Part shown: one piece after another, positions 1-64,000 of the stretch
Layout: each line of letters begins with the position of its first letter
How positions within the stretch are numbered: the first letter of the stretch is position 1
Assembly: GCA_944326485.1 (NCBI GenBank)
Contig: CALVED010000006.1
Location: 18,944-82,943 of the forward strand
Length of the DNA: 64,000 nucleotides
Direction of reading: 5' to 3'
From: Candidatus Gastranaerophilales bacterium
GTDB lineage: Bacteria > Cyanobacteriota > Vampirovibrionia > Gastranaerophilales > Gastranaerophilaceae
Made by a program: the position numbers and the translations under genes
The notes under the pieces: generated by a model
Database searches by the model: none
Seen by the model: the letters and a program-made list of their open reading frames with translations, nothing else
What the model was told of the DNA's origin: nothing

Positions 1-84
1 TTAGCGGTAAAGCGGAAACGATAAAAAGGATTAATAAAGAAATAAATATAAAAGAGGAAAATAGTATTATGAAAGGATAAGGAA

Positions 85-930
85 GTGAAAGTTGATTTAC
101 ATATCCACACATCATATTCGGATGGCGTTTTTTCACCCGAAAAAATTGTTGATACCGCAATAGATGCTGGGCTTGGTGCGATAGCTATTACTGATCACGA
201 TAATGTGTTATCTTACGATTTGGCTCAAGAATATGCAAAAGATAAAGCTATAGAAATTATACCCGGAGTGGAAATTAATACAATATACAAAGGATATGAA
301 GTACATATTCTGGGATATTTTATGGACTTAAAAAATAATGATTTTCATAAATTAATTAAGTCTCAGCAACAAGCACGCGTAAAACAAACAAAAGAAATAA
401 TAACTTTATTATCAAAAAAAGCAGGAATAAAAATAACTTATGATAGCATTATAAAACAAGTTGCTCCGGGTGGCAGTATTGGAAGACCTCATATTGCTAA
501 AGCAATAACAAATGCCGGAGGAACTGCAAGTGTTATAGAAGCCTATAATAAATATATAAATGACTCATCAAATGTTTATGTGCAAAGAAAAACAGTAACA
601 CCATTTGATGCAGTTGAAGTTATATATGATGCCGGTGGTATTCCTGTTTTTGCACATCCTTTTGATGTTGATATTGCAGATCAGCTTACAAAGGAGATGA
701 TGAATTTTGGATTAAGGGGAATAGAAGCATATCATAGAAAGCATTCTCCTGCTATAATTGAATATTTTTCTACTTTGGCAGAAAAGTACGGTCTAATAAT
801 AACAGGTGGTTCTGATTTTCATGCACCAAATCCAATGAATGGAAATATAATTCTCGGTAAAAATTTTGTACCTGAATGGATATATGATGAACTTATAAAA
901 GAAAAAAGAAGAATGGAACTTGCAAAGTGA
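85..930 (+). CDS. PHP-domain metal-dependent phosphoesterase (TrpH/YciV-like)
   Basis: 281-aa ORF with a GTG start after AAAGGATAAGGAA. N-terminal DLHIHTSYSDG and ITDHD motifs are typical of the PHP family. Confidence 0.8.
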   Translation: MKVDLHIHTSYSDGVFSPEKIVDTAIDAGLGAIAITDHDNVLSYDLAQEYAKDKAIEIIPGVEINTIYKGYEVHILGYFMDLKNNDFHKLIKSQQQARVKQTKEIITLLSKKAGIKITYDSIIKQVAPGGSIGRPHIAKAITNAGGTASVIEAYNKYINDSSNVYVQRKTVTPFDAVEVIYDAGGIPVFAHPFDVDIADQLTKEMMNFGLRGIEAYHRKHSPAIIEYFSTLAEKYGLIITGGSDFHAPNPMNGNIILGKNFVPEWIYDELIKEKRRMELAK

Positions 931-1562
931 AGAAATTTACATTCAGTATATTCAATATAGGTTCTATATCTTTAATTGTAATATTAATAATATTGATATT
1001 ATTCCCTTTTAATTTAATAAATATAGAACAAGCTCAAAGAACAGCAAAGTGGAAGTCTACTTATGAGAAGCTGAAATATTCTTTTGAATTAGTAAAATTG
1101 CATGAAGGTTGTATTATTCCTACTGCAGAAGGTGCAGGTAAAATAATTACTGAAGATTATATTTTATTGAGGTTTGCACCATATTTTAATGTAAAATCGA
1201 ATAATATTATTAATCCATATAAATTTGGATATAGAAAATTGAATGGAAGTCCGGTAATAAAATCATCACAATTTTATTTTGATAAGTTTATTGAGAGAAA
1301 GGACTCTGTTTTAATAGGCATAAAACAAAATACAGCTAAAATAGTAAACAAAAATCAGCCATTATATTATATGTTTGTTGATATAAATGGCATAGAAAAA
1401 CCCAATAGAATTGGACAAGATATATTTATAATAAGCATATTAAGGGATAATATAAAAGCATTAGGAGAAAATAGTTCATATAGTATATTAAAAGCGAATT
1501 GTTCTCCTATAGGAAATGGATTATATTGTAGTGAATATTTTCTTTTAGGAGGTAGTTTTTAA
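927..1562 (+). CDS. hypothetical protein with N-terminal membrane anchor
   Basis: 211-aa ORF. Its GTG start overlaps the upstream stop (GTGA), suggesting translational coupling. Hydrophobic N-terminus SISLIVILIILILFPF; no recognisable domain. Confidence 0.5.
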   Translation: MKKFTFSIFNIGSISLIVILIILILFPFNLINIEQAQRTAKWKSTYEKLKYSFELVKLHEGCIIPTAEGAGKIITEDYILLRFAPYFNVKSNNIINPYKFGYRKLNGSPVIKSSQFYFDKFIERKDSVLIGIKQNTAKIVNKNQPLYYMFVDINGIEKPNRIGQDIFIISILRDNIKALGENSSYSILKANCSPIGNGLYCSEYFLLGGSF

Positions 1563-1634
1563 TTTGAGAAAAAGAAATTTTTATGATAGTTTAGTATAAC
1601 AATTAATAATAAATATTTAGTTAAGGAGAAAAGA

Positions 1635-4283
1635 ATGACAGAAAAACGAGTGTGGTTATTCAAAGAAGGTAATTCTTCAATGAGAAACCTTTTAGGTGGG
1701 AAAGGTGCTAATTTGGCTGAAATGACAAATCTGGGTTTGCCTGTTCCTCCTGGTTTAACAATTACAACTGAAACTTGTATGGAATATATAAATAATGGGA
1801 ATAAAATGCCTGAAGGCTTAATGGATGATGTTAAAGCAAAATTAGCCGAAGTTGAAATTCAAGCTGGTAAAAAATTTGGTGATAAAACAAATCCGTTATT
1901 AGTTTCTGTTCGTTCAGGTGCAAGAGTTTCTATGCCAGGTATGATGGAAACAATATTAAACTTAGGTTTAAATGATGAAACTGTTGAAGCAATGGTTAAA
2001 TTAACAAACAACCCAAGATTTTGTTATGACAGCTATCGTCGTTTCTTAACAATGTTTGGTTCTGTTGCTTGGGAAATGGACAGACAAAAATATTTTGAAT
2101 CTGAAGTTGAAAAAGTAAAAGAACGTGAAGGCGTAAAATCTGATACTGAAGTATCTGCAGAGGGTTGGAAGTCTTTAATCCCAATATACAAAAGAGTTAT
2201 AAAAGAAGTAACCGGTAAAGAATTTCCACAAAATCCTTATGTTCAATTACAAGAAGCAATTGAAGCTGTATTCCGTTCTTGGAATATTCCACGTGCCGTT
2301 GCATATAGAAACATGAACAAAATTGATCATAATTTTGGGACTGCTGTTAATGTTCAAACAATGGTATTTGGTAATATGGGTGATGATTGTGCAACAGGTG
2401 TATCATTCACTCGTAACCCTGCAACAGGTGAAAACAAATTCTATGGTGAATATTTAACAAATGCACAAGGTGAAGACGTTGTTGCAGGGATTAGAACTCC
2501 TAAACCTATTGCTGAATTAGAAACAGAAATGCCAGAATTATATAAACAATATGTTGATATAGCTAAGAAACTTGAACTTGGATATAAAGATGTTCAAGAT
2601 ATGGAATTTACAATTGAAAAAGGTAAATTATATATTCTTCAAACAAGAAACGGTAAAAGAACTGCAGCAGCTGCTGTTAAAATAGCTGTTGATATGTGCG
2701 AAGAAGGTATCATAACAAAAGAAAGAGCTATCCAATTAGTTGATCCTTATACTGTAAATCAAATATTATTACCTTGTTTCGATGCTAAAGCAATGGCAGA
2801 TGCAGTTAAAATTGCAACAGGTGTAAATGCATCTCCGGGTGCTGCTGTAGGTAAAATTGTATTTGATACGGAAGAAGCTGCAGCTCGCGGTGAAGCAGGT
2901 GAAAAAGTAATCTTAGTTCGTGTTGAAACTTGCCCTGATGATATTCATGGTATGGCAGTATCACAAGGTGTATTAACATTACGCGGCGGAGCTACTTCTC
3001 ACGCTGCGGTAGTTGCAAAAGGTATGGGAAAACCTTGTGTTTCAGGCTGTGAAGATATAAAAATTGACCTTGCTAATGAAACTTTAACTGGTGCTAACGG
3101 TGTTGTTTATAAGAAAAATGACATTATTTCATTAGATGGCGGCAAAGGTATTGTAATGGCTGGTGCTGTAAAATTAGTTGAAGCAAAAATTGATGACAAC
3201 TGGAATAAGTTCTTTACTTGGGTAAATGAAATTAAAAAATTGCATGTTGAAGCAAATGCAGATACTCCAAAAGATATTGAAAATGCATTAAAATTCGGAG
3301 CTGAAGGTGTAGGTCTTTGCAGAACAGAACATATGTTTATGGATCCTGATAGACTTCCTTGGGTGCAGAAAATGATTATTGCAGGAACTCCTGAAGCAAG
3401 AAAAGAAGCTTTAGATAAACTTCTTCCAATGCAATATGAAGATTTCTATGCTATGTTTAAAGCATTAGGTGATAAACCTTTAACAGTACGTCTTTTAGAT
3501 CCGCCACTTCATGAATTCTTACCATCTAAAGAAGATTTGATTGCAGAAGTTGCAACATTAAAAGCTTTAGGCAAGGATGCAAAAGAAAAAGAGGAACTTC
3601 TTCATGTTGTAGAAGGACTTTCAGAATCAAATCCTATGATGGGATTAAGAGGATGTCGTTTAGGTTTAACATATCCTGAAATCAATGAAATGCAAGTAAG
3701 AGCTATTTTTGAAGCTTGCTGTGATTTAAAGAAAGAAGGACATGCTGTTCAACCTTGGGTTATGATTCCTTTAATCGGACATGTTAACGAACTTAAAGTA
3801 GCTAAAGAAATATTAGTTCGTGTAGCAAAAGATGTAATGGCTGAAAAAGGAGTTGAAGTTGATTATAAGTTTGGTACTATGATTGAAATTCCTCGTGCTG
3901 CATTAACTGCTGATGAAATTGCAGAACATGCTGAATTCTTCTCTTTTGGTACTAACGATTTAACTCAAATGACATTTGGTTACTCAAGAGATGATGCGGA
4001 AGGTAAGTTCTTAAACAGATACGTTGAACAAAAAATTCTTCCTTCAAATCCGTTTGCAACATTAGATACAAAAGGTGTTGGACAATTAATAGAAATGTCA
4101 ATGGAGAAAGGCAAGAAAGTTAATCCAAAACTTGTTGGCGGTGTTTGCGGAGAACATGGTGGTGATCCGGATAGTGTTAAATTCTGTAATAAAATCGGTT
4201 TAGATTATGTTTCTTGTTCTCCATTCAGAATTCCTCAAGCGAGATTAGCTGCAGCTCAGGCTGTAATAGAACAAAAAGCATAG
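1635..4283 (+). CDS. ppdK: pyruvate, phosphate dikinase
   Basis: 882-aa ORF with RBS AAGGAGAA. Has the GGKGANLAEM ATP-grasp start, the catalytic-His region GGATSHAAVVAKGMGKPCV and the PEP-utiliser C-terminus FSFGTNDLTQ. Confidence 0.95.
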   Translation: MTEKRVWLFKEGNSSMRNLLGGKGANLAEMTNLGLPVPPGLTITTETCMEYINNGNKMPEGLMDDVKAKLAEVEIQAGKKFGDKTNPLLVSVRSGARVSMPGMMETILNLGLNDETVEAMVKLTNNPRFCYDSYRRFLTMFGSVAWEMDRQKYFESEVEKVKEREGVKSDTEVSAEGWKSLIPIYKRVIKEVTGKEFPQNPYVQLQEAIEAVFRSWNIPRAVAYRNMNKIDHNFGTAVNVQTMVFGNMGDDCATGVSFTRNPATGENKFYGEYLTNAQGEDVVAGIRTPKPIAELETEMPELYKQYVDIAKKLELGYKDVQDMEFTIEKGKLYILQTRNGKRTAAAAVKIAVDMCEEGIITKERAIQLVDPYTVNQILLPCFDAKAMADAVKIATGVNASPGAAVGKIVFDTEEAAARGEAGEKVILVRVETCPDDIHGMAVSQGVLTLRGGATSHAAVVAKGMGKPCVSGCEDIKIDLANETLTGANGVVYKKNDIISLDGGKGIVMAGAVKLVEAKIDDNWNKFFTWVNEIKKLHVEANADTPKDIENALKFGAEGVGLCRTEHMFMDPDRLPWVQKMIIAGTPEARKEALDKLLPMQYEDFYAMFKALGDKPLTVRLLDPPLHEFLPSKEDLIAEVATLKALGKDAKEKEELLHVVEGLSESNPMMGLRGCRLGLTYPEINEMQVRAIFEACCDLKKEGHAVQPWVMIPLIGHVNELKVAKEILVRVAKDVMAEKGVEVDYKFGTMIEIPRAALTADEIAEHAEFFSFGTNDLTQMTFGYSRDDAEGKFLNRYVEQKILPSNPFATLDTKGVGQLIEMSMEKGKKVNPKLVGGVCGEHGGDPDSVKFCNKIGLDYVSCSPFRIPQARLAAAQAVIEQKA

Positions 4284-4301
4284 TTTGTATAACTAAAATA
4301 T

Positions 4302-4333
4302 AAAAAAGGAGTGATTATTATCACTCCTTTTTT
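4302..4333. terminator. bidirectional intrinsic terminator between ppdK and the cheW-like gene
   Basis: A-run, stem GGAGTGA / TCACTCC, loop TTATTA, then a T-run. It lies between convergent genes. Confidence 0.75.
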
Positions 4334-5363
4334 ATTCAATATTTATATATAATTTTTCATCATTAATAATTTTTTCAATATTTAATATACTATATAATTG
4401 ATTATTTTCCATAAATTCAGAATAAATATATTTTGAATTTTCATCAGTAAAAACAGAAGGTTGAACATCTTTTAGATTTTTTATGTATTTAATATCATCA
4501 ACTAATAATGCAAGATTATAATTTTTACCTTCTACTATAATAATTTTGTTACTTTTTATAGTTGGATTATTTGTACTATTTAGGAATGATTTTAAATCAA
4601 TAACAACTAGAAAATCACCTCTTAAGTTTATTATTCCTTTTATATATTTGTTAGTATATGGAAGTTTTGTAATATTTAATCTTTTTACAGAAGTAAATTC
4701 TTTGATAAATTTTAAATCTATATAATAATTATGGTTTTCTAAAGTAAATAATACATATTGATTGGTAGTGTTCAAATCAAAAGAGAATGAGAAAGCATCT
4801 TGTTTTTGAATGTTCTGAATACTTCTTAATTCTAAAATTTGTTTTGATTTTTCATCTTGAGGAAATAATTCTAAATAATTAATTTTACCTTCTTTTGCAA
4901 CTGTATCAGATACTATTTTATCCAATGCTTTTGTATTTATAATATTTATAGAAATAGTATTAATTTTATAAATATCTTTTAAAATAGAATTTCTAGATGC
5001 AAATGGAATAGGCTGTAAATCTGATTTATTAATATGTATAATATTGGAAATTGCTTCTGTATGTATTGCAAAACAATTTCCTTCGATACAAACTACTATT
5101 AATTGATTATTAATAGTGAAGTCAGAAGTTTCAAATCCTAAAAACGGACAAATATCTATTACTTTAATCATTAATCCTTTATAGTTAAATATACCAACAA
5201 TACCTTCAGGTGCAATTTGAGGTATCTCTATAATTGGTATATTAATAACTTCAATTACATCTTTTATATTAATAGCATATTGTTTTTCTTTTAGATAAAA
5301 AACAATATAATAGTCAGATGCTTCTTTTGAATTTACGGTAGTTAATGAATAGTTATTGTTCAT
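4332..5363 (-). CDS. CheW-like coupling protein with two CheW domains
   Basis: 343-aa ORF. Two repeated segments (YYIVFYLKEKQYAINIKDV... and QYVLFTLENHNYYIDLKFI... IKGIINLRGDFLVVIDL) match the CheW-fold pattern. Adjacent to MCP and CheA genes. Confidence 0.7.
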   Translation of the reverse strand: MNNNYSLTTVNSKEASDYYIVFYLKEKQYAINIKDVIEVINIPIIEIPQIAPEGIVGIFNYKGLMIKVIDICPFLGFETSDFTINNQLIVVCIEGNCFAIHTEAISNIIHINKSDLQPIPFASRNSILKDIYKINTISINIINTKALDKIVSDTVAKEGKINYLELFPQDEKSKQILELRSIQNIQKQDAFSFSFDLNTTNQYVLFTLENHNYYIDLKFIKEFTSVKRLNITKLPYTNKYIKGIINLRGDFLVVIDLKSFLNSTNNPTIKSNKIIIVEGKNYNLALLVDDIKYIKNLKDVQPSVFTDENSKYIYSEFMENNQLYSILNIEKIINDEKLYINIE

Positions 5364-5457
5364 TTTTAATTAAACCTTTATAATAAGTATACTATAAATT
5401 AATGATTATAAAATCGAGGAAATAGACTATAATTAAACATATCAAAAGGAGTATAAA

Positions 5458-6495
5458 ATGGCAGGAAGAGATATAAGTTTAATAAACAGATTAGCCAAGA
5501 AGAACATAAAAGATACAGTAATATTAGGATTAGTAACAATTCTTATTGTTGCTATCATTTTGTTTGTTGAAAATAAAACAATAATGGTCTGTTCAACTGT
5601 AGCAACACTATTATTTTATTTTTTGCAATATCAATTATCAAGAAATGAATTAATAAAATCAATTGATAAATTAATAGATAATGAATTAAAAGAATTTCAA
5701 AAAATATCAGTAAAAGTATTGCAATTAAGTGAAAAACAACGACAATTAACTCATAAATATACAGAAATGTTAAATAATGTTGTACAAACAACAAAATTAT
5801 TTAAAAGTAGTGCTTTAAAAACAAAAGAGAGAACACAAGGTATTTCAGGAAAAATTCAAGAAACTTATGATGCGTCAGGAAGAGAGGCAAAATCTTTAGA
5901 AGAAAATATTTCAACGATGCAAAATTTAAAACACAAAGTACAAGTAATTGCCGAGTTGATTATAGAATTAACCGATTATATTAAACAAATCGGTTCAACA
6001 GTAAACATAGTAGAAAACATATCAGAACAAACAAATATGCTGGCATTAAATGCAGCTGTAGAAGCAGCAAGAGCTGGTGAATATGGTAAAGGTTTTGCTG
6101 TTGTTGCCGGTGAAATTAGAAAACTGGCAGATGAATCGAAACAAGCAACAAACAAAATTACTACTCTTGTTTCAGAAATAGAACAAACTACATCATCGAC
6201 AATTATGGCAACGGAAGATGGAGCAAAAGAAATTGAAAATGGTGTAAGAAATGCTACAAATATTAGCGATAATATTTCTTCTCTTGTAAATAATATAAAA
6301 GAATTAGGTATGAATGTAAATGATATTCTAACAGCATCTGTAGAACAACAATCTATTACTAATGATGTATTAGAAGCTGTTGAAAATATGCAGAAAGGTA
6401 TTTCTGAATCAATAAATACATTAGAGGAAAATATAGAAAATATAAGAGCATTCTCGGAAATTTCTACAAATATTAAAGATAATATTGCTAATTAA
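5458..6495 (+). CDS. methyl-accepting chemotaxis protein (short, membrane-anchored)
   Basis: Highly conserved MCP signalling hairpin [38 protein letters not shown]. One or two N-terminal TM segments. Confidence 0.85.
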
Positions 6496-6506
6496 TAGGT
6501 TTTTAT

Positions 6507-9500
6507 ATGCAATACAATCCTGAAGAATTAGATGAAATATTAAATATATATAAGGCTGAAAGTGAAGAAATAATCCAAGAACTAAATGATGGTTTTTTGG
6601 AACTTGAAAAAAATCCTGAAAATAAAGAACCATTAAAAAAATTATTTCAATTGGTTCACTCTCTAAAAGGTGCATCTCGAATGCTTGGTTTTAATAGTGT
6701 TCAAGATATTTCACACAAATTAGAAGATATACTTTCTTATTGGAAGAAAGAAGGTACTATTATTGAAAAAAATTCTTTTCAGGTAATTTATGAAGTTTGT
6801 GATTTAATAAATGAACTTATTATAAAATCAGTTCAACAAAAATCAGATTATATTGATAATAATGTAATGGTTTTTCTTAATAAATTAGATAATTTTATTT
6901 TAAGTGAAAAACCGATAGATAATTCTGAAAAAATAGTAAAAAAAGAAAATTATCTTGTTGAAAAAAGTAAAGATATAGATGCCATTATATTGGAGTTAAT
7001 TTTTATCCTTGGAAAAAATAATGAAAAAGACAATATAGATGAAATTCTTTCAGTTATAGTTGATAATATAAATTTACTTTATGAAATTTTTAATAAAACG
7101 GAATATGATAATGTTAAAAATCATATAAAAGAAATTCTAAACGAAATAAATAATAATAATGATAAAGAAAATGCAATATTAAAATTCAAAGAGCAAATTA
7201 AGTCATTGAAAGATGAAATATATATTATATTTAAAGATTTAAATATAAATCTTTCATCTGCAAAATTAAGAAAAAAAGAAGAGACAAAAGTTGAAAAAGA
7301 AGAAAAACAAAGATGTAATGAAGATATAGAAAAAAAATTTGATTTGTTGTTAAAAAATCTTCCAAAGATAAAATATGAAAAAAATTATATAAATAAAGTT
7401 AATGAAGAACTTAAATCATTAATAGTATTATCAAATAATAAACAAACGGAAATAATCATATCTAAAACTTTGAATATATTAAAATTATTTCAAGATAAAG
7501 ATATTTTGATAGATAACGAATGTTATATGGTAATCTTACAAAGTATATATCTGGCAAAAAGGATGTCTTTAAATGAAAAGGAAGAAAACTTAAATAATTT
7601 AAATTTTCTTATTCAGAGATTAAATGTAGTTGAAGATATGTTTAAAATAACCAATCTAAGAAAGCAAAAAACAAACAATGATGAATTAAAAATACAACCA
7701 CAATCGAAATCTTCAATTATAGATATTGATACTATTAAAAATAATATTAATTCTTTTGAATTACAAGAGATAAAAACATTAAGAGTTGATACTTCTAAAC
7801 TGGATAATTTAATTTCACAGACAGGAGAGCTTTTAGTAAATGGAATAAAAACAAGAGAACATCTTTTTGAATTGTCAAATATTAATATGAAATTAATTCA
7901 ATGGAATAGTGCAAGTAAGAAAATAATAAATTATCTTAAATATTTAGAGAAGAAAGGTTTTTTTAATACAGAGTTTGATGATTCTGCTTTTGTGTTTTAT
8001 AAAAAAGCACAAAATTTCTTTTGGAATAATGCTGATATGATAACAGATATTCAAAAAGATTTTAATCGTTTATATAATATTATTTCTGAAGATGATAATA
8101 AACTGCATCAAACAGCTATGGAGATAGAAACAATAGCTAAAGGAATAAGAGTTCTTCCATTGGCAACAATTTTTCATTCTTTCCCAAGAATGATAAGAGA
8201 TATTGCAATAGAGAATAAAAAGAAAGTAGATTTTATTGTATCCGGAAGTGATACGACTGTTGATAAAAAGCTAATAGAAGAAATAAAAATGCCATTAATT
8301 CATATTCTAAGAAATGCTGTTTCTCATGGTATTGAAGTGCCGGAAGAAAGGATTAAGAATGGTAAGAAAGATATTGGGATTGTAAAATTAAGTGCAAAAC
8401 AAGCAGAAAATAATGTAATAATTACTATAGAAGATGACGGATATGGAATAAATCTTGAAAAAGTTAAAAAGACAGCGATAAGTAAAGGTATTCTTACAGA
8501 AGAGGAAATAGAAAATATTACAAATGAACAATTAATGAAGTTATTATTTTTACCCGGTTTTTCTACGGAAGATTCTGTAAATGAAATATCTGGAAGAGGA
8601 ATAGGGCTTGATATCGTTAAAACAAAAATTAATAATTTAAATGGTGATATTTATATAGATTCTATACTTAATAAGGGATGTCGCGTTACGATTAAATTAC
8701 CTGTATCAATGTCTACTATAAAAACATTTATTATATTGGTGAATGATCAAAAATATGCCATACCGGTTAATGCAATAAAATATGTAAAAAGAATAAATAA
8801 GAATGATATTTTTGACAAGAATGGACAGAATTATATTATTTATGATGAACATTCAATACCGATATATTCTTTGTCAGAAGTATTAGGTGAAAAATCAGAG
8901 ACAATATTACAAGAAAAACAGTTGACTGTAATAATAATAGAAAATCAAGAAAGGCAAGCTGCTTTTGTTATTGATAAATTATTGGGAGATCAGGAAGTAT
9001 TTCATAAGAAATTAGAACTACCGATAATAAAAATAAAGAATATAAGTGGCTTTACAACTCTTTCTACCGGAGAAATATGTCTTATTGTTAATCCTTATGA
9101 GTTAATAAGAAATACTATATTGACTAATTATTTGTCTTCTTTTGATATAAAACAAATAGGTAAAGATAATGAAGTTAATTTATATGAAAAAAGACTTGTA
9201 ATATATGGTGACAATAGTTTCGAATTTATAAAAAAAGATATTGAAGAAGAATATAAGAATGTTATTACTTTCAATAATATTTATTCTGTTCATGACTATA
9301 TACAAAAAAATGAGATTGATATTTTTATATGCAAATTTAATAATGAAGAAAAAGATAAAGAATTAATCAAACTTATAAAATATATAAAGAATGATGAGAA
9401 CTTGAGTAAAATAAAAATAGTAATTTTTTCTGATTTAACAATAATAGAAATATTAAATGTATTAGAAGGTATAAAACCTGATTTATATATAAAAATAAAT

Positions 9501-9554
9501 GATTATAGTAAGAAAATATTTATAGAAAAAATTCACGATAAGCTAAAAGTGTGA
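6507..9554 (+). CDS. cheA: hybrid CheA-type histidine kinase (Hpt, long N/K-rich linker, HATPase, CheW domain, C-terminal receiver-like domain)
   Basis: Hpt motif HSLKGASRMLGF. N box HILRNAVSHGIE. G boxes DDGYGIN and GRGIGLD. CheW-like segment FIILVNDQKYAIPVN. The C-terminal ~120 aa are receiver-like. The last codons and the stop lie inside repeat module A. Confidence 0.9.
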   Translation: MQYNPEELDEILNIYKAESEEIIQELNDGFLELEKNPENKEPLKKLFQLVHSLKGASRMLGFNSVQDISHKLEDILSYWKKEGTIIEKNSFQVIYEVCDLINELIIKSVQQKSDYIDNNVMVFLNKLDNFILSEKPIDNSEKIVKKENYLVEKSKDIDAIILELIFILGKNNEKDNIDEILSVIVDNINLLYEIFNKTEYDNVKNHIKEILNEINNNNDKENAILKFKEQIKSLKDEIYIIFKDLNINLSSAKLRKKEETKVEKEEKQRCNEDIEKKFDLLLKNLPKIKYEKNYINKVNEELKSLIVLSNNKQTEIIISKTLNILKLFQDKDILIDNECYMVILQSIYLAKRMSLNEKEENLNNLNFLIQRLNVVEDMFKITNLRKQKTNNDELKIQPQSKSSIIDIDTIKNNINSFELQEIKTLRVDTSKLDNLISQTGELLVNGIKTREHLFELSNINMKLIQWNSASKKIINYLKYLEKKGFFNTEFDDSAFVFYKKAQNFFWNNADMITDIQKDFNRLYNIISEDDNKLHQTAMEIETIAKGIRVLPLATIFHSFPRMIRDIAIENKKKVDFIVSGSDTTVDKKLIEEIKMPLIHILRNAVSHGIEVPEERIKNGKKDIGIVKLSAKQAENNVIITIEDDGYGINLEKVKKTAISKGILTEEEIENITNEQLMKLLFLPGFSTEDSVNEISGRGIGLDIVKTKINNLNGDIYIDSILNKGCRVTIKLPVSMSTIKTFIILVNDQKYAIPVNAIKYVKRINKNDIFDKNGQNYIIYDEHSIPIYSLSEVLGEKSETILQEKQLTVIIIENQERQAAFVIDKLLGDQEVFHKKLELPIIKIKNISGFTTLSTGEICLIVNPYELIRNTILTNYLSSFDIKQIGKDNEVNLYEKRLVIYGDNSFEFIKKDIEEEYKNVITFNNIYSVHDYIQKNEIDIFICKFNNEEKDKELIKLIKYIKNDENLSKIKIVIFSDLTIIEILNVLEGIKPDLYIKINDYSKKIFIEKIHDKLKV

Positions 9555-9704
9555 GTGAATTTTTTCTACAAAACGAACAAAACTTTGTCTTTGAGTGTGC
9601 TTGTATCCTTAGTGAAACGAAGGTGAGGAGCGTTTTCAAAAGGTAAATACTTTGTTCGCTAGGATGCCGATGTAACAATGTTTTTGATACTATATTTGTT
9701 AAAT
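9521..9704 (+). repeat. family-1 modular intergenic repeat, full A-B-C copy (copy 1)
   Basis: AAAAAATTCACGATAAGCTAAAAGTGTGAGTGAATTTTTT..ACAAAACGAAC..GTGAAACGAAGGTGAG..TACTTTGTT..TGTAAC. The 5' end lies inside the cheA 3' end. The degenerate 3' end overlaps the stop of the minus-strand acyltransferase. Confidence 0.85.
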
Positions 9705-10412
9705 TGAATTATTATGAGCTAATTCTGTATTTTCTTGTTTTTCATCATCTAAACCGGTTTTCGTGTATGAATAATCAATTAGTTGAGATATTTGTTGTCC
9801 CCACTCATCAATAATAACGTCAATATCTTGATTATAAGAAATAGGTTTTCCGATAGATACTTTTAATTTACCTTTGAAAGGAATCCAATTATATTGTTCG
9901 CAGCCTGTTATACCAATAGGAAGGATATCTGTTTTCATTTGTTTAGCAATAACAGCAAAACCCTTATTAATTTTTTCAATTTTTTTATTTCTTCTTATGC
10001 CACCTTGAGGAAATATACCAAGCATCCATTTTTTAGTTTTAAAAACATTTATAGCAGTCTTAATAGTAGAAACTTCAAGTTTTTCTCTATTTACTGCAAA
10101 GCAAGCAAGATTATCCAAAAGGAATGCTAATATTTTATTAGTGAATAATTCTTTTTTGCCCATAAAAGCAATTGGTTTTTTTACTGCTTCTCCAGCAATA
10201 AATGGGTCAAAGTATGAAATATGATTAGGAGCAACAATAAAACTTCTATCAGTAGGAATATTTTCTGTTCCAATAAGTTCAACGTGATAGAAAAAAGGAA
10301 TTATAGTTCTAGCAACAAGCCATCTTCCAAATAGTTGGAATTGAAATTTTCCTTCTGTAAAATCAGATACTTCTCTTTTTGTATAATTCGATTTCTTTTT
10401 TTTCATTAACAT
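9699..10412 (-). CDS. plsC: 1-acyl-sn-glycerol-3-phosphate acyltransferase family protein
   Basis: 237-aa ORF. Acyltransferase motif I APNHISYFDP, plus FPQGG (motif III region). Confidence 0.8.
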   Translation of the reverse strand: MLMKKKKSNYTKREVSDFTEGKFQFQLFGRWLVARTIIPFFYHVELIGTENIPTDRSFIVAPNHISYFDPFIAGEAVKKPIAFMGKKELFTNKILAFLLDNLACFAVNREKLEVSTIKTAINVFKTKKWMLGIFPQGGIRRNKKIEKINKGFAVIAKQMKTDILPIGITGCEQYNWIPFKGKLKVSIGKPISYNQDIDVIIDEWGQQISQLIDYSYTKTGLDDEKQENTELAHNNSI

Positions 10413-10427
10413 TAATCTTTCTGTCTG

Positions 10428-11063
10428 TTAGTTATGAACGTATTCTAGTCCTGATAAATTGCTTACCGCTTCTGCCCAATTTTTAACCATTTCATCAACA
10501 TTATTGTCAAAAGAAATAGATTTTCCAATTTTAATAATAAAATCTTGTTTTTTAGAGTTTGGATTATCTTTAACAATTATTGCAACTGGTAAAACATCTG
10601 CTTTAATTTTTTTAGAAATAGAGGCAAAACCTTTAGTTATATTTTCTATTTTTCCGTTGTTGCATCTTGTTCCTTGTGGGAAAAGGCCTAAATGCCAATT
10701 AGTATTTTGTATAGATAAAGCTGTTTTAATTGTGGATACATCAACTTTGTCCCTATCAACAGCAAAAGCACCACACCAATCCATTAAAACCATTGACCAA
10801 AAAGTTTCAAAAAGTTGTTTTTTTGCCATATATGAAATGGTTAGATTTAATTGTGCTGCGACAATAAATGGATCATATCCTGTAACATGATTACTTGCTA
10901 CAATATATTTCTTTTTTTTATCTATATTTTCTTTTCCTTCTACCTTTAGGTTGTATTTGAATCTTAAGAAGGTTTTAATAACAATATTGCAAGTAATATA
11001 TTGGAAAATTTTTCTCCATATATTAAAACTTTTGGCTGTTTTTGTTGAGAATTTGGTTGTCAT
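10428..11063 (-). CDS. second PlsC-like acyltransferase paralog (tandem)
   Basis: 211-aa ORF. Motifs ASNHVTGYDP and FPQGTR. Lies 15 nt downstream of the first paralog on the same strand. Confidence 0.75.
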   Translation of the reverse strand: MTTKFSTKTAKSFNIWRKIFQYITCNIVIKTFLRFKYNLKVEGKENIDKKKKYIVASNHVTGYDPFIVAAQLNLTISYMAKKQLFETFWSMVLMDWCGAFAVDRDKVDVSTIKTALSIQNTNWHLGLFPQGTRCNNGKIENITKGFASISKKIKADVLPVAIIVKDNPNSKKQDFIIKIGKSISFDNNVDEMVKNWAEAVSNLSGLEYVHN

Positions 11064-11181
11064 AAATGCCTTTTAATACTTTAATCTATAAATTATTATA
11101 ACAAAAATAAAAAATATTATAATTTATTATTTTACTTGATTAAACTTTATGTTTAATTTATAACTAACACATAGACAATAA

Positions 11182-12219
<1,038 letters not shown>

Positions 12220-12235
12220 TTTAAATTAGTTTGAT

Positions 12236-12267
12236 TAAAAAGACTGCCTATTAGGCAGTCTTTTTTT
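12236..12267 (+). terminator. intrinsic terminator of gap
   Basis: Stem AGACTGCCT / AGGCAGTCT followed by T7. Confidence 0.85.
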
Positions 12268-12289
12268 ATACAATAGAATCAAATAGGTT

Positions 12290-12377
12290 GTCCGATAAAA
12301 ATTCACAATAAGCTAAAGGTGTGAGTGAATTTTTTAGAGAGTATGACTCGGGAACAAAGTGCAATCCTTGATTAAAT
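12290..12377 (+). repeat. family-1 repeat, short copy (module A plus truncated C) (copy 2)
   Basis: GTCCGATAAAAATTCACAATAAGCTAAAGGTGTGAGTGAATTTTTTAGAGAGTATGACTCGGGAACAAAGTGCAATCCTTGATTAAAT. Confidence 0.85.
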
Positions 12378-12644
12378 GTTGTTCATAACTTAACACTACT
12401 TAACAAAAAATAAGAAAAAATTTTTTATGCAAAAATTAAAAAATATAAAATAAAAAATTGAATTTTATAGGTTTTTATTTATTAATTTCGAGTTTTTCAA
12501 AATTATTTTTATAAAAATTAAAAAAAATATAAAAAAAAATAAAATAAAATTAAAATAAGAAGTGTATAAAATACAATAAATTTCTTTAAAAAAATTTTTG
12601 CTTGGTATACAATATTAAAGCTGATGTAAAGAGGACTATTAATC

Positions 12645-13535
12645 GTGGGTTTAACATTTCAGGAATTAATTTTAAATTTATCAAAATTTTGGTCTGATTA
12701 TGGTTGTATAATACAACAACCGTATGATATAGAAAAAGGTGCAAGTACAATGAATCCTGCAACATTTTTGCGTTCTTTGGGGCCTGAACCTTGGAATACG
12801 GCAATGGTGGAACCTTGCAGACGACCAACAGATGCTCGTTACGGAGAAAATCCGAATAGACTTGGGCATTATTTTCAATATCAGGTGATATTAAAACCAT
12901 CACCGAAAGATTCACAAGAATTATATTTGAAAAGCTTAGAAGCCATGGGAATTGACTTATCTAAGCATGATGTAAGATTTGTTGAAGATAACTGGGAATC
13001 ACCAACTTTAGGTGCTGCAGGAGTTGGTTGGGAAGTATGGCTGGATGGCATGGAAATTACCCAATTCACTTATTTTCAACAAGTTGGTGGTCTTGAAATT
13101 AGACCAGTTGCTCTTGAGATAACATACGGACTTGAGAGAATAGCTATGTATCTTCAAAATGTTGATTCTGTGTATGATGTTATGTGGAATAAAGAATTGA
13201 AATATGGAGAAATATATTTACAGAATGAAATAGAACAGTCAAAATATAATTTTGAGTATTCAAGTCCAGAAAGATTATTTAAAATGTTTGATTTATTTCA
13301 AGCAGAAGTTGAGTCTTGTGTTGAAGCTAAGATAGTATTACCGGCTTATGATTATGTACTTAAATGTTCACATACATTTAATTTGCTTGATGCCAGAGGT
13401 GTAATAAGCAGAGATGAAAGAATAAATTATATAAATAGAGTAAGAAGAATGGCTGCAATGGTTGCAGAGTTGTACGTTGAACAACGTAAAGAACTTGGTT
13501 TTCCATTATTAAAAAAACAGCCTTGTAAGTTATAG
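12645..13535 (+). CDS. glyQ: glycine--tRNA ligase alpha subunit
   Basis: 296-aa ORF with a GTG start. [19 protein letters not shown]-like [16 protein letters not shown] and FNLLDARG are characteristic GlyQ segments. Confidence 0.93.
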
Positions 13536-13550
13536 AAAAGGAAATAAAGA

Positions 13551-15101
13551 ATGTCGGCTCCAGTAGAAAAAAGAATAGGAAAGTTTGTATCAAATTTATT
13601 AAAAAAGAAGAATCCTGATGAATTTTTGGAGCAATCTGCCAAAGGTGGATTAAAAAAAACATTAAATGCTTTTGATTTAATCATATTAGGCATAAGTGCG
13701 ATAATAGGAGCAGGAATATTTGTAATGATAGGTTCTGCTGTCATTGGAACAACGGAAAGAGTTGGTGCTGGTCCGGCGTTAGTTATTTCAATTTTCTTGG
13801 TTGCAATAGCATGTATATTTCCTGCTTTATGTTATGCTGAGTTTGCGTCAATGATACCGGTTTCAGGTAGTGCATATATATATACTTATGCAACAATGGG
13901 TGAGTTTGCAGCTTGGATGATGGGTTGGGTTTTGATGTTAGAATATGCAATAGGAACTATTGCTGTAGCATCAAGTTGGTCTGGTTATCTTATTAAATTT
14001 TTTGAGGGTTTTCCTTTCTTACCTGAGATAGTAAAAAATCCTCCGGTTTGGCTTATAAATGATTATCAGACGGCAATGTCCAGCGGAGAAAGTATTCCTC
14101 ATATTTTTGGTATTCCTATTTGTATGAATTTGCCTTCAATGATAATAATTATGATTATTTCATTGGTATTATTAAAAGGGATAAAAGAATCTGCAAATTT
14201 TGCCAAGATAATGGTATTGGTAAAGATAATAGTAATAGCATTATTTATTTGTGTTGGTGCTTTTTATGTGAAACCTGAGAATTGGACTCCATTTTGTCCA
14301 ATGGGTATAAAAGGTATTTTAATGGGTGCTTTTGCGATGTTTTATGCTTATATTGGTTTTGATGCAATATCAACGGCAGCAGAAGAAACTAAGAATCCTC
14401 AGAAAAATTTACCTATTGGTTTAATTGGTTCTTTGGTTGTTTGTTCTTTAATATATTGTTTTGTTACTGTAGTTTTAACAGGAATGCTTCCAATGAGCCA
14501 GATAGACTTAAAAGCTCCAATCGCTCATGCTATGAGTTTTGTTGGGCAAGATTGGTTTGCCGGTGCTATTGCAATAGGTGCTCTGGCAGGATTAACATCC
14601 GTTTTACTGGTTCTTCAATTTGGTACAACAAGAATTTTGTTAGCTATGGCGCGTGATGGATTGTTACCTTCGGTTATGAAAGAAATACATCCTAAGTTTC
14701 AGACACCTTGGGTTATAACAATTTTATCTACAATTTTGATGTTGATTGGTTCTTTATTTATAAATATGCAAGTTGCTGCGGAATTGGCCATATTTGGTAC
14801 ATTTACTTCTTTTGTAATTGTTTGTATTGGCATTTTGATATTAAGAAAAACAGAACCGAATAGAGAAAGACCTTTTAAAGTTCCTTGTTGTCCTTGGTTT
14901 CCAATAATAGGTATTATTTTCTGTTCCGGTTTAATGATAGTTGCATTAAGAGAAGTTAAAACTTCTGCTATGTTATTCCCATTGTGGGTAGTAATAGGGG
15001 TTGTTATATATTTCTTATATGGTTATCAAAATAATAAGAAAGATGTAGATATTAAAATTATAAAAAATGAAGAAAAATCAAAAATAACAAAGATGTCTTA
15101 A
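13551..15101 (+). CDS. APC-family amino acid permease
   Basis: 516-aa polytopic membrane protein. GAGIFV and SGSAYIYTY motifs are typical of amino acid/polyamine/organocation transporters. Confidence 0.85.
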   Translation: MSAPVEKRIGKFVSNLLKKKNPDEFLEQSAKGGLKKTLNAFDLIILGISAIIGAGIFVMIGSAVIGTTERVGAGPALVISIFLVAIACIFPALCYAEFASMIPVSGSAYIYTYATMGEFAAWMMGWVLMLEYAIGTIAVASSWSGYLIKFFEGFPFLPEIVKNPPVWLINDYQTAMSSGESIPHIFGIPICMNLPSMIIIMIISLVLLKGIKESANFAKIMVLVKIIVIALFICVGAFYVKPENWTPFCPMGIKGILMGAFAMFYAYIGFDAISTAAEETKNPQKNLPIGLIGSLVVCSLIYCFVTVVLTGMLPMSQIDLKAPIAHAMSFVGQDWFAGAIAIGALAGLTSVLLVLQFGTTRILLAMARDGLLPSVMKEIHPKFQTPWVITILSTILMLIGSLFINMQVAAELAIFGTFTSFVIVCIGILILRKTEPNRERPFKVPCCPWFPIIGIIFCSGLMIVALREVKTSAMLFPLWVVIGVVIYFLYGYQNNKKDVDIKIIKNEEKSKITKMS

Positions 15102-15104
15102 TCA

Positions 15105-15137
15105 AAAAAGTGGAGAAATAAAAACTCCACTTTTTTT
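15105..15137 (+). terminator. intrinsic terminator of the permease gene
   Basis: Stem GTGGAG / CTCCAC followed by T7. Confidence 0.8.
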
Positions 15138-15166
15138 GTCCGAAAAAACTCAAAGTAAGATTAAAG
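15138..15166 (+). repeat. possible extremely reduced family-1 copy
   Basis: GTCCGAAAAAACTCAAAGTAAGATTAAAG resembles the 5' GTCCGAGAAAAA and 3' AAAGTG..AGATTAAAT ends fused. Tentative. Confidence 0.35.
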
Positions 15167-15168
15167 TT

Positions 15169-15344
15169 GTCTAAGAAAAAATTCACTCACACTTTCAGCA
15201 TATCGTGAATTTTTTTACAAAACGAATCACAAACTTTGTTTTTTTGTGAGTTTATATTTTTCGTGAAACGAAGGTGAGAGATGTTTTAAAAAGGTGAGTA
15301 CTTTGTTGCCGAGTCATCCTCGCTAACAAAGTGATAATTTTAAT
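15169..15344 (+). repeat. family-1 repeat, full copy with both hairpins flipped (copy 3)
   Basis: The outer sequence is in canonical orientation. The module-A interior reads TCACACTTTCAGCATATC, the reverse complement of the canonical GATAAGCTGAAAGTGTGA. The module-C hairpin reads GTTGCCGAGTCATCCTCGCTAAC, the reverse complement of the canonical form. Confidence 0.9.
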
Positions 15345-15514
15345 AATATGAATGAATATTCTTTTGTAATAAATTATAGTTTCAGATTAGAATAAAAAAC
15401 TAAATATTAATAAAATAGATTGTTAAATAATGTAAAGAGTAAAACGAAATAGTATAAATAAAATTAAAAATCTTTCGATATTATAAATAAGTTTATAATT
15501 AGGAAAGGTTAGAT

Positions 15515-16801
15515 ATGTGTGCTGATGGAGTAAATTTCGGTGATTATTTAGTAAGAAATGAAAGATGGCTTATTGATGATAATGAGACTGCGGAAACAAA
15601 AAGTGTTGACGGTAAATTATCAGATAACGAAATTTCTATATTTTTTTCAAATACACATATAAATACAGATGGTGATGATGAGATTTCATCTTCTGAATTT
15701 GATAATTGGTATTCTGCCAATTCAAGTGCAATATCAGCATATTTAGATGATATTGGTGCAGATTATAATGATGCAAGTGTAAAAGCTGCTATGCTTGAAT
15801 CTATGACGAGTTTTATGCAAAGTTCACAAAATTCGGATATTGAATTAATGCACCTTAATGAAGATACAGATAGTATTGTGTTGGGAGAAATGTCAATGCC
15901 TACAGCTGATCAAATTTCTTCTCCAACAAAAACAGAAGGAGACGATACAACTCCTGCAACAAATCAATATAGTGAGGCTGCTCAGTCTTATTATGATTCA
16001 ATGAAAAATCTATCAGAAATTAAAAGTTCTTTAAATCCAAATTCATATCAAGATAAAGTAGAATCAATAATTAGTGATATTGTCAATGATAAGAATATTG
16101 ATTCAAGCGAAAAATTGGCGTTATTAGAAGATATATCAACAATGGAAAAAGACGTATTAAAAGATTATTTTGCGGAAAATGATGTATTTTATATTAATGC
16201 ATTAGAAGAAATAGTATCAAATGAAAATTATACAATAGAAGATGTAATGAATTTAACTAAGCGATATAATGCTTTGCAAGGAGATGATACTACAATAACA
16301 ATTCCTCAAAATTCAATATTAAAAAATGAATTGTTTGAAAATTTAATTTCTGTTACTGAAAAAGCAGCATCATCAGGTCAATTAGAAAATTTAATAAAAT
16401 CAGGATTTACTGAACCAAGTAAATTGGCAACAATGATTCAACAAAATTATAAATGGTCAGATGAAACAAACTATTTAAAAAGAATAATGAATGCAATTGG
16501 AAGTAATAAATCTATTGATCCTGCAGATTATCAATTAAACGATGAACAGGTTGATTTGTTAAAGAAAGATTATTTAGAATATCAATTTGTTAGTCTGGAA
16601 AAAGTTGTTGATGAAAAAGATTCAATGTTTAATATTATAAAAGCAAGTAAAGAAGGAACTTTAGATAAAAAAGTTGCTCAGTTCTTGTTACAAGATTTAT
16701 TCGGTGGAGATATGTCTTCATTGATTGATACATTCAGATCTTTATCAAGTGGTAATGAAGAGAAATATTTAGAAGAATTAATAGATATATATATGACGTA
16801 G
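15515..16801 (+). CDS. acidic hypothetical protein with EF-hand/dockerin-like Ca-binding loops
   Basis: 428-aa ORF with RBS AGGAAAGG. Loops VDGKLSDNEISIFF and NTDGDDEISSSEFDNWY. No signal peptide seen. Confidence 0.5.
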   Translation: MCADGVNFGDYLVRNERWLIDDNETAETKSVDGKLSDNEISIFFSNTHINTDGDDEISSSEFDNWYSANSSAISAYLDDIGADYNDASVKAAMLESMTSFMQSSQNSDIELMHLNEDTDSIVLGEMSMPTADQISSPTKTEGDDTTPATNQYSEAAQSYYDSMKNLSEIKSSLNPNSYQDKVESIISDIVNDKNIDSSEKLALLEDISTMEKDVLKDYFAENDVFYINALEEIVSNENYTIEDVMNLTKRYNALQGDDTTITIPQNSILKNELFENLISVTEKAASSGQLENLIKSGFTEPSKLATMIQQNYKWSDETNYLKRIMNAIGSNKSIDPADYQLNDEQVDLLKKDYLEYQFVSLEKVVDEKDSMFNIIKASKEGTLDKKVAQFLLQDLFGGDMSSLIDTFRSLSSGNEEKYLEELIDIYMT

Positions 16802-16804
16802 TTT

Positions 16805-16985
16805 GTCCGAGAAAAAATTCACTAAAAGCTGAAAGAGCGAGTGAATTTTTTTACAAAACGAACAAAGAACTTTGTTTTTGAGTGAGCTTGTATTCGTAGT
16901 GAAACGAAGATTAGCAAAGTTTTTAAAATGAGAGTACTTTGTTAGCAAGGATGACTCGGTAACAAAGTGCGATAATAGATTAAAT
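16805..16985 (+). repeat. family-1 repeat, full copy (copy 4)
   Basis: GTCCGAGAAAAAATTCAC..GTGAATTTTTTTACAAAACGAAC..GTGAAACGAAG..AGTACTTTGTTAGCAAGGATGACTCGGTAACAAAGTGCGATAATAGATTAAAT. Starts 4 nt after the upstream stop codon. Confidence 0.92.
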
Positions 16986-17002
16986 ATAAATAATAGAAAA
17001 TA

Positions 17003-18775
17003 TTAATTTATTTTTGAGATAATAGGCTGACGATATTCAACAGAATTTATTGAGTGCATATCAACAACAACAGAAGGTGGAATTATATGCCATTTGAACA
17101 CAGCACAATGCTGTTTCCAAAAGAACTTATTAAGCCATTCTTCCTTCTGTTCTTTAGAAACAGGATTATTTTTTTCATAAAAGAATTTGTGATTAACTAA
17201 ATCATTATAACCATAACCATAATTCTCAATATACCAAATAATTTCATCTAAGAAAGGATATGGCATATTATCTTCTTCAGCGCAAACTGTCTTTCCTGTT
17301 TTTGGATTAATTTTTAATTCAGCGCCAGGTGGTTTTTCTAATATTGCTTGAGGAATTGCATTTTTTTGTGTTCTATTTTTATTCAAGAAATCTCCCAAAG
17401 CAAACAATTTAGTTTTAGTAACATCTGCAATTGGAGCAAATCCTCCGGACATATCCCCATTTACAGTGGCATAACCAATATATGCTTCAGATTTATCGCT
17501 TGTTGCAATAGGAAGCATATTTTTATGTTCGTTTGCAATGCTCCACAATAAAGTTGCCCTTGTTCTTGCTTGAAGGTTTTCAATTGTTGTAGATTTTTCA
17601 TATTTATCTGTATTTATATTATCAAAAGTATAATTGAGCATATTTTTTGTAGCATCAATACTTTCGGCTAAAGGAATTTCTATAAAATTAATACCAAGAT
17701 TTTCTGCAAGAACTTTAGCATCATTCTTGCTTGATTGTGAAGTAATTCTGCTTGGCATAGAAACGCCGAATACGTTTTCTTTCCCTAAAGCATCAACAAG
17801 AAGCACACAGCTGATAGTGGAATCAAGTCCTCCTGATAGGCCTAAAACAGCTTTTTTAAAACCATTCTTTTTAAAGTATTCTTTAATTCCGAAAATTATA
17901 CTTTTATATGTTCTGTCTAAATCATCTGTATAATCTAAATTAAACTTATTTTGTTTTATTTCCTTATCCATACCTATAGGAAGGTTGTTTATTTTACCTG
18001 TTAGATCATCTGTTATAATAAAGTCTTCTTCAAAAGATTTTGCTCTAAGTGTTAATTCACCATCTTTATTATATATTCTTGATGTTCCATCAAAGCTTAA
18101 ATTGTCGGCATAACCTGCTTTATTAACATAGATATAATTAACTTGATATTTTTTTGCAATTGATGAAAAAAGAGAATTTTTCATAAATTCTTTTCCTGTT
18201 CTTGATGGAGAACAAGAACAATTAATTAAAGTTGTCGGATGTTTTTGCATAAGTTCATAAACAGGATCAACATTATAAATACATTCATCTTTAAAGAAAG
18301 ATTTGTCATTAAAGCTATCTTCACAAATTAAAATTCCGTATTTTTCGCCATTTATTTCAAGTAATTCAGGAACTTCTTTTGATGGTTCGAAGTATCTATA
18401 ATCATTGAATTCTCCGTAATTAGGGAGTAATCTTTTTCTTACAATATTAATTACCTTCCCGTTTTGAACGACGGCAACAGAATTATAAAAAGGTTTTTTG
18501 TCAGCGACATTTGTTGGTTCTGCAAATCCAACAAGAGCAGTAATATTTTGTGTGTTAGCTGTAATATTTTCCAGAGCAGATAATTGTTTTTTTATAATAG
18601 ATTTATGTCTCATAATGATATCACCAAAAGGGTATCCTATAAGAACGAGTTCCGGAAAAATTATCAAGTCAGCATTATTTTCTTTCGCTTTAGTAATACA
18701 GTTTATAATCTTTTCCGCATTATATTCAATGTTTCCTGCTATTGTATCTATTTGTGCTAAAACAATTTTATTCAT
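17003..18775 (-). CDS. nadE: glutamine-dependent NAD+ synthetase (nitrilase domain plus NAD synthetase domain)
   Basis: 590-aa ORF. N-terminal CN-hydrolase segment (LIIFPEL, ICEDS). C-terminal PP-loop GLSGGLDS. Confidence 0.9.
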   Translation of the reverse strand: MNKIVLAQIDTIAGNIEYNAEKIINCITKAKENNADLIIFPELVLIGYPFGDIIMRHKSIIKKQLSALENITANTQNITALVGFAEPTNVADKKPFYNSVAVVQNGKVINIVRKRLLPNYGEFNDYRYFEPSKEVPELLEINGEKYGILICEDSFNDKSFFKDECIYNVDPVYELMQKHPTTLINCSCSPSRTGKEFMKNSLFSSIAKKYQVNYIYVNKAGYADNLSFDGTSRIYNKDGELTLRAKSFEEDFIITDDLTGKINNLPIGMDKEIKQNKFNLDYTDDLDRTYKSIIFGIKEYFKKNGFKKAVLGLSGGLDSTISCVLLVDALGKENVFGVSMPSRITSQSSKNDAKVLAENLGINFIEIPLAESIDATKNMLNYTFDNINTDKYEKSTTIENLQARTRATLLWSIANEHKNMLPIATSDKSEAYIGYATVNGDMSGGFAPIADVTKTKLFALGDFLNKNRTQKNAIPQAILEKPPGAELKINPKTGKTVCAEEDNMPYPFLDEIIWYIENYGYGYNDLVNHKFFYEKNNPVSKEQKEEWLNKFFWKQHCAVFKWHIIPPSVVVDMHSINSVEYRQPIISKIN

Positions 18776-19022
18776 ATCTTTATTATCTTATGTCAAAAAA
18801 AATAGTCAAAGATTTTAAAAAATAAAAAAATTGCATTTTTTGTAAAAAGTGTTAAGTTAAGCAAAAAAACATTAAAAATAACGCAACTTGCATTAAAAAA
18901 ATGACATTTTTGTTAATTTTTTTGTGCAATTTTTGTTAAAACGCAATTTTTTACTTGTATTTTTCCCAAGGAGTATTATAATAAGAACATTATAAGTTTT
19001 TGAAAAAGAAAGGTAACATTTT

Positions 19023-20372
19023 ATGTCGGAAAGAAAACAGTACACAGCTGAAGAAATTAAGAAAGTAGTAAAAGATAAAAAAGTTGAGTTTATCAAGTTA
19101 CAATTCTGTGATATTAATGGGCAAGTAAAAAATATGTCATTACCAAGTTCACAGTTGGATAAAATATTAAATAATGAATGTATGCTTGATGGATCATCAA
19201 TAAAAGGATTTAGAAATATTGAAACATCAGATATGTATTTTTATCCTGATTTATCAACATTTACATTACTGCCATTTAGAGAAGATAAAACAGCAGGGAC
19301 AAATGTAGCAAGATTAATTTGTGATATTCATAACCCTGATGGTACACCATTTGAAGGCTGCCCTCGTTCAAATTTAAAAAGAGTTATAAAACGAGCAAAA
19401 GATATGGGTTATGAAATGAATGTAGGACCGGAAGCCGAGTTTTTCTTATTTAAGAGAGATGAAAACGGATTTCCTACTACAAACACTCACGATAGAGCAG
19501 GTTATTATGATACAGCACCAGATGATATGGGTGAAAATATAAGAAAAGAAATTGTTAGAACAATAACTGCAATGGGTTTCGAAGTTGAAGCAAGTCACCA
19601 TGAAGTATCAGAAGGTCAACATGAGATTGACTTTAAATATGAAGATGCACTAACAAGTGCTGATAATATCATTACATTCAGATATGCAGTAAAAGCAGTT
19701 GCAAATAAAATGGGCGTACATGCCACATTTATGCCTAAGCCTATATATGGAATAAACGGATCTGGTATGCATTGCAACTTATCATTATTTAAGAACGGAA
19801 AGAATACATTCTATGATGCAAAAAGAGCTCATCAGTTATCTGAAACAGCATTGTATGCAATAGGTGGGTTATTAGATCATGTAAAGAGCTTTACTGCAAT
19901 AACAAATCCTACAGTAAACAGTTATAAAAGAATTGTTCCTGGCTTTGAAGCTCCTGTATATTTAGCATGGTCATTAGCAAACCGTTCTGCATTAATAAGA
20001 GTTCCTGCTAAAAGAGGAAACGCAACAAGAGTTGAGTTAAGATCACCAGACCCTTCTTGCAACCCATATTTAGCTTTAGCAGTAATATTAGAAGCTATTT
20101 TAGACGGTGTAGAAAAGAAAACAAAACCGCCATTAGATATTGATAAAAATATTTTTAAAATGGATGATAAAGAACGTAAACGTGCAAAAATAGAAACTCT
20201 TCCTGGAAGCTTGTATGAAGCATTAATGTTGATGAAGAAAAGTGCAATAGTAAAATCGGCATTAGGAGAGCATATATTTAAAGAATTCATGCAATCTAAA
20301 TTAAAAGAGTGGGATGGATACAGAACCGCCGTTACAAAATACGAACTTGATATGTATTTGGAAAGATACTAA
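19023..20372 (+). CDS. glnA: glutamine synthetase type I
   Basis: 449-aa ORF. FCDINGQ, GPEAEFFLF, HHEVSEGQHEIDF, GSGMHCN and NSYKRIVPG/EAP motifs. Confidence 0.95.
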   Translation: MSERKQYTAEEIKKVVKDKKVEFIKLQFCDINGQVKNMSLPSSQLDKILNNECMLDGSSIKGFRNIETSDMYFYPDLSTFTLLPFREDKTAGTNVARLICDIHNPDGTPFEGCPRSNLKRVIKRAKDMGYEMNVGPEAEFFLFKRDENGFPTTNTHDRAGYYDTAPDDMGENIRKEIVRTITAMGFEVEASHHEVSEGQHEIDFKYEDALTSADNIITFRYAVKAVANKMGVHATFMPKPIYGINGSGMHCNLSLFKNGKNTFYDAKRAHQLSETALYAIGGLLDHVKSFTAITNPTVNSYKRIVPGFEAPVYLAWSLANRSALIRVPAKRGNATRVELRSPDPSCNPYLALAVILEAILDGVEKKTKPPLDIDKNIFKMDDKERKRAKIETLPGSLYEALMLMKKSAIVKSALGEHIFKEFMQSKLKEWDGYRTAVTKYELDMYLERY

Positions 20373-20388
20373 TTCTTCAAATAAGAAA

Positions 20389-20510
20389 GTCCGAGAAAAA
20401 ATTTACGATAAGCTGAAAGTGTGAGTGAATTTTTTCGAGTGGCGTTTCCAAAAGGTGAGTACTTTGTTACCGAGTCATCCTCGCTAACAAAGTGCGATAC
20501 TAGATTAAAT
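20389..20510 (+). repeat. family-1 repeat, short A-C copy with flipped module-C hairpin (copy 5)
   Basis: ..GTGAGTGAATTTTTTCGAGTGGCGTTTCCAAAAGGTGAGTACTTTGTTACCGAGTCATCCTCGCTAACAAAGTGCGATACTAGATTAAAT. Lies between the glnA stop and its GC-rich terminator. Confidence 0.92.
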
Positions 20511-20517
20511 AAGGAAA

Positions 20518-20547
20518 AGAAGCCATAAAATATGGCTTCTTTCTTTT
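20518..20547 (+). terminator. intrinsic terminator downstream of glnA and repeat copy 5
   Basis: Stem AGAAGCCATA / TATGGCTTCT followed by TTCTTTT. Confidence 0.75.
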
Positions 20548-20602
20548 AATAAATAAAACAGTTGAAAAAAAGGTATGTTTATATTAAAGTTTAAGTACAG
20601 AT

Positions 20603-20679
20603 GGCGGGCATCGCCAAGCGGTTAAGGCCTCGGATTGTGGTTCCGATATACGTGGGTTCGAATCCCACTGTCCGCCCCA
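20603..20679 (+). tRNA. tRNA-His (anticodon GTG), encoded G-1 and CCA
   Basis: Manual fold. G-1 pairs with C73. Acceptor GCGGGCA/TGTCCGC. Anticodon stem TCGGA/TCCGA with loop TTGTGGT. T arm GTGGG-TTCGAAT-CCCAC. 3' CCA present. Confidence 0.9.
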
Positions 20680-20688
20680 TTTTAAGAT

Positions 20689-20715
20689 AAGGTTCACATA
20701 TAGTGAACCTTTTTT
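20689..20715 (+). terminator. intrinsic terminator after tRNA-His
   Basis: Stem GGTTCAC / GTGAACC followed by T6. Confidence 0.8.
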
Positions 20716-20724
20716 ATAGTTTGT

Positions 20725-20938
20725 GGATAGATGAGAACCCGCATTATATCTATTTTTAATTTTAAATTTGCAGCTATATATGTAGTTTCGTAATTTTGTT
20801 TATTGAAACGGTATCAAAGCTTTATCTGTTTGAGGACGAAGTCCGAGTTATAAAGCTTTTGGTTTGAAATTAACAAAATAGAAACGGAATATCAAGCTGC
20901 TAGCCTTTTGGTACTTTTCTGTAATGAGAAAAGTACAA
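20725..20938 (+). repeat. family-2 repeat, long copy downstream of tRNA-His
   Basis: 5' GATAGATGAGAACCC and 3' ATATCAAGCTGCTAGCCTTTTGGTACTTTTCTGTAATGAGAAAAGTACAA match 28266.. and 28447..28496. The interior holds a long imperfect hairpin (20785..20885). Confidence 0.7.
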
Positions 20939-20973
20939 TTATTAATAAATCAATTTATTTTTATATTTTATTA

Positions 20974-21855
20974 TTAAATTATATCTTTTAGTTTCTGACA
21001 GGTTTTATAAAGCTGGTTTTGATAATTTTGAACTTCTCTATATGAAATACAATAATCTTCTGAAATTTTTTCTGGGGTTAATTTCTGTATAAATAATTTA
21101 TAATTTTCTTGTGTTAATTCAATATAATTTGGTGAACTATTAGAAAATATAGAGTAATAATCATCAAACTTAAAATCGACATTAAAATCAAAACCATGAT
21201 TAGACAATTTTATTCTTTTATTTGGAATATTTAAACTATCTGCAGCCACTAAACCATGCAAGCTTGATGAAATAACTGTCTCACATTCTGCTATTCTTTT
21301 TAAAGTTTCAAGTGGAGGCATTCTTAAATCTATTAAAGTAGAATCCTGAAATTTATATAATAATAAGTCTATTATTGGATTACAATAATCAAATTTATGT
21401 GGAATTATACCAAGTTGGTATTTTTTTTGTATTTTTTTTTCTAACAAATATGGAAATAGAAGACCCAAATCCCCGTATAAAACATCTTTGTATTTTCGTT
21501 TGTTTCTTTTTTCTAAAGATTTATGTGAAAGAATACCTCTTAAAATAAGAGGATAAATGTTTCTAAATGTTTTATCTAAAAAACTACTTTCTTCAATATC
21601 ATAACTAAAACCTGTTCCCATTGTTATAATTGGGTTTGGATTATATTTTAAGAAATATAGAAATTTTTTATGCTTAATTATATTTCTAGGAGTTAACATC
21701 TGCATAAGAGAACCTATTGCAACAACATCACTGTTTGTTGGGTATCCTCTTTTTACTTTTATGTCTAATATGCGGTCAAAGAAAATAGGGTTGATTGAAT
21801 CTCCAAAATTAATTCCACGTGTACCTACATAGTATAATGTTAAACTCTTTTTCAT
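20974..21855 (-). CDS. polysaccharide pyruvyl transferase family protein
   Basis: 293-aa ORF. N-terminal GINFGDSINP and C-terminal SSSLHGLVAADSLNIP resemble the PS_pyruv_trans family pattern. Confidence 0.55.
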   Translation of the reverse strand: MKKSLTLYYVGTRGINFGDSINPIFFDRILDIKVKRGYPTNSDVVAIGSLMQMLTPRNIIKHKKFLYFLKYNPNPIITMGTGFSYDIEESSFLDKTFRNIYPLILRGILSHKSLEKRNKRKYKDVLYGDLGLLFPYLLEKKIQKKYQLGIIPHKFDYCNPIIDLLLYKFQDSTLIDLRMPPLETLKRIAECETVISSSLHGLVAADSLNIPNKRIKLSNHGFDFNVDFKFDDYYSIFSNSSPNYIELTQENYKLFIQKLTPEKISEDYCISYREVQNYQNQLYKTCQKLKDII

Positions 21856-22018
21856 AAATGTATCCTTATATGACGCAAAACATATAATAAAACTTAAAAA
21901 ATATACATATTGCTATCATGATTATAAGTAAAACGCATAAAAAGTCAATAATATGAAATGCTAGACTACATTCTTTATTTTTCCGTTATTCGATAATATA
22001 ACGTTGGGAGAAAAAGTT

Positions 22019-22339
22019 ATGGCATCGGGTAATAAATTATTTGGTAAAAGAATAAGAGAGCTCAGAGAGAAAAATAATTTAACACAAGAAAAACTTGCTG
22101 AAATATTAGATTTAGATTACCAAACAATCAGCCGTATTGAAACAGGATATTATTTTACAAGTTACGAGAATTTAGAAAAATTTGCAAAAGCTTTTAATGT
22201 TGAGATAAAAGCGCTATTTGAAACAAAACACCTCGAAGAAGAACTTGATTTTGAAAAAGAAATTATAAATATGTTAAAGAGAGCAACAAAAGAAGAAAAG
22301 AAGCTTATTTATAAAATAGTAAACGATATTATTAATTAA
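22019..22339 (+). CDS. XRE-family helix-turn-helix transcriptional regulator
   Basis: GKRIRELREKNNLTQEKLAEILDLDYQTISRIETG is a classic HTH_3 signature. I chose the ATG at 22019 after GGGAGAAAAAG over the TTG at 22004. Confidence 0.85.
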   Translation: MASGNKLFGKRIRELREKNNLTQEKLAEILDLDYQTISRIETGYYFTSYENLEKFAKAFNVEIKALFETKHLEEELDFEKEIINMLKRATKEEKKLIYKIVNDIIN

Positions 22340-22520
22340 AGATTTTTTATTTTAAGTTTGTCAGATACAAATTCATTATTGTAATTTTAATAGAGACTTT
22401 TTAAAAAGACAGAACTTTCTGTCTGAAAAGTTCTTATATTTGTATATAAAATTTTTAGTTTGAATGTATTTTTGTCAATTTTTAGTTTGTATTTTTTTTA
22501 ATATAAATAAAGGTAGTTCA

Positions 22521-23777
22521 ATGAATATAAATCTGAACAGTATAAATAATACAACAGGTATTTGGAATTGGCAGAAAGCAGTTATGCCAAGGACAAGTTT
22601 TATACAAGATACAGTGTCTTTTAGTGCTAATAAGTATCCAAATTCTAAAATTTCAGAATTAAAAAATCAAACTGCTAGAGACTTCTTTTCAGAACTTTAC
22701 AAAAAATCGCCGGAAAAATGTGATATATTACTGAACAATGAAGAAATAAGAGATTGTTGTAATAGTAATTGTCAACTTTTTTTTGATGATTACCAAAGTT
22801 TACATTCAGATGCAATAGATGTAATAAGAAGCAGTATAGATAAATTAGATGAAAAAGAAATTGAATATGTAATTTTATCATTAAGAGAAAGACTATCAGC
22901 AAATGGTGAAAATTTATTTAACGGAATGGTTTTATATTCTAATGATAAAGATGCTTATGAATATATTATAAATTCTCCAAAGCATATAGACCCTTATGTT
23001 TATTCAAGCGGTTATTCAAGAGATTTGTGTAAATACATATGCGGATTATCACCTGATATAGTTAGTGGTTTATCATATAGTACTATTAAAGAAATAGAAA
23101 AAGGCAACATTCAAGATTTTAATTATTCTGCTTATACATCAGACAGTGATGCTTTTTTATCTAAGCCTGATGAAGTTGAAAAAATGAGTAATTTTTTGAA
23201 GGAAAATAAGTGTGAAAATGATTTTACTGTATATAGAGGTGAAAAAAGTACCTGGATGTTTGATTCTGTTCCATTAGATGATAAGTCTTTAGAACGGGAA
23301 ATCAGGTTAATGGTTATGTTAAATCCTAAATCCAGAAAAATACAGGTTTTTCCAAATAATCATAAATATGCAAATTTTTCTACGCAGAGTATGTATGATT
23401 ATTTTAAAGGAAAAGAATCTTTAACACTTGCAGATGCTATGCTTGTTGCACAATTTGGAAGTTCGAGATATATAAACAAAATTTTAAATAGAATAAACAG
23501 TGCAAAAATAGAAGATAGCAGCTTTAAATCTTATACATTAGACAAAAATTTTGCAGAATATTGGGCAAAAAGCAAAGCCGGTGAATGCAGGGAAGATATG
23601 GTTTCAATGCTTTCTAAAGCAACTATTTGCAAAGGCAATGAAGTAGGATATGCTACAAGAAGCAGTCAATATGAATTTATTCTTAATAATAATCCAAAAC
23701 AATTAACTTTCAGTAATGCATCTTATGATAAAGAAACTAATATGTTTTATTTTGAAACTCAGGTAAGAGTCATATAG
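22521..23777 (+). CDS. hypothetical protein; C-terminal half has ADP-ribosyltransferase-like motif spacing (speculative)
   Basis: The ORF is open from 22464; the ATG at 22521 is the likely start. Motifs: FTVYRGE (R258 in ORF numbering), NFSTQS (306-309) or FKSYT (354-358), and SQYEFIL (Q402-x-E404). No signal peptide. Confidence 0.5.
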   Translation: MNINLNSINNTTGIWNWQKAVMPRTSFIQDTVSFSANKYPNSKISELKNQTARDFFSELYKKSPEKCDILLNNEEIRDCCNSNCQLFFDDYQSLHSDAIDVIRSSIDKLDEKEIEYVILSLRERLSANGENLFNGMVLYSNDKDAYEYIINSPKHIDPYVYSSGYSRDLCKYICGLSPDIVSGLSYSTIKEIEKGNIQDFNYSAYTSDSDAFLSKPDEVEKMSNFLKENKCENDFTVYRGEKSTWMFDSVPLDDKSLEREIRLMVMLNPKSRKIQVFPNNHKYANFSTQSMYDYFKGKESLTLADAMLVAQFGSSRYINKILNRINSAKIEDSSFKSYTLDKNFAEYWAKSKAGECREDMVSMLSKATICKGNEVGYATRSSQYEFILNNNPKQLTFSNASYDKETNMFYFETQVRVI

Positions 23778-23904
23778 TTTACGTTATTATGTAAGTATAT
23801 AATTTTACATACAAAAATTACATTATATAGTAAGTATGTAAAATAATTCTAATCTTTTTATAAATTTGTATATAATATTTTTATGCAGGTTTAGCAGGTA
23901 TGAA

Positions 23905-24984
23905 ATGACTAAAGTATTTAATAATAAGATTAATTTATTAAAAGCATTGGCTATTTTAATTGTGGTTTCTGGGCATTTAGAGTTTTCTTTAATACCAATG
24001 TTTCCTCCGTATTCTTTTCAGATAGTATTATTCTTTTTTATAGCCGGAATGCTTTTTAATGAGAAGTATTCTTTTGCTGAGTATATAAATAAGAGGATAA
24101 AAAGCTTATTAATTCCATATTTTGTATATGAATGTGTGTATATAGTTATTACTATATTAATGGTGCCAGTAGTTGGTAAATTTTGGGGAATGCCTGTAAG
24201 TATTAAAAATGAAATTTTAATGCCGTTTATAACAGGACATCAATTAGATTTAATAGCACCTTTATGGTTTGTTCCGCAGCTTTTTATAAGTTTAATATTA
24301 TATTATGTCTTAAATAAATTTTTTAATAGAATACGTTTCCCTTATTTGGTAAGGTTTATATTTTTTGTAATTTTAGCGTTAATGGCAATTCAGTTAGGAA
24401 GATTTGCAGATAATATATATATACTGCCTGTAATAAGGACTTTATTTTCATTTTTGTTTATTTTTGCAGGGGTTTATTATAAAGCAGAGGTAGAGAATAA
24501 AAAGAATATATTTACTCCTTTAGTTTTTGGATTTGTAATTTTTCTTCAAGCGATATTATGGCTTACCAATATGGATTATACCCCTATAGACGGCATAGGA
24601 TTAAGTTATATTCTTATATGGGGTGAGTTTGATAATTGGATTGTTCCTATATTAACAAGTTTTACAGGAATTTGGATTAGTTTATTTATTGTTGAAATAT
24701 TTTATAATTATATTAAGGATTGGAGTTTTATAAATAAGGTAGGTCAAAATACTTATCATATAATGGCAAATCATATTTTGATTTTTAATCTTATTACTTA
24801 TTTTATATTTTATATAAAAGGAATTCCTTTTGATGTAAAAAATAATGCTGATGTATATTGGTTCTATAATCCTTTAAAGTTCACATATTTATATTTTGTA
24901 ATTGGAATATTTGTTACTACATATATAGGTGAATTTATAAAGTTTGTAAAAAGAATATATGAGAAAAAATTTTCGAGGAACTGA
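23905..24984 (+). CDS. acyltransferase family 3 (membrane O-acyltransferase)
   Basis: About 10 TM segments. N-terminal LLKALAILIVVSGHL is typical of Acyl_transf_3. I preferred the ATG at 23905 over the TTG at 23866. Confidence 0.7.
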   Translation: MTKVFNNKINLLKALAILIVVSGHLEFSLIPMFPPYSFQIVLFFFIAGMLFNEKYSFAEYINKRIKSLLIPYFVYECVYIVITILMVPVVGKFWGMPVSIKNEILMPFITGHQLDLIAPLWFVPQLFISLILYYVLNKFFNRIRFPYLVRFIFFVILALMAIQLGRFADNIYILPVIRTLFSFLFIFAGVYYKAEVENKKNIFTPLVFGFVIFLQAILWLTNMDYTPIDGIGLSYILIWGEFDNWIVPILTSFTGIWISLFIVEIFYNYIKDWSFINKVGQNTYHIMANHILIFNLITYFIFYIKGIPFDVKNNADVYWFYNPLKFTYLYFVIGIFVTTYIGEFIKFVKRIYEKKFSRN

Positions 24985-25024
24985 ATAAAAGGGAGAATTT
25001 ATAGAAAGTTGGTTCATAGAGAAA

Positions 25025-25915
25025 TCAGAAATATCTTTTTAACCCTAAAGAAAGAATAATCCCATTTCTTCCTCCGTTTCTTACTGTTGATTGAATAAAA
25101 CCTGTAAAATTTTCTCCTACAGATTTTTGTATACCAATACCATATTGGACATAAGGTTTTAAACTTATCTCTCCAACACTAACATCATTAGGTGAAAATT
25201 TTGAAGCGTTTATTATATTCCATACTTGTTGTACCCCGATATAAGGTTGCCAGCCGTCCTCAAGATTAGCGGTTAACTTAAGTCCGGGGACTAATTGAAT
25301 TGAATATACAGGATCAGATTTTACAACAACATTTTGAGCATTAACGTAATCAAAGGTATTGACCCATAAATATGCGCCTAAGAAACTTGGTTGAAAAGAG
25401 AGTTTTTTCTCTAAAAATTCGAAGTTATAACCAGTTTTAAGTGCAGCGGTAGCGCTAATCATAGAAAAGTTCAGGTTTTCGAAAGAGCTTTTTGCAATGG
25501 CATTATTAGCTCCTACATTAGTTAAAACTCCAAGGAAGAAATTATCTTTGAAAAAAACACCTGAGACTCCTAGTTGTCCGCCGTTCTGAAAAATTGTTCT
25601 TGCATTATATTTTTGTCTGGAGCCTGTATATCCGGCATGGAATGTTAATACAGCATCCCAATTTTTATTTAAGTCAATAACATTAGTATCATAGCCGATA
25701 TATGTTCCATAGGCAGTATTATGGACTGTATTTGAATTTTCAAGTTCTATTGTTTCAAAGGCACTATATGGTTTTACCCAAATGCTTTCTGTTTTAGATG
25801 AGCGTTGTTCCGGTGAGAATGTTGATACAGATGCATTTGGAACAGTTACTGCTTCAGTTCTCATTGGAAATAAAAAAGATAATGTAATTATTAGCAGACA
25901 TAATTTTTTTAGCAC
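25025..25915 (-). CDS. outer-membrane beta-barrel protein (autotransporter-beta/OMP-like)
   Basis: Signal peptide MLKKLCLLIITLSFLFPMRTEA. Alternating beta-strand pattern. C-terminal aromatic residue (..LGLKRYF). Confidence 0.65.
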   Translation of the reverse strand: MLKKLCLLIITLSFLFPMRTEAVTVPNASVSTFSPEQRSSKTESIWVKPYSAFETIELENSNTVHNTAYGTYIGYDTNVIDLNKNWDAVLTFHAGYTGSRQKYNARTIFQNGGQLGVSGVFFKDNFFLGVLTNVGANNAIAKSSFENLNFSMISATAALKTGYNFEFLEKKLSFQPSFLGAYLWVNTFDYVNAQNVVVKSDPVYSIQLVPGLKLTANLEDGWQPYIGVQQVWNIINASKFSPNDVSVGEISLKPYVQYGIGIQKSVGENFTGFIQSTVRNGGRNGIILSLGLKRYF

Positions 25916-26069
25916 AAATTCAACCTTTTGGTAGAATTTATCATCAAATTATAAAAAATACCTCCCTCTTAAGAATATATATTTTAAGAAAACTATAATG
26001 ATACAAATTAAGAATAGCAATTTTAAGGTGAAAATCTTTTTTATAAAATAAAGAGAGATTAAATAATAA

Positions 26070-27014
26070 ATGTGTACAAATAATGTATATCAAAAAAATT
26101 GTATTTATAATGATTTATCATCTTTAGGTATTAATTTATATTCGAATTGGAATATAGCTAAGTTACCTATAGATAAGTCCTCTATAAACGATGATGAAAA
26201 TAATAGTATAATAGATAATTATAATAATCCAGTATCAGATGATTTTAATGTTGTTGCACATCGTGGATACAGTGAAATTGCACCAGAAAATACTATACCT
26301 GCATTTATAGCCGCAGCCGAGAATGGTTTTACATCTGTAGAATGTGATATTGAATGGACAAAAGATAATGTACCTGTTATATTGCATGATTCAACAATAA
26401 ATAGAACAGCCAGAAAGAAAAATGGCTGGATCTTTTTCTTTAAACATAAATGCTCGGATTATACTTTTGATGAACTTTTAGAATTTGATTTTGGCAGATG
26501 GAAGGGAAAGGAATTTAAAGGTACTAAAATACCTTCATTTACTCAGCTTCTAGATTGTTGCGATGAATATAATTTAAATTTATATGTAGAAATAAAGGAA
26601 ACTGATAATTTTGATAAAGAAAAAGCGCAAATATTAGCAGAGGAGGTTAGAAAGGCCAGACTTGAGGATAAAGTTACTTGGATTAGTTTTAATGCGGATT
26701 ACTTAAAAATGATGAGCAAGATTATGCCTGATTCAAGGCTTGGTTATTTGAGTAAAGAAACACCAAATGAAGATACAATTGAAATATTAGATGAATTGAA
26801 AACGAGAAGAAATGAGGTTTTTCTTGATGTAAAGGCTTCTAAAATGACAGAAAAAGCCAGTGATAAATTAGACGATGCAGGATATGATTTTGAAGCTTGG
26901 ACTGTAGATAATAGTGATGTTCTAGAACAAATGTATGATTATGATTGTACCGGAATAACAACCAATTCTTTAACTGAAGATACAGTTGAAAGAATAATTG
27001 ATCTTTCTGATTAG
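26070..27014 (+). CDS. glycerophosphodiester phosphodiesterase family protein
   Basis: VVAHRGYSEIAPENTIPAF and ECDIEWTKDNVPVILHD are GDPD catalytic motifs. Confidence 0.8.
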   Translation: MCTNNVYQKNCIYNDLSSLGINLYSNWNIAKLPIDKSSINDDENNSIIDNYNNPVSDDFNVVAHRGYSEIAPENTIPAFIAAAENGFTSVECDIEWTKDNVPVILHDSTINRTARKKNGWIFFFKHKCSDYTFDELLEFDFGRWKGKEFKGTKIPSFTQLLDCCDEYNLNLYVEIKETDNFDKEKAQILAEEVRKARLEDKVTWISFNADYLKMMSKIMPDSRLGYLSKETPNEDTIEILDELKTRRNEVFLDVKASKMTEKASDKLDDAGYDFEAWTVDNSDVLEQMYDYDCTGITTNSLTEDTVERIIDLSD

Positions 27015-27150
27015 CAAGATTATGTAAATTTATTTTAATTTTATAGCGTATTTTAAATTAACTTACAACAAGATGTAAATATAAGTAATTATTATAATAA
27101 GAGTTGTTTTTACATAGCTATTCTTTAAGTTCAATGTTATAATTACTTAA

Positions 27151-27201
27151 GTCTTTGTTTTCGAGGATGACTCGGTAACAAAGAGCGATACTAAATTAAA
27201 T
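27151..27201 (+). repeat. family-1 repeat, 3' (module C) stub (copy 6)
   Basis: GTCTTTGTTTTCGAGGATGACTCGGTAACAAAGAGCGATACTAAATTAAAT. Confidence 0.8.
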
Positions 27202-27213
27202 GGATAAAATAAT

Positions 27214-28113
27214 ATGGAAATAAATAAAGAAAAGAAATTTGCAGCAAGTCTTTCTATTACATCAAATGCTTTAATAATATTGTTTAAGATTATAGCAGGG
27301 ATAGTTTCCGGCAGTATAAGTATAATATCAGAGGCAATACATTCGTTTTCTGATTTTTTAGCTTCTGTAGTAACATTTTTTGCAGTTTCCAGATCAAGTG
27401 AGCCTGCGGATAAAGATCATCCATTTGGTCATGGAAAATATGAAGATATGTCCGGGTTTATAGAGGGTGGACTTATTATTCTTGCGGGATTATACATAAT
27501 ATTTGAGGCAGCTAAAAAATTAATTACAGGATATAATCTTGAGTTTGAATCAACACTTGGTATATATGTAATGGCATTTGCAGTTGTTGCTAATTTTGTT
27601 GTCAGCAGCTATTTATTTTATGTGGCTAAAAAAGCGGATTCTATTTCTTTATATGCTGATGCGGAGCATTTAAGGACTGATATTTTTTCTTCATTAGGTG
27701 TATTAGTTGGATTGGTAATAATTAAAATAACAGGTTATGTAATTATAGACCCTGTAATAGCAATAATTGTTGCAGCAATTATTATTAAAGCAGGTTATTC
27801 TATATCAAAAGATACTTTAAACAATTTATTGGATGGTGCTTTACCCGAAGAAGACATGAAGAAAATCGAATCAATATTAGATAATAATATATCAATAAAA
27901 GGATATAAAGATTTAAAAACAAGAAAAGTTGGACAATGTAAGGATATTGAAATAACTATTTTCTTCGAACCAGAGCTAACTATAGCACAGTGTCATAAAA
28001 TTTGCGATGAAATAGAAGCTGAATTTGCAAAAAGCTTTTCTAATATGACAATCATTATTCATCCTGAACCTGAGAATTTAGAAAAAAAAAATAAAATCAC
28101 TTTAAGTTGTTAA
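27214..28113 (+). CDS. cation diffusion facilitator (CDF) family transporter
   Basis: Six TM segments. HSFSDFLAS (TM2) and AEHLRTDIFSS (TM5) metal-site motifs. C-terminal cytoplasmic domain. Confidence 0.85.
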   Translation: MEINKEKKFAASLSITSNALIILFKIIAGIVSGSISIISEAIHSFSDFLASVVTFFAVSRSSEPADKDHPFGHGKYEDMSGFIEGGLIILAGLYIIFEAAKKLITGYNLEFESTLGIYVMAFAVVANFVVSSYLFYVAKKADSISLYADAEHLRTDIFSSLGVLVGLVIIKITGYVIIDPVIAIIVAAIIIKAGYSISKDTLNNLLDGALPEEDMKKIESILDNNISIKGYKDLKTRKVGQCKDIEITIFFEPELTIAQCHKICDEIEAEFAKSFSNMTIIIHPEPENLEKKNKITLSC

Positions 28114-28147
28114 AAGGAGTAATAGGTAATATAATTTAAAGAAAAGA

Positions 28148-28234
28148 GGAGAGATGTCCGAGCGGTTTAAGGTGCAAATCTCGAAAATTTGTGCAGGGGC
28201 AACCTTGCCGAGGGTTCGAATCCCTCTCTCTCCG
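28148..28234 (+). tRNA. tRNA-Ser (anticodon CGA), class II long variable arm, no encoded CCA
   Basis: Manual fold. Acceptor GGAGAGA/TCTCTCC, discriminator G. Anticodon stem CAAAT/ATTTG with loop CTCGAAA. Variable arm TGCAGGGGCAACCTTGCC. T arm GAGGG-TTCGAAT-CCCTC. Confidence 0.9.
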
Positions 28235-28265
28235 ATTTTGTTATATTTTTTAGTATTTTGATTAA

Positions 28266-28496
28266 GGGATGAGAACCCTCACAAAACGAAGTTTTGTTTT
28301 AGGTTCGAGCGCGAGAGAGCAGAGGCTGAAATGGCGGAGGCGATGAGCCTTCGACATGAGAGCCGTTTAATGCGAACGAGCAAGAGAATCCCTCTCTCCG
28401 TTTTTATGGGGTTTATATATTTTTAAAGTTGGGATGAGAAACAATAATATCAGCTGCCAGCCTTTGGGTATTTTTCTGCAATAAGAAAGGTACAAG
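28266..28496 (+). repeat. family-2 repeat region downstream of tRNA-Ser (two GGGATGAGAA heads, one shared 3' module)
   Basis: GGGATGAGAACCC at 28266 and GGGATGAGAA at 28431. The 3' module ATATCAGCTGCCAGCCTTTGGGTATTTTTCTGCAATAAGAAAGGTACAAG (28447..28496) matches 20889..20938. Confidence 0.65.
28386..28400 (+). repeat. direct duplicate of the tRNA-Ser 3' end
   Basis: GAATCCCTCTCTCCG followed by TTTTT, compared with GAATCCCTCTCTCTCCG followed by ATTTT at 28218..28234. Confidence 0.6.
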
Positions 28497-28555
28497 TATA
28501 AAAAGTGTTCTAATTCTTTAACATAATATAATTTTAATGCTATTATGCTTAATAT

Positions 28556-28748
28556 ATCCGAGAAAAAATTCACGATAAGCTGAAAGTGTGAGTGAATTTT
28601 TTTACAAAACGAACCAAAAACTTTGTTTTTGAGAGAGTTTGTATCCGTAGTGAAACGAAGGTGAGTGGCGTTTTTAAAAGGTGAATACTTTGTTAGTGAG
28701 GATGACTCGGTAACAAAGTGCGATACTAGATTAAATATTAGATTAAAT
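28556..28748 (+). repeat. family-1 repeat, full copy with duplicated 3' terminus (copy 7)
   Basis: Near-consensus A-B-C copy. The terminal TAGATTAAAT occurs twice (28727..28736 and 28739..28748). Confidence 0.92.
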
Positions 28749-28750
28749 CA

Positions 28751-29440
28751 GTGAAATATTTTATGGATGATATTGTTGCAAAAATTTTTAGAAATAAGAT
28801 TTTTAATAAAAAGAAACTTTTAGAATTTGGTTTTAAAGAAAGTGAAAATGGACTTATATTTTCAGCAAAAATATTTGATGCACAATTTGATTTAATTATT
28901 ATAGTAAAAGAAATGAAAACCATTGAAACAAAGCTTATTGATAGTTCTTCTAAGGAAGCATATACTCTACATTTACTGAAGGGTGCTAATGGTAAATTTA
29001 TAGGAAATATTCGTAATGAGTATGAAAAATTTCTAAATAAAGTTGCAGATAATTGTTGTGATGATATCTATTTTAATTCAATACAAGCAAATAGAATAAC
29101 GGAATGGATTAAGCAGAAGTATAATAGTAGTCCGGAATTTTTATGGGATAAGTTTCCGAGATGTGCGGTATTTAGAAATTATGATACAAGAAAGTGGTAT
29201 GGGCTTATAACCGATATTGATTATTCAAAGTTAGATAAGAATAAAAGCGGACAAATTGATGTTTTAAATATAAAAGTTGATAAAGATGAAATTCAAAGTT
29301 ATTTAAAGTTAAAAGGTTATTATCCTGCATATCATATGAATAAGCGGAGTTGGTTATCTGTTGTTTTAGATGATAGTGTAGCAGATGAAGCTTTGAAAAC
29401 ATTGATTGATAGAAGTTATATTTTTTCTCAAAGAAAATAA
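28751..29440 (+). CDS. MmcQ/YjbR-family DNA-binding protein (two-domain)
   Basis: The C-terminal YPAYHMNKRSWLSVVLDDSV matches the YjbR family signature. GTG start at 28751; an alternative ATG is at 28763. Confidence 0.65.
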   Translation: MKYFMDDIVAKIFRNKIFNKKKLLEFGFKESENGLIFSAKIFDAQFDLIIIVKEMKTIETKLIDSSSKEAYTLHLLKGANGKFIGNIRNEYEKFLNKVADNCCDDIYFNSIQANRITEWIKQKYNSSPEFLWDKFPRCAVFRNYDTRKWYGLITDIDYSKLDKNKSGQIDVLNIKVDKDEIQSYLKLKGYYPAYHMNKRSWLSVVLDDSVADEALKTLIDRSYIFSQRK

Positions 29441-29505
29441 TCTGTCTGGACGCTTGTTTTGGATTATATTATAATTCTTTTATCTATATAATAAGGGGTG
29501 TGTTC

Positions 29506-30063
29506 ATGCGAGAAAAAGATAAAATGCTTCTTGGTCAAAAATACGATGCTTTTTATGATGAAGAGCTTACTTTAGAACGCAGAAAAGTTAAAGATTTGTG
29601 TTTTAAATATAATTCTATTGAACCTTCAAACAGAAAAGTACGAGATGAGTTGATTAAAAAAATCTTTGGTAAAACAAAAGAAAAGTTGCATGTTGAATCA
29701 AATTTTTATTGTGATTACGGATATAACATAGAAGTTGGTGCAAATTTTTATACCAATCATAATTGTGTTATTTTAGATTGTGCTAAAGTAAAATTTGGCG
29801 ATAATGTATTTATAGGTCCCAATTGCGGATTTTATACCGCGGTGCATCCGCTTAAAGCAGAAGAGAGAAATTCGGGTATAGAGTGGGCAAAACCTATAAA
29901 CGTAGGTGATAATGTCTGGATTGGCGGCGGAGTTACGGTCTTGCCTGGGGTTACAATTGGTTCTAACAGTGTAATTGGTGCAGGAAGTGTTGTTGTTAAA
30001 GATATACCTGCCAATGTTGTTGCAGTTGGTAATCCTTGCAAAGTAATTAAAGAAATCTCATAA
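29506..30063 (+). CDS. sugar O-acetyltransferase (maltose/galactoside acetyltransferase family, hexapeptide repeats)
   Basis: N-terminal MLLGQKYDAF..EL..R Mac domain. Left-handed beta-helix repeats VWIGGGVTVLPGVTIGSNSVIGAGSVV. ATG at 29506 follows AAGGGG. Confidence 0.85.
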   Translation: MREKDKMLLGQKYDAFYDEELTLERRKVKDLCFKYNSIEPSNRKVRDELIKKIFGKTKEKLHVESNFYCDYGYNIEVGANFYTNHNCVILDCAKVKFGDNVFIGPNCGFYTAVHPLKAEERNSGIEWAKPINVGDNVWIGGGVTVLPGVTIGSNSVIGAGSVVVKDIPANVVAVGNPCKVIKEIS

Positions 30064-30083
30064 TATATTCATAAAGGTATAAT

Positions 30084-33000
30084 ATGACAGAAGTGAAAAA
30101 TAAATATAAACCGAATGAACGCCAGCAGCAATGTATTGATAACATACAGGGCAAAGTAATGGTGCTTGCAGGGCCGGGGACTGGGAAAACCTTTACGCTT
30201 ACAAAGCGCATTGCCTCAATGATTAATAATAATATTAAACCTGCCAATATATTATGCCTTACTTTTTCTGATGCTGCTGCAAGTGAGATGAAGTCAAGAC
30301 TTAACAGTGAGATTGGTATTATGGCTTCAGAGGTTAATATATATACTTATCACTCGTTTTGTAATGAAATTATCAGAATGTATCCTGATAAATTTGGTGT
30401 TTCGCAGAATGTTTCTTTAATAAATTCAACCATCAAGCGAGAACTTATGGTTCAAACAATTGATGAAGCGAAATTAGAGTATTTTGTTGCTGATAGAGGC
30501 GGAAAATATTATTATATTGATACTTTTTTGAATTGTATTGCCAAATTAAAATCACTTAGAATAGATAAAGATTCTTATCTTAGTTATATTGAAACAAATC
30601 CTTCTTTAATGCCAAATATTATTAAATTGAGGAAGGAGATAGAAGAGAAACAACAAAAAGGCAATACGAGGTATGCAACAAAGTTAAAAGAAATTGAAAA
30701 AACAGAAGAAAATATTAATAAAGCGAAAGAATTGTGGAATGTTTATGAAATCTATTCAAGAAAAATGGTTGAAAACAATCTGATAGATTTTGCGGATATG
30801 ATAAATCTTGTTATTGATAAATTTGAGCAGGATAGTACATTTCTTTATGAGATATCTAATAAATATAAGTATTTTTTGGTAGATGAATATCAAGATACTA
30901 ACGATTTACAGAATAGCATATTATTTAATTTAATAGATTCAAATGATAATAAAAATGTATTTGTAGTAGGAGATGATGATCAGGTAATATATGGGTTTCA
31001 GGGTGCAAACAGTGAAAATGTTGATAATTTTCTTAAAAGGTATCCTGATACAAAGTTAATATGTTTAGTAGAGAATAACCGTTCTGCGCAAAATATTTTA
31101 GATTTAAGTTATAGAGTTGTAACGCAAGATTCTACAAGGCTTGAGGGGAATCCGCTTTTTCAGGCTTTTAATATAGAAAAAAAATTAAGAGCGGTTAATC
31201 CCAAAGTTATTGCTAAAGAACAAAAAATTAAACGCTGGCAGTTTGGTGAACTTATTCAAGAATATAATTATATTACTGAAGATATAGTTAATCTTATTAA
31301 TTCAGAAAGATGTCCTATAGATGAGGATACAAAAGAAAAGAAGCTTTCTGAAATAGCAATAATATCGACAAAGAAAAGTGAGTTAAGGGAATTTGAGCAG
31401 CGATTAAAAGCTAGAAATATACCTTGTCAAATTAACGAAGGACAGGATATTTTTAAAATAAAATCTGTAATTAGTCTTTATTTTTATATGAAGGCATTAA
31501 ATAACCAGATAAGTGATTCTGATAAATTATTTGGTTTATTGTTAACGGAACCGTTTTGTATTGACTTAAATGATTATAATAAATTGTATAAAGAGTTTAA
31601 GCGCCAATGTGTTGATAATAATGATTTTATATCTAATATGAAAAGATTATCTGATTGGGTTAATCCGCAAAAAATAAATGATTTTGTAAAAACATTTGAG
31701 TATCTAAAGCAATATGCGGCATCAAATAATTTAAGAAATACAGTTATAGAAATAATTAACAGAACAAGAATTTTAGATTTTTTCTATTCTTCTGAAACTA
31801 ATAGGTTTGAAAATATATCAGGATTAAAGAAGGTAATAGATGAAGCTGTTGATTATATGCAGTTAAATAAGAGTGTATCATTAAATGATTTTGTAAAAAG
31901 GCTTGAATATGCACATCTTAATGATATTGAAATAAGCACAGAAAAAAGCAGTGTTATACAAAACAGTGTTCAGCTTTTAACATATCATGCATCAAAGGGC
32001 AGAGAGTTTGAATGGGTATATTTACCGGATTTACTTGAAGGAAATTGGGAAAAATTCAGAATGCCTGGTGAATATAAACTTATTACGGAAAAATATTACG
32101 AGGAAGCGCAAGCCGAGAAGCGAAAAGATTCTGAGCTGTTGAAAAAGTTATTTGTAGGAATAACGCGATCTAAGTATGGACTGGTTCTTTCGCATTCAGA
32201 TAATGTTGAGCGAAAGCCCAAAGCTGTTACAAAGTATCTTAATGTTTTAAACGATTTTGATTTTGAAAAACAAACTTTTGAATATAAAGAAGATGATTTT
32301 GCAGAGGAGTTATATAAATCTCTTTCTCAGGAAGCAATAAATCATAGAAAGATGTTTGAGAATGAAATAAGGGAACGAGTTAAAAATATTATTTTAAGTC
32401 CTACAAGCATTAACAGTTATATAAGATGTGCAAAGAGTTTCTTTTATAAATCGGTTTTAAAGTTAGAAATGTCTGAGACTGATTATGATGCATTAAATTA
32501 TGGAAGTATTATTCATGATATTTTATACAGATCAATAAAAAATGCGATGAATACAGGTTGTTATATTCCAAAAGAGGAAGCAATAGATATATTTAATAAG
32601 AAAATGGATTATAGTATTTTCAAGACGAAAGCAGATAAAGAGTTATATTATAACCGCGGGATTAAATTATTAAATGGATATTATGTTAAATTTTGCGAAT
32701 TACCAATTAATATAATAGATAATGTTGAAGAAGAATTTAGCAATATAGACGTAAACGGCGAGGTTATAAACGGTAAAATAGACAGGATTGAGAAATTTTC
32801 TGACGGCACTTATGCGCTTTATGATTACAAAACAAGCAGATATACGAGTGCAAATCAAATGATAGTTGGCGGTAAGAAAGAAGATTATTATAATCAGTTA
32901 TGTTGTTATAAATATGCATACGAGAAAAAATATCCGGATAGAAAAGTATCTAAAGCAGGGATTATATATGTAGAAGATAATAAAACTGCAGAAATTGTTT

Positions 33001-33152
33001 TAACTTCTGAAGATATGGATTATATTGAAAATCTTATTTCAGATATATATAAAAATATAAGAGAGTTAAATTTTAGTCCAAAATCAAATATTGATAAAAA
33101 TATATGCGAGCAATGTCCATATAAAGATTTATGTGCGTTAGATGTTATATAG
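30084..33152 (+). CDS. UvrD/PcrA-type superfamily-1 helicase fused to a C-terminal PD-(D/E)XK (Cas4/AddB-like, Cys-cluster) nuclease domain
   Basis: Walker A AGPGTGKT. Motif II DEYQDT. Motif III VGDDDQVIYGFQGA. ENNRS. TYHASKGREFEWVY. VGITRSK. C-terminal C..(GKIDRIE..LYDYKTS)..QLCCY..CEQCPYKDLC. Confidence 0.85.
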   Translation: MTEVKNKYKPNERQQQCIDNIQGKVMVLAGPGTGKTFTLTKRIASMINNNIKPANILCLTFSDAAASEMKSRLNSEIGIMASEVNIYTYHSFCNEIIRMYPDKFGVSQNVSLINSTIKRELMVQTIDEAKLEYFVADRGGKYYYIDTFLNCIAKLKSLRIDKDSYLSYIETNPSLMPNIIKLRKEIEEKQQKGNTRYATKLKEIEKTEENINKAKELWNVYEIYSRKMVENNLIDFADMINLVIDKFEQDSTFLYEISNKYKYFLVDEYQDTNDLQNSILFNLIDSNDNKNVFVVGDDDQVIYGFQGANSENVDNFLKRYPDTKLICLVENNRSAQNILDLSYRVVTQDSTRLEGNPLFQAFNIEKKLRAVNPKVIAKEQKIKRWQFGELIQEYNYITEDIVNLINSERCPIDEDTKEKKLSEIAIISTKKSELREFEQRLKARNIPCQINEGQDIFKIKSVISLYFYMKALNNQISDSDKLFGLLLTEPFCIDLNDYNKLYKEFKRQCVDNNDFISNMKRLSDWVNPQKINDFVKTFEYLKQYAASNNLRNTVIEIINRTRILDFFYSSETNRFENISGLKKVIDEAVDYMQLNKSVSLNDFVKRLEYAHLNDIEISTEKSSVIQNSVQLLTYHASKGREFEWVYLPDLLEGNWEKFRMPGEYKLITEKYYEEAQAEKRKDSELLKKLFVGITRSKYGLVLSHSDNVERKPKAVTKYLNVLNDFDFEKQTFEYKEDDFAEELYKSLSQEAINHRKMFENEIRERVKNIILSPTSINSYIRCAKSFFYKSVLKLEMSETDYDALNYGSIIHDILYRSIKNAMNTGCYIPKEEAIDIFNKKMDYSIFKTKADKELYYNRGIKLLNGYYVKFCELPINIIDNVEEEFSNIDVNGEVINGKIDRIEKFSDGTYALYDYKTSRYTSANQMIVGGKKEDYYNQLCCYKYAYEKKYPDRKVSKAGIIYVEDNKTAEIVLTSEDMDYIENLISDIYKNIRELNFSPKSNIDKNICEQCPYKDLCALDVI

Positions 33153-33155
33153 GTG

Positions 33156-33185
33156 TTAAGTAGCAACAAGTCTTTTATCTTCCAT
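33156..33185 (-). pseudogene. truncated sixth MEDKRL-family cassette (9 codons then stop)
   Basis: The minus strand reads ATG GAA GAT AAA AGA CTT GTT GCT ACT TAA, preceded by GGAAAAATCA. It is identical in sequence to the conserved 5' end of the five intact paralogs and abuts the helicase gene stop. Confidence 0.7.
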
Positions 33186-33217
33186 TGATTTTTCCTTTTA
33201 ACAATATATTCTACAAC

Positions 33218-33544
33218 TTAAGAAAATAATGAGGAAACTGCGATACTAACAAAAAGAATATAAGCCATAAAGAAAAAATAAATAAAAGCGAATATATTAA
33301 ATAATATTTTTGTAATTTTCAAAATTTTTTCATTTTTAATATTTTTAAATTTAATAATATTATTAATTAAAATTGCAAGAATAGGAATAGGAAAATAAAA
33401 AGAAAAAAATATTATAATTCTTATAAAATGTTCAAAATCTTTAATATGACCAATATAGAAAAGATCAATAATAGTGGAGGAAAAAGCAAAAACAAAGAAA
33501 ATAATAATATCTTTTTTAGTAGCAACAAGTCTTTTATCTTCCAT
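33218..33544 (-). CDS. small 3-TM membrane protein, MEDKRL-family paralog (108-aa short form)
   Basis: Conserved N-terminus MEDKRLVATKKDIIIFF. Three hydrophobic segments. Shared motif ILINNIIKFKNI..LKI.K.LFNIF. SD-like spacer upstream. Confidence 0.7.
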   Translation of the reverse strand: MEDKRLVATKKDIIIFFVFAFSSTIIDLFYIGHIKDFEHFIRIIIFFSFYFPIPILAILINNIIKFKNIKNEKILKITKILFNIFAFIYFFFMAYILFVSIAVSSLFS

Positions 33545-33554
33545 TGTTTCTCCT

Positions 33555-33935
33555 TTAACAAATAAAGTTTTGAATTATGTTTAAAGTAAGCTCTGAACTT
33601 TCTTTATATAAATTCATATCTTTGTAAAAATATTTATTAAAAGTATAAATAAAAGAAGTAAATACTCCCATAAATATAATAAAGATAAAAGAGAAAATAT
33701 TAAATAATATTTTTGTAATTTTTAGAAATTTTTCATTTTTAATATTCATAAATTTAATAAAAGAATTAATTAAAATGGCAAGAACAGGCTGGATAAAATA
33801 AAATAAACATATTGAGAATTTATGAAAAAAATCTTCTATATCAATATACATACAAGAAAAAATAGTAAAAGAAAAAGCAAAAATAAAGAAAATAATAATA
33901 TCTTTTTTTGTAGCAATAAGTCTTTTATCTTCCAT
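33555..33935 (-). CDS. small 3-TM membrane protein, MEDKRL-family paralog (126-aa long form)
   Basis: Differs from the 33946..34326 product at one residue (I6 versus V6). The AGGAGAAACA spacer is 10 nt. Confidence 0.75.
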   Translation of the reverse strand: MEDKRLIATKKDIIIFFIFAFSFTIFSCMYIDIEDFFHKFSICLFYFIQPVLAILINSFIKFMNIKNEKFLKITKILFNIFSFIFIIFMGVFTSFIYTFNKYFYKDMNLYKESSELTLNIIQNFIC

Positions 33936-33945
33936 TGTTTCTCCT

Positions 33946-34326
33946 TTAACAAATAAAGTTTTGAATTATGTTTAAAGTAAGCTCTGAACTTTCTTTATAT
34001 AAATTCATATCTTTGTAAAAATATTTATTAAAAGTATAAATAAAAGAAGTAAATACTCCCATAAATATAATAAAGATAAAAGAGAAAATATTAAATAATA
34101 TTTTTGTAATTTTTAGAAATTTTTCATTTTTAATATTCATAAATTTAATAAAAGAATTAATTAAAATGGCAAGAACAGGCTGGATAAAATAAAATAAACA
34201 TATTGAGAATTTATGAAAAAAATCTTCTATATCAATATACATACAAGAAAAAATAGTAAAAGAAAAAGCAAAAATAAAGAAAATAATAATATCTTTTTTC
34301 GTAGCAACAAGTCTTTTATCTTCCAT
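33946..34326 (-). CDS. small 3-TM membrane protein, MEDKRL-family paralog (126-aa long form)
   Basis: Near-identical tandem duplicate of 33555..33935. Confidence 0.75.
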   Translation of the reverse strand: MEDKRLVATKKDIIIFFIFAFSFTIFSCMYIDIEDFFHKFSICLFYFIQPVLAILINSFIKFMNIKNEKFLKITKILFNIFSFIFIIFMGVFTSFIYTFNKYFYKDMNLYKESSELTLNIIQNFIC

Positions 34327-34355
34327 TGATTTTTCCTTATATAAGAGTTTGTATT

Positions 34356-34682
34356 TTAATCAAAAAAATTACTCATTGAATAACAAAATGATAAAAATAA
34401 TGACATAAAAATAAAATAAATTAAAGTAAAAATGTTAAATAATAATTTTATAATTTTTAAAGTTTTTTTATTTCTTATATCTTTAAATTTAATAATATTA
34501 TTAATTAAAATTGCAAAAATTGGAGGAAAAAAATAAATTGAAACAAATAATATTTGAGTAAAAAAGAAATGAAGATTTTCTATTTTGCCAAACCCCCAAA
34601 AGTCAATAATAGTATAAGAAATTGCGATAACAAAGAAAATAATAATATCTTTTTTTGTAGCAACAAGTCTTTTATCTTCCAT
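34356..34682 (-). CDS. small 3-TM membrane protein, MEDKRL-family paralog (108-aa short form)
   Basis: MEDKRLVATKKDIIIFF N-terminus with diverged TM regions. Same length class as 33218..33544. Confidence 0.7.
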   Translation of the reverse strand: MEDKRLVATKKDIIIFFVIAISYTIIDFWGFGKIENLHFFFTQILFVSIYFFPPIFAILINNIIKFKDIRNKKTLKIIKLLFNIFTLIYFIFMSLFLSFCYSMSNFFD

Positions 34683-34692
34683 TGTTTCTCCT

Positions 34693-35073
34693 TTAACAAA
34701 TGAAGTTTTGAATTATGTTTAAAGTAAGCTCTGAACTTTCTTTATAAAACTTCATTCTTTCATAAGAATCTTTATTAAAAGAATTAACACCAGAAGCAAT
34801 TAATCCCATTAATGCAATATAAAGAAAAGAGAAAATGTTAAATAATATTTTTGTAATTTTTAAAAATATTTCATTTTTAATATTCATAAATTTAATAAAA
34901 GAATTAATTAAAATGGCAAGAACCGGCTGGATAAAATAAAATAAACATATTAAGAACCTATGAAAAAAATCTTCTATATACATATACATATAAGAAAAAA
35001 TAGTAAAAGAAAAAGCAAAAACAAAGAAAATAATAATATCTTTTTTAGTAGCAACAAGTCTTTTATCTTCCAT
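34693..35073 (-). CDS. small 3-TM membrane protein, MEDKRL-family paralog (126-aa long form, diverged)
   Basis: Shares the N-terminus and the C-terminal tail YKESSELTLNIIQNFIC with the other long forms. Lies 10 nt after the stop of the 452-aa ORF with an AGGTGAAACA spacer. Confidence 0.75.
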   Translation of the reverse strand: MEDKRLVATKKDIIIFFVFAFSFTIFSYMYMYIEDFFHRFLICLFYFIQPVLAILINSFIKFMNIKNEIFLKITKILFNIFSFLYIALMGLIASGVNSFNKDSYERMKFYKESSELTLNIIQNFIC

Positions 35074-35083
35074 TGTTTCACCT

Positions 35084-36442
35084 CTATTTTTGATTTAAAA
35101 TAGCATTTTTTTCTTCTTTTGGTATTATAACACGATATATTGAAAAATAAGGGGTTATTTTCCCTTTTTCTTGCCTGTTTCTTGCTGCTCTTACAACATC
35201 ATTTTTTTCTCCTTCGTTAAAATCATATACATCTGTAATATATAGTTCAACATCTCCATCTTTATTTATATGCATGTTTTTAATATCTGCATGACCAATA
35301 GCATTTTGCCAGTTGTAATCTTCAAAATTAATGCTTTCATTAATAAAATAGTTTTTGTTCATTGCTTTATTATATTTTTTTAATTTATTAATAAAGTTAG
35401 AATCTTTTATTAGGGCATTTTTTAAACTTTCAGATGATTTTGAATTTACATCTATAAAAATACCTTTTGTTTTTTCTAAATTTTCTTTACCTATTTGCTG
35501 GGTTATTTTATTTTTAAAATATTCTTTAAAATTATCAGGCACTTCGTTATAACTATTATAAATTTTATGTTTTTTAGCGTAAGGTGTATTCATGTAGTAT
35601 TTTGTTTTAGCCATGTGTAAATTTTCTACAGCCTCATCATCTGTTTTTGTAATAAATTTGCTAATTTCTTTTACTATAGGATTATTAATATGGTCTATGG
35701 CAATTTGTTTAGGTATGGCATGAAATCTAAGGTATCTTTCGTTTTCTTTACTGATTTTTTTGCTTCGTTCTTTTATAGCTTCTGCTCTTATTCGTTCAAC
35801 CGTTTCGTTGCCCGGAGTGGATGGGAATTTTAAATTGTTTATAGTTTCTATTCTGAAAGGTTTTGGAGCTGGTTTAGGAGTAATTGTGTTACCTTCAACA
35901 ATAAAATCGTTATCGTTAAGCCCGTAGTTTCTTAAAGATTTTTTATATTGCATTTTATCATTTGTATTAGGAACTTGGGCTTTAATTTCCTGTTGAGTAT
36001 TATCTAAATTGTTTTCATTTTCGTTTGTATTTTCAACAGGCTCATTTTCACTTATTTCTTTATCATCGGCAGTTTTGTTTTTCATTTCAGGATAAAATAA
36101 CTCTGCAACTTCATCATAATTTTTTTGTTTTGGGTCTGTTTTTTTTGTTTTGTCTTTGCTTGTTTCTCTGTCATTTTTATTTTCTGAATTTTCTTTACCC
36201 TCTTCCATATTATCTTTAGAGTTTTTATCTTCATTAGATTTTATTTCTTCTGCTTTAATATTTTCATTTTCTGTTTCTTCCTCATCAGTAATAGATTCTC
36301 CAAGCATTTTGCCTGATTTTTTTGTATTATTATTCTTCTTCTCGGTATTGTTGTAAAGAATATCTGCCCTTTTTTGCAGTTTATCTTCATTATTTGTTTT
36401 ACTGTTTTCTTCTTTAAATTTTTTTAACGGATTAAACCCCAT
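35084..36442 (-). CDS. 452-aa protein of unknown function (charged, disordered N-terminal half; globular C-terminal half); first gene of the cassette operon
   Basis: Long ORF with RBS AGGAAAGGGAA. The N-terminal ~200 aa are rich in K/E/N/D. I do not recognise the C-terminal region (..NWQNAIGHADIKNMHINKDGDVELYITDVYDFNEGEKNDVVRAARNRQEKGK..). No signal peptide. Confidence 0.7.
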   Translation of the reverse strand: MGFNPLKKFKEENSKTNNEDKLQKRADILYNNTEKKNNNTKKSGKMLGESITDEEETENENIKAEEIKSNEDKNSKDNMEEGKENSENKNDRETSKDKTKKTDPKQKNYDEVAELFYPEMKNKTADDKEISENEPVENTNENENNLDNTQQEIKAQVPNTNDKMQYKKSLRNYGLNDNDFIVEGNTITPKPAPKPFRIETINNLKFPSTPGNETVERIRAEAIKERSKKISKENERYLRFHAIPKQIAIDHINNPIVKEISKFITKTDDEAVENLHMAKTKYYMNTPYAKKHKIYNSYNEVPDNFKEYFKNKITQQIGKENLEKTKGIFIDVNSKSSESLKNALIKDSNFINKLKKYNKAMNKNYFINESINFEDYNWQNAIGHADIKNMHINKDGDVELYITDVYDFNEGEKNDVVRAARNRQEKGKITPYFSIYRVIIPKEEKNAILNQK

Positions 36443-36468
36443 AAAATTCCCTTTCCTAATTCAATTTG

Positions 36469-36488
36469 TTTGCATTATCTAATGCAAA
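36469..36488. promoter_or_regulatory. perfect 9-bp inverted repeat (operator-like) 27 nt upstream of the 452-aa gene start
   Basis: TTTGCATTA-TC-TAATGCAAA. Confidence 0.4.
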
Positions 36489-36494
36489 AGTATA

Positions 36495-36527
36495 TCTGAG
36501 AAAAAATTCCTTATAAACTGAAAGACT
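36495..36527 (+). repeat. family-1 repeat, degenerate 5' (module A) stub (copy 8)
   Basis: TCTGAGAAAAAATTCCTTATAAACTGAAAGACT. Confidence 0.55.
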
Positions 36528-36714
36528 TATTATCTAACCATTACATTTTTAGTATAAACTTTTCTTGTAGCTTTTCAAGTCTGCCTCATTAAAATTAGCA
36601 GGTTTTTAAAAATTAAAAGAAGGCAAAACCATGATGAATACTAAGTGGCAGCATTTTGTAAATATTTATTACATTATAATGTAAATATGAGTATAATGTA
36701 CATAATAATGTAAG

Positions 36715-37710
36715 TTATTCTAATTTCAAATAATTATTTACTGCATCTATAATCTCATCAACTTCAATTTCTTCCATGCAAGGAGCATAAAGATTTTTTG
36801 ATTTTCTTAAATATTTGCATTTCCTTCTGTTACACGGAACACAAGGCTTCTTGGATATTATATTAACTCCGCTGCAAAAACAGCCTGTTCTGTCTGCAGG
36901 CATGGAACCAAATAAACCTATTGATTTTACGCCTAATGCCGTCGCAATGTGTAATGGCCCCGAGTCGCCAGATATCATAACATCCGCTTGAGAAATAATT
37001 GCTATGGAATTTATTAGCGGTAATTCGCCTATAAAATTTACACTGTCTTTTATATTATTAAGCGGTGATAAAATTTCTTTATCTTCTTTCGCTCCGTTTA
37101 AAATTATTGTTCCGTTGTATTTTTCTTGAAGTCTATTGCCAAGCTCTACCCATTTATTAACAGGATAAGTTCTACCTTGTCTTTTTGAAAATACTCCGCC
37201 TGCATTAATAACTATATAAGGTCTTTTATATTCTTTTAGTTTCTCTTTCGCAAATAAAACAGCTTCTTTGGGAAGGTATAATTTTATCTCTTTTTCTTCT
37301 CCTAAATCAGAAAATATCTTTTTGCCTGTGTGCCAAAAATTAATAACAGCGTGTTCTTTAAAACTTTTTCTGTATATAACTTGCTTCTTTATTTTAGCCA
37401 GAAAGATTAAAAACTTTATTTTGAAAGAAGGCTGTAAATTAATTACTAAATCATAATTATTTTGTTTTAATTCTTCTGCCAAAGTTTTAGTATATTCAGA
37501 AAACATTTTAAACTTAGGATTAATGGTAATAACTTTTTCAATATCAGTATCTTCAATTAATAAAGGTTTTATAAGCTCGCTTGTTAAATAGTGGATTTTT
37601 ATATTTGGATGTAGTTTCTTTATAGCTCTATAAAGTGCAGTAGTATGAACTACATCACCAATAGCACCTGTTCTTATAATAAGAATTTTTTTAATATCGT
37701 CACTGTTCAT
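36715..37710 (-). CDS. glycosyltransferase family 9 (LPS heptosyltransferase-like)
   Basis: ILIIRTGAIGDVVHTTA N-terminal motif and SGDSGPLHIATALGVKSIGLFG C-terminal motif, as in the RfaF/RfaC family. Confidence 0.8.
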   Translation of the reverse strand: MNSDDIKKILIIRTGAIGDVVHTTALYRAIKKLHPNIKIHYLTSELIKPLLIEDTDIEKVITINPKFKMFSEYTKTLAEELKQNNYDLVINLQPSFKIKFLIFLAKIKKQVIYRKSFKEHAVINFWHTGKKIFSDLGEEKEIKLYLPKEAVLFAKEKLKEYKRPYIVINAGGVFSKRQGRTYPVNKWVELGNRLQEKYNGTIILNGAKEDKEILSPLNNIKDSVNFIGELPLINSIAIISQADVMISGDSGPLHIATALGVKSIGLFGSMPADRTGCFCSGVNIISKKPCVPCNRRKCKYLRKSKNLYAPCMEEIEVDEIIDAVNNYLKLE

Positions 37711-37743
37711 ATAAGTATTTTACAACAAATTATGATAGAGTGT

Positions 37744-37791
37744 GTCCGAGAAAAATTCACAATAAGCTGAAAGTGCGATACTAGATTAAAT
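37744..37791 (+). repeat. family-1 repeat, minimal copy (5' end fused to 3' end) (copy 9)
   Basis: GTCCGAGAAAAATTCACAATAAGCTGAAAGTG|CGATACTAGATTAAAT. The junction lies inside the AAAGTG hexamer, which occurs at both places in full copies. Confidence 0.9.
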
Positions 37792-37799
37792 TGATATTT

Positions 37800-38756
37800 T
37801 TAAACATTAGAACTTAAAGGTAATTCTATTTGTTCTAAATATTTAACAGCACTGCAAGCTGCAACTGCGCCATCGGCTGCTGCCGTTATAACCTGCCTTA
37901 ACGGCGTATTTCTTACATCACCCGCCGCATATACCCCATTTAATGATGTTTGCATGTTGTTGTCTGTTTCAATAAATCCTTGCGAATTTTGCTTTATTTG
38001 ACCGTTAAATTTATCAACATTCGGACCGAATCCAATATAAGGAAATACTCCGTCAACCTCTAAATTGAATTGCTTATTTGTTTCTACATTCTTTAAAATA
38101 ATATTTTCAACAGTATTTGTTCCTTGAATTTCAAGCGGAATAGTGCATAAAATAAATTCAATTTTATCGTTTTTAAAAGCTCGCTCTTGAACAATTTTAT
38201 CTGCTCTTAATTGGTCCCTGCGGTGAATAATATAAACCTTTTTTGCAAATTTAGTAAGATAAATAGCTTCTTCAACGGCAGAGTTTCCGCCGCCTATAAC
38301 CGCAACAGTCTTATCCTTATAAAATGCACCGTCACAAACAGCACAATAACTTACGCCTCTGCCTTTGAATTCTTTCTCGCCTTTAATGCCAAGTTCTTTT
38401 GCTTTTGCTCCTGTCGCTATAATAATTGATTTGGATTTGAAAATAGTATCATTTGTTTCAACGGTTTTAAGTTCATTTACTAAATCAATTTTTTCAATTT
38501 CTACCATCGGAAACTTCTCAACACCGAATTTATCAGCATGCTCTTCAAATTTCTCCATTAACTCAAATCCGCCTATTAAAGAAAACCCGGGGTAATTTTC
38601 AAGCTCTAAATAATTAGAAGGCTGACCGCCAAACATATTTATATCAAGAATGGCTGTTTTTAAATTGCCTCTCGCCGCATATATCGCAGCAGAAAAACCT
38701 GCTGGGCCTGAACCTAATATTATTAAATCAAAAAATAATTCTTTCTTCTCTGTCAT
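37800..38756 (-). CDS. trxB: thioredoxin-disulfide reductase
   Basis: GSGPAG FAD motif, redox-active CAVCDG, GGGNSAVEEA NADPH motif, and GVYAAGDV. Confidence 0.93.
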   Translation of the reverse strand: MTEKKELFFDLIILGSGPAGFSAAIYAARGNLKTAILDINMFGGQPSNYLELENYPGFSLIGGFELMEKFEEHADKFGVEKFPMVEIEKIDLVNELKTVETNDTIFKSKSIIIATGAKAKELGIKGEKEFKGRGVSYCAVCDGAFYKDKTVAVIGGGNSAVEEAIYLTKFAKKVYIIHRRDQLRADKIVQERAFKNDKIEFILCTIPLEIQGTNTVENIILKNVETNKQFNLEVDGVFPYIGFGPNVDKFNGQIKQNSQGFIETDNNMQTSLNGVYAAGDVRNTPLRQVITAAADGAVAACSAVKYLEQIELPLSSNV

Positions 38757-38772
38757 CTGTCCTCACTCTTTT

Positions 38773-39270
38773 TTACATCCCAAATATCCCTGAAATAGGG
38801 GAGCCTGATATTTTAGTGCCTCTTACTTCATATTCGACGTAATCTTCTTTTATTAGGTTCCCATCTTTAAATGTTCTTATAACTATTTTATCAACTCCTG
38901 TGAAATTGTCACCTTGTAAAGTTAATATTGGTGTTTCTATAGATTCTTCATCAGGGAAATTCGTCCTTTTTTCAAATTTAACAGTTGTTCCTTTTACATC
39001 ATCAACTGTTATATCTGCTCTTGCACCGGAAAGAGGATTTCTTAATGTTATTATGTCGCCTTGTCTTGTTAGAGTCCAAATATCAACGCTTTTTGTATTG
39101 TATAATTCTTTGTCTGTTGATTTTGTACATACCGATACAACCTTCCAGTCGCCGAAAAATCCCGATGGTACTTTATCGGACATGGCAACAGAACCTTCTA
39201 TTACCTGCGCTGTAACAGGTAAAATGCACGCAAAAAATAAAATGATAAAAATAAATAATATCTTCTTCAT
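38773..39270 (-). CDS. secreted hypothetical protein
   Basis: Signal peptide MKKILFIFIILFFACILPVTAQV. 165 aa, with no recognised domain. Confidence 0.55.
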   Translation of the reverse strand: MKKILFIFIILFFACILPVTAQVIEGSVAMSDKVPSGFFGDWKVVSVCTKSTDKELYNTKSVDIWTLTRQGDIITLRNPLSGARADITVDDVKGTTVKFEKRTNFPDEESIETPILTLQGDNFTGVDKIVIRTFKDGNLIKEDYVEYEVRGTKISGSPISGIFGM

Positions 39271-39378
39271 ATTATCTATTTAAGAATATTTTTATAATAA
39301 TCAAATCTGACTGTGTGTATAATAACTTTTATTATATTTTGTGCAAAAAAATTTATATTATATTTTGAATTATTATTT

Positions 39379-39404
39379 GTCTAAGAAAAAATTCGCGATA
39401 AGCT
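39379..39404 (+). repeat. family-1 repeat, 5' stub abutting the murI stop (copy 10)
   Basis: GTCTAAGAAAAAATTCGCGATAAGCT. Confidence 0.7.
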
Positions 39405-40207
39405 TATTTTATAAGCAATTCGTTTAATGAAATTTCTTGAGCATTATCTACTTTATAAAATAATTTAGAAGCAGAAATAAATTGCTCTGGCTTACTGCTG
39501 ACGTAAAACTTTGGTTCGTGCGATTTTTTACCGTTTAGTATTTCATTCTGTTTTAAATCGTTTACAATATAATTCGCAAAATATTTTGCCGGATTGATAT
39601 ATACTTCATTTGGTTCAAGCTTTTGCAAAACATCTAAAAGATAAGGATAATGTGTGCAGCCTAAAATAATACTGTCTACATTGTAAGTTAACATTTCATC
39701 TAAATGCATTTTTATATTTTGAATGCTTTTTTCATCATTTTGAAGTTCATTCTCAACAATATTAACCCACTCGGGACAGGCAATTTCAACAATATTACAG
39801 TTTGGATTATATTTACTTATTTCGTTTTTATAAGCATGAGAATTTATAGTTGCATTTGTAGCAAAAACACCAATATTAGTATGATTTTCATTTGCAATAC
39901 ATTTTGCAACACTTTGAACAACAGGGTAAATCTTAAAATTATACTTTGTTCTTAAGGTATCATAAGTAACAGCAGAAGTGGTATTGCAAGCCATAATAAC
40001 AGCTTTAACATTCTTTGATTTGAAAAAATCAAAAATCTTGCCGGAAATATTAATTAATTGCTCTTTTGTCTTATTTCCATAAGGAAGATTAATGGTATCT
40101 CCAAAATAAATATAATTTTCATTGGGTAACAGCTTTACCAGTTCGGCAAAAACACTTAACCCTCCAACACCTGAATCAAAAATACCAATGGGACTGTCAT
40201 TATTCAT
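39404..40207 (-). CDS. murI: glutamate racemase
   Basis: IGIFDSGVGGLSV. Catalytic Cys motifs MACNTTSA and LGCTHYP. Confidence 0.93.
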   Translation of the reverse strand: MNNDSPIGIFDSGVGGLSVFAELVKLLPNENYIYFGDTINLPYGNKTKEQLINISGKIFDFFKSKNVKAVIMACNTTSAVTYDTLRTKYNFKIYPVVQSVAKCIANENHTNIGVFATNATINSHAYKNEISKYNPNCNIVEIACPEWVNIVENELQNDEKSIQNIKMHLDEMLTYNVDSIILGCTHYPYLLDVLQKLEPNEVYINPAKYFANYIVNDLKQNEILNGKKSHEPKFYVSSKPEQFISASKLFYKVDNAQEISLNELLIK

Positions 40208-40216
40208 TTTTTCTTT

Positions 40217-42247
40217 TTAATACTCCGTTAAGTAATTAACTATTCCGTCCGCTATGGCTTGAGCTGAATCCGTTTGCCTTCTTTCAGATGTTAACAAATT
40301 CTTTTCCTGTTCGTTCGAAATAAAACCTAATTCTAATAAAACAGCGGGCGCTTCTGTGTGATTTATAACATAAAATTTTGACTTGAACAAGCCTCTGTCT
40401 GTCGCTGAAATATTTGAAATTAATTCTTTGTGTATTACTTTAGCAACATCATAACCTCTATCAGAATAATAGTGTGTTTCAATACCATTTATTTCTGATT
40501 TAACACTTGAATTGATATGTATACTTACAAAAAGATCAGCATTATAATCATTTGCTATTCTTACTCTGTCCGCAAGCGATAATGTAGTATCACTTGTTCT
40601 TGTCATAATTACTTTATTAAATCCTTTTTCCTTTAGTACTTTTCTGAGTTTTAATGCAATATCTAAAGTTAAATCTTTTTCAAGAACACTGCCTCTTAAA
40701 GCACCTGTATCATTACCACCGTGACCCGGGTCTATTACAATAACTTTATTTTTTATTTTGTTTGTTGCTATAGGACCTTTATTAATTGGCTTTTTGGTAT
40801 TCTGTCTTTCCAGTAAATTCGCAAATGGGCTTTCTTTTTTTACGTTGCTTTTATAAGTTTGCGGCCTTACTATCTCTTTTGTTTCTTTTGCTGCTTTTAT
40901 CTCATCTTTGATATTAGGTTCTTCTATTTTTGAAACTATCTTGGGTGTCGTGAAAACAAATCTTAACTGAGATGCATTTAAGGTTTCATAACAGTCTACT
41001 AATGTTGAATTTTTTATAGGAAATAACAATTTATACATGTTCGCACTAATCTGTTTGGCAATAAATCCTGTTTTATTTGTTTGTGCAATAGCATTAAATG
41101 AACTTACATTAAAGTTTGCTAAATTGTACAATATAACACTAATATAACCACTTTCTCTTTGTATTGAATAAATTATAGGATTTGAAAATATTATATTGAT
41201 TACGTTGGTGTTTTCATTTACATTTTGTTCTTTAAAATAAGCTAATTCGGATAAAGAACCTGTAAGATTAACACCTGCTAAATTGTTTGGATTAGCTATT
41301 AATAAAGTTTGAAGATTTGATGAGTAAATGGGTCTATATATTTGAGGTGTTGGCGTGTTTATTACAATTCTTGCTTTTGATGGCTCAAATTGACCTATTT
41401 TAACAGATTCTGTTTCTGATATTTTTATTTCTTTATCTCTTAATTCTTGAAGAACAATTGTATTGGGTAAATCAAAAACAACTCTTGACGGCTCTGTTAA
41501 TGTAAAAGGTTTCTCAATGTTTATTACACCAATACCTGAAATTAATATATTCCCATTTTTTATTACAACTTTCTCAAGAAAAAATCTTGACTTTAATCTT
41601 GCTTGTTTTTGTTCAATATTTGGTCTTACAAGTTGTTGGTCATCTTCTTTAAATGCTTGTTGGACCTTGTTAAAAATTTCGTCGGCTTCTTTTGTCTGAG
41701 TTTGTTCTTCAGGTATAACAACTGCTTTATCATAATATTCTGCAGCAGAACTTTTTGTTTCCTTATATATTTGCGTAAGATACTGCTGCAATGGTGTTTC
41801 ACTGCTTAGTTTTATAATTATATTGTTTTTGATTTTTAGTACCTTGATTTGAGATGCATCATAATTTGGTGAATTCCATATTACAATACGAACAATATTT
41901 GGTTCTGTTGAATTTTGCGCTATTTTTAATTGTGTTAATCGACTGTTCTTTAATGAAAATGTTGAATTAGGAAATGTAATTACTGCATTTTCTATATCAA
42001 AAAATACTCTGTCAGGATTCGTTAATGCTTTTTTTGTTATTTTTAAGTCTGTTTGTTCATCACTGCCTGATGTGCCTAAAAATATTATGGAATCTGAATT
42101 ATCAAAATTAATGCTGTTTATCTTTAAATTTTCAGCTGCATAAACTGATGTATTGAAAAAAGAAAAAAAGCTGCTATTATTGCTTTGAAAAGGAACAATA
42201 ATCATAAAAAAATATATAAATAGCAGTATTAGAAGCTTTTGTCTCAT
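40217..42247 (-). CDS. N-acetylmuramoyl-L-alanine amidase with N-terminal AMIN-type repeats (AmiC-like)
   Basis: Signal/anchor sequence. Repeated RVFFDIENA / RVVFDLPNT AMIN-like segments. C-terminal Amidase_3 motifs VIDPGHGGNDTGA, SIHINS and LLELGFISN. Confidence 0.85.
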   Translation of the reverse strand: MRQKLLILLFIYFFMIIVPFQSNNSSFFSFFNTSVYAAENLKINSINFDNSDSIIFLGTSGSDEQTDLKITKKALTNPDRVFFDIENAVITFPNSTFSLKNSRLTQLKIAQNSTEPNIVRIVIWNSPNYDASQIKVLKIKNNIIIKLSSETPLQQYLTQIYKETKSSAAEYYDKAVVIPEEQTQTKEADEIFNKVQQAFKEDDQQLVRPNIEQKQARLKSRFFLEKVVIKNGNILISGIGVINIEKPFTLTEPSRVVFDLPNTIVLQELRDKEIKISETESVKIGQFEPSKARIVINTPTPQIYRPIYSSNLQTLLIANPNNLAGVNLTGSLSELAYFKEQNVNENTNVINIIFSNPIIYSIQRESGYISVILYNLANFNVSSFNAIAQTNKTGFIAKQISANMYKLLFPIKNSTLVDCYETLNASQLRFVFTTPKIVSKIEEPNIKDEIKAAKETKEIVRPQTYKSNVKKESPFANLLERQNTKKPINKGPIATNKIKNKVIVIDPGHGGNDTGALRGSVLEKDLTLDIALKLRKVLKEKGFNKVIMTRTSDTTLSLADRVRIANDYNADLFVSIHINSSVKSEINGIETHYYSDRGYDVAKVIHKELISNISATDRGLFKSKFYVINHTEAPAVLLELGFISNEQEKNLLTSERRQTDSAQAIADGIVNYLTEY

Positions 42248-42339
42248 ATTAATAATAATAAACTTAAATGTGTGAATATCAAATATTTAACAAAAAATAA
42301 AAGAATAAGAACGAGTTAATATCACTATTTATTTAATTT

Positions 42340-42365
42340 GTCTGAGAAAAATTTCACGATAAGCT
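42340..42365 (+). repeat. family-1 repeat, 5' stub (copy 11)
   Basis: GTCTGAGAAAAATTTCACGATAAGCT. Confidence 0.7.
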
Positions 42366-42382
42366 TCGGTATAGTTAAAAAT

Positions 42383-42410
42383 AAAAAAGGGAATTATTAT
42401 TCCCTTTTTT
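42383..42410 (-). terminator. intrinsic terminator of the EF-hand gene (bidirectional shape)
   Basis: Stem GGGAAT / ATTCCC flanked by an A-run and a T-run. Confidence 0.7.
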
Positions 42411-42972
42411 ATGAATTTGAACTTGAACTGATGTTAGGTTGAAGCGAATCTAAAACGCTTGAGGTGTCATCTTCAACCCCGTCATTATAATAAAGACTTG
42501 TATCAGAAGCTTTGTAAGATTTATATTTAGCCTCTACTTCATATCTTTGGCAATCATAACTGAATTTAGTTATTTCATCACTTGTAACTCTTCCGTCGCC
42601 ATTAGAATCAATTTTATTGAAATATTGAAGAACAGTAGATAAAAGAGTAGAATCCGCACTTCCTGAAGCACATAAAGATTGAAGTTCACTATAGGTTAAA
42701 CCTTGTGCTTGCATAGTATTCATTAAGTTGTTTAAATCTGTGCCTGATATTTCACCATCACCATCTTTGTCAAGAGAAGCAAAGTTATTTGTCATATATT
42801 GAACAAAAGAATAATTTGAACCAAGACTTAACAATGTTGTACTTGAAAGATTAGATAAATCGTTAAGTGAAATGCCTTTACCTGATGTGCTATTTGTCAT
42901 AAGTGTTGAATATGTTGATGCTAAACCTGCCATCGCACTTGATAATAATGATTGTCCATTTAATAAACTCAT
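42409..42972 (-). CDS. EF-hand pair calcium-binding protein
   Basis: Canonical loops DKDGDGEISGTDL and DSNGDGRVTSDE. S/T/N-rich N-terminus with no signal peptide. Confidence 0.7.
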   Translation of the reverse strand: MSLLNGQSLLSSAMAGLASTYSTLMTNSTSGKGISLNDLSNLSSTTLLSLGSNYSFVQYMTNNFASLDKDGDGEISGTDLNNLMNTMQAQGLTYSELQSLCASGSADSTLLSTVLQYFNKIDSNGDGRVTSDEITKFSYDCQRYEVEAKYKSYKASDTSLYYNDGVEDDTSSVLDSLQPNISSSSNS

Positions 42973-43055
42973 ATTTGTGCTCCTTAATTAAATATAATTA
43001 TCCGTACTAATATCTTAATGACATTTTGAAGAAAGTAAACCGTTTATTTATATTA

Positions 43056-43123
43056 TTTTTTGAGTGACATTTACAAAAATTGAGTATTTTGTTTGTGTGA
43101 ATGAAACGGTAACATAGTATAAT
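43056..43123 (+). repeat. degenerate family-1 fragment (parts of modules B and C)
   Basis: TTTTTGAGTGAC..TTGAGTATTTTGTT..GTGAATGAAACGGTAACATAGTATAAT, compared with consensus TTTTTGAGTGAGC..GGTGAGTACTTTGTT..CGGTAACAAAGTGCGATAC. Confidence 0.4.
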
Positions 43124-43153
43124 GCCATTAAAAAAGAGTTCAATTGAACTCTT

Positions 43154-43654
43154 TTAACTTTTCTTATTTTTATTATAAGCTTTTATTTGTTGGCTGGATA
43201 ATGTTGCTTTAAATTGCTGTTCGTAACATTTACATATTTCTTTTTTCGTTTTTTCAAGTTTTTTAATTAATCTCTTTTGTTTTCTTATTTCACTTGATTT
43301 GGCACAAGATTTTTCTAATTGACAAAGCTTCTGTTTTTCACATTGAAGTCTTTCATTTAAACTTAAAACTTCTTGGTTATATTTTTCTTGAATTTTATGT
43401 GCATTGCAAATTTGTGAACTGCTTAAATTCATACATCTGAATAAAGTATTCATCTTGCAATTAGTACATAAAAAACATTCATCAGGACAAGGCGTTACAG
43501 ATGTTTGTGGACAAGGAGTTTCACAAGGTTTTTGAACTTGTTTTTCACAAGGTGCGGCGGGTGTCATTTGTTTTTTGCAACAATCATCTTGAGCAAAAGC
43601 TGTAAGTGAACACAAACAGATAAAGGATAATAATAGTAAGTATAGTTTTTTCAT
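43154..43654 (-). CDS. secreted Cys/Pro-rich protein with two LTxxQ-like motifs (Spy/CpxP/ZraP-like, tentative)
   Basis: Signal peptide MKKLYLLLLSFICLCSLTAFA. About 12 Cys in CCKK..PCEK..PCETPCP..PCPDECFLCTNC. LSSSQ and LSSQQ motifs within helical K/Q/E-rich sequence. Confidence 0.45.
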   Translation of the reverse strand: MKKLYLLLLSFICLCSLTAFAQDDCCKKQMTPAAPCEKQVQKPCETPCPQTSVTPCPDECFLCTNCKMNTLFRCMNLSSSQICNAHKIQEKYNQEVLSLNERLQCEKQKLCQLEKSCAKSSEIRKQKRLIKKLEKTKKEICKCYEQQFKATLSSQQIKAYNKNKKS

Positions 43655-43768
43655 TTTTCTTCTCCGTTATAACTTAGTACCGCAATAAGTATTAAGCATA
43701 AATATGTAATTTCATATTACATAATAGATTAGAAAAAGAATTATAAAGGATTAGTACAATAGGAGTAT

Positions 43769-43950
43769 GTCCGAGAAAAAATTCACTATATGCTGAAAGA
43801 GTGAGTAAATTTTTTTTACAAAACGAACCAAAAATTTTGTTTTTTACTGAGCTTGTATCCGTAGTGAAACGAAGGTGTGCAAAGTTTTCAAAAGGTGAGT
43901 ACTTTGTTGGCGAGGATGAGAAGGTAACAAAGTGCGATATTAGATCAAAT
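43769..43950 (+). repeat. family-1 repeat, full copy (copy 12)
   Basis: GTCCGAGAAAAAATTCACTATATGCTGAAAGAGTGAGTAAATTTTTTTTACAAAACGAACC..GTGAAACGAAGGTGTGC..GGTGAGTACTTTGTTGGCGAGGATGAGAAGGTAACAAAGTGCGATATTAGATCAAAT. Confidence 0.92.
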
Positions 43951-43951
43951 T

Positions 43952-43982
43952 AAAAAAGAGAAGCAATTTTGCTTCTCTTTTC
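43952..43982 (-). terminator. intrinsic terminator of rplL
   Basis: Stem AGAGAAGCA / TGCTTCTCT. On the minus strand it is followed by T6. Confidence 0.8.
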
Positions 43983-44004
43983 TATAGCTTTATTAAATAA
44001 ATAA

Positions 44005-44376
44005 CTATTTAATTTCAACAGTAGCACCAGCTGCTTCAAGTTGTTTCTTAATAGCTTCAGCATCTTCTTTTTTAACACCTTCTTTAATAGCTTTAGGAGC
44101 ACCGTCAACTAAATCTTTAGCTTCTTTTAAGCCAAGACCAGTGATAGCTCTAACTTCTTTAAGAACAGCTATTTTGTTAGCACCAGCAGAAGCTAAGATA
44201 ACGTTAACTTCAGAAGCTTCTTCTTGAGCAGCTTCAGCAGGAGCAGCAGCAACTGCAGCAACTGCAACAGGAGCAGCAGCAGAAACTCCAAATTTTTCTT
44301 CCATAGCTTTAACTAATTCAGCAGCTTCGATTAATGTTAATTTTTCAATTGATTCTAAAATAGATTCTACACTCAT
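44005..44376 (-). CDS. rplL: 50S ribosomal protein L7/L12
   Basis: 123 aa. Ala-rich hinge [18 protein letters not shown]-terminal KLGVIKEVR-like [26 protein letters not shown]. Confidence 0.95.
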
Positions 44377-44422
44377 TTTATTTCTCCTTTTAATTTAAAT
44401 AATTTTACTAATTTACTAATAA

Positions 44423-44944
44423 TTAAGCAGTTTTTTGTTTTGCAACTTGATCCATAGCTCTAACTAAACCGCTCATAACAGCGTTAACAGCACCAACAAT
44501 ACCTGTAGCAGGTGAATTTATGCTGCCAAGCATTTTGGCATAAAGTTCTTCTTTTGAAGGAAGATCTGCAAGAACCTGAGTTTCTTTTGCATTTAAAAGT
44601 TTTCCGTCTAAAGCAGCAGCTACTATTTCACCTTTTTTAGCTTCTTTTATAAATTTAGTTAAAATTTTAGCAGGTGCAACTTCATCTTTAAAACCAAAAG
44701 CAATAGCAACAGGTCCTTTAAATGAATCAGCAAGAACTTCAAATTGAGTTCCTTTTGATGCAATCTTGGCTAAAGTATTTTTTGTTACCATATAATCACT
44801 GTTTTCTTTTTGAAGATTACGACGTAATTTAGTAATTTCTTCAACAGTTAAACCTCTATATTCAGTAACAACAGCAACTTTAGCCTTAGCAAAGTTTTCT
44901 TTCATTGCTTCAATTTTATCTTGTTTAAAGGCTTTTGTTGACAT
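44423..44944 (-). CDS. rplJ: 50S ribosomal protein L10
   Basis: 173 aa, immediately upstream of rplL. YRGLTVEEITKLRR motif. Confidence 0.93.
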   Translation of the reverse strand: MSTKAFKQDKIEAMKENFAKAKVAVVTEYRGLTVEEITKLRRNLQKENSDYMVTKNTLAKIASKGTQFEVLADSFKGPVAIAFGFKDEVAPAKILTKFIKEAKKGEIVAAALDGKLLNAKETQVLADLPSKEELYAKMLGSINSPATGIVGAVNAVMSGLVRAMDQVAKQKTA

Positions 44945-45170
44945 TTTATACTCCTTCTTCTGTATTATATCGACCTATTTTTGACATAAAAAAATTTACG
45001 TCTAACCGTAAATTTATCAATTACATATTTAAAACCAATCCATAAAATTGACTTATACTACTTTGATAATCCTCGGCGGGGTTTTGTTTTAAGGCTTTAG
45101 ATTTCTACTTTTTAGGTTGTAGCTTATCTAACTATGCCCCCTGCTTTCTACGGTTATGATTTTAATTTAT
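44945..45170 (-). promoter_or_regulatory. rplJ leader with an attenuator-like terminator hairpin (candidate L10 leader)
   Basis: About 225-nt untranslated region. The minus strand has a G/C-containing structured segment (GCAGGGGGC...CCCCGCCG). This is followed by hairpin AAATTTACG-GTTAGA-CGTAAATTT plus a T-run (plus-strand 44987..45015), just upstream of the RBS. Confidence 0.4.
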
Positions 45171-45237
45171 TATAAACATATTCTAAAATCAAGATAAAAA
45201 TTATAATTTTATTTGTAATGTAAATTTTATTAATAAT

Positions 45238-45428
45238 GTGCGAGAAGAAATTCATGATAAGCTGAATGTATGAGTGAATTTTTTTCCAAAACGAAAACGA
45301 ACCAAAAACTTTGTTTTTGAGTGAGCTTGTATGTATCAGTAGTGAAACGAAAGTGAATGGTGTTTTTAAAAGGTGAGTACTTTGTTAGCAACGATGAGAA
45401 GGTAACAAAGTGCGATACTAGATTAAAT
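45238..45428 (+). repeat. family-1 repeat, full copy with small insertions (copy 13)
   Basis: GTGCGAGAAGAAATTCATGATAAGCTGAATGTATGAGTGAATTTTTTTCCAAAACGAAAACGAACC..GTGAAACGAAAGTGAATGG..GGTGAGTACTTTGTTAGCAACGATGAGAAGGTAACAAAGTGCGATACTAGATTAAAT. Confidence 0.9.
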
Positions 45429-45448
45429 TATGTTGTTAAACATATCAT

Positions 45449-45477
45449 TTGCAAAGTAAAATCTATTTTGATACAAT
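45449..45477 (+). promoter_or_regulatory. sigma70-like promoter candidate for infC
   Basis: TTGCAA, a 17-nt spacer, then TACAAT. Lies about 30 nt upstream of the infC start region. Confidence 0.45.
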
Positions 45478-45507
45478 TATCTCGTTAGAAAATAGGAGGA
45501 TAATATC

Positions 45508-46029
45508 ATTAGTAAAGATTATAACCAACCCAATGCATTGTTAAACAAAAATATAAGAGCTAAAGAAGTCAGATTGATAGATGAAGAAGGAAATAATCAT
45601 GGGGTAGTTCTTACATCAAAAGCTCTTTTAATGGCAGAAGAAAGGGGGTTGGATTTAATTGTTGTTTCCCCAAATCAAGAACCTCCGGTTGCAAAAATTT
45701 TAGATTATGGAAAATATAAATACGAAATTGAAAAACGTGCAAAAGAATCTAAGAAAAAACAACATACAATTGAAATAAAAGAGATTAAAGTAAGATACAA
45801 AATTGATGTAAATGACTATAATGTCAAAATAAACAGTATTAAAAAATTTATAGCAAAAGGTAATAAAGTAAAGATTGTTGTAATGCTCAGAGGAAGAGAA
45901 ATGCAGCATAATCATTTAGCTTATGAACTTGCAAACAGATTTCTTACTGATCTTGAAGGTGAAAAATTGACGATTGAGAAAAAACCTTCTATGGACGGAA
46001 GAAATGTTGTTACTATATTAGCTCCATAA
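45508..46029 (+). CDS. infC: translation initiation factor IF-3 (probable AUU start)
   Basis: IRAKEVRLIDEEG and downstream IF-3 motifs. An in-frame ATT at 45508 lies 7 nt after AGGAGGA. The listed ORF start at 45538 is a TTG with no RBS. Confidence 0.85.
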   Translation: MSKDYNQPNALLNKNIRAKEVRLIDEEGNNHGVVLTSKALLMAEERGLDLIVVSPNQEPPVAKILDYGKYKYEIEKRAKESKKKQHTIEIKEIKVRYKIDVNDYNVKINSIKKFIAKGNKVKIVVMLRGREMQHNHLAYELANRFLTDLEGEKLTIEKKPSMDGRNVVTILAP

Positions 46030-46051
46030 TTATTTAATTTTATTAATATTA

Positions 46052-46083
46052 AAATACACGCAAGCTTGCGTGTATTTTTGTTT
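46052..46083 (+). terminator. hairpin/terminator between infC and rpmI
   Basis: Stem ATACACGCAA / TTGCGTGTAT followed by TTTTTG. Confidence 0.7.
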
Positions 46084-46176
46084 GTCATACAATATAATTA
46101 ATGTGGTTCGATTATGCGGGGGCATGTCGCATTATTGACCAAAAAGAGTCAAGTAAAGTATAAAAAGGAGAAAACT

Positions 46177-46386
46177 ATGCCAAAGATGAAAACACACCGT
46201 TCCGGTGCAAAAAGGTATAAAATTACTGCCGGCGGTAAAATTTTAAGAAGAAAAGCGGGTAAAGGCCACTTACTTCAACACAAAAGTGCTTCAAGAAAAA
46301 GAAAACTTTCTTCAATGATTGAAGTTTCTGCTACACATAAGAAACTTGTATTGAAAGAACTTCCTTACGCGAAGTGTTCAGGTTAA
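46177..46386 (+). CDS. rpmI: 50S ribosomal protein L35
   Basis: MPKMKTHRSGAKRYKIT is the canonical L35 N-terminus. The ATG at 46177 follows AAAGGAGAA. The upstream extension from 46114 was rejected. Confidence 0.93.
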   Translation: MPKMKTHRSGAKRYKITAGGKILRRKAGKGHLLQHKSASRKRKLSSMIEVSATHKKLVLKELPYAKCSG

Positions 46387-46415
46387 TGAGATTAATGAAG
46401 AAAGGAAATTAGAAA

Positions 46416-46766
46416 ATGAGAATTAAACGTGGTAATGTCTTAAGAAAAAGACATAAAAAAATATTAAAACTTGCTAAAGGCTTTAAAGGTGCAAGAAGCA
46501 GAATATTTAAAGTAGCTAATACTGCTGTAATGAAAAAATTAAAATATCAATACAGAGATAGACGTCATCTTAAAAGAAATATGCGTCGTTTATGGATTGT
46601 TAGAATCAATGCAGCTGTTAGACAACATGGTTTAAGCTATTCTAAATTTATGAATGCTCTTAAAAAATCTGAAGTTACAGTTAACAGAAAAATGCTTGCA
46701 GATTTAGCTGTTAATGAGCCTGATGCATTTTCTATTATTGTTGAAACTGCTAAAACAGCAAAATAA
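46416..46766 (+). CDS. rplT: 50S ribosomal protein L20
   Basis: [25 protein letters not shown] is the canonical L20 N-terminus. Confidence 0.95.
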
Positions 46767-46790
46767 TAGTAATAAATAGTCAAAATAAAT

Positions 46791-46818
46791 AAAAAAGGAG
46801 TCATCGGCTCCTTTTTTT
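46791..46818 (+). terminator. intrinsic terminator of rplT
   Basis: Stem AAGGAG / CTCCTT followed by T-rich sequence. Confidence 0.8.
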
Positions 46819-46949
46819 GTTAAGATTAATAAATATTAATATATAAAATTTATATATGTTATATATAATGTAATTTGGGAATTTAATAGATATAGTCAAT
46901 TTCTTTATTACTTATTTTCCTTCACTCCTTTTCTCCATAACAAGACTGT

Positions 46950-46972
46950 GGTCGCATAGCGACCTTTTTTTT
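46950..46972 (+). terminator. orphan intrinsic terminator (no upstream CDS)
   Basis: Stem GGTCGC / GCGACC with loop ATA, followed by T8. The rplT terminator lies about 130 nt upstream. Confidence 0.7.
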
Positions 46973-46975
46973 ATA

Positions 46976-47157
46976 ATTTAATCTAGTATCGTACTTTGTT
47001 ACCTTCTCATCCTTGCTAATAAAATGCTCTCCTTTTAAAAACTTTGCTCACTTTCGTTTTACAACGGATACAAACATAGTCAAAAACAAAGTTTTTGGTT
47101 CGTTTTGTAAAAAAAAATTCACTCACACTTTCAGCTTATCTTGAATTTTTCTCGGAC
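46976..47157 (-). repeat. family-1 repeat, full copy in reverse orientation (copy 14)
   Basis: The plus strand reads ATTTAATCTAGTATCGTACTTTGTTACC..CTCACTTTCGTTTTAC..CAAAAACAAAGTTTTTGGTTCGTTTTGTAAAAAAAAATTCACTCACACTTTCAGCTTATCTTGAATTTTTCTCGGAC. Confidence 0.92.
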
Positions 47158-47190
47158 AATATAATATATAAGAAAAATAACTGCACAAAA

Positions 47191-47213
47191 TAACCCGCAT
47201 TATATGCGGGTTA
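47191..47213 (-). terminator. intrinsic terminator of the 88-aa minus-strand ORF
   Basis: Stem TAACCCGCA / TGCGGGTTA. On the minus strand it is followed by TTTTGTG. Confidence 0.6.
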
Positions 47214-47240
47214 ATATTAATTTTAAGGAGATGATTTTGT

Positions 47241-47265
47241 GATAAAGTGTAATACTGGGTTAAAT
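47241..47265 (+). repeat. family-1 repeat, 3' stub (copy 15)
   Basis: GATAAAGTGTAATACTGGGTTAAAT, compared with consensus AACAAAGTGCGATACTAGATTAAAT. Confidence 0.65.
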
Positions 47266-47268
47266 CAT

Positions 47269-47535
47269 TCACATGTTTATATTAAATGATGAATGGGCTT
47301 TCCCTTCTCTCATTACTTGGCCAAGTGTATATATTTGTGATTGATATTTTTTAATTTCATTTGCCACTTGCCCTGAAAATACTTTGTCATTCTCTTCAAA
47401 GTATTCAATAAAAGGATTTAGAGAAATGTTTGCCATTTCTTGTTGTGCGACCTTTTGCACTTCTTGTATTGTTTTTTTCGGAAGTGTAATATTTAATCCG
47501 AAAGGATTTTTTGAAATTATTTGTTTGTCTTCCAT
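47269..47535 (-). CDS. hypothetical 88-aa protein
   Basis: ORF with RBS AAAGAGGAA. No recognisable motif. Confidence 0.5.
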   Translation of the reverse strand: MEDKQIISKNPFGLNITLPKKTIQEVQKVAQQEMANISLNPFIEYFEENDKVFSGQVANEIKKYQSQIYTLGQVMREGKAHSSFNINM

Positions 47536-47800
47536 TGTTCCTCTTTATTTTCTATATAAGATAATATTCGGATTTTTATAGTTAAACTTTAATGTTTATA
47601 TTCAATTTGTAAAGATAATAAATAATTTTGTTACAAAAATGTTTGCTTCTGATAAAATATAAACCACGTAGACAGGATAAACCATTAACAAGTAATGTTA
47701 TTAGATTAAATGGCTGTAGGGATAAATTGTAAAATTTAGTTAAAAATTAGCAAATTTTTTTTTCTATGAATTTTAAGGCAAAAGGAATAAAGAAAGAAAT

Positions 47801-49486
47801 ATGATAGATAAATTAAACCAGCCGAACGTAGTAACAAAAGAAAATAATTATATAAAAAAATTTCCGGGAGGAAAAACCGCTAAAAGTTTTTCTTCAAGTG
47901 GTTTTGCAGATAATTCACAAATATCATTTAATGGTGCACAGACAGCTGTTTTAACAGGGCTAAGAGGACTAAATAATAGCCCTGCTGTTGGTGCTTGTGC
48001 CGTTGATTTATGTTCAATGGTTATACCAAGAACCGCTATTGAATTTAAAAATAGAGGTCCTCAGTCCGGTATTGAAGCATTTTTTAGAGAAGTTTCAAGC
48101 TGCATAATTCATGCTTGTGTTGGTTTAATAGGTTTGGGTGCTGCAACTGCAATTTCAGGTAAATTTAATAAAGAGTATGGTATAAAAGCTCAAAATATTT
48201 TTGCAAGTGGTGATACCATTAAAAATATGTCAGCTATATGGGAAAATTCATCAAATAGCTCTCATAAATTTTTTGAAGGTTTTCTTTCAAGCATAAAAGG
48301 TTTAAATGGTGAAGAATGGAAAACTGTTTCAAATGAAGCAAGCGGAAAAATTGTTGAAAATCTTGTTAATTTAGCTGATAAATCAAAAGAATTAGCTGGT
48401 AAAACCGGCAGTGATAAAATAAATTTATTGAAAGAAGTAAAAGATTTAAAACAATTAGTTGTATCTCAAATAGTTCAAGATACTGGTGCTTCTGCTTCTT
48501 ATAAAATAAAAGCAAAAGAGGGAATAAAAGGAGTTTCGTCTTCTCTTGGTGAATTGGTTGATAATGCTGTAGTTCTTTCAAATTCATTTAAAACAAAGGC
48601 AGAAGATAAATTACCCGGTTTTGTAAGGGCTTTAACTCAAAATAAAACAGCTGCTACTATGTTAGGACTTGGTATATGTGCTGCTTTATGTGTATCAGTT
48701 CAGCCATTAAATAGATATTTGACGAAAATAAGAACAGGAAATGATGGTTTTGTTGGAGTAAAAGATAAAAACTCAGATCAATCTAAGGAATTTAAAACAT
48801 TAAAAACAGCTTTTGGTATTGGATTCCCTGTTTTTGCAGTAAGCACAATTGGTAAGTTAAGTGATTTTACCTCTAATGTTCAATTTAATAGTAAAATTCC
48901 TACAATAAATCAATTTAAATTATTATATGGGTTAACAATAGGAAGTCGTTTCCTTTCTGCTAGAAATAAAGATGAATTAAGAGAAAGTGTTATAAAAGAT
49001 ACTCTTGGATTTACTAATTGGTTGATTTTAGGTGGTATGGTATCTAAATTAACAGCAAGAGCATTGGGAGGGAAGGAATTAATTAATAATCCTGTAGCAA
49101 AAGAAGAAGGGAAAAAAGGCTTAGGCTATGCTTTTAAATGGCTTACAAAGGCTTCTGTTAAATCATTTGATGAAGTTCTTCTTCCAAAAGCTAAAGAAAT
49201 TGCAAAAGATGGTAAAATGCTTAAATTCTCAGAGATGTTTAAAAAGGCTGATAATGCTACAAAAACTAAAATATTGAAGATTGCAGGTTCTCAAATTGCA
49301 GGTTATTTATATTCAGGATTAGTTCTTGGTGTTGGTATATCAAAACTTAATATTTTTATTACAAAGAAGATGGAAGCTAAGAGAAATTCAGGTAAAACAA
49401 ATATAAATAATAATCCTGCCTATGGAATTGATTATTTTAAACAAGTTAAAGGTGAATTGAGTTCAGTATTCAAAGATTTTAATTAA
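47801..49486 (+). CDS. hypothetical 561-aa membrane-associated protein
   Basis: Long ORF with several hydrophobic segments (CIIHACVGLIGLGAATAI, AATMLGLGICAALCV, GFTNWLILGGMV, IAGYLYSGLVLGVGI). No recognised domain. Confidence 0.6.
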   Translation: MIDKLNQPNVVTKENNYIKKFPGGKTAKSFSSSGFADNSQISFNGAQTAVLTGLRGLNNSPAVGACAVDLCSMVIPRTAIEFKNRGPQSGIEAFFREVSSCIIHACVGLIGLGAATAISGKFNKEYGIKAQNIFASGDTIKNMSAIWENSSNSSHKFFEGFLSSIKGLNGEEWKTVSNEASGKIVENLVNLADKSKELAGKTGSDKINLLKEVKDLKQLVVSQIVQDTGASASYKIKAKEGIKGVSSSLGELVDNAVVLSNSFKTKAEDKLPGFVRALTQNKTAATMLGLGICAALCVSVQPLNRYLTKIRTGNDGFVGVKDKNSDQSKEFKTLKTAFGIGFPVFAVSTIGKLSDFTSNVQFNSKIPTINQFKLLYGLTIGSRFLSARNKDELRESVIKDTLGFTNWLILGGMVSKLTARALGGKELINNPVAKEEGKKGLGYAFKWLTKASVKSFDEVLLPKAKEIAKDGKMLKFSEMFKKADNATKTKILKIAGSQIAGYLYSGLVLGVGISKLNIFITKKMEAKRNSGKTNINNNPAYGIDYFKQVKGELSSVFKDFN

Positions 49487-49528
49487 TTTGATATAATATT
49501 AAATTATTATACTTTTATTTGAGGCTGT

Positions 49529-50752
49529 ATGTCTGTATTTTTGGATAAAGAATATTATAATCTGCTTTCTGATGACAGTAAATTCGCCTTAGAACAATCT
49601 ATTCTTATTGCTGAGAAATTAGGAATAAATATATATTTAATTGGCGGAATTGTCCGTGATTTTATTATGAATAATAAAATCAAAGATATAGATGTTGCTG
49701 TGCAGGGGGATGTGGTTTTATTTGCTAAAGAATTGGTAGAACAGACAAATTGTGAAATAATTAATATTCAAGATAAATTAAGAACAGCTAAAGTTAAATT
49801 TGAATCAGGAGTTGAAATTGATTTTGCTTCTACAAGAAAAGAAATTTATTTGTCTTCTGGTATTCTACCTCAAGCATGTGATTTTGGTTGTGATTTGATA
49901 GATGACGTTAGAAGACGAGATTTTACAATAAATACTCTTGCATTAAAACTTACAGGAAGTGATAAATTTTTATTAATTGATTATTTTAATGGTTACCAAG
50001 ATATTGTTAATAAAAAAATAAGAATATTGCATGAAAAGAGTTTTGTGGATGATCCTTCAAGAATAATAAGAGCAATAAAATTTAAAATAAGATTTAATTT
50101 TGATATTGAAGAAAATACTTATGTTCAAATGCAGCAATATTTAAATAATGTTGATAAAAAAATGCCTTTAGAACGTATTAAATCTGAATTAAGACAACTT
50201 TTTTCAATTGATAACTATAATACTTATAATGAGATAATTAAATCAAATGCTTATAAGTTAATATCAGATAATCCAATTAGAGAAATAAACATAGATAGAA
50301 TAAATGAAATTTTAAGTTATGATTTGTATGATAAGTCAGAATTTTGGTTTATTTTAATTTGCTGCCTTATAATTAATTCGGATTTTGCTTATTCAAGATT
50401 AAACATGACCGCTTTTGAACGAAAAGTATTATTTGAAACAAAGGAATTACTTTCTGTTCATGAAATTAGTATTAATGATAATGAAAAAATATATAAATTA
50501 TTTAATAATAAAATAGATTTATCTATTGCACTTTACTATATAATCTCTGGAGAGAAAAGTGTAATTAAGTTTTTAAATGTATTAAAACAGATAAAAGTTC
50601 TTATAACAGGTAAAGATTTAATAGAATTAGGATTTATACCTTCTGCATATTTTAACGAATTATTTGATAAAATTTTGAAAGAAAAGCTAAGGGGAAAATT
50701 AAAAACAAAAGAAGAAGAAAAAAAGTTTATCCAAAAATTCTTAAAAAAATAG
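49529..50752 (+). CDS. tRNA nucleotidyltransferase/poly(A) polymerase family protein (CCA-adding-like)
   Basis: LIGGIVRDFIM..KDIDVAV head-domain motif, RRDFTINTLA, and DPSRIIRAIKF. Confidence 0.8.
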   Translation: MSVFLDKEYYNLLSDDSKFALEQSILIAEKLGINIYLIGGIVRDFIMNNKIKDIDVAVQGDVVLFAKELVEQTNCEIINIQDKLRTAKVKFESGVEIDFASTRKEIYLSSGILPQACDFGCDLIDDVRRRDFTINTLALKLTGSDKFLLIDYFNGYQDIVNKKIRILHEKSFVDDPSRIIRAIKFKIRFNFDIEENTYVQMQQYLNNVDKKMPLERIKSELRQLFSIDNYNTYNEIIKSNAYKLISDNPIREINIDRINEILSYDLYDKSEFWFILICCLIINSDFAYSRLNMTAFERKVLFETKELLSVHEISINDNEKIYKLFNNKIDLSIALYYIISGEKSVIKFLNVLKQIKVLITGKDLIELGFIPSAYFNELFDKILKEKLRGKLKTKEEEKKFIQKFLKK

Positions 50753-50777
50753 AGCAGAATTTCTGCTCTATTTTTTA
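50743..50777. terminator. bidirectional terminator between the cca-like gene and metK
   Basis: A-run, stem ATAGAGCAG / CTGCTCTAT, then a T-run. Lies between convergent genes. Confidence 0.8.
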
Positions 50778-50796
50778 TAACATAAATATTATTATA

Positions 50797-52068
50797 TTAA
50801 GCTTTTGCTGCTAATTTTTCAGCTTGTTCTTTTAAAGTCTGGACTTTATCTAAATGTTCCCAAGGTACATCAAAGTCAGTTCTTCCAAGATGACCATAAG
50901 CAGCAAGTTTTTGATAAAATTTACCGCCATTTTTTGCCGGAAGATTTCTTAAATCAAAGTGATTTATTATTGCAATAGGTCTTAAATCAAAATTTTGCTC
51001 AATAAGTTTCATAATGTCATCATCAGATATCTTACCCGTACCAAAAGTTTCAACATAAATAGAAACAGGTTGAGCAACACCGATTGCATAACCAAGTTCA
51101 ATTTCACATTTGTCAGCTAATCCTGCAGCAACAATATTTTTTGCAACATATCTTGCTGCATAAGCGGCAGAACGGTCAACTTTTGTTGGGTCTTTGCCTG
51201 AAAAAGCACCGCCGCCATGTCTTGAATATCCGCCATATGTATCAACAATTATTTTTCTTCCTGTTAATCCGGCATCACCCTGAGGACCGCCTATTACAAA
51301 TCTACCTGAAGGATTTATTAAATATTTTGTTGAACTATCCGGTTTTAACGCTTCTTTTGAAAATACATAATTAATTACATGTTCTATAATATCTTTTTTA
51401 ATAATTTCTTGTATTTTTGTATTATCTGTTATTCCATCAATCTCATCATCATGTTGTGTTGAAATTACAACGGTATCAATTCGTACAGGTTTATCATTTT
51501 CATATTCAACTGTTACTTGAGATTTACCATCAGGTCTTAAGTATTTTATAAGGCCTTGTTTTCTTATTTGTGCAAGTCTATATGAAAGTTTATGTGCCAA
51601 ACTTATTGGAAGTGGCATAAGTTCAGGAGTTTCGTTACAAGCGAAACCAAACATAATACCCTGATCACCTGCTCCTATATTATTTGTTTCATTTGTTGAA
51701 ACATCTGCGTTATTATCTCTTGTTTCAAAAGCTTTATTTACTCCGCCTGAAATATCAGTTGATTGTTCATCTATACTTGTTATTACAGCACATGTTTTAC
51801 TGTCAAAACCGCCTGATGATTCTCCGGTGTATCCGATATTTTCGATTGTTGATCTTACAACATGGGGAATATCTACATAACAAGATGACGTTATTTCTCC
51901 TGATACAAGCACCATCCCTGTTGTTACTGATGTTTCAGCAGCTACTCTTGATTTGTTGTCTTTTGTTAAAAATTCATCTAAAATTGCATCCGAAATCTGA
52001 TCACATACTTTATCTGGATGTCCTTCTGTTACAGATTCAGAGGTAAATAAATATTTTTTTGAACTCAT
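50797..52068 (-). CDS. metK: S-adenosylmethionine synthetase
   Basis: [49 protein letters not shown] chose the ATG at 52068 ([11 protein letters not shown]) after GAGGAGAGAAAG; the 33-codon upstream extension was rejected. Confidence 0.95.
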
Positions 52069-52114
52069 TTTGGCTTTCTCTCCTCGTTTTATGCCGTTTT
52101 CTCTTCTTTTGTTA

Positions 52115-52143
52115 ATTTTACCCCTAAAAGTTGGTATCGTCAA
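52115..52143 (-). promoter_or_regulatory. sigma70-like promoter candidate for metK
   Basis: The minus strand reads TTGACG, a 17-nt spacer, then TAAAAT, about 45 nt upstream of the metK ATG. Confidence 0.5.
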
Positions 52144-52150
52144 ATTTACT

Positions 52151-52187
52151 AAAAAAAAAGAAACCAATCTTTAGGTTTCTTTTTTTT
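52151..52187. terminator. intrinsic terminator of rpsO (bidirectional shape)
   Basis: A9, stem GAAACC / GGTTTC, then T8. Confidence 0.8.
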
Positions 52188-52199
52188 ATAATTAATTTT

Positions 52200-52475
52200 T
52201 TATTTTGATTCTCTAATATTTAATTTTTTAATTAGTTGTCTATAATCATCAAGATTTCTGTCTTTTAAGTATGATAAAAGTCTTTTTCTTCTTCCTACCA
52301 TCATTAAAAGACCACGTCTTCCTTGAAAATCTTTTGGATTAGTCTTTAAATGTTCTGTTAATTCTTGAATTTTTTCTGTTAATAATGCAACTTGGGTTTC
52401 AACACTACCGGTGTCTTTTGCATTTTTTCCATATTTTTCTATGATTTCTGTTTTGTTTTTTAAATTGATTGCCAT
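52200..52475 (-). CDS. rpsO: 30S ribosomal protein S15
   Basis: 91 aa. [28 protein letters not shown]-like [24 protein letters not shown]. Confidence 0.95.
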
Positions 52476-52632
52476 ATTGAATTCCTTTTTAATTTGTGAC
52501 TTTTTTCGGTGGGTAAGTCTTTTTATTATTCAGTAAGATGATAATATCATTTCAAGAATAAAATGCAATGAGTATTTTTAGGATATTTAATTTTTCTTAA
52601 ACTTATAGTTTGTTATAAATTTTTTATAAAGT

Positions 52633-53865
52633 TTAATTATTAAATACTTTGAAAAATTCTTTTAAAAATTCATAACCTTTTAAATACGATTTATAATCAA
52701 TTTGTTCATTGGCAGAATGCATATTGTAAACATCAGCAAGTCCTACTAACGTTGGTTTTAATGTTACACCGTGTTTATTTTTATTATTTGCATAAATATG
52801 AGTTTCTGCTCCTGCATGGAATGAAGAAATATCTAAATTAAGATTAAGATTTTTTCCTGCTTTTTTTGCAACTTCAACTAAAGTTTCATCGCTGCTTTTT
52901 TCAAATGGAGGCAGATGAGTAGAACTTTCAACATCTGCGATTGCCAGTCCGTTATATTTTTTATTGAATTCTTCAACTATAGATTTTATTTCATCAATAA
53001 GATTATTTTCAAATTCTCTGCTTGAGCTCCTTATAGAATAAGCTGCTCCTGCCTTTATATTGATTACATTAGTAATTGCTTTATCTAAAATGCAATCAAT
53101 ATATTTATTGCTTGATTTGTTTGACTCTTTTATATTATCAATAGCAGTTTCAATTCCGCCGCCTATAATTACACCAAGATTTATAGAAGTAATTACACCA
53201 TATTTATCTTCCTTATATACTCCTTGTGGTATATTATTAACCAATTCGGCAATTAATTTTGCTGCATTTAATCTTGTTGCATCACCTATGTCAATACCTG
53301 AATGACCGCCTTTTAACGCTTTAACATTTACAACAAGCTTTGTATAGCTGGCTCCTGCAATTTGTACTTGTCCAAGTTTATCAGCATCCATAACAAGAAC
53401 ATATTCAGAATTAATTTCATTCATCTTTACATTTCTAATACCTGACATATTTTGTTCTTCATCTCTTGTAAAAATAATTTCTAAACCGCCATGTTTAAGA
53501 TTTTTATCTTTTGATATTTCACAAGCAAGCATAATCGCTGCAGCAACTCCAGCTTTATCATCAGCACCAAGAGTTCTCGTTTTATCTGTTTCTATAATAT
53601 TCCCATTAAACTTTATATTAACAGGTGAATCATCTCCAACAACATCCATATGCGAGCTTAAAAGAAGAGACTTTTTGCTTTTATCTGTTGCTTCTATTGT
53701 TGCTGTTACATTTCCATATTCATCGGTTTTTGCAGGAATATTATTTTCTTTAAATATTTCTAATATTTTCTTTGTTACATTTTCTTCTTTTAAAGATGGT
53801 GACGGAATTTCTGCTAAAGTGCAGAATAGGTCTATTAATTTATTTTCTTTTCTTATTTCATCCAT
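52633..53865 (-). CDS. M20-family metallopeptidase (tripeptidase PepT-like)
   Basis: SHMDVV and GADDKAGVAA metal-ligand motifs. FTRDEE catalytic Glu pair. 410 aa. Confidence 0.8.
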   Translation of the reverse strand: MDEIRKENKLIDLFCTLAEIPSPSLKEENVTKKILEIFKENNIPAKTDEYGNVTATIEATDKSKKSLLLSSHMDVVGDDSPVNIKFNGNIIETDKTRTLGADDKAGVAAAIMLACEISKDKNLKHGGLEIIFTRDEEQNMSGIRNVKMNEINSEYVLVMDADKLGQVQIAGASYTKLVVNVKALKGGHSGIDIGDATRLNAAKLIAELVNNIPQGVYKEDKYGVITSINLGVIIGGGIETAIDNIKESNKSSNKYIDCILDKAITNVINIKAGAAYSIRSSSREFENNLIDEIKSIVEEFNKKYNGLAIADVESSTHLPPFEKSSDETLVEVAKKAGKNLNLNLDISSFHAGAETHIYANNKNKHGVTLKPTLVGLADVYNMHSANEQIDYKSYLKGYEFLKEFFKVFNN

Positions 53866-53983
53866 AATATTACTCCTATTTTGTTAAATTATAGACTATA
53901 TTTAATAAATAGTATACAATATTTATGTAGAAAATAGATTAGAATCAGTATAAGAAATTGTGTATTAAAAGTAAGGAAAAATT

Positions 53984-54172
53984 ATGGCAAAAGTGTTATT
54001 ATCGCTCCCTGATAAGTTTTTAGATCAAATAGATGAAATTGCGACACAAGAACAAAGAACAAGAAGCGAATTAATTCGTGAGGCTCTTCGTACATATATG
54101 AGAAGAAATATTTTATTTGATGTAAAAAAAGCAAAGGCAGATGCAGAAATATTGAATAAGATATTAGATTAA
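53984..54172 (+). CDS. ribbon-helix-helix (CopG/MetJ-type) DNA-binding protein
   Basis: KVLLSLPDKFLDQIDEIATQEQRTRSELIREALRTYM is a typical RHH beta-alpha-alpha pattern. The stop codon lies in a TAGATTAAAT motif. Confidence 0.7.
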   Translation: MAKVLLSLPDKFLDQIDEIATQEQRTRSELIREALRTYMRRNILFDVKKAKADAEILNKILD

Positions 54173-54293
54173 ATTATAATTCAGTATTTACTTTGTTACA
54201 ACGCTATCATTGCTGACAAAGTACTCGCCTTTTGAAAGTGCTGCTCATAAAATCTACTCAAACTTTTCGCTTATTGTTAATTTTTTCTCTGAC
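54170..54293 (-). repeat. family-1 repeat, degenerate short (A-C) copy in reverse orientation (copy 16)
   Basis: The plus strand reads ..CAGTATTTACTTTGTTACAACGCTATCATTGCTGACAAAGTACTCGCCTTTTGAAAGTGCTGCTC..ACTCAAACTTTTCGCTTATTGTTAATTTTTTCTCTGAC. Confidence 0.7.
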
Positions 54294-54424
54294 GTATTAA
54301 GTTTATATTCAAATTTTAAACATATAATTATATATACACCGCTAGACTTGAATTTAAATATTTTTGTAATAAAATCATGATAAATGACTTTAAAAGCTTA
54401 CTAAATAAACACTAGAGGATTTAC

Positions 54425-55024
54425 ATGGCTCGAAAAGTAATAATATGTTTTTTTATTTTATTTATAACAATATTTTTTAATCCCATAAAATCAAATGCAG
54501 AAGCTGTTTCAAAGGTAACTATAAAAGAATTAATAGTTAAGCATTCATTAGAGATGGGGTTAGATCCTGCAATGGCTTTGAGTATAGCAAAAGCAGAATC
54601 AGGGTTTTGTCATGAAAAAAGAAGTAAATATGGTGCCATTGGAGTGTTTCAATTAATGCCTTCAACGGCAAAAAGAATGGGTTATAATCCATACCATGTT
54701 AATGATAATATAAAAGGCGGGATTCAATATTATAAGTTAATGTATAAAATGTTTGGAACACCGGAATTAGCCTTAGCTGCATATAATGCAGGACCCGGTA
54801 ATGTAAAAAAATATAAAGGAGTTCCTCCTTTTAATGAAACAAGAAAATTTGTTGCCTCAATAATGAGTAGTTATAATAATTTTAAAGTTAATCCTGATCC
54901 TGTAATTTCTCAATATAAATCAGGAATAAAAGGGATTTCAGATTATAAAATAGATGACGAAGTTGATTTTAGATTAGAACATGAAGCTGTTTTAAAGTCA
55001 TTTTTATCAAGTCAGGGGATTTAG
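54425..55024 (+). CDS. lytic transglycosylase (SLT domain)
   Basis: Signal/anchor sequence. Catalytic AKAESGF..GAIGVFQLMPSTA..AYNAGPGNV motifs. Confidence 0.85.
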   Translation: MARKVIICFFILFITIFFNPIKSNAEAVSKVTIKELIVKHSLEMGLDPAMALSIAKAESGFCHEKRSKYGAIGVFQLMPSTAKRMGYNPYHVNDNIKGGIQYYKLMYKMFGTPELALAAYNAGPGNVKKYKGVPPFNETRKFVASIMSSYNNFKVNPDPVISQYKSGIKGISDYKIDDEVDFRLEHEAVLKSFLSSQGI

Positions 55025-55039
55025 AAGGTAGATGAAGTA

Positions 55040-55720
55040 ATGTTTAAAGAAATTAAAACACATGAAATTACAACTGACGTAGTTATTTTTACAATTAAGG
55101 ATAATAAACTTCAAGTTTTGCTTGTAAAGCGTGCTAATGAACCATTCAAAGGAAGATGGGCAATTCCCGGCGGATTTATAAGATTATCTGAAAATCTAGA
55201 TAGTGCAGCTTTGAGAATTTTAAAAGAAAAAACAAATGTTGATAATATTTATCTTGAACAGCTTTATACTTTTGGTGATCCTCTTAGATATCCAAGTTCC
55301 AGGGTTATCACCTGTGCTTATTTTGCATTGATAAGAAGTGATGATATTAAATTATCTTTTGATACTTCACAAGGAATTACTGAAGTACAATGGCATGAAG
55401 TTTATAATCTGCCTACGTTGGCTTTTGACCATAAAGAAATTATTGAATATTCAATAAAAAGAATGAGAGAACGTTTAGAATTCTGTCCTATAGCTTTTCA
55501 ATTATTACCGGAGAAGTTTACTTTAACTGAACTTCAAAAATCATATGAATTAATACTGGATATGAAGCTTGATAAAAGAAACTTTAGGAAGAAAGTTTTG
55601 ACAGGGTCTGTTTTGAAAGAATTAAATGAATATACAAAAATTGGTTCAAAAAGACCAGCAAGGTTGTATTCTTTTGATAATATAACTCTAAACTCTAAAA
55701 GAGGACATTTCTTCTCATAA
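55040..55720 (+). CDS. Nudix hydrolase domain fused to a C-terminal winged-helix domain (NrtR-like)
   Basis: Nudix-box region GRWAIPGGFIRLSENLDSAALRILKEKT (degenerate). The C-terminal ~90 aa follow the pattern of NrtR-type regulators. Confidence 0.6.
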   Translation: MFKEIKTHEITTDVVIFTIKDNKLQVLLVKRANEPFKGRWAIPGGFIRLSENLDSAALRILKEKTNVDNIYLEQLYTFGDPLRYPSSRVITCAYFALIRSDDIKLSFDTSQGITEVQWHEVYNLPTLAFDHKEIIEYSIKRMRERLEFCPIAFQLLPEKFTLTELQKSYELILDMKLDKRNFRKKVLTGSVLKELNEYTKIGSKRPARLYSFDNITLNSKRGHFFS

Positions 55721-55917
55721 AATGAGTGTATAAAATGATTTTGTAAATCTTTATTTAGATTGAAATTATTTTTAAGATTTTAAATAAAATTTGTGATAAA
55801 TTTGATAGAGAAAAGAGATTAAAAAAGATACTTTGGCGGTTAGATTAATTTTATATATTTCCAAAGGTTCGGTTAATCCCAACAGTATACGATATAGAGT
55901 CAAGGAGATTTATAGGT

Positions 55918-56502
55918 ATGAGCGAATACTTGAGCAAAGAAGAAATTCGTAAATGGAGAAGCTCATTAGAACGCATTACTCTTGAGGAATATGCGGCAAG
56001 GTTAGGTAAAGTTATTCAAGAAGAAAAACATGATGATAGTTTGGTTGATAGTGTTATGTTTAGATCATTAAGTTCTATGTCTGTTGAAACTTATGCTCCT
56101 AAAACAGAAAAAATTCAAACTATAGCTTTGAAATCATTCCAAAAAGAAAAGGAAATAACCGAAAAAAGAAATATAAAACCGGTGGTAAAAAAGGAAGAAA
56201 CTCCAAAGAAAAAAGAACCGATTGAAGTTAAGAAGAAAGAATCAGTTAAAGCAAAAACTTCTGTTAAACAAGAAAAAGAAAATATAAATTATTCTTTTAA
56301 AAAATCACTTACCGCACGTGAACAACTTGTATTTGATCATTTTATGGCAAATAGAAATACTATTGTTTATGCAAAAGATTTAGCTAAAATCCTCGAACTA
56401 CCAAGAGATTATGTTTATAAATATATTAAAAATTTGAGAAGTAAATTGAATGAGGATATTCTTCAAAATGCAGACAATGGTGGTTATTTATTAAAGGTAT
56501 AG
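55918..56502 (+). CDS. OmpR/PhoB-type winged-helix DNA-binding protein without a receiver domain
   Basis: The C-terminus LTAREQLVFDHFMANRNTIVYAKDLAKIL..YVYKYIKNLRSKLNE..NGGYLLKV fits the Trans_reg_C pattern. K/E-rich linker. Confidence 0.55.
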   Translation: MSEYLSKEEIRKWRSSLERITLEEYAARLGKVIQEEKHDDSLVDSVMFRSLSSMSVETYAPKTEKIQTIALKSFQKEKEITEKRNIKPVVKKEETPKKKEPIEVKKKESVKAKTSVKQEKENINYSFKKSLTAREQLVFDHFMANRNTIVYAKDLAKILELPRDYVYKYIKNLRSKLNEDILQNADNGGYLLKV

Positions 56503-56509
56503 TTAACAG

Positions 56510-57646
56510 ATGTCAAAAGAGAAGAAAACAATAAAAGTTGCGTTTCCTCATATGGGTAATGTATATATTGCTTGGGCTTCTGCACTTAAAAAATTAGGTG
56601 TAGAGCCTTTTGTTCCTCCATATTCAAGTAAAAGAACACTTGAACTTGGTACAAAGTACAGCCCTGATTCAATATGTTTGCCATACAAGTTAATTCTTGG
56701 AAATTTTATGCAGGCGATAGAAAAAGATGTTGATTACGTTGCTATGATATCTTCTCCGGGAATTTGCCGTTTAGGTGAGTATGGACAAAGTATAAGAAAT
56801 ATATTAAAAGATTTGGGCTATGAATCTAAATATGTTGAACTTCAATTGTATGATGGGTTTAAAGGAATGTATAAATTTCTTACAGAGTTAACTGGTGTTC
56901 ATAATCCTATTATCATTATCAAATCTATTAATATAGCTGTCAGAAAGATGTTTGTTCTTGATAGAATTGAAAATTTATATTCATACTATAGAGCAAGAGA
57001 AATAAATATTGGCAGCGCAGAAAAACACTACAATAAGGCATTATCGTTAATTTTTGATGCAAGTACTACTAAAGAATTAAAAAAAGCGGAAAAAATTGCA
57101 ACAGAAGAAATAAAAAAAACAGAAATAGATAGTAAAAAAGATGTTGTAACTGTTGATATAACGGGAGAAATATTTCTTGTTCAAGATCCTTTCTCAAATC
57201 AAAATATTGAAAAGGAACTTGGGAAAATGGGAGTTCAGACAAGAAGAAGTTTAACTGTTTCAAGTTTTTTAAAAGATGCAATTATCCCTAAATGGTTTAA
57301 AAAAGGAGAAACTCATTTGGAAAGGGCATTTAGAATGGCTAAGCCATACCTAATGAGAGATATTGGAGGCGATGCTTTGGAATCTGTAAGTGATGTAGCT
57401 TATGCAAATGAGAGAGGCGTCGATGGTATTATTCATATAAGTCCATTTACTTGTATGCCTGAGATAATGTCACAAAATATTTTTCCTACAATGAGAGAAG
57501 ATTGTGAAATTCCTATTCTTACTTTAATTATGGATGAACAAACAGGGCGTGCCGGCTATATTACTAGACTTGAAGCTTTTGTTGATTTAATGAAACGTAG
57601 AAAATTTTATAAAAGAAAACAACAGTTATCTGAAAAAGTTTCTTAA
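56510..57646 (+). CDS. DUF2229-like protein (CoA-enzyme-activase-associated / 2-hydroxyacyl-CoA dehydratase-related)
   Basis: FPHMGNVYIAWASALKKLGVEPFVPP..SPDSICLPYKLILGNF and FTCMPE segments resemble the uncharacterised domain found with BcrA/HgdC-type activases. Called from memory only. Confidence 0.45.
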   Translation: MSKEKKTIKVAFPHMGNVYIAWASALKKLGVEPFVPPYSSKRTLELGTKYSPDSICLPYKLILGNFMQAIEKDVDYVAMISSPGICRLGEYGQSIRNILKDLGYESKYVELQLYDGFKGMYKFLTELTGVHNPIIIIKSINIAVRKMFVLDRIENLYSYYRAREINIGSAEKHYNKALSLIFDASTTKELKKAEKIATEEIKKTEIDSKKDVVTVDITGEIFLVQDPFSNQNIEKELGKMGVQTRRSLTVSSFLKDAIIPKWFKKGETHLERAFRMAKPYLMRDIGGDALESVSDVAYANERGVDGIIHISPFTCMPEIMSQNIFPTMREDCEIPILTLIMDEQTGRAGYITRLEAFVDLMKRRKFYKRKQQLSEKVS

Positions 57647-57649
57647 ATT

Positions 57650-57770
57650 ATCCGAGAAAAAACTCACATAAGCTGAAAGTGCAAGTGAATTTTTTAGAGT
57701 GGCGTTTTTAAAAGGTGAGTACTTCGTTCGCGAGGATGATTCGGTAACAAAGTGCGATACTGGGTTAAAT
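57650..57770 (+). repeat. family-1 repeat, short A-C copy (copy 17)
   Basis: ATCCGAGAAAAAACTCACATAAGCTGAAAGTGCAAGTGAATTTTTTAGAGTGGCGTTTTTAAAAGGTGAGTACTTCGTTCGCGAGGATGATTCGGTAACAAAGTGCGATACTGGGTTAAAT. Starts 4 nt after the upstream stop. Confidence 0.92.
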
Positions 57771-57805
57771 TTTTAAAGTTTTAAATAATATAAATTAAAA
57801 TATAT

Positions 57806-57840
57806 AGAGGCGAGAATAAAAAGATTACCGCCTCTATTAT
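57806..57840. terminator. hairpin terminator downstream of the NifX-like gene
   Basis: Stem ATAGAGGCG / CGCCTCTAT with a 16-nt loop and A/T-rich flanks. Confidence 0.55.
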
Positions 57841-57858
57841 TAAATTGTTTTATTGTAA

Positions 57859-58254
57859 TTAATGACAATGACCGCAAGAGTGTCCATTGTGATTATGATC
57901 TTCTCCATGATGTTCGTGATGATCACAATTTGCTTCACTCATTTGTATAAGATTTCCTTTTAGATAATTTTCAACAGCTTTATCCGCATCTCCTTTTATT
58001 CCTGCATATAATTCTATTCCATAATCTTTTAATGCACCGATAGCACATCCGCCTATACCGCCACATATCAATACATTTATTTTATTTTCTTCAAGAAGGT
58101 ATGCTAGGGCGCTATGTCCTAATTCATTTGATGAAACAATTTGTGTATTTATAATTTTATTATTTTCAACATCGTATACTTTGAATTCTTCTGTATGTCC
58201 AAAATGTTGAAATACTTGACCATTTTCATAAGTAACTGCAATTTTCATAATCAA
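57859..58254 (-). CDS. NifB/NifX-family (dinitrogenase FeMo-cofactor-binding-like) domain protein with a His-rich C-terminal tail
   Basis: MKIAVTYENGQVFQHFGHTEEFKVYDV is typical of this family. C-terminal CDHHEHHGEDHNHNGHSCGHCH. Confidence 0.7.
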   Translation of the reverse strand: MIMKIAVTYENGQVFQHFGHTEEFKVYDVENNKIINTQIVSSNELGHSALAYLLEENKINVLICGGIGGCAIGALKDYGIELYAGIKGDADKAVENYLKGNLIQMSEANCDHHEHHGEDHNHNGHSCGHCH

Positions 58255-58304
58255 TTCTCCTTTACTTTAATCATATCAAAAATTAAATTTAGTTCAATTA
58301 ATAT

Positions 58305-58483
58305 ATCCGAGAAAAAACTCACGACAAGCTAAGTGTGAGTGAATTTTTTTTACAAAACGAACCAAAAACTTTGTTTTTGAGTGAGCTTGTATCCATAGTG
58401 AAACGAAGGTGAGCAGAATTTTCAAAAGTGAGTACTTTGTTACCGAGAATGATTCGCTAACAAAGTGCGATACTGGATTAAAT
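58305..58483 (+). repeat. family-1 repeat, full copy with variant module-C hairpin (copy 18)
   Basis: ATCCGAGAAAAAACTCACGACAAGCTAAGTGTGAGTGAATTTTTTTTACAAAACGAACC..GTGAAACGAAGGTGAGCAG..AGTGAGTACTTTGTTACCGAGAATGATTCGCTAACAAAGTGCGATACTGGATTAAAT. Confidence 0.92.
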
Positions 58484-58708
58484 TTGACTCTGTTAAGAAA
58501 TGTAAATCACTCAAATGCACTCCTGTATTGAAATAATAAAAATAATAAAAAAAAACAAATAAATTAAGCAATTATTGAAGAAGTATATACTTTATATATA
58601 TGTAGATGATAAATTAAATAATCAAAAATAAATAATTAAAAATTTTATATTCATACTTACCTTACTTACTACCTTTACTAACACACGAGGAAATTGAAAA
58701 AAATTTCA

Positions 58709-58738
58709 GAGGAACCCTAAAAAGTTCCTTTTTTTTTG
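58709..58738 (+). terminator. orphan intrinsic terminator upstream of the TPR gene
   Basis: Stem AGGAAC / GTTCCT followed by T9. No plus-strand CDS lies upstream; the neighbouring gene is divergent. Confidence 0.6.
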
Positions 58739-58880
58739 TGCTGAAAAATAAGTGAAAAACTTGATAATTAATAAAAAAATATTAATACATTAAATAGTGT
58801 ATTTAAAATATTTGAGAAAAAGTACATACTAAGATATGTAGAATTAGATGTGGATTAAAGTGTAATTTAAGGCGGTAGAA

Positions 58881-60263
58881 TTGTACAATTCCATATATCC
58901 TAATTATGTTCAATCATATATAGGGATAAATAATAGGCAAATATCAAGAAAAAAAGATGAAGAGAAAAATTCTCAATCATCTCAAAGTGCTGAGGAAAAT
59001 GTACAAGATAGTAATAAAAATATGCAAAGAAGTATTCCATCTAAAAGAGGAGTATTTCCTAATGGTGAACAAACCGCAATAGATTATACAAAAAGAAAGA
59101 TTAATATTAATCAAGTCCTTACAGATTTTAAAAATACCGCCAATGCTATAGGAGCACCTGATGATATTAAATCTGAGGTATTTTCTTATTTAGGGTTAAT
59201 AGAAAATCAATCACAAAAAGAAAATCCCAATCCGCAGATAATACAATCTAATTTAAAAAATGCTTCACAAATATTAGATGAATATATAACAAATACATTA
59301 AAAAAACCGTCAAAAGTTGTTGAAAATTGGGTTGATGCATTATTTCTACAACAAATAGATTATAAATCACATGTAATAGCTCAAAAAGAACCGGAAATTC
59401 AGAAATTTGGAGAAGTAGAACAAGTTGAGGTTGTACCATCAGCTGTTAATTCGCAGGAAATTATTACACAAGAAGAACCGCAAAAAGACAATAATTTCTA
59501 CGTGCCAACTGATTCAAGATTAAGAAGTATGTTTATTCAAGCAAAAAAATATGCTGCAATTGATAGAAATGAACAGGCTTTGTATTCTTTTGAAAAAGTT
59601 CTTGATTATGCAGAAGAGATAGGTGATAGTCAAACGGCTGCAATTGTTCATTATGAACAAGGCAGATTGTATGATGGATTTAATAGTATAGATGATGCGT
59701 TATATAATTATGACAGGGCTATAAAACAAACATCTGATAATAACATTAAGGCAAGAGCTCATTTATCAATGGGTAAAATATATGATGATTTTGTAAAATT
59801 TCAACCTGCCGTTGAACATTATTGTGCTGCAGTATCATTTGCTGGTGAAGCTGATAATTTAAAGCTTCAGACTAAAGCGCTTGCTGATCTTACACAAGTA
59901 CATACTGACAGATATGATAAAAACAATGCTTTTATGTTTATGGATATGGCGAATACAATCGCAGATGAAACAGGAAGTAGAAAACTAATAGGTATAACTT
60001 ATACAAAGAGTGCTAAATGTTGTGAAAAATTGAATGAAAAAGCTCGCGCATTAGAATTATATGGTAAAGCTTCAGGTGAGTTTAATACTGTTCAAGATTA
60101 TGAAAATTTAGCAAAGAATTATAAAAGTGCTGCTGATATAATGTTGGGTTTTGGCAATAAAGCTAAAGCAAAGAAATTGTTATCTAAAGCATATATTGCT
60201 CTTCAAGAATGTAATAATAATGAGTTGAAACAAGAGGTTGTTGCAAGAATAACAGCTTTATAA
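58881..60263 (+). CDS. TPR-repeat protein
   Basis: The C-terminal ~250 aa contain repeated A..Y..G..Y.....A...Y..A TPR-like units (ALYSFEKVLDYAEEIGD, ALYNYDRAIKQ, AVEHYCAAVSFAGE, ALELYGKASGEF). TTG start is uncertain. Confidence 0.6.
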   Translation: MYNSIYPNYVQSYIGINNRQISRKKDEEKNSQSSQSAEENVQDSNKNMQRSIPSKRGVFPNGEQTAIDYTKRKININQVLTDFKNTANAIGAPDDIKSEVFSYLGLIENQSQKENPNPQIIQSNLKNASQILDEYITNTLKKPSKVVENWVDALFLQQIDYKSHVIAQKEPEIQKFGEVEQVEVVPSAVNSQEIITQEEPQKDNNFYVPTDSRLRSMFIQAKKYAAIDRNEQALYSFEKVLDYAEEIGDSQTAAIVHYEQGRLYDGFNSIDDALYNYDRAIKQTSDNNIKARAHLSMGKIYDDFVKFQPAVEHYCAAVSFAGEADNLKLQTKALADLTQVHTDRYDKNNAFMFMDMANTIADETGSRKLIGITYTKSAKCCEKLNEKARALELYGKASGEFNTVQDYENLAKNYKSAADIMLGFGNKAKAKKLLSKAYIALQECNNNELKQEVVARITAL

Positions 60264-60340
60264 AGTTTATAAAAAACAGTTTATAAATAGACAAACTTAC
60301 CTTTTTGTTTTATAAATAATTAATATAAAAAGGTAAAAAT

Positions 60341-61678
60341 ATGAAAATAGTTATATATGGTGCAAATGAGCTTGCTTGCTTAATAGCAGTTAAGTTATTT
60401 GAAGACCACGACATTATAATTATAGATGAAGATGCATCAAATAGTGAAAATTTTGATAAGCTTGATTTAGAATATGTTGTTGGTTCGGGCTCTAATATAA
60501 GTGTTTTAGAATCTATAGGTATAAAAGATGCAGATATTTTTATAGCTTGCAGTGATAATGACGAAGCTAATATTGTTGCTTGTTTAACAGTTACAAATAT
60601 GACAAAACTTAAAACGGTTTGTTTTGTAAGTAAGAAAGAAAATGTAGATTCTTTGTCAATGGTAAGAGGTTCTAAATATCAGAGAGAACTTATGATTGAT
60701 TACGTATTGTGGCCAGAAGAACTTATGACACAAGAAATTTTTAGAATAATAACAGTTCCAAATGCTATAGATGTTGAAAATTTTGCAAACGGTAAGGCAA
60801 GATTACTTGAGTATAGGATTGATAATACAACAAAATTTATAAATAAAAAAATAAAAGATTGTAGCTTTCCGGAAGAAACTCTTATTGTTGGTATAACAAG
60901 AGAAAATCAATTATTTATTCCTAATGGTGACACTGAATTATTATTGAACGATAAAATTATCTTTATGGGCTCGTCATACTCTTTAGACATATTAGCTAAT
61001 AAATTTTTTCAAGAAAATAATGATGTAAAACAAGTAACTATAATTGGCGGTGGAAGTGTTGGTTTAATGCTTGCTCAAAATTTAGAAAAAGCCAATATTA
61101 AAATAAAGATAATAGAATATAATTATAAACGTTGTGAAGAATTAACAGAAAATTTAAAAAATGCATTAGTATTAAATGGGGATGGTGCTAATTTTGAATT
61201 ATTAGAATCAGAAAGAGTTGCTGATTCTGATGTTGTTGTTTGTGTTACTGATAATGATGAGAAAAATTTGTTATGTTCTTTATTGGTTAAACAGTTGGGT
61301 GTTCCAAAGGTAATTACAAGAGTTTCTAAGAACGCTAATGCTAATTTATTTGAGAAAGTTGGAATAGATGTTGCAATTTCTCAAAATGGAGCAGCAATTG
61401 AAAATTTAGAAAATCACCTTATTAATACTGATATTGAAATACTTGCAACGGTTGAAAGAGGACAAGGTGAAGTTATAGAAATTTGTGTTCCTTATAATTT
61501 TAAAGCTGATATGATTATGAATTTAAATCTTCCTTGTAAGGCAATAATTGCAATAATTCAAAGAAGAAATAGAGTAATTATACCAAGGGGAACTACACAA
61601 ATTATGCCTTTTGATAATCTAATAATATTTACTACTAAAGATAATTCTGACATCATAAAGAAGTATTTTAAAAGGTGA
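60341..61678 (+). CDS. trkA: Trk potassium uptake system NAD-binding subunit (two RCK domains)
   Basis: MKIVIYGANELA and VTIIGGGSVGLMLA Rossmann motifs, each followed by a TrkA_C-like segment. Adjacent to trkH. Confidence 0.85.
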   Translation: MKIVIYGANELACLIAVKLFEDHDIIIIDEDASNSENFDKLDLEYVVGSGSNISVLESIGIKDADIFIACSDNDEANIVACLTVTNMTKLKTVCFVSKKENVDSLSMVRGSKYQRELMIDYVLWPEELMTQEIFRIITVPNAIDVENFANGKARLLEYRIDNTTKFINKKIKDCSFPEETLIVGITRENQLFIPNGDTELLLNDKIIFMGSSYSLDILANKFFQENNDVKQVTIIGGGSVGLMLAQNLEKANIKIKIIEYNYKRCEELTENLKNALVLNGDGANFELLESERVADSDVVVCVTDNDEKNLLCSLLVKQLGVPKVITRVSKNANANLFEKVGIDVAISQNGAAIENLENHLINTDIEILATVERGQGEVIEICVPYNFKADMIMNLNLPCKAIIAIIQRRNRVIIPRGTTQIMPFDNLIIFTTKDNSDIIKKYFKR

Positions 61679-61687
61679 CGATATAAT

Positions 61688-63172
61688 ATGAATTTGTTAT
61701 ATATATTAAGTATTTTAAGTATTATACTAAGATTTATGTCAATTATTATATTAATTCCTTGTCTTTGTGCTTTAATTTATCAAGATTATTTATCAATGAT
61801 ACCTTTTATAGGAACTTCAATTATATTATTATGTCTTAGCTTTCTAATAAGGAATAAAAATAGTAGCAGTGAAGACTTGAATAATATTAATAAATCTGAA
61901 GCATTTTGTATAGTTATACTTTCATGGGTTTTAATGTGTTTATTTGGAACAATACCTTTTCTTTATTTTGGATTAAATCCTATTGATGCTTTATTTGAGA
62001 GTGTTTCCGGAATAACAACAACAGGTGCTACAATTTTATCTGATTTTTCATTATATCCTAAGGCAATGTTCTTTTGGCGTTCTTTTAGCCAATGGATAGG
62101 TGGTATGGGTATATTGGTTTTGTTTACAGTTGTCTTGCCTCAATTTTCAATAGCAGGAAGACAAATGTTTTTTGCAGAATTTTCAGGTTCAAAAGATAAT
62201 AAATTGGCTCCAAGAATAAGGCAGACAGCAGCAATGTTATGGAGTATATATTTTACACTAACTTTATTAGAAATTATTATTTTAATATGCTTAAAAATGC
62301 CTGTTTTTGATGCTATTTGTACATCTTTTTCAACAATATCTGGTGGTGGTTTTTCTCCTAAAGCAGAAAGTCTTATAGCTTACGGGCAAACTAAATTTGT
62401 TTGGACAGTTGCTATATTTATGTTTTTTGCAGGTTTTAACTTTGCTCTTCAATATAAGGCTTTTGTTAAAAGAAAGATTATTTCGTTGTTTAAAGATGAT
62501 GAATTTAAATTATACTTTTTTATAGTTGTCATATTTACTTTATTTATAGCTGTGACATTAACAACCCATAACATATATGATTTTTCAAAATCATTAAGAG
62601 AAGCATTCTTTCAAGTGATGACAATAATATCAACCTCAGGCTTTGCATCGGTTGATTATGCTCAATGGAATTTAAGAGCCAAGTTGTTTTTATTTATATT
62701 GATGTTTACAGGGGCTTCTATCGGATCTGCTTCTGGTGGTGTAAAACTATTAAGATTGGTTATGATTTTTAAGTACTTAAAAAGACAAGTGGCAAAAATT
62801 CATCATCCCAATGGAGTCTATCCTATAAAAATTAACAAAGTAATAATAAGTGAAGATATAGTAAGACAAATGATGGCGTTTGTTATTTTTTATTATGGTA
62901 TTTTTGTTATAACTGCAGCATTGATAATTTTTATAGAACAAGATGCTATAACTGGTGTTTCATCCGCAATAGCTACTCTCGGTAATATTGGACCTGGTTT
63001 TGGCACTGTTGTCGGACCAATGGGGAATTATAGCTCTTTGCATATTTCTTCTAAATTAATATGTATATTTAATATGATTATAGGTCGACTTGAACTAATA
63101 CCTTTCTTAGCTTTATTACATCCTGATTTTTGGAACCTTAGGGAAATAAATAACTTGCATAAAATTAAATAA
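61688..63172 (+). CDS. trkH: Trk/Ktr-type potassium transporter membrane subunit
   Basis: Polytopic 494-aa protein with selectivity-filter-like repeats TTTGAT, SGGGFS, STSGFA and NIGPGFG. Confidence 0.85.
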   Translation: MNLLYILSILSIILRFMSIIILIPCLCALIYQDYLSMIPFIGTSIILLCLSFLIRNKNSSSEDLNNINKSEAFCIVILSWVLMCLFGTIPFLYFGLNPIDALFESVSGITTTGATILSDFSLYPKAMFFWRSFSQWIGGMGILVLFTVVLPQFSIAGRQMFFAEFSGSKDNKLAPRIRQTAAMLWSIYFTLTLLEIIILICLKMPVFDAICTSFSTISGGGFSPKAESLIAYGQTKFVWTVAIFMFFAGFNFALQYKAFVKRKIISLFKDDEFKLYFFIVVIFTLFIAVTLTTHNIYDFSKSLREAFFQVMTIISTSGFASVDYAQWNLRAKLFLFILMFTGASIGSASGGVKLLRLVMIFKYLKRQVAKIHHPNGVYPIKINKVIISEDIVRQMMAFVIFYYGIFVITAALIIFIEQDAITGVSSAIATLGNIGPGFGTVVGPMGNYSSLHISSKLICIFNMIIGRLELIPFLALLHPDFWNLREINNLHKIK

Positions 63173-63215
63173 ATATGATACAATTTTAGGGTATTATGGT
63201 AGTTTCGAGAGTAGT

Positions 63216-63884
63216 ATGTTTAGAAAAGCATTAATTTTAGGTATAATATTGCCGTTGGCTGTATTTTTTCTTAAGTTGATTGTTATTGGAATTAGCAATA
63301 TAAAAGTGGGTGAATTTAAGCCTGTTGTTGCTATTTTTTTACTTGATGTATCGGCATCAAACAGAAATTTACTTTATGAAGAACAGCAGTGTATATTAAG
63401 AATGTCTAAAAGATTAGATTCAGAAGATCACGCAAGAATATATGTAGTTACTCAGGATGCTTATGAGGTTTATGACGGAAATCCGCACAAATTATCTGCA
63501 ATGAGAGAGGCAATGAACAGACGTTCTGCTTTTGATAATTCTGCCTATGGCACTGCTTATGGTACTGCGTTGAAGAAAGCTGTCGGAGATGCATTGAGAT
63601 ATAAAGCTGATGGTTATGTACCTGCTATAGTTGTACTTGGTGACCTTGAAAATGAAGGTGCAATTAATAAACAAATTAATTGGAATACTTTGCCAAAAAA
63701 TATTAAAAATACTTTAAAATATGTTCCTGACTTATCTTTAACATTTTTATATGCTCATCCGCAAAAATTGGATGAAGTAAGACAAACATTAATTAAAGTT
63801 ATGGATGAAAATAAACTTATAATTGCTTCTGAAGAAAATGTTGAACAGGCAATGAGAAAATTTTCACAAGCAGTAGGAAGATAG
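63216..63884 (+). CDS. membrane-anchored von Willebrand factor A-like protein
   Basis: N-terminal TM segment. MIDAS-like DVSASN (DxSxS) following the beta-strand VVAIFLL. Later VVLGDLENEG. Confidence 0.5.
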   Translation: MFRKALILGIILPLAVFFLKLIVIGISNIKVGEFKPVVAIFLLDVSASNRNLLYEEQQCILRMSKRLDSEDHARIYVVTQDAYEVYDGNPHKLSAMREAMNRRSAFDNSAYGTAYGTALKKAVGDALRYKADGYVPAIVVLGDLENEGAINKQINWNTLPKNIKNTLKYVPDLSLTFLYAHPQKLDEVRQTLIKVMDENKLIIASEENVEQAMRKFSQAVGR

Positions 63885-63893
63885 AGGATAAAA

Positions 63894-64000
63894 ATGAGAG
63901 TTGTTATTGCATCAAAGGATAATGAGAAAGTTTTTAATGATTTAAATGTAATTAATATAGGAACTGCACCAAATTGTAATTATAAATTAAATCTTGATTT
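63894..64000 (+). CDS. partial ORF (runs off the window), possibly FHA-like
   Basis: The ATG at 63894 follows GAGGATAAAA. It reads MRVVIASKDNEKVFNDLNVINIGTAPNCNYKLNLD. Only 35 codons are visible. Confidence 0.3.
   Translation, partial: MRVVIASKDNEKVFNDLNVINIGTAPNCNYKLNLD

Follow-up and report, generated by a model that had tools for sequence, protein, structure and literature searches.

Inversions confined to the loop of a hairpin, which replace it in place by its reverse complement and leave the stems untouched, have been described as products of template switching in organisms that include Bacteria (Loytynoja & Goldman 2017; Monttinen & Loytynoja 2022, PMC8794818). Such "loop inversion only" events, bacterial ones included, are ascribed to switching between strands, and the rRNA loops concerned are mostly of 4 nt, with a maximum of 7-8 nt (PMC8794818). 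Template switching at inverted repeats is also documented in E. coli (PMC7202029, PMC5941160), where the mechanism proposed for the quasipalindrome mutagenesis studied by Ripley (1982) and the Lovett laboratory is a switch of the nascent strand from one arm to the other during replication. Small inversions of 5-50 bp are found in the stem-loops of plastid genomes, between inverted repeats of 11-24 bp (Kim & Lee 2005, via PMC12928735); they are usually credited to recombination between the arms. Two orientations of a hairpin interior between identical palindromic arms are also produced by the flip/flop of parvoviruses and AAV, whose terminal hairpins undergo hairpin transfer in each round of replication of a linear ssDNA replicon, and two orientations of a whole segment by the invertons, which are hundreds of bp long and have specific sites, a cognate invertase and mixed populations. 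As for architecture, pneumococcal BOX (boxA-boxB-boxC; PMC3049150) is a short, modular, hairpin-rich and intergenic repeat with an optional middle module, and the orientation of its boxB is reported there to affect expression.

The window considered here, by which we mean the whole 64,000-nucleotide stretch that was analysed, is chromosomal DNA of an uncultured gut bacterium, Candidatus Gastranaerophilales. It is AT-rich (28.5% GC) and carries housekeeping genes, among its genes being GAPDH, glyQ, NadE, GlnA, rplJ/rplL and chemotaxis genes. Scattered through these 64 kb is a non-coding, modular interspersed repeat, present ~19 times when full copies, short copies and fragments are all counted. 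Its copies fall into two sharp length classes, one of 180-181 nt (A-B-C) and one of 120-121 nt (A-C), module B being optional. In its canonical form the arms of hairpin A, AAAAAATTCAC and GTGAATTTTTT, are of 11 bp and enclose an 18-nt loop, GATAAGCTGAAAGTGTGA; hairpin B is nested and lies centrally in the full copies; and hairpin C reads ACTTTGTTA-G-CGAG-GATGA-CTCG-G-TAACAAAGT, with a G.G mismatch and a GATGA loop, which amounts to 9-bp perfect arms around a 15-nt spacer. The canonical 3' tail is GCGATACTAGATTAAAT. The copies in the window, and the individual hairpins of copy 3, are the following.

9524..9694, plus strand: canonical full copy, partly degenerate
12289..12380, plus strand: canonical short copy, with A and part of C
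15168..15349 (region 15163-15352), plus strand: copy 3, full A-B-C, outer and central sequence canonical, both hairpin interiors inverted
15176..15215, plus strand: module-A hairpin of copy 3, 11-bp arms as in the canonical form, 18-nt loop at 15187-15204 inverted
15300..15332, plus strand: module-C hairpin of copy 3, arms ACTTTGTT(G) and TAACAAAGT, inverted interior CCGAGTCATCCTCGC (15309-15323), with a C.C mismatch and a TCATC loop
16797..16987, plus strand: copy 4, canonical full copy; with copy 3 it brackets a 428-aa ORF
20389..20510, plus strand: copy 5, short A-C copy, A canonical (20396-20435), C inverted (20461-20493), a polymorphic insertion
27149..27201, plus strand: canonical fragment, C and 3' tail only
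28550..28738, plus strand: reference canonical full copy, hairpin A at 28563-28602, B central, C at 28687-28719
37740..37791, plus strand: mini-copy that has lost its interior by deletion between AAAGTG direct repeats (A loop and 3' tail)
43061..43127, plus strand: degenerate C-module fragment, canonical
43765..43950, plus strand: canonical full copy
45236..45428, plus strand: canonical full copy
46975..47158, minus strand: canonical full copy, the entire element being inverted and not a single hairpin
54190..54301, minus strand: degenerate short copy
57642..57773, plus strand: canonical short A-C copy
58298..58486, plus strand: full copy whose C hairpin (58434-58466) is a hybrid, C..C mismatch, inner CGAG-AATGA-TTCG canonical

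Decayed derivatives of the repeat lie at 37740-37791, 39376-39403, 42337-42366, 36489-36532 and 47244-47265; they comprise the AAAGTG-deletion mini-copy listed above, three 5' fragments, two of which end directly after GATAAGCT, and one lone 3' tail.

It had been proposed in the preliminary description that single hairpins are turned around inside otherwise collinear copies, and the sequences bear this out, every string quoted there being found in the window. The module-A loop of copy 3, TCACACTTTCAGCATATC (15187-15204), lies between perfect 11-bp arms and is the reverse complement of the consensus at 17/18 positions, while GTTGCCGAGTCATCCTCGCTAAC at 15305-15327, in module C of the same copy, differs at 1 position from the consensus read on the minus strand. 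Copy 5, described as canonical in A and flipped in C, is exactly that, its C module (20466-20488) being an exact reverse-complement match to the consensus. Copy 18 was said to combine the flipped-type C..C positions with a canonical loop; it does so in the string ACCGAGAATGATTCGCT, with a canonical inner hairpin CGAG-AATGA-TTCG, but this string is at 58439-58461 and not at 58441-58463 as first given. The sequence between and around the flipped interiors stays collinear with that of canonical copies throughout. All of the flipped interiors have an unchanged length, are exact or near-exact reverse complements and retain intact perfect arms; dinucleotide shuffles gave an expectation of ~0 chance matches for such patterns.

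The hybrid C hairpin at 58434-58466 could have arisen by a pair of substitutions or by two inversions, one nested in the other. If the outer inversion is taken first and then an inner one across the CGA/TCG stem, the hairpin is reproduced bar one loop substitution and the G.T wobble falls on the correct side, so that the hairpin may have undergone a second inversion nested within the first. The alternative would be a pair of symmetric G-to-C substitutions.

With the copies oriented by their non-palindromic landmarks, strict scoring was possible for 26 A modules and as many C modules, in the window and in Gastranaerophilales loci. The ~27 copies with intact landmarks, which come from two species, include 2 with a flipped A (window 15168 and L049:1156), 4 with a flipped C (window 20389, L052:2325, L059 at ~6466, and window 15168) and 1 with a hybrid C (window 58298). 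Module C of 15168 fell outside the strict scan on account of its degenerate tail, and the strict count for C is 3/26; the flipped fractions are ~7% for A (2/26) and 15-18% for C. Inversion affects A only in the L049 copy, C only in 20389 and in the L052 and L059 copies, and both at 15168, with the hybrid state at 58298. All four combinations of A and C states are found and the two hairpins therefore change independently, as had been suggested from the window alone.

Were the flipped copies merely an old sublineage with other diagnostic differences, as the preliminary description allowed, they should not have canonical copies as their nearest relatives. This is nevertheless what was found, with 95-99% identity outside the interiors: when the interiors are masked, the L049 and L052 copies are 98.8% and 97.7% identical, respectively, to the copy of L027, and 20389 is 95-96% identical to several copies. 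These three flipped copies are, moreover, among those closest to the consensus, and flipped copies in general are over-represented among the young, consensus-like ones. Either inversion requires perfect arms or it is in some way tied to transposition.

To follow individual loci, orthologues were collected by exact-protein look-up of the flanking genes, which yielded numerous conspecific contigs, independent of one another, from metagenomes and MAGs. The locus of copy 3 includes a neighbouring reading frame:

15515..16801, plus strand: 428-aa ORF without a Pfam match, between the direct repeat copies 3 (15168) and 4 (16797)

Twelve contigs with this ORF are identical to the window bar three scattered SNPs (one of them G/A at 15308), and all twelve are flipped. 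The ORF is absent from five other contigs of the same species (L001, L002, L005, L009 and L010), where a single recombinant between copies 3 and 4 remains, and these five have a canonical A loop, GATATGTTGAAAGAGTGA. All five retain the left flank GTCTAAG that is specific to copy 3; four of them (L002, L005, L009 and L010) also retain a GAATCGC segment of the copy-3 type, which L001 does not, its crossover having been earlier. The crossover point differs between contigs. The canonical loop and the flipped loop of 15168, which reads GATATGCTGAAAGTGTGA when turned back, share a locus-specific GATATG. In the outgroup species L022, whose flanking genes are ~88-95% identical, module A of the 15168 orthologue is canonical. 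The comparison of orthologous loci called for in the preliminary description has therefore revealed both A states at one locus, flipped in the window and canonical in the five contigs and in L022. Since both the sister haplotypes and the outgroup are canonical, A must have been inverted in place, in the lineage that led to the window haplotype.

The loss of the 428-aa ORF shows that recombination between repeat copies mediates gene loss. The same locus carries a further deletion in L004 and has neither the ORF nor the repeats in lineage L186. The ORF was also considered as a mobilisation gene or transposase for the repeat and rejected in this role: Pfam gives no match for it, and the corresponding site in L022 holds a 220-aa ORF to which its N-terminal part is homologous.

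At 20389 the C module is flipped in 9/9 of the filled alleles, diverged ones included, and the inversion could therefore date from the insertion of the copy and not from later replication. Eleven further loci (9524, 12289, 27149, 28540, 43061, 43765, 45236, 47158, 54301, 57642 and 58298) vary by SNPs and 1-nt indels only, with no difference in orientation among 3-12 assemblies at each; the hybrid state of 58298 is likewise fixed. The "flip-flop" of the preliminary description, in the sense of an ongoing process, is thus not what we see: at 13 loci, with 3-12 independent consensus assemblies each, there is one fixed state per locus among near-identical haplotypes. There is no sign of active switching, judged from consensus assemblies, which cannot reveal rare subpopulations.

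Two explanations suffer directly from these comparisons. The first is that the flipped states are artefacts of assembly or consensus building, a concern raised at the outset and one that gains some substance from the frequency with which contigs break at repeat copies. However, assemblers use k-mers longer than these arms of 9-11 bp, which leaves no ambiguity of orientation, and the same flipped state recurs in 12 contigs at 15168 and in 9 at 20389, from different samples and different assemblers; the likelihood of an artefact is virtually nil. The second is a programmed inversion by a site-specific recombinase, that is, an inverton or phase-variation switch. In its favor, the segments are flanked by inverted repeats and exist in two orientations. 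On the other hand, each locus is in a single state among the 3-12 assemblies of near-identical haplotypes, segments of 3-18 bp are far too short for duplex looping, and the arms of A, of C and of the two terminators described below are unrelated in sequence. A Pfam scan of 21 window ORFs also disclosed no transposase or recombinase gene, nor is there one among the Pfam labels given to neighbouring genes. Programmed inversion is consequently a highly improbable explanation.

Ordinary hairpins behave in the same way. In 35 kb of orthologous alignments, a scan was made for clusters of mismatches that disappear when the segment between two arms of 5 bp or more is locally reverse-complemented. This gave two clean cases, both at single-copy, terminator-like hairpins:

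20519..20539, plus strand: terminator hairpin GAAGCCATA-AAA-TATGGCTTC, with the loop TTT in L137, L138 and L142
47192..47212, plus strand: ordinary hairpin AACCCGCAT-TAT-ATGCGGGTT, with the loop ATA in L145 and L146

Neither has a paralogous donor or any sequence in common with the repeat. The inversion of terminator loops between strains means that the process is generic and not specific to the repeat, and, with no donor and no shared sequence, neither gene conversion nor site-specific recombination can serve as a general explanation. A search of the literature on loop inversion in bacterial terminators returned nothing.

Gene conversion deserves a further word with regard to the repeat itself, whose many copies offer potential donors and whose copies do recombine with each other, as the ORF-less recombinants of copies 3 and 4 attest. 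A short patch from an oppositely oriented copy, paired through the palindromic arms, would deliver the loop in inverted form. Yet the flipped A loop of 15168 keeps the GATATG of its own locus, common to the canonical orthologue, and donors on the minus strand are rare (2/19 in the window). When the donorless terminators are added to this, conversion from another copy appears very unlikely.

We think it probable that the flips are rare, heritable template-switch inversions which can occur at any perfect hairpin and become fixed in a lineage, and that they are neither programmed nor rapidly reversible. The exact reverse complement made in place, the unaltered perfect arms, the independence of the modules and the occurrence at any perfect hairpin bear the signature of inversion across short inverted repeats. 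In such an event the nascent strand, having copied one arm, would cross the replication fork to the complementary strand, copy the spacer backwards and return at the other arm, the arms being left unchanged and the interior converted to its exact reverse complement. The same process would be expected to act on any perfect hairpin of the genome, ordinary terminators included. The choice of template switching over other kinds of arm-to-arm recombination is inferred from the sequences. It is favored because duplex synapsis and efficient RecA recombination both call for more than arms of 9-11 bp and loops of down to 3 nt, arms of this size being below the minimal length for the latter. It is favored also because template switching is documented at inverted repeats in E. 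coli and has been invoked for events in which only the loop is inverted. A point against it is the size of the spacers, since 15-18 nt exceeds the loops reported for bacterial rRNA hairpins, although it is within the 5-50 bp of the plastid inversions.

Reciprocal recombination between the stem arms of a cruciform or hairpin, RecA-dependent or not, would invert the spacer with an outcome in the sequence identical to that observed, and it is the process usually credited for the plastid inversions. Against it stand the very short arms (9-11 bp) and spacers (15-18 bp) of the repeat, in view of what is generally known of duplex synapsis and RecA, and the terminators, whose 3-nt loop between 9-bp arms cannot bend as a duplex. 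It is for these reasons that we regard arm recombination as unlikely. Among the mechanisms listed in the preliminary description, template switching and recombination across the arms do both fit the data; site-specific inversion, which was also on that list, does not, since the arms differ from module to module and terminators invert as well.

A different kind of explanation is that orientation is set when the element is mobilised, by way of a single-stranded or hairpin-primed intermediate resembling that of the parvoviral flip/flop, so that new insertions may arrive already flipped. Several observations are in keeping with it: the flipped C in all nine filled alleles of the polymorphic 20389 site, the position of the flipped L049, L052 and 20389 copies among those nearest to the consensus, and the layout of the repeat, which has hairpins A and C in subterminal positions. 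Its ends, TCCGAG... and ...CTAGATTAAAT, show no inverted-repeat relationship, and the absence of terminal inverted repeats sets it apart from MITEs. An IS200/IS605-derived palindrome-associated element or a member of a REP/RAYT system, for comparison, would be expected to have subterminal hairpins at both ends, no such terminal repeats and a bias of orientation along the replichore. As to strand, 17 of the 19 copies and fragments in the window are on the plus strand, where the GC skew is +0.12, regardless of the orientation of neighbouring genes; this 17:2 bias suggests an orientation preference relative to replication and is also among the points in favor of the mobilisation reading. However, 15168 changed its state in place, single-copy terminators show the same change, the flipped fractions of ~7% for A and 15-18% for C are not the ~50% to be expected, and neither a Y1 (HUH) transposase nor a RAYT gene was detected among the window ORFs scanned. 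An origin of the flips at mobilisation is therefore distinctly unlikely.

In a more specific form of this idea, the hairpins would be the recognition structures of a ssDNA mobilisation system, and a hairpin-primed or hairpin-transfer step in transposition would scramble their orientation. Besides the 20389 alleles, the youth of most flipped copies and the strand bias, a hint in this direction comes from the contig CAZNEN010000012.1, binned as Muribaculaceae, which has (at L062:4739-5410) two GC-richer A-C variant copies around ~400 bp; in their module C the G.G mismatch and the GATGA loop persist in spite of a stem altered to CGAC/GTCG. The presence of this variant on a contig so binned could be due to misbinning or to horizontal transfer. 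We would give the specific form just as little weight, but if it were true the flipped copies would be a record of a transposition mechanism that is undescribed for bacterial interspersed repeats.

As for the element itself, a module-A pattern scan of GTDB, with one genome per species, returned mostly chance palindromes, and the true element is confined to Gastranaerophilales contigs (the MAGs CALURV01, CALUSW01 and CALVAK01 carry it) plus the one Muribaculaceae-binned contig. No copy was found by scanning JGI metagenome contigs with two patterns and IMG/VR, and the repeat matches no Rfam family at either gathering or permissive thresholds. A test for RNA covariation detected compensatory change at only 2/40 predicted pairs (covariation term +1.04), which is no meaningful support for a structured RNA, the similarity of the copies being too great for covariation to appear; the asymmetry of G.U versus A.C in the stems was equally uninformative. 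We searched the literature on repeats in Gastranaerophilales and found nothing relevant.

The insertions of the repeat are polymorphic. At 20389 the site is empty in L140, a strain whose GlnA protein is identical, and likewise in L022, a related species, and lineage L186; the latter two also lack the 12289 copy. A sister lineage with 84-92% identity is without all four of the copies between GAPDH and the tRNA and has only a terminator between the permease gene and NadE. Short direct repeats resembling TTAAAT occur at both junctions of the repeat, their extent being ambiguous, so that neither the exact ends nor a target-site duplication is fixed by them. We would class the repeat as an apparently non-autonomous interspersed element, previously undescribed and BOX-like in its architecture.

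Some further variation was noted along the way. In L148, at the position orthologous to 46965-47170, the minus-strand copy is replaced by unrelated GC-rich repetitive DNA with an assembly gap. Metagenome contigs (L165-L169, and those ending near 28540) frequently stop at or beside repeat copies; the family therefore fragments short-read assemblies of this organism. Downstream of the tRNA at 20604-20676, gene content varies among strains with an identical GlnA protein, the variable genes including a large serine recombinase, DUF4236, DprA/RecQ and a pyruvyl transferase, and this tRNA looks like an integration hot spot. Finally, the minus strand at 33157-35088 carries a tandem array with a period of ~391 nt and five paralogous small ORFs (of 108 or 126 aa), adjoining a 452-aa ORF (35084-36442); 2 ORFs tested there gave no Pfam match.

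The practical consequence of hairpin inversion is that it mimics a cluster of 5-13 substitutions in an alignment, and as such it can inflate estimates of divergence, lead the phylogeny of a repeat family astray and disturb the modelling of RNA or DNA motifs. The present family offers a clean natural example, with spacers of 15-18 nt that are large for the class, modules inverted one at a time and polarity derived from orthologues; it also documents a previously undescribed repeat of the Gastranaerophilales that causes gene loss and breaks metagenome assemblies.

How, then, does this family relate to the systems described previously? Invertons likewise have inverted repeats around a segment in two orientations, but none of their other attributes, from the length of hundreds of bp to the mixed populations, was seen here. 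The parvoviral flip/flop shares the two orientations of a hairpin interior between identical arms; in that case, however, the hairpins are terminal and stand at ~50:50, whereas ours are internal to a chromosome, rarely flipped and fixed. The likeness to BOX noted here is one of architecture: BOX has IS-like terminal inverted repeats, which the Gastranaerophilales repeat lacks, and inversion hairpin by hairpin is not described for BOX in the excerpted text of PMC3049150. The plastid inversions match ours in size and, according to PMC12928735, also occur in both orientations among related lineages; they are nevertheless organellar, usually explained by recombination and often homoplasious, while here only one repeat locus has both states within the species. 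With E. coli quasipalindrome mutagenesis we would share the proposed switch of the nascent strand between arms, but there imperfect arms are corrected to perfect ones and the spacer is not inverted, the word "inversion" being absent from PMC5941160. Hairpin inversion is neither peculiar to this repeat family nor unfamiliar in bacteria, given that terminators invert too and that loop inversions in bacterial rRNA had already been described (PMC8794818). The type of mutation is thus a known one and no new biological mechanism is revealed. What is new is the setting, an interspersed repeat in an uncultured cyanobacterial relative, together with the size of the spacer for a bacterium, the module-wise independence and a possible nested event. 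The template-switch inversions of loops (Loytynoja & Goldman 2017; Monttinen & Loytynoja 2022, PMC8794818) share with ours the reverse complement made in place between untouched stems, and compared with the short rRNA loops among them, those of the repeat are of 15-18 nt, are carried by interspersed copies and were, in one case, apparently inverted a second time within the first inversion.

Follow-up and report, generated by a model that had tools for sequence, protein, structure and literature searches.

The closest described systems are the colicin M-type bacteriocins (ColM, pectocins M1 and M2, syringacin M and pyocin M; PF14859), with the immunity proteins Cmi, PmiA (4 TMH), BmiA (3 TMH) and PmiC (6 TMH); the polymorphic toxins, such as CDI (CdiA-CT/CdiI), Rhs and MafB; the MuF toxins of temperate phages; and pesticin, a bacteriocin with a T4-lysozyme-like killing domain whose immunity protein, Pim, is periplasmic. 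Colicin M-type bacteriocins possess the catalytic motif DxYDx5HR and are paired with membrane immunity proteins of three, four or six TMH (PMC5821083), and residues D226, Y228 and D229 of ColM are essential for its activity (PMC8469651). In this study, we examined a 64,000-nt stretch of DNA (the window) from Candidatus Gastranaerophilales bacterium (GCA_944326485.1, contig CALVED010000006.1, positions 18,944-82,943), in which a gene for a 452-aa protein heads an array of small membrane protein genes. The locus is a real, previously undescribed polymorphic toxin-immunity system, for which we infer toxicity and protection. The 452-aa protein and its small partners probably constitute a toxin and its immunity proteins, and these terms are used below.

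Organisation of the locus and its small membrane proteins

The 452-aa ORF, five 108- or 126-aa three-helix membrane paralogs and a nine-codon stub are arranged head to tail on the minus strand (Table 1), the ORF coordinates thereby confirming the order given in a preliminary description of this DNA. Similarly, its count of four 10-nt spacers and one 29-nt spacer agrees with the spacer sequences: the four short spacers represent AGGTGAAACA (once) and AGGAGAAACA (three times), small gene 3 begins after a 29-nt gap from small gene 2, and a further spacer of 32 nt lies ahead of the stub. A 41-nt junction, encompassing the ribosome-binding site and the first codons, occurs six times with 80-100% identity, and the two-part layout of toxin and small genes is seen again in dozens of independent loci; the layout is therefore not a product of chance. 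The stub is itself a member of this junction repeat family; it represents what is left of the conserved 5' junction and is probably a recombination scar. Palindromes are present in the upstream intergenic region at 36670-36683 (TACATTATAATGTA) and 36470-36487 (TTGCATTA-GA-TAATGCAA). Promoter-like matches in this region were not commoner than in shuffles, and its 99% identity across five strains renders it uninformative on conservation.

Table 1. Coordinates of the features of the locus within the window
Feature	Position	Strand	Basis
Toxin gene, 452 aa	35084..36442	-	ORF call, composition, hydropathy, homolog searches
N-terminal charged low-complexity region, residues 1-165, candidate trafficking/import module	35948..36442	-	Composition, motifs, fusions
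First RA(D/E)xL(Y/F) motif, RADILY, residues 25-30	36353..36370	-	Family consensus KxxxRAxxLY
Second motif copy, VAELFYPEMK, residues 112-121	36080..36109	-	Alignment; family consensus ADLLYPxMK
Central segment (hypervariable), residues 192-266, with beta-hairpin and helical elements immediately preceding the catalytic core	35645..35869	-	Strain comparison, structure model
Conserved C-terminal alpha/beta domain, residues 267-452, predicted toxic enzyme domain	35087..35644	-	AF2 model, invariant residues
Invariant D404-V-Y406-D407-F408-N409 motif	35216..35233	-	Pattern identical to colicin M D226-K-Y228-D229-F-N
Small gene 1, 126 aa, 3 TM, presumed cognate immunity gene	34693..35073	-	10 nt past the toxin stop codon
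Small gene 2, 108 aa, 3 TM, presumed orphan immunity gene	34356..34682	-	44% identity to gene 1
Small gene 3, 126 aa, 3 TM, presumed orphan immunity gene	33946..34326	-	Matches the small gene that directly follows toxin allele B
Small gene 4, 126 aa, arisen from gene 3 by recent tandem duplication	33555..33935	-	One-residue difference
Small gene 5, 108 aa, 3 TM, conserved last gene of the array	33218..33544	-	98% identity to last gene of the L039 two-gene array
Nine-codon stub (MEDKRLVAT and stop), ATGGAAGATAAAAGACTTGTTGCTACTTAA, array end	33156..33185	-	5' junction remnant, same stub in L039
Upstream intergenic region, presumed promoter/operator	36443..36714	-	Two perfect palindromes

Alignment and a Kyte-Doolittle scan bear out the originally described hallmarks of the small proteins, all five of which begin with MEDKRL(V/I)ATKKDIIIFF, contain three hydrophobic segments and have the basic loop INxxIKFxxIxNxxxLKIxKxLFNIF in common. 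The accompanying statement that TM1, TM2 and TM3 diverge holds only in part: variation is present but not uniform, since residues 1-17 and 48-82 are almost invariant and the differences are concentrated in residues 27-47 (the end of TM1, loop 1 and the first part of TM2) and in everything from residue 88 onwards (the second half of TM3 and the tail). The distribution of K+R residues (four in the N-terminus, one in loop 1 and four to six in loop 2) places these variable segments on the predicted periplasmic side. Small genes 3 and 4 form a 391-nt repeat unit (98% identical) and their products are one residue apart, indicating recent duplication, and cluster P0048 is of the same type as small gene 2. 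Neither the small proteins nor the 452-aa protein gave a Pfam, NCBIfam, PADLOC, PHROGs or PDB sequence match.

Linkage, alleles and mosaic arrays

All intact toxin homologs with usable downstream DNA are followed by one to eight or more small ORFs with at least two predicted TM segments (mostly three), and in a reverse look-up from three small proteins each was found to adjoin a toxin gene. The linkage of large and small genes in other genomes, raised as a check in the preliminary description, is thus conserved from both the toxin side and the small-protein side. In locus L026, one downstream small membrane ORF is located on the opposite strand.

At a single chromosomal site, between a heptosyltransferase gene and an AddB-like gene, the number of small genes is two (L039), five (window) or at least eight (L040); these genes are mosaics, and the end stub and flank are common to L039 and the window. 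L039 carries the same toxin allele as the window and also the same first small gene (96% identity to gene 1). Four alleles of the toxin central segment were distinguished, each with a different first small gene, and identical alleles are followed by the same first gene. Furthermore, in L040 and L041 a 446-aa toxin allele (allele B) is directly followed by a small gene with 99% identity to small gene 3. Same-species strains are only 56-87% identical over toxin residues 185-275, as against 96-98% over the remaining protein, and this hypervariable central segment may determine receptor binding or the specificity of immunity. Within the same species the catalytic domain is almost invariant whereas the immunity genes are highly diversified, which is unexpected if immunity proteins bind the catalytic domain.

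Decay and replacement of the toxin were also observed. L077 contains a toxin pseudogene beside an intact small gene, and in L035 and L038 a GH24 C-terminus stands in place of the toxin domain, while downstream its three-TM genes persist together with the displaced toxin tip, which is 71 aa long in L035 and shorter in L038. Encoded there on the opposite strand is a protein whose N-terminus has a signal-like hydrophobic segment, the candidate lysozyme immunity protein. This arrangement corresponds to that of muramidase bacteriocins acting in the periplasm. The comparison with pesticin/Pim concerns these two sister toxins, not the window protein, and is one of layout: the N-terminal module is fused to a GH24 lysozyme and followed by the gene for the protein with the signal-like segment.

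The large protein and its C-terminal domain

The charged, low-complexity N-terminal half reported previously was recovered, as residues 1-165 of the toxin are 43% charged (K/R/D/E) and 19% hydrophobic. The 452-aa protein contains no cysteine, and its peak 19-residue hydropathy is only 0.41, from which it follows that it has neither a signal peptide, in agreement with the first account, nor a TM segment. The absence of LXG, Rhs, PAAR and MafB markers likewise stands and extends to T5SS, T6SS and T7SS markers; additionally, neither a lysis gene nor a gene of a secretion system is present, and a TonB box cannot be recognised. Across the family the N-terminal region varies in length and its short motifs are conserved: RA(D/E)xL(Y/F) is present in 61 of 176 fetched family proteins, including distant ones, and a RAxxLYPTMK box is also found at the head of GH24, GH108 and M23 fusion proteins. 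Elsewhere, the N-terminal module is fused to Phage_lysozyme/GH24 (E 1e-28), GH108 (E 3e-21), Peptidase_M23 (E 1e-24) and LPD3 (E 3e-9). Three of these four partner domains degrade peptidoglycan, which argues for periplasmic action. We infer that this charged, disordered module with its RAxxLY(P)xMK motifs serves trafficking or import.

Toxin homologs were grouped in 34 clusters by a word-indexed search, and the C-terminal domain was detected in 297 representative clusters by an exhaustive HMM search. The conserved domain is C-terminal in every full-length family member examined, these proteins being up to 952 aa in length with unrelated N-termini. Confident AF2 models were obtained for a 189-aa domain (pLDDT 88, pTM 0.84) and a 288-aa region (pLDDT 90). 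No search assigned the 452-aa protein to a housekeeping family, a PDB sequence search gave no match at E up to 10, and the Pfam Colicin_M model matched no family member. Neither PDB nor BFVD yielded a confident match to the C-terminal fold, which may therefore be new. The initial view that the C-terminal half is unassignable remains valid with respect to curated families but has to be qualified by a similarity, weak yet specific, to the catalytic domain of colicin M. All 31 close homologs carry DxYDFN without exception (consensus DTYDFN over 139 domain sequences), and hhalign places exactly this stretch on ColM D226KYDFN, a sequence checked against PDB 2XMX, with P 0.0053, a score reached by one of 200 column shuffles. 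In Foldseek searches against PDB, pectocin M2 ranked first with the domain model (E 0.073), and pectocin M2 and ColM ranked second and third, respectively, with the longer model; these matches are weak (E 0.07-0.65, TM-scores of about 0.2 over 88 aligned columns) and, as Foldseek scores amino-acid identities, the shared motif may itself raise the colicin M rank. The H235/R236 pair essential in ColM (the HR of DxYDx5HR) is absent, and the family has invariant R421 and Q424 further along. Given the weak match and the missing HR, lipid II cleavage is regarded as a lead and not as a demonstrated activity.

Proposed function and comparison with known systems

We consider it probable that the locus encodes a bacteriocin-like toxin that attacks the cell envelope, together with an array of small immunity proteins shaped by recombination. 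The main reading of the preliminary description, a toxin with an expanding immunity array, is supported by the linkage, the strain-variable arrays, the interchangeable C-termini and the leftover tips. The locus would represent a chromosomal polymorphic toxin-immunity cassette of gut Gastranaerophilales (Melainabacteria, a diderm lineage), its toxin composed of the N-terminal charged module, the hypervariable central segment and the conserved C-terminal enzyme domain. An envelope or periplasmic target is fairly likely, and the enzyme domain would then act from the periplasmic side; we tentatively propose, as the leading candidate activity, that a divergent colicin M-like site (D404, Y406 and D407) cleaves lipid II, the precursor of peptidoglycan. 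The small proteins would be inner-membrane immunity proteins of N-in, C-out topology, with conserved cytoplasmic parts and hypervariable periplasm-facing parts shuffled through recombination. Small gene 1 would guard against its own toxin allele, and small genes 2-5 would be orphan immunity genes against alleles of competitor strains, with genes 3 and 4 matching the small gene that is cognate to a different allele. The array would gain and lose copies when recombination occurs at the conserved junctions between genes. If this is true, the array most likely protects against the cell's own toxin and variants from rival strains.

It is somewhat unlikely that the cassette is of the toxin-immunity type but has a C-terminal domain whose activity has nothing to do with colicin M, the DxYDFN match being convergent or coincidental. 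Such a domain might be a different hydrolase with a target in the periplasm or embedded in the membrane, or might need to cross the inner membrane to reach its target. Although the sequence and fold similarity to ColM falls under any accepted threshold and the HR is missing, ColM is the only PDB family recurring at the top of both fold searches, ColM has five essential residues, three of which lie in the aligned motif, the membrane immunity partners agree with the ColM precedent, and the sister toxins on the same N-terminal scaffold are all wall-targeting.

Distinctly less probable is an effector carried by a virion or particle and accompanied by an array for superinfection exclusion. In this case the large protein would be packaged (in a phage, tailocin or GTA-like particle) via its N-terminal motifs and breach the recipient envelope at injection, and the small proteins would block particles carrying a like enzyme, as T4 Sp does against gp5 lysozyme. 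Distant relatives do carry MuF-type or polyvalent-protein-type N-terminal motifs: seven contain a MuF-type CxxC...PHPNCKC motif and match PF04233 (best E only 5e-5), others begin with EHPRDxxGKF or YTRxDGTxVxxHYR, and LPD3, fused to the N-terminal module, is a polyvalent-protein domain. MuF proteins are located in phage heads (PMC5576092), and phage contexts occur among the relatives (L002, L031, L037/L038 and L047), with L002 immediately following a large ORF, putatively a tail fibre but lacking a Pfam match, and a DUF1353 gene, L037 and L038 adjoining a T7-type portal gene, and L031 a terminase gene. However, only housekeeping neighbours surround the window, L001/L006, L003, L039-L041, L043/L044, L045/L046 and L075, no relative of the family was found among 2.9 million IMG/VR viral contigs, and the window protein lacks a MuF domain. 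Exclusion alone would leave unexplained both the retention of an enzyme gene in a chromosomal cassette and the first small gene tracking the toxin allele. The phage-exclusion module offered earlier as a second option fits less well than toxin and immunity, because most loci, the window included, have no neighbouring phage genes.

A phage-derived lysis cassette of an unusual endolysin with three-TM class I holins is highly improbable: proteins of about 100-130 aa with three TM segments beside a wall-directed enzyme do look like a holin-endolysin pair, the small genes of L037 and L038 adjoin a 158-aa GH108 enzyme gene and the portal gene, and L002 occupies the post-tail-fibre position, a frequent site of lysis genes, but up to eight diversified mosaic paralogs of strain-specific content are not holin traits, the predicted topology is N-in, C-out with no charged cytoplasmic C-tail in the 108-aa forms (lambda S105 and other class I holins have an N-out, C-in orientation and a basic C-tail), the enzyme has a 165-residue disordered N-terminal region, the majority of loci lie outside prophages, endolysin-type genes (M15_4 and GH108) are already present upstream in L047, and L077 keeps a small gene next to a decayed enzyme gene.

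Compared with known systems, the proposed toxin-immunity cassette resembles the temperate-phage MuF toxins (Jamet et al. 2017, PMC5576092) and LPD polyvalent proteins in its MuF-type distant relatives, the small ORFs after the toxin, the LPD3 fusion and the prophage association of some loci. It differs in the window protein having no MuF domain or phage neighbours, in that no relative of the family was found in IMG/VR, and in that described MuF toxins mostly have cytoplasmic targets (nucleases, ADP-ribosyltransferases and (p)ppApp synthetases). With polymorphic toxins it shares a conserved N-terminal module to which exchangeable toxin domains are joined C-terminally, an immunity gene directly downstream, displaced tips that keep their immunity genes after C-terminal replacement, and the accumulation of orphan immunity genes in arrays of strain-specific content. 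Unlike these, the window system has no T5SS, T6SS, T7SS, Rhs, PAAR, LXG or MafB marker, its N-terminal module is a disordered region of short motifs rather than a folded trafficking domain, and its immunity proteins are integral to the membrane. From colicin M-type bacteriocins it is set apart by the absence of detectable sequence homology to PF14859, of the HR and of a recognisable TonB box, a larger domain with extra helices, a host among Melainabacteria instead of Proteobacteria, and tandem mosaic immunity arrays, in place of a single gene, of a family whose sequence is unrelated to the library families. With these same bacteriocins it has in common a build in three parts, from a disordered N-terminus through a central domain to an enzyme domain at the C-terminus, the DxYDFN that corresponds to ColM D226KYDFN with its metal-binding Asp and the Tyr and Asp needed for activity, a top or near-top fold match, a toxin without signal peptide, central and N-terminal regions diversified through recombination, and an adjoining immunity gene that encodes an integral inner-membrane protein, comparable to the three-TMH BmiA.

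Gene organisation and the small membrane proteins

The locus is probably a polymorphic, envelope-targeting bacteriocin system of gut Melainabacteria. The gene order proposed in the preliminary description, i.e. a minus-strand ORF for a 452-residue protein (a predicted toxin, hereafter the toxin) followed by five small ORFs and a stub, was borne out by the ORF list and the sequence. Four of the junctions contain 10-nt spacers with AGGTGA or AGGAGA, a fifth is 29 nt long and the spacer preceding the stub measures 32 nt, while a 41-nt junction element occurs six times in the array. The neighbours of the cassette are a heptosyltransferase gene and a convergent helicase-nuclease gene, and phage neighbours are absent. 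The product of the latter gene is a fusion of a UvrD-type helicase and a PD-(D/E)XK/Cas4-like nuclease (AddB/AddA-like), an annotation transferred from the identical gene in the sister strain L039 (L numbers denote fetched related loci). The 272 nt preceding the toxin gene contain two perfect palindromes, namely TTGCATTA-GA-TAATGCAA, approximately 28 nt ahead of the toxin start codon, and TACATTATAATGTA, which overlaps a TATAAT-like hexamer. These could be candidate operators for regulated toxin expression, cf. the SOS-controlled colicins, or chance occurrences in AT-rich DNA; their conservation is uninformative since five strains show 99% identity across this region, and a promoter scan of this region returned matches that did not exceed those of shuffled sequences.

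Location of the features of the cassette and of related loci (window positions unless a locus is named)
Feature	Location	Strand	Remarks
Large-protein ORF, 452 aa	36442..35084	-	ORF list and sequence
Five small ORFs, 126/108/126/126/108 aa in order	end at 33218	-	ORF list and sequence
Nine-codon stub, MEDKRLVAT then stop	33185..33156	-	closes the array
Convergent helicase-nuclease gene, 1022 aa	30084-33152	+	its stop codon is 4 nt from the end of the stub
Palindrome near the toxin start codon	36470-36487
Palindrome overlapping the hexamer	36670-36683
Phage_lysozyme GH24 fusions	L038:340-1182, L035:3125-3946		E 1e-28
GH108 fusion	L030:6400-7416		E 3e-21; frameshifted copy in L029
Peptidase_M23 fusion	L011:9717-10418		E 1e-24
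LPD3 (polyvalent-protein domain) fusion	L019:9874-11352		E 3e-9; RAEILY-type module
RAEILY-type module, C-terminus without family	L019 3413-4525
Protein with N-terminal signal-like hydrophobic segment, 136 aa	L035 3949-4359	-	directly after GH24 toxin
Protein with N-terminal signal-like hydrophobic segment, 179 aa	L038 1191-1730	-	homologous to that of L035
Extended proteins, 340-350 aa	L012 3088-4125, 4595-5611; L029 664-1716, 1764-2789; L037 1108-2145
Cassette after rplR	L043 10001-13198
79-aa protein between DUF1353 and toxin genes	L002 7726-7965

All five small proteins have an identical start and a common basic loop, each contains three hydrophobic segments, and copies 3 and 4 differ by a single residue. 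A profile search showed the family to comprise only 26 clusters, all short and unannotated. The genes are mosaic: residues 1–17 and 48–82 display near-zero entropy, while residues 27–47 and those from 88 onwards exist in interchangeable versions (e.g. in the cluster representative P0036 and in L040_2 and L040_3, small proteins of the sister strain L040). Lysine and arginine residues number four at the N-terminus, one in loop 1 and four to six in loop 2, a distribution that, under the positive-inside rule, predicts an N-in, C-out topology in which the two variable cassettes would face the periplasm. Additionally, L012, L029 and L037 encode extended proteins with a lipoprotein-type signal (LLIGC) at the start and six to nine predicted TM segments; they match the small immunity family over their C-terminal portion and are therefore apparently fused or extended immunity proteins.

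Linkage, apparent allele pairing and exchange of C-terminal domains

Linkage was assessed in 38 fetched loci by combining a hydropathy filter with HMMs of the two families. All intact toxin genes with usable downstream DNA were directly followed by at least one small multi-TM ORF, the apparent exceptions representing contig ends (L009, L013, L025 and L027), a convergent membrane gene (L026) and a truncated toxin (L014). Arrays mostly comprise one to three genes, with four in L002, five in L043, six in L015 and at least eight in L040. Reverse look-up from three small proteins identified an adjoining toxin gene in each case, and in L077 the small gene is intact while the toxin is a pseudogene. 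In both the look-ups and the 38-locus scan, homologues of the small proteins are thus linked to the large gene, contrary to the refuting condition of the preliminary description (small-protein homologues with no such linkage), and the toxin/immunity interpretation of the preliminary description is supported by this linkage, by arrays that vary between strains, by polymorphic C-termini and by orphan modules. In L043 and L044, a toxin gene and five small genes (116–118 aa) directly follow rplR (L18), the cassette being inserted within the ribosomal protein gene cluster of another Gastranaerophilales genome.

In the sister strains the cassette occupies a constant site, flanked by the heptosyltransferase (Glyco_transf_9) and helicase-nuclease genes, and the number of small genes at this site is two in L039, five in the window and at least eight in L040; the terminal gene and the stub are common to L039 and the window. 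Toxins within the species are 96–98% identical outside residues 185–275 and 56–87% identical inside. Four alleles of this central segment were distinguished (window and L039; L040, L041 and the representative P0002; L005; L075), each with its own first downstream gene, and toxins with identical central alleles possess the same first gene, a pairing that is suggestive rather than statistical since few alleles were sampled. Since window genes 3 and 4 share 99% identity with the gene that comes first after the L040 toxin allele, they behave as orphan immunity genes. From these comparisons, specificity may reside outside the catalytic core, or the central segment may be a receptor-binding region that recombines with its immunity gene; as this segment pairs with the first immunity gene, the question of specificity is directly testable. 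As in polymorphic toxin systems, a small gene adjoins the toxin gene at all informative loci, and the four alleles are suggestive of its co-variation with the toxin.

The toxin possesses neither cysteine nor a hydrophobic segment (highest 19-residue hydropathy 0.41), and its N-terminal 165 residues are 43% charged. A word-indexed search identified 34 clusters of the family and an exhaustive profile search of 1.84 billion representatives identified 297 at E up to 1e-3, conservation being limited to the last approximately 190 residues (the DxYDFN domain). The N-termini differ in length and sequence yet bear the short motifs RAxxLY, ADLLYPxMK and TGGA. The domain was C-terminal in the full-length distant members inspected (proteins of up to 952 aa) and follows N-termini of at least four kinds; distant types include EHPRDxxGKFTYKNGG and VHVxxYTRxDGTxVxxHYR, among others, and a MuF-type N-terminus (CxxCxxLDG...PHPNCKC), picked out by eye in seven of 85 distant relatives and with a weak PF04233 match (best E 5e-5). 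A 95%-identical locus and most relatives originate from Candidatus Gastranaerophilales MAGs of animal guts, a few carrying other MAG labels. The Gastranaerophilales, an order within the Melainabacteria, are gut relatives of cyanobacteria that have scarcely, if at all, been grown in culture. Genes for LPS, TonB-dependent receptors and secretin occur on related contigs, and the cells are therefore diderm.

A search of the fetched loci for the N-terminal motif yielded proteins in which the module is combined with other C-terminal domains. As in polymorphic toxins, an RAxxLYPxMK or CxGxYxVxGYTR module was found joined to the DxYDFN domain, GH24, GH108, M23 and LPD3. The second RAEILY-type protein of L019 is possibly an extra toxin type of the same system. 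In L035, L036 and L038, replacement by GH24 is accompanied by a displaced DxYDFN toxin tip and immunity genes downstream; in L035 and L038 the GH24 toxin gene is followed by an opposite-strand gene for a signal-like protein, then the tip remnant (71 aa in L035 and near-identical to the C-terminus of the representative P0031; a shorter match in L038) and then three-TM genes. This exchange with a leftover tip is the C-terminal replacement signature of polymorphic toxin systems. Orphan modules and displaced toxin tips, likewise a mark of such systems, were observed in L035, L036 and L038, in window genes 3 and 4, and in L077. The opposite-strand proteins may constitute a new family of periplasmic immunity proteins against lysozyme; their sole Pfam match, Adhesin_E, is weak and sub-threshold (E 0.0027). 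Since three partner domains degrade peptidoglycan and the GH24 version has a probable periplasmic immunity protein, the whole set is inferred to act in the periplasm.

The DxYDFN domain and colicin M

Searches of Pfam, NCBIfam, PADLOC and PHROGs with all six proteins yielded nothing above threshold, and PDB sequence searches with the single large protein or the family profile gave no match at E up to 10. Matches to Res_ParT (E 0.024, 14 bits; cutoff 110), Tmemb_170 (22.5 bits; cutoff 29.5; ascribed to hydrophobic composition), STIL_N, LIC_10230 and MAG1140 (all weak), and Ntox8 and Ntox28 (single-member matches only, E 0.03–0.05) were discarded. AlphaFold2 models built with a 31-sequence alignment were confident, with pLDDT 90 and pTM 0.86 for residues 165–452 (288 aa; model m3c0f890ea2dc) and pLDDT 88 for residues 264–452. 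Foldseek identified no significant match to either model in the PDB and nothing among the BFVD viral structures. Pectocin M2 (E 0.52) and colicin M (ColM; E 0.65) ranked second and third in the search with the longer model, while pectocin M2 ranked first with the trimmed domain (E 0.073, probability 0.38, 88 columns, TM 0.22), the matches below it being unrelated proteins at E ≥ 0.47. The catalytic domain of ColM itself folds as an open half beta-barrel with helices. The top match of the longer model, the C-terminal domain of the Bacteroides fragilis T6SS effector BtpeA (9jdi_A, E 0.036), was set aside; its rmsd was 16 Å and it was lost once the N-terminal 99 residues of the model were trimmed.

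The residues D404-V-Y406-D407-F408-N409 are invariant in all 31 close homologues (consensus DTYDFN over 139 domain sequences) and correspond to D226-K-Y228-D229-F-N of ColM, whose sequence was verified against PDB 2XMX, so that the first half of the catalytic signature is present. The ColM family motif is DxYDx5HR (PMC5821083), and D226, Y228, D229, H235 and R236 are each essential in ColM (PMC8469651). In contrast, H235 and R236 have no counterpart in the toxin, where the non-conserved K413 and N414 occupy these positions; the closest basic residue to show invariance is R421, followed by the invariant Q424. Some ColM family members possess degenerate motifs and are of doubtful activity (PMC5821083). 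When the 139-sequence domain alignment was compared with ColM using hhalign, DxYDFN was aligned to DKYDFN (score 22.6, P 0.0053, probability 6.8%, only 24 columns), and of 200 column shuffles of the ColM alignment (mean 11.7, sd 2.2) one reached the real score; the ColM profile was thin (four sequences, Neff 1.9) because a word-indexed search started from the catalytic domain of ColM gave shallow diversity. The resemblance to colicin M is weak but specific.

PF14859 (Colicin_M) gave no match at E up to 10 in the window protein, its 31 close or its 85 distant homologues and, as the His-Arg pair is also absent, the domain was not filed as a ColM family member. These same features speak for the main rival on activity, a toxin-immunity cassette whose biochemistry is unrelated to that of colicin M. 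ColM-type bacteriocins employ integral membrane immunity proteins of three, four or six helices (BmiA, PmiA and PmiC), by a mechanism that is not established (PMC5821083), and the small proteins described here fit this pattern. ColM-like cleavage of lipid II is, if tentatively held, the best single hypothesis for the activity of the DxYDFN domain.

Phage associations, alternative readings and wider relevance

Some of the loci are associated with phage genes. The L002 toxin gene is located after a DUF1353 gene and a large ORF of 1071 aa, putatively for a tail fibre, to which Pfam gave no match; L037 and L038 adjoin genes for a GH108 enzyme and a T7-type portal, L031 follows a terminase gene and L047 follows M15_4 and GH108 genes. 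At the end of the phage tail module of L002, a 79-aa protein with one N-terminal TM and a coiled coil was observed, which may be holin-like or lysis-associated; its XhlA-like match (E 0.0025) was weak and below the cutoff, and its gene is situated between the DUF1353 and toxin genes. The MuF-type, HPRD-type and LPD3 links are indicative of a connection with phage-packaged polymorphic/polyvalent proteins (PMC5576092), although the window protein differs from MuF toxins in having no PF04233 match and no phage head-module neighbours. These associations and links would suit a virion-borne effector accompanied by a superinfection-exclusion array, a reading that we nevertheless consider improbable: the window and most other loci have housekeeping-gene surroundings, and three scans of IMG/VR with family patterns returned chance motif matches only and no relative, both of which argue against a purely phage role. 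Delivery of the toxin may proceed by colicin-like release and import, or through a particle.

A holin-endolysin lysis cassette, in which the small proteins would act as holins and the toxin as endolysin, is unlikely. A class I holin is a single protein with N-out/C-in topology and a charged C-tail, whereas the small genes form multi-copy mosaic arrays (five copies in the window) and the predicted N-in, C-out topology of their products is opposite to that of class I holins. Furthermore, the N-terminus of the large protein is long and disordered, no muralytic family matches this protein, a small gene is kept next to a decayed toxin gene, most contexts are non-phage and none of the window neighbours is a phage gene. 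An anti-phage defence system was rejected, as no defence model matched (PADLOC models against the cassette proteins gave nothing better than E 0.34).

The bacteriocin reading may be extended to a three-part scheme which, taken jointly, we regard as doubtful and which would represent a gut Melainabacteria bacteriocin system not recognised before. Firstly, one disordered RAxxLYPxMK import/trafficking module would deliver four or more distinct enzymes that degrade the envelope, including a new, deeply divergent ColM-like lipid II hydrolase fold of approximately 300 clusters, partly on phage-type scaffolds. Secondly, immunity would be provided by a modular inner-membrane 'barcode' protein, two periplasm-facing variable cassettes of which would recognise the hypervariable central segment of the toxin, rather than by blocking of the conserved active site. 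Thirdly, recombination at the conserved gene junctions would shuffle the cassettes, giving rise to new specificities. If the bacteriocin reading is right, the locus would add a new toxin-domain family of approximately 300 representative clusters for which Pfam, NCBIfam and PADLOC have no entry. It would likewise add a membrane immunity family and an N-terminal trafficking module common to several wall-degrading toxins, both of them new, and a natural case of immunity-gene arrays evolving through cassette shuffling.

Neither the catalytic nor the immunity mechanism of ColM-like enzymes, which attract interest as narrow-spectrum antibacterials, is established (PMC8469651, PMC5821083); if the domain cleaves lipid II despite lacking the canonical His-Arg pair, such enzymes would span a wider sequence space and a wider range of hosts. 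No earlier report of bacteriocins or polymorphic toxins in Gastranaerophilales was found in the literature searched. The system is of a familiar type but is built from undescribed components (toxin domain, immunity family and N-terminal module); what is new here is the lineage, a possible ColM-like enzyme devoid of the His-Arg pair, and modular, putatively periplasm-facing immunity cassettes that are paired with a hypervariable toxin segment.
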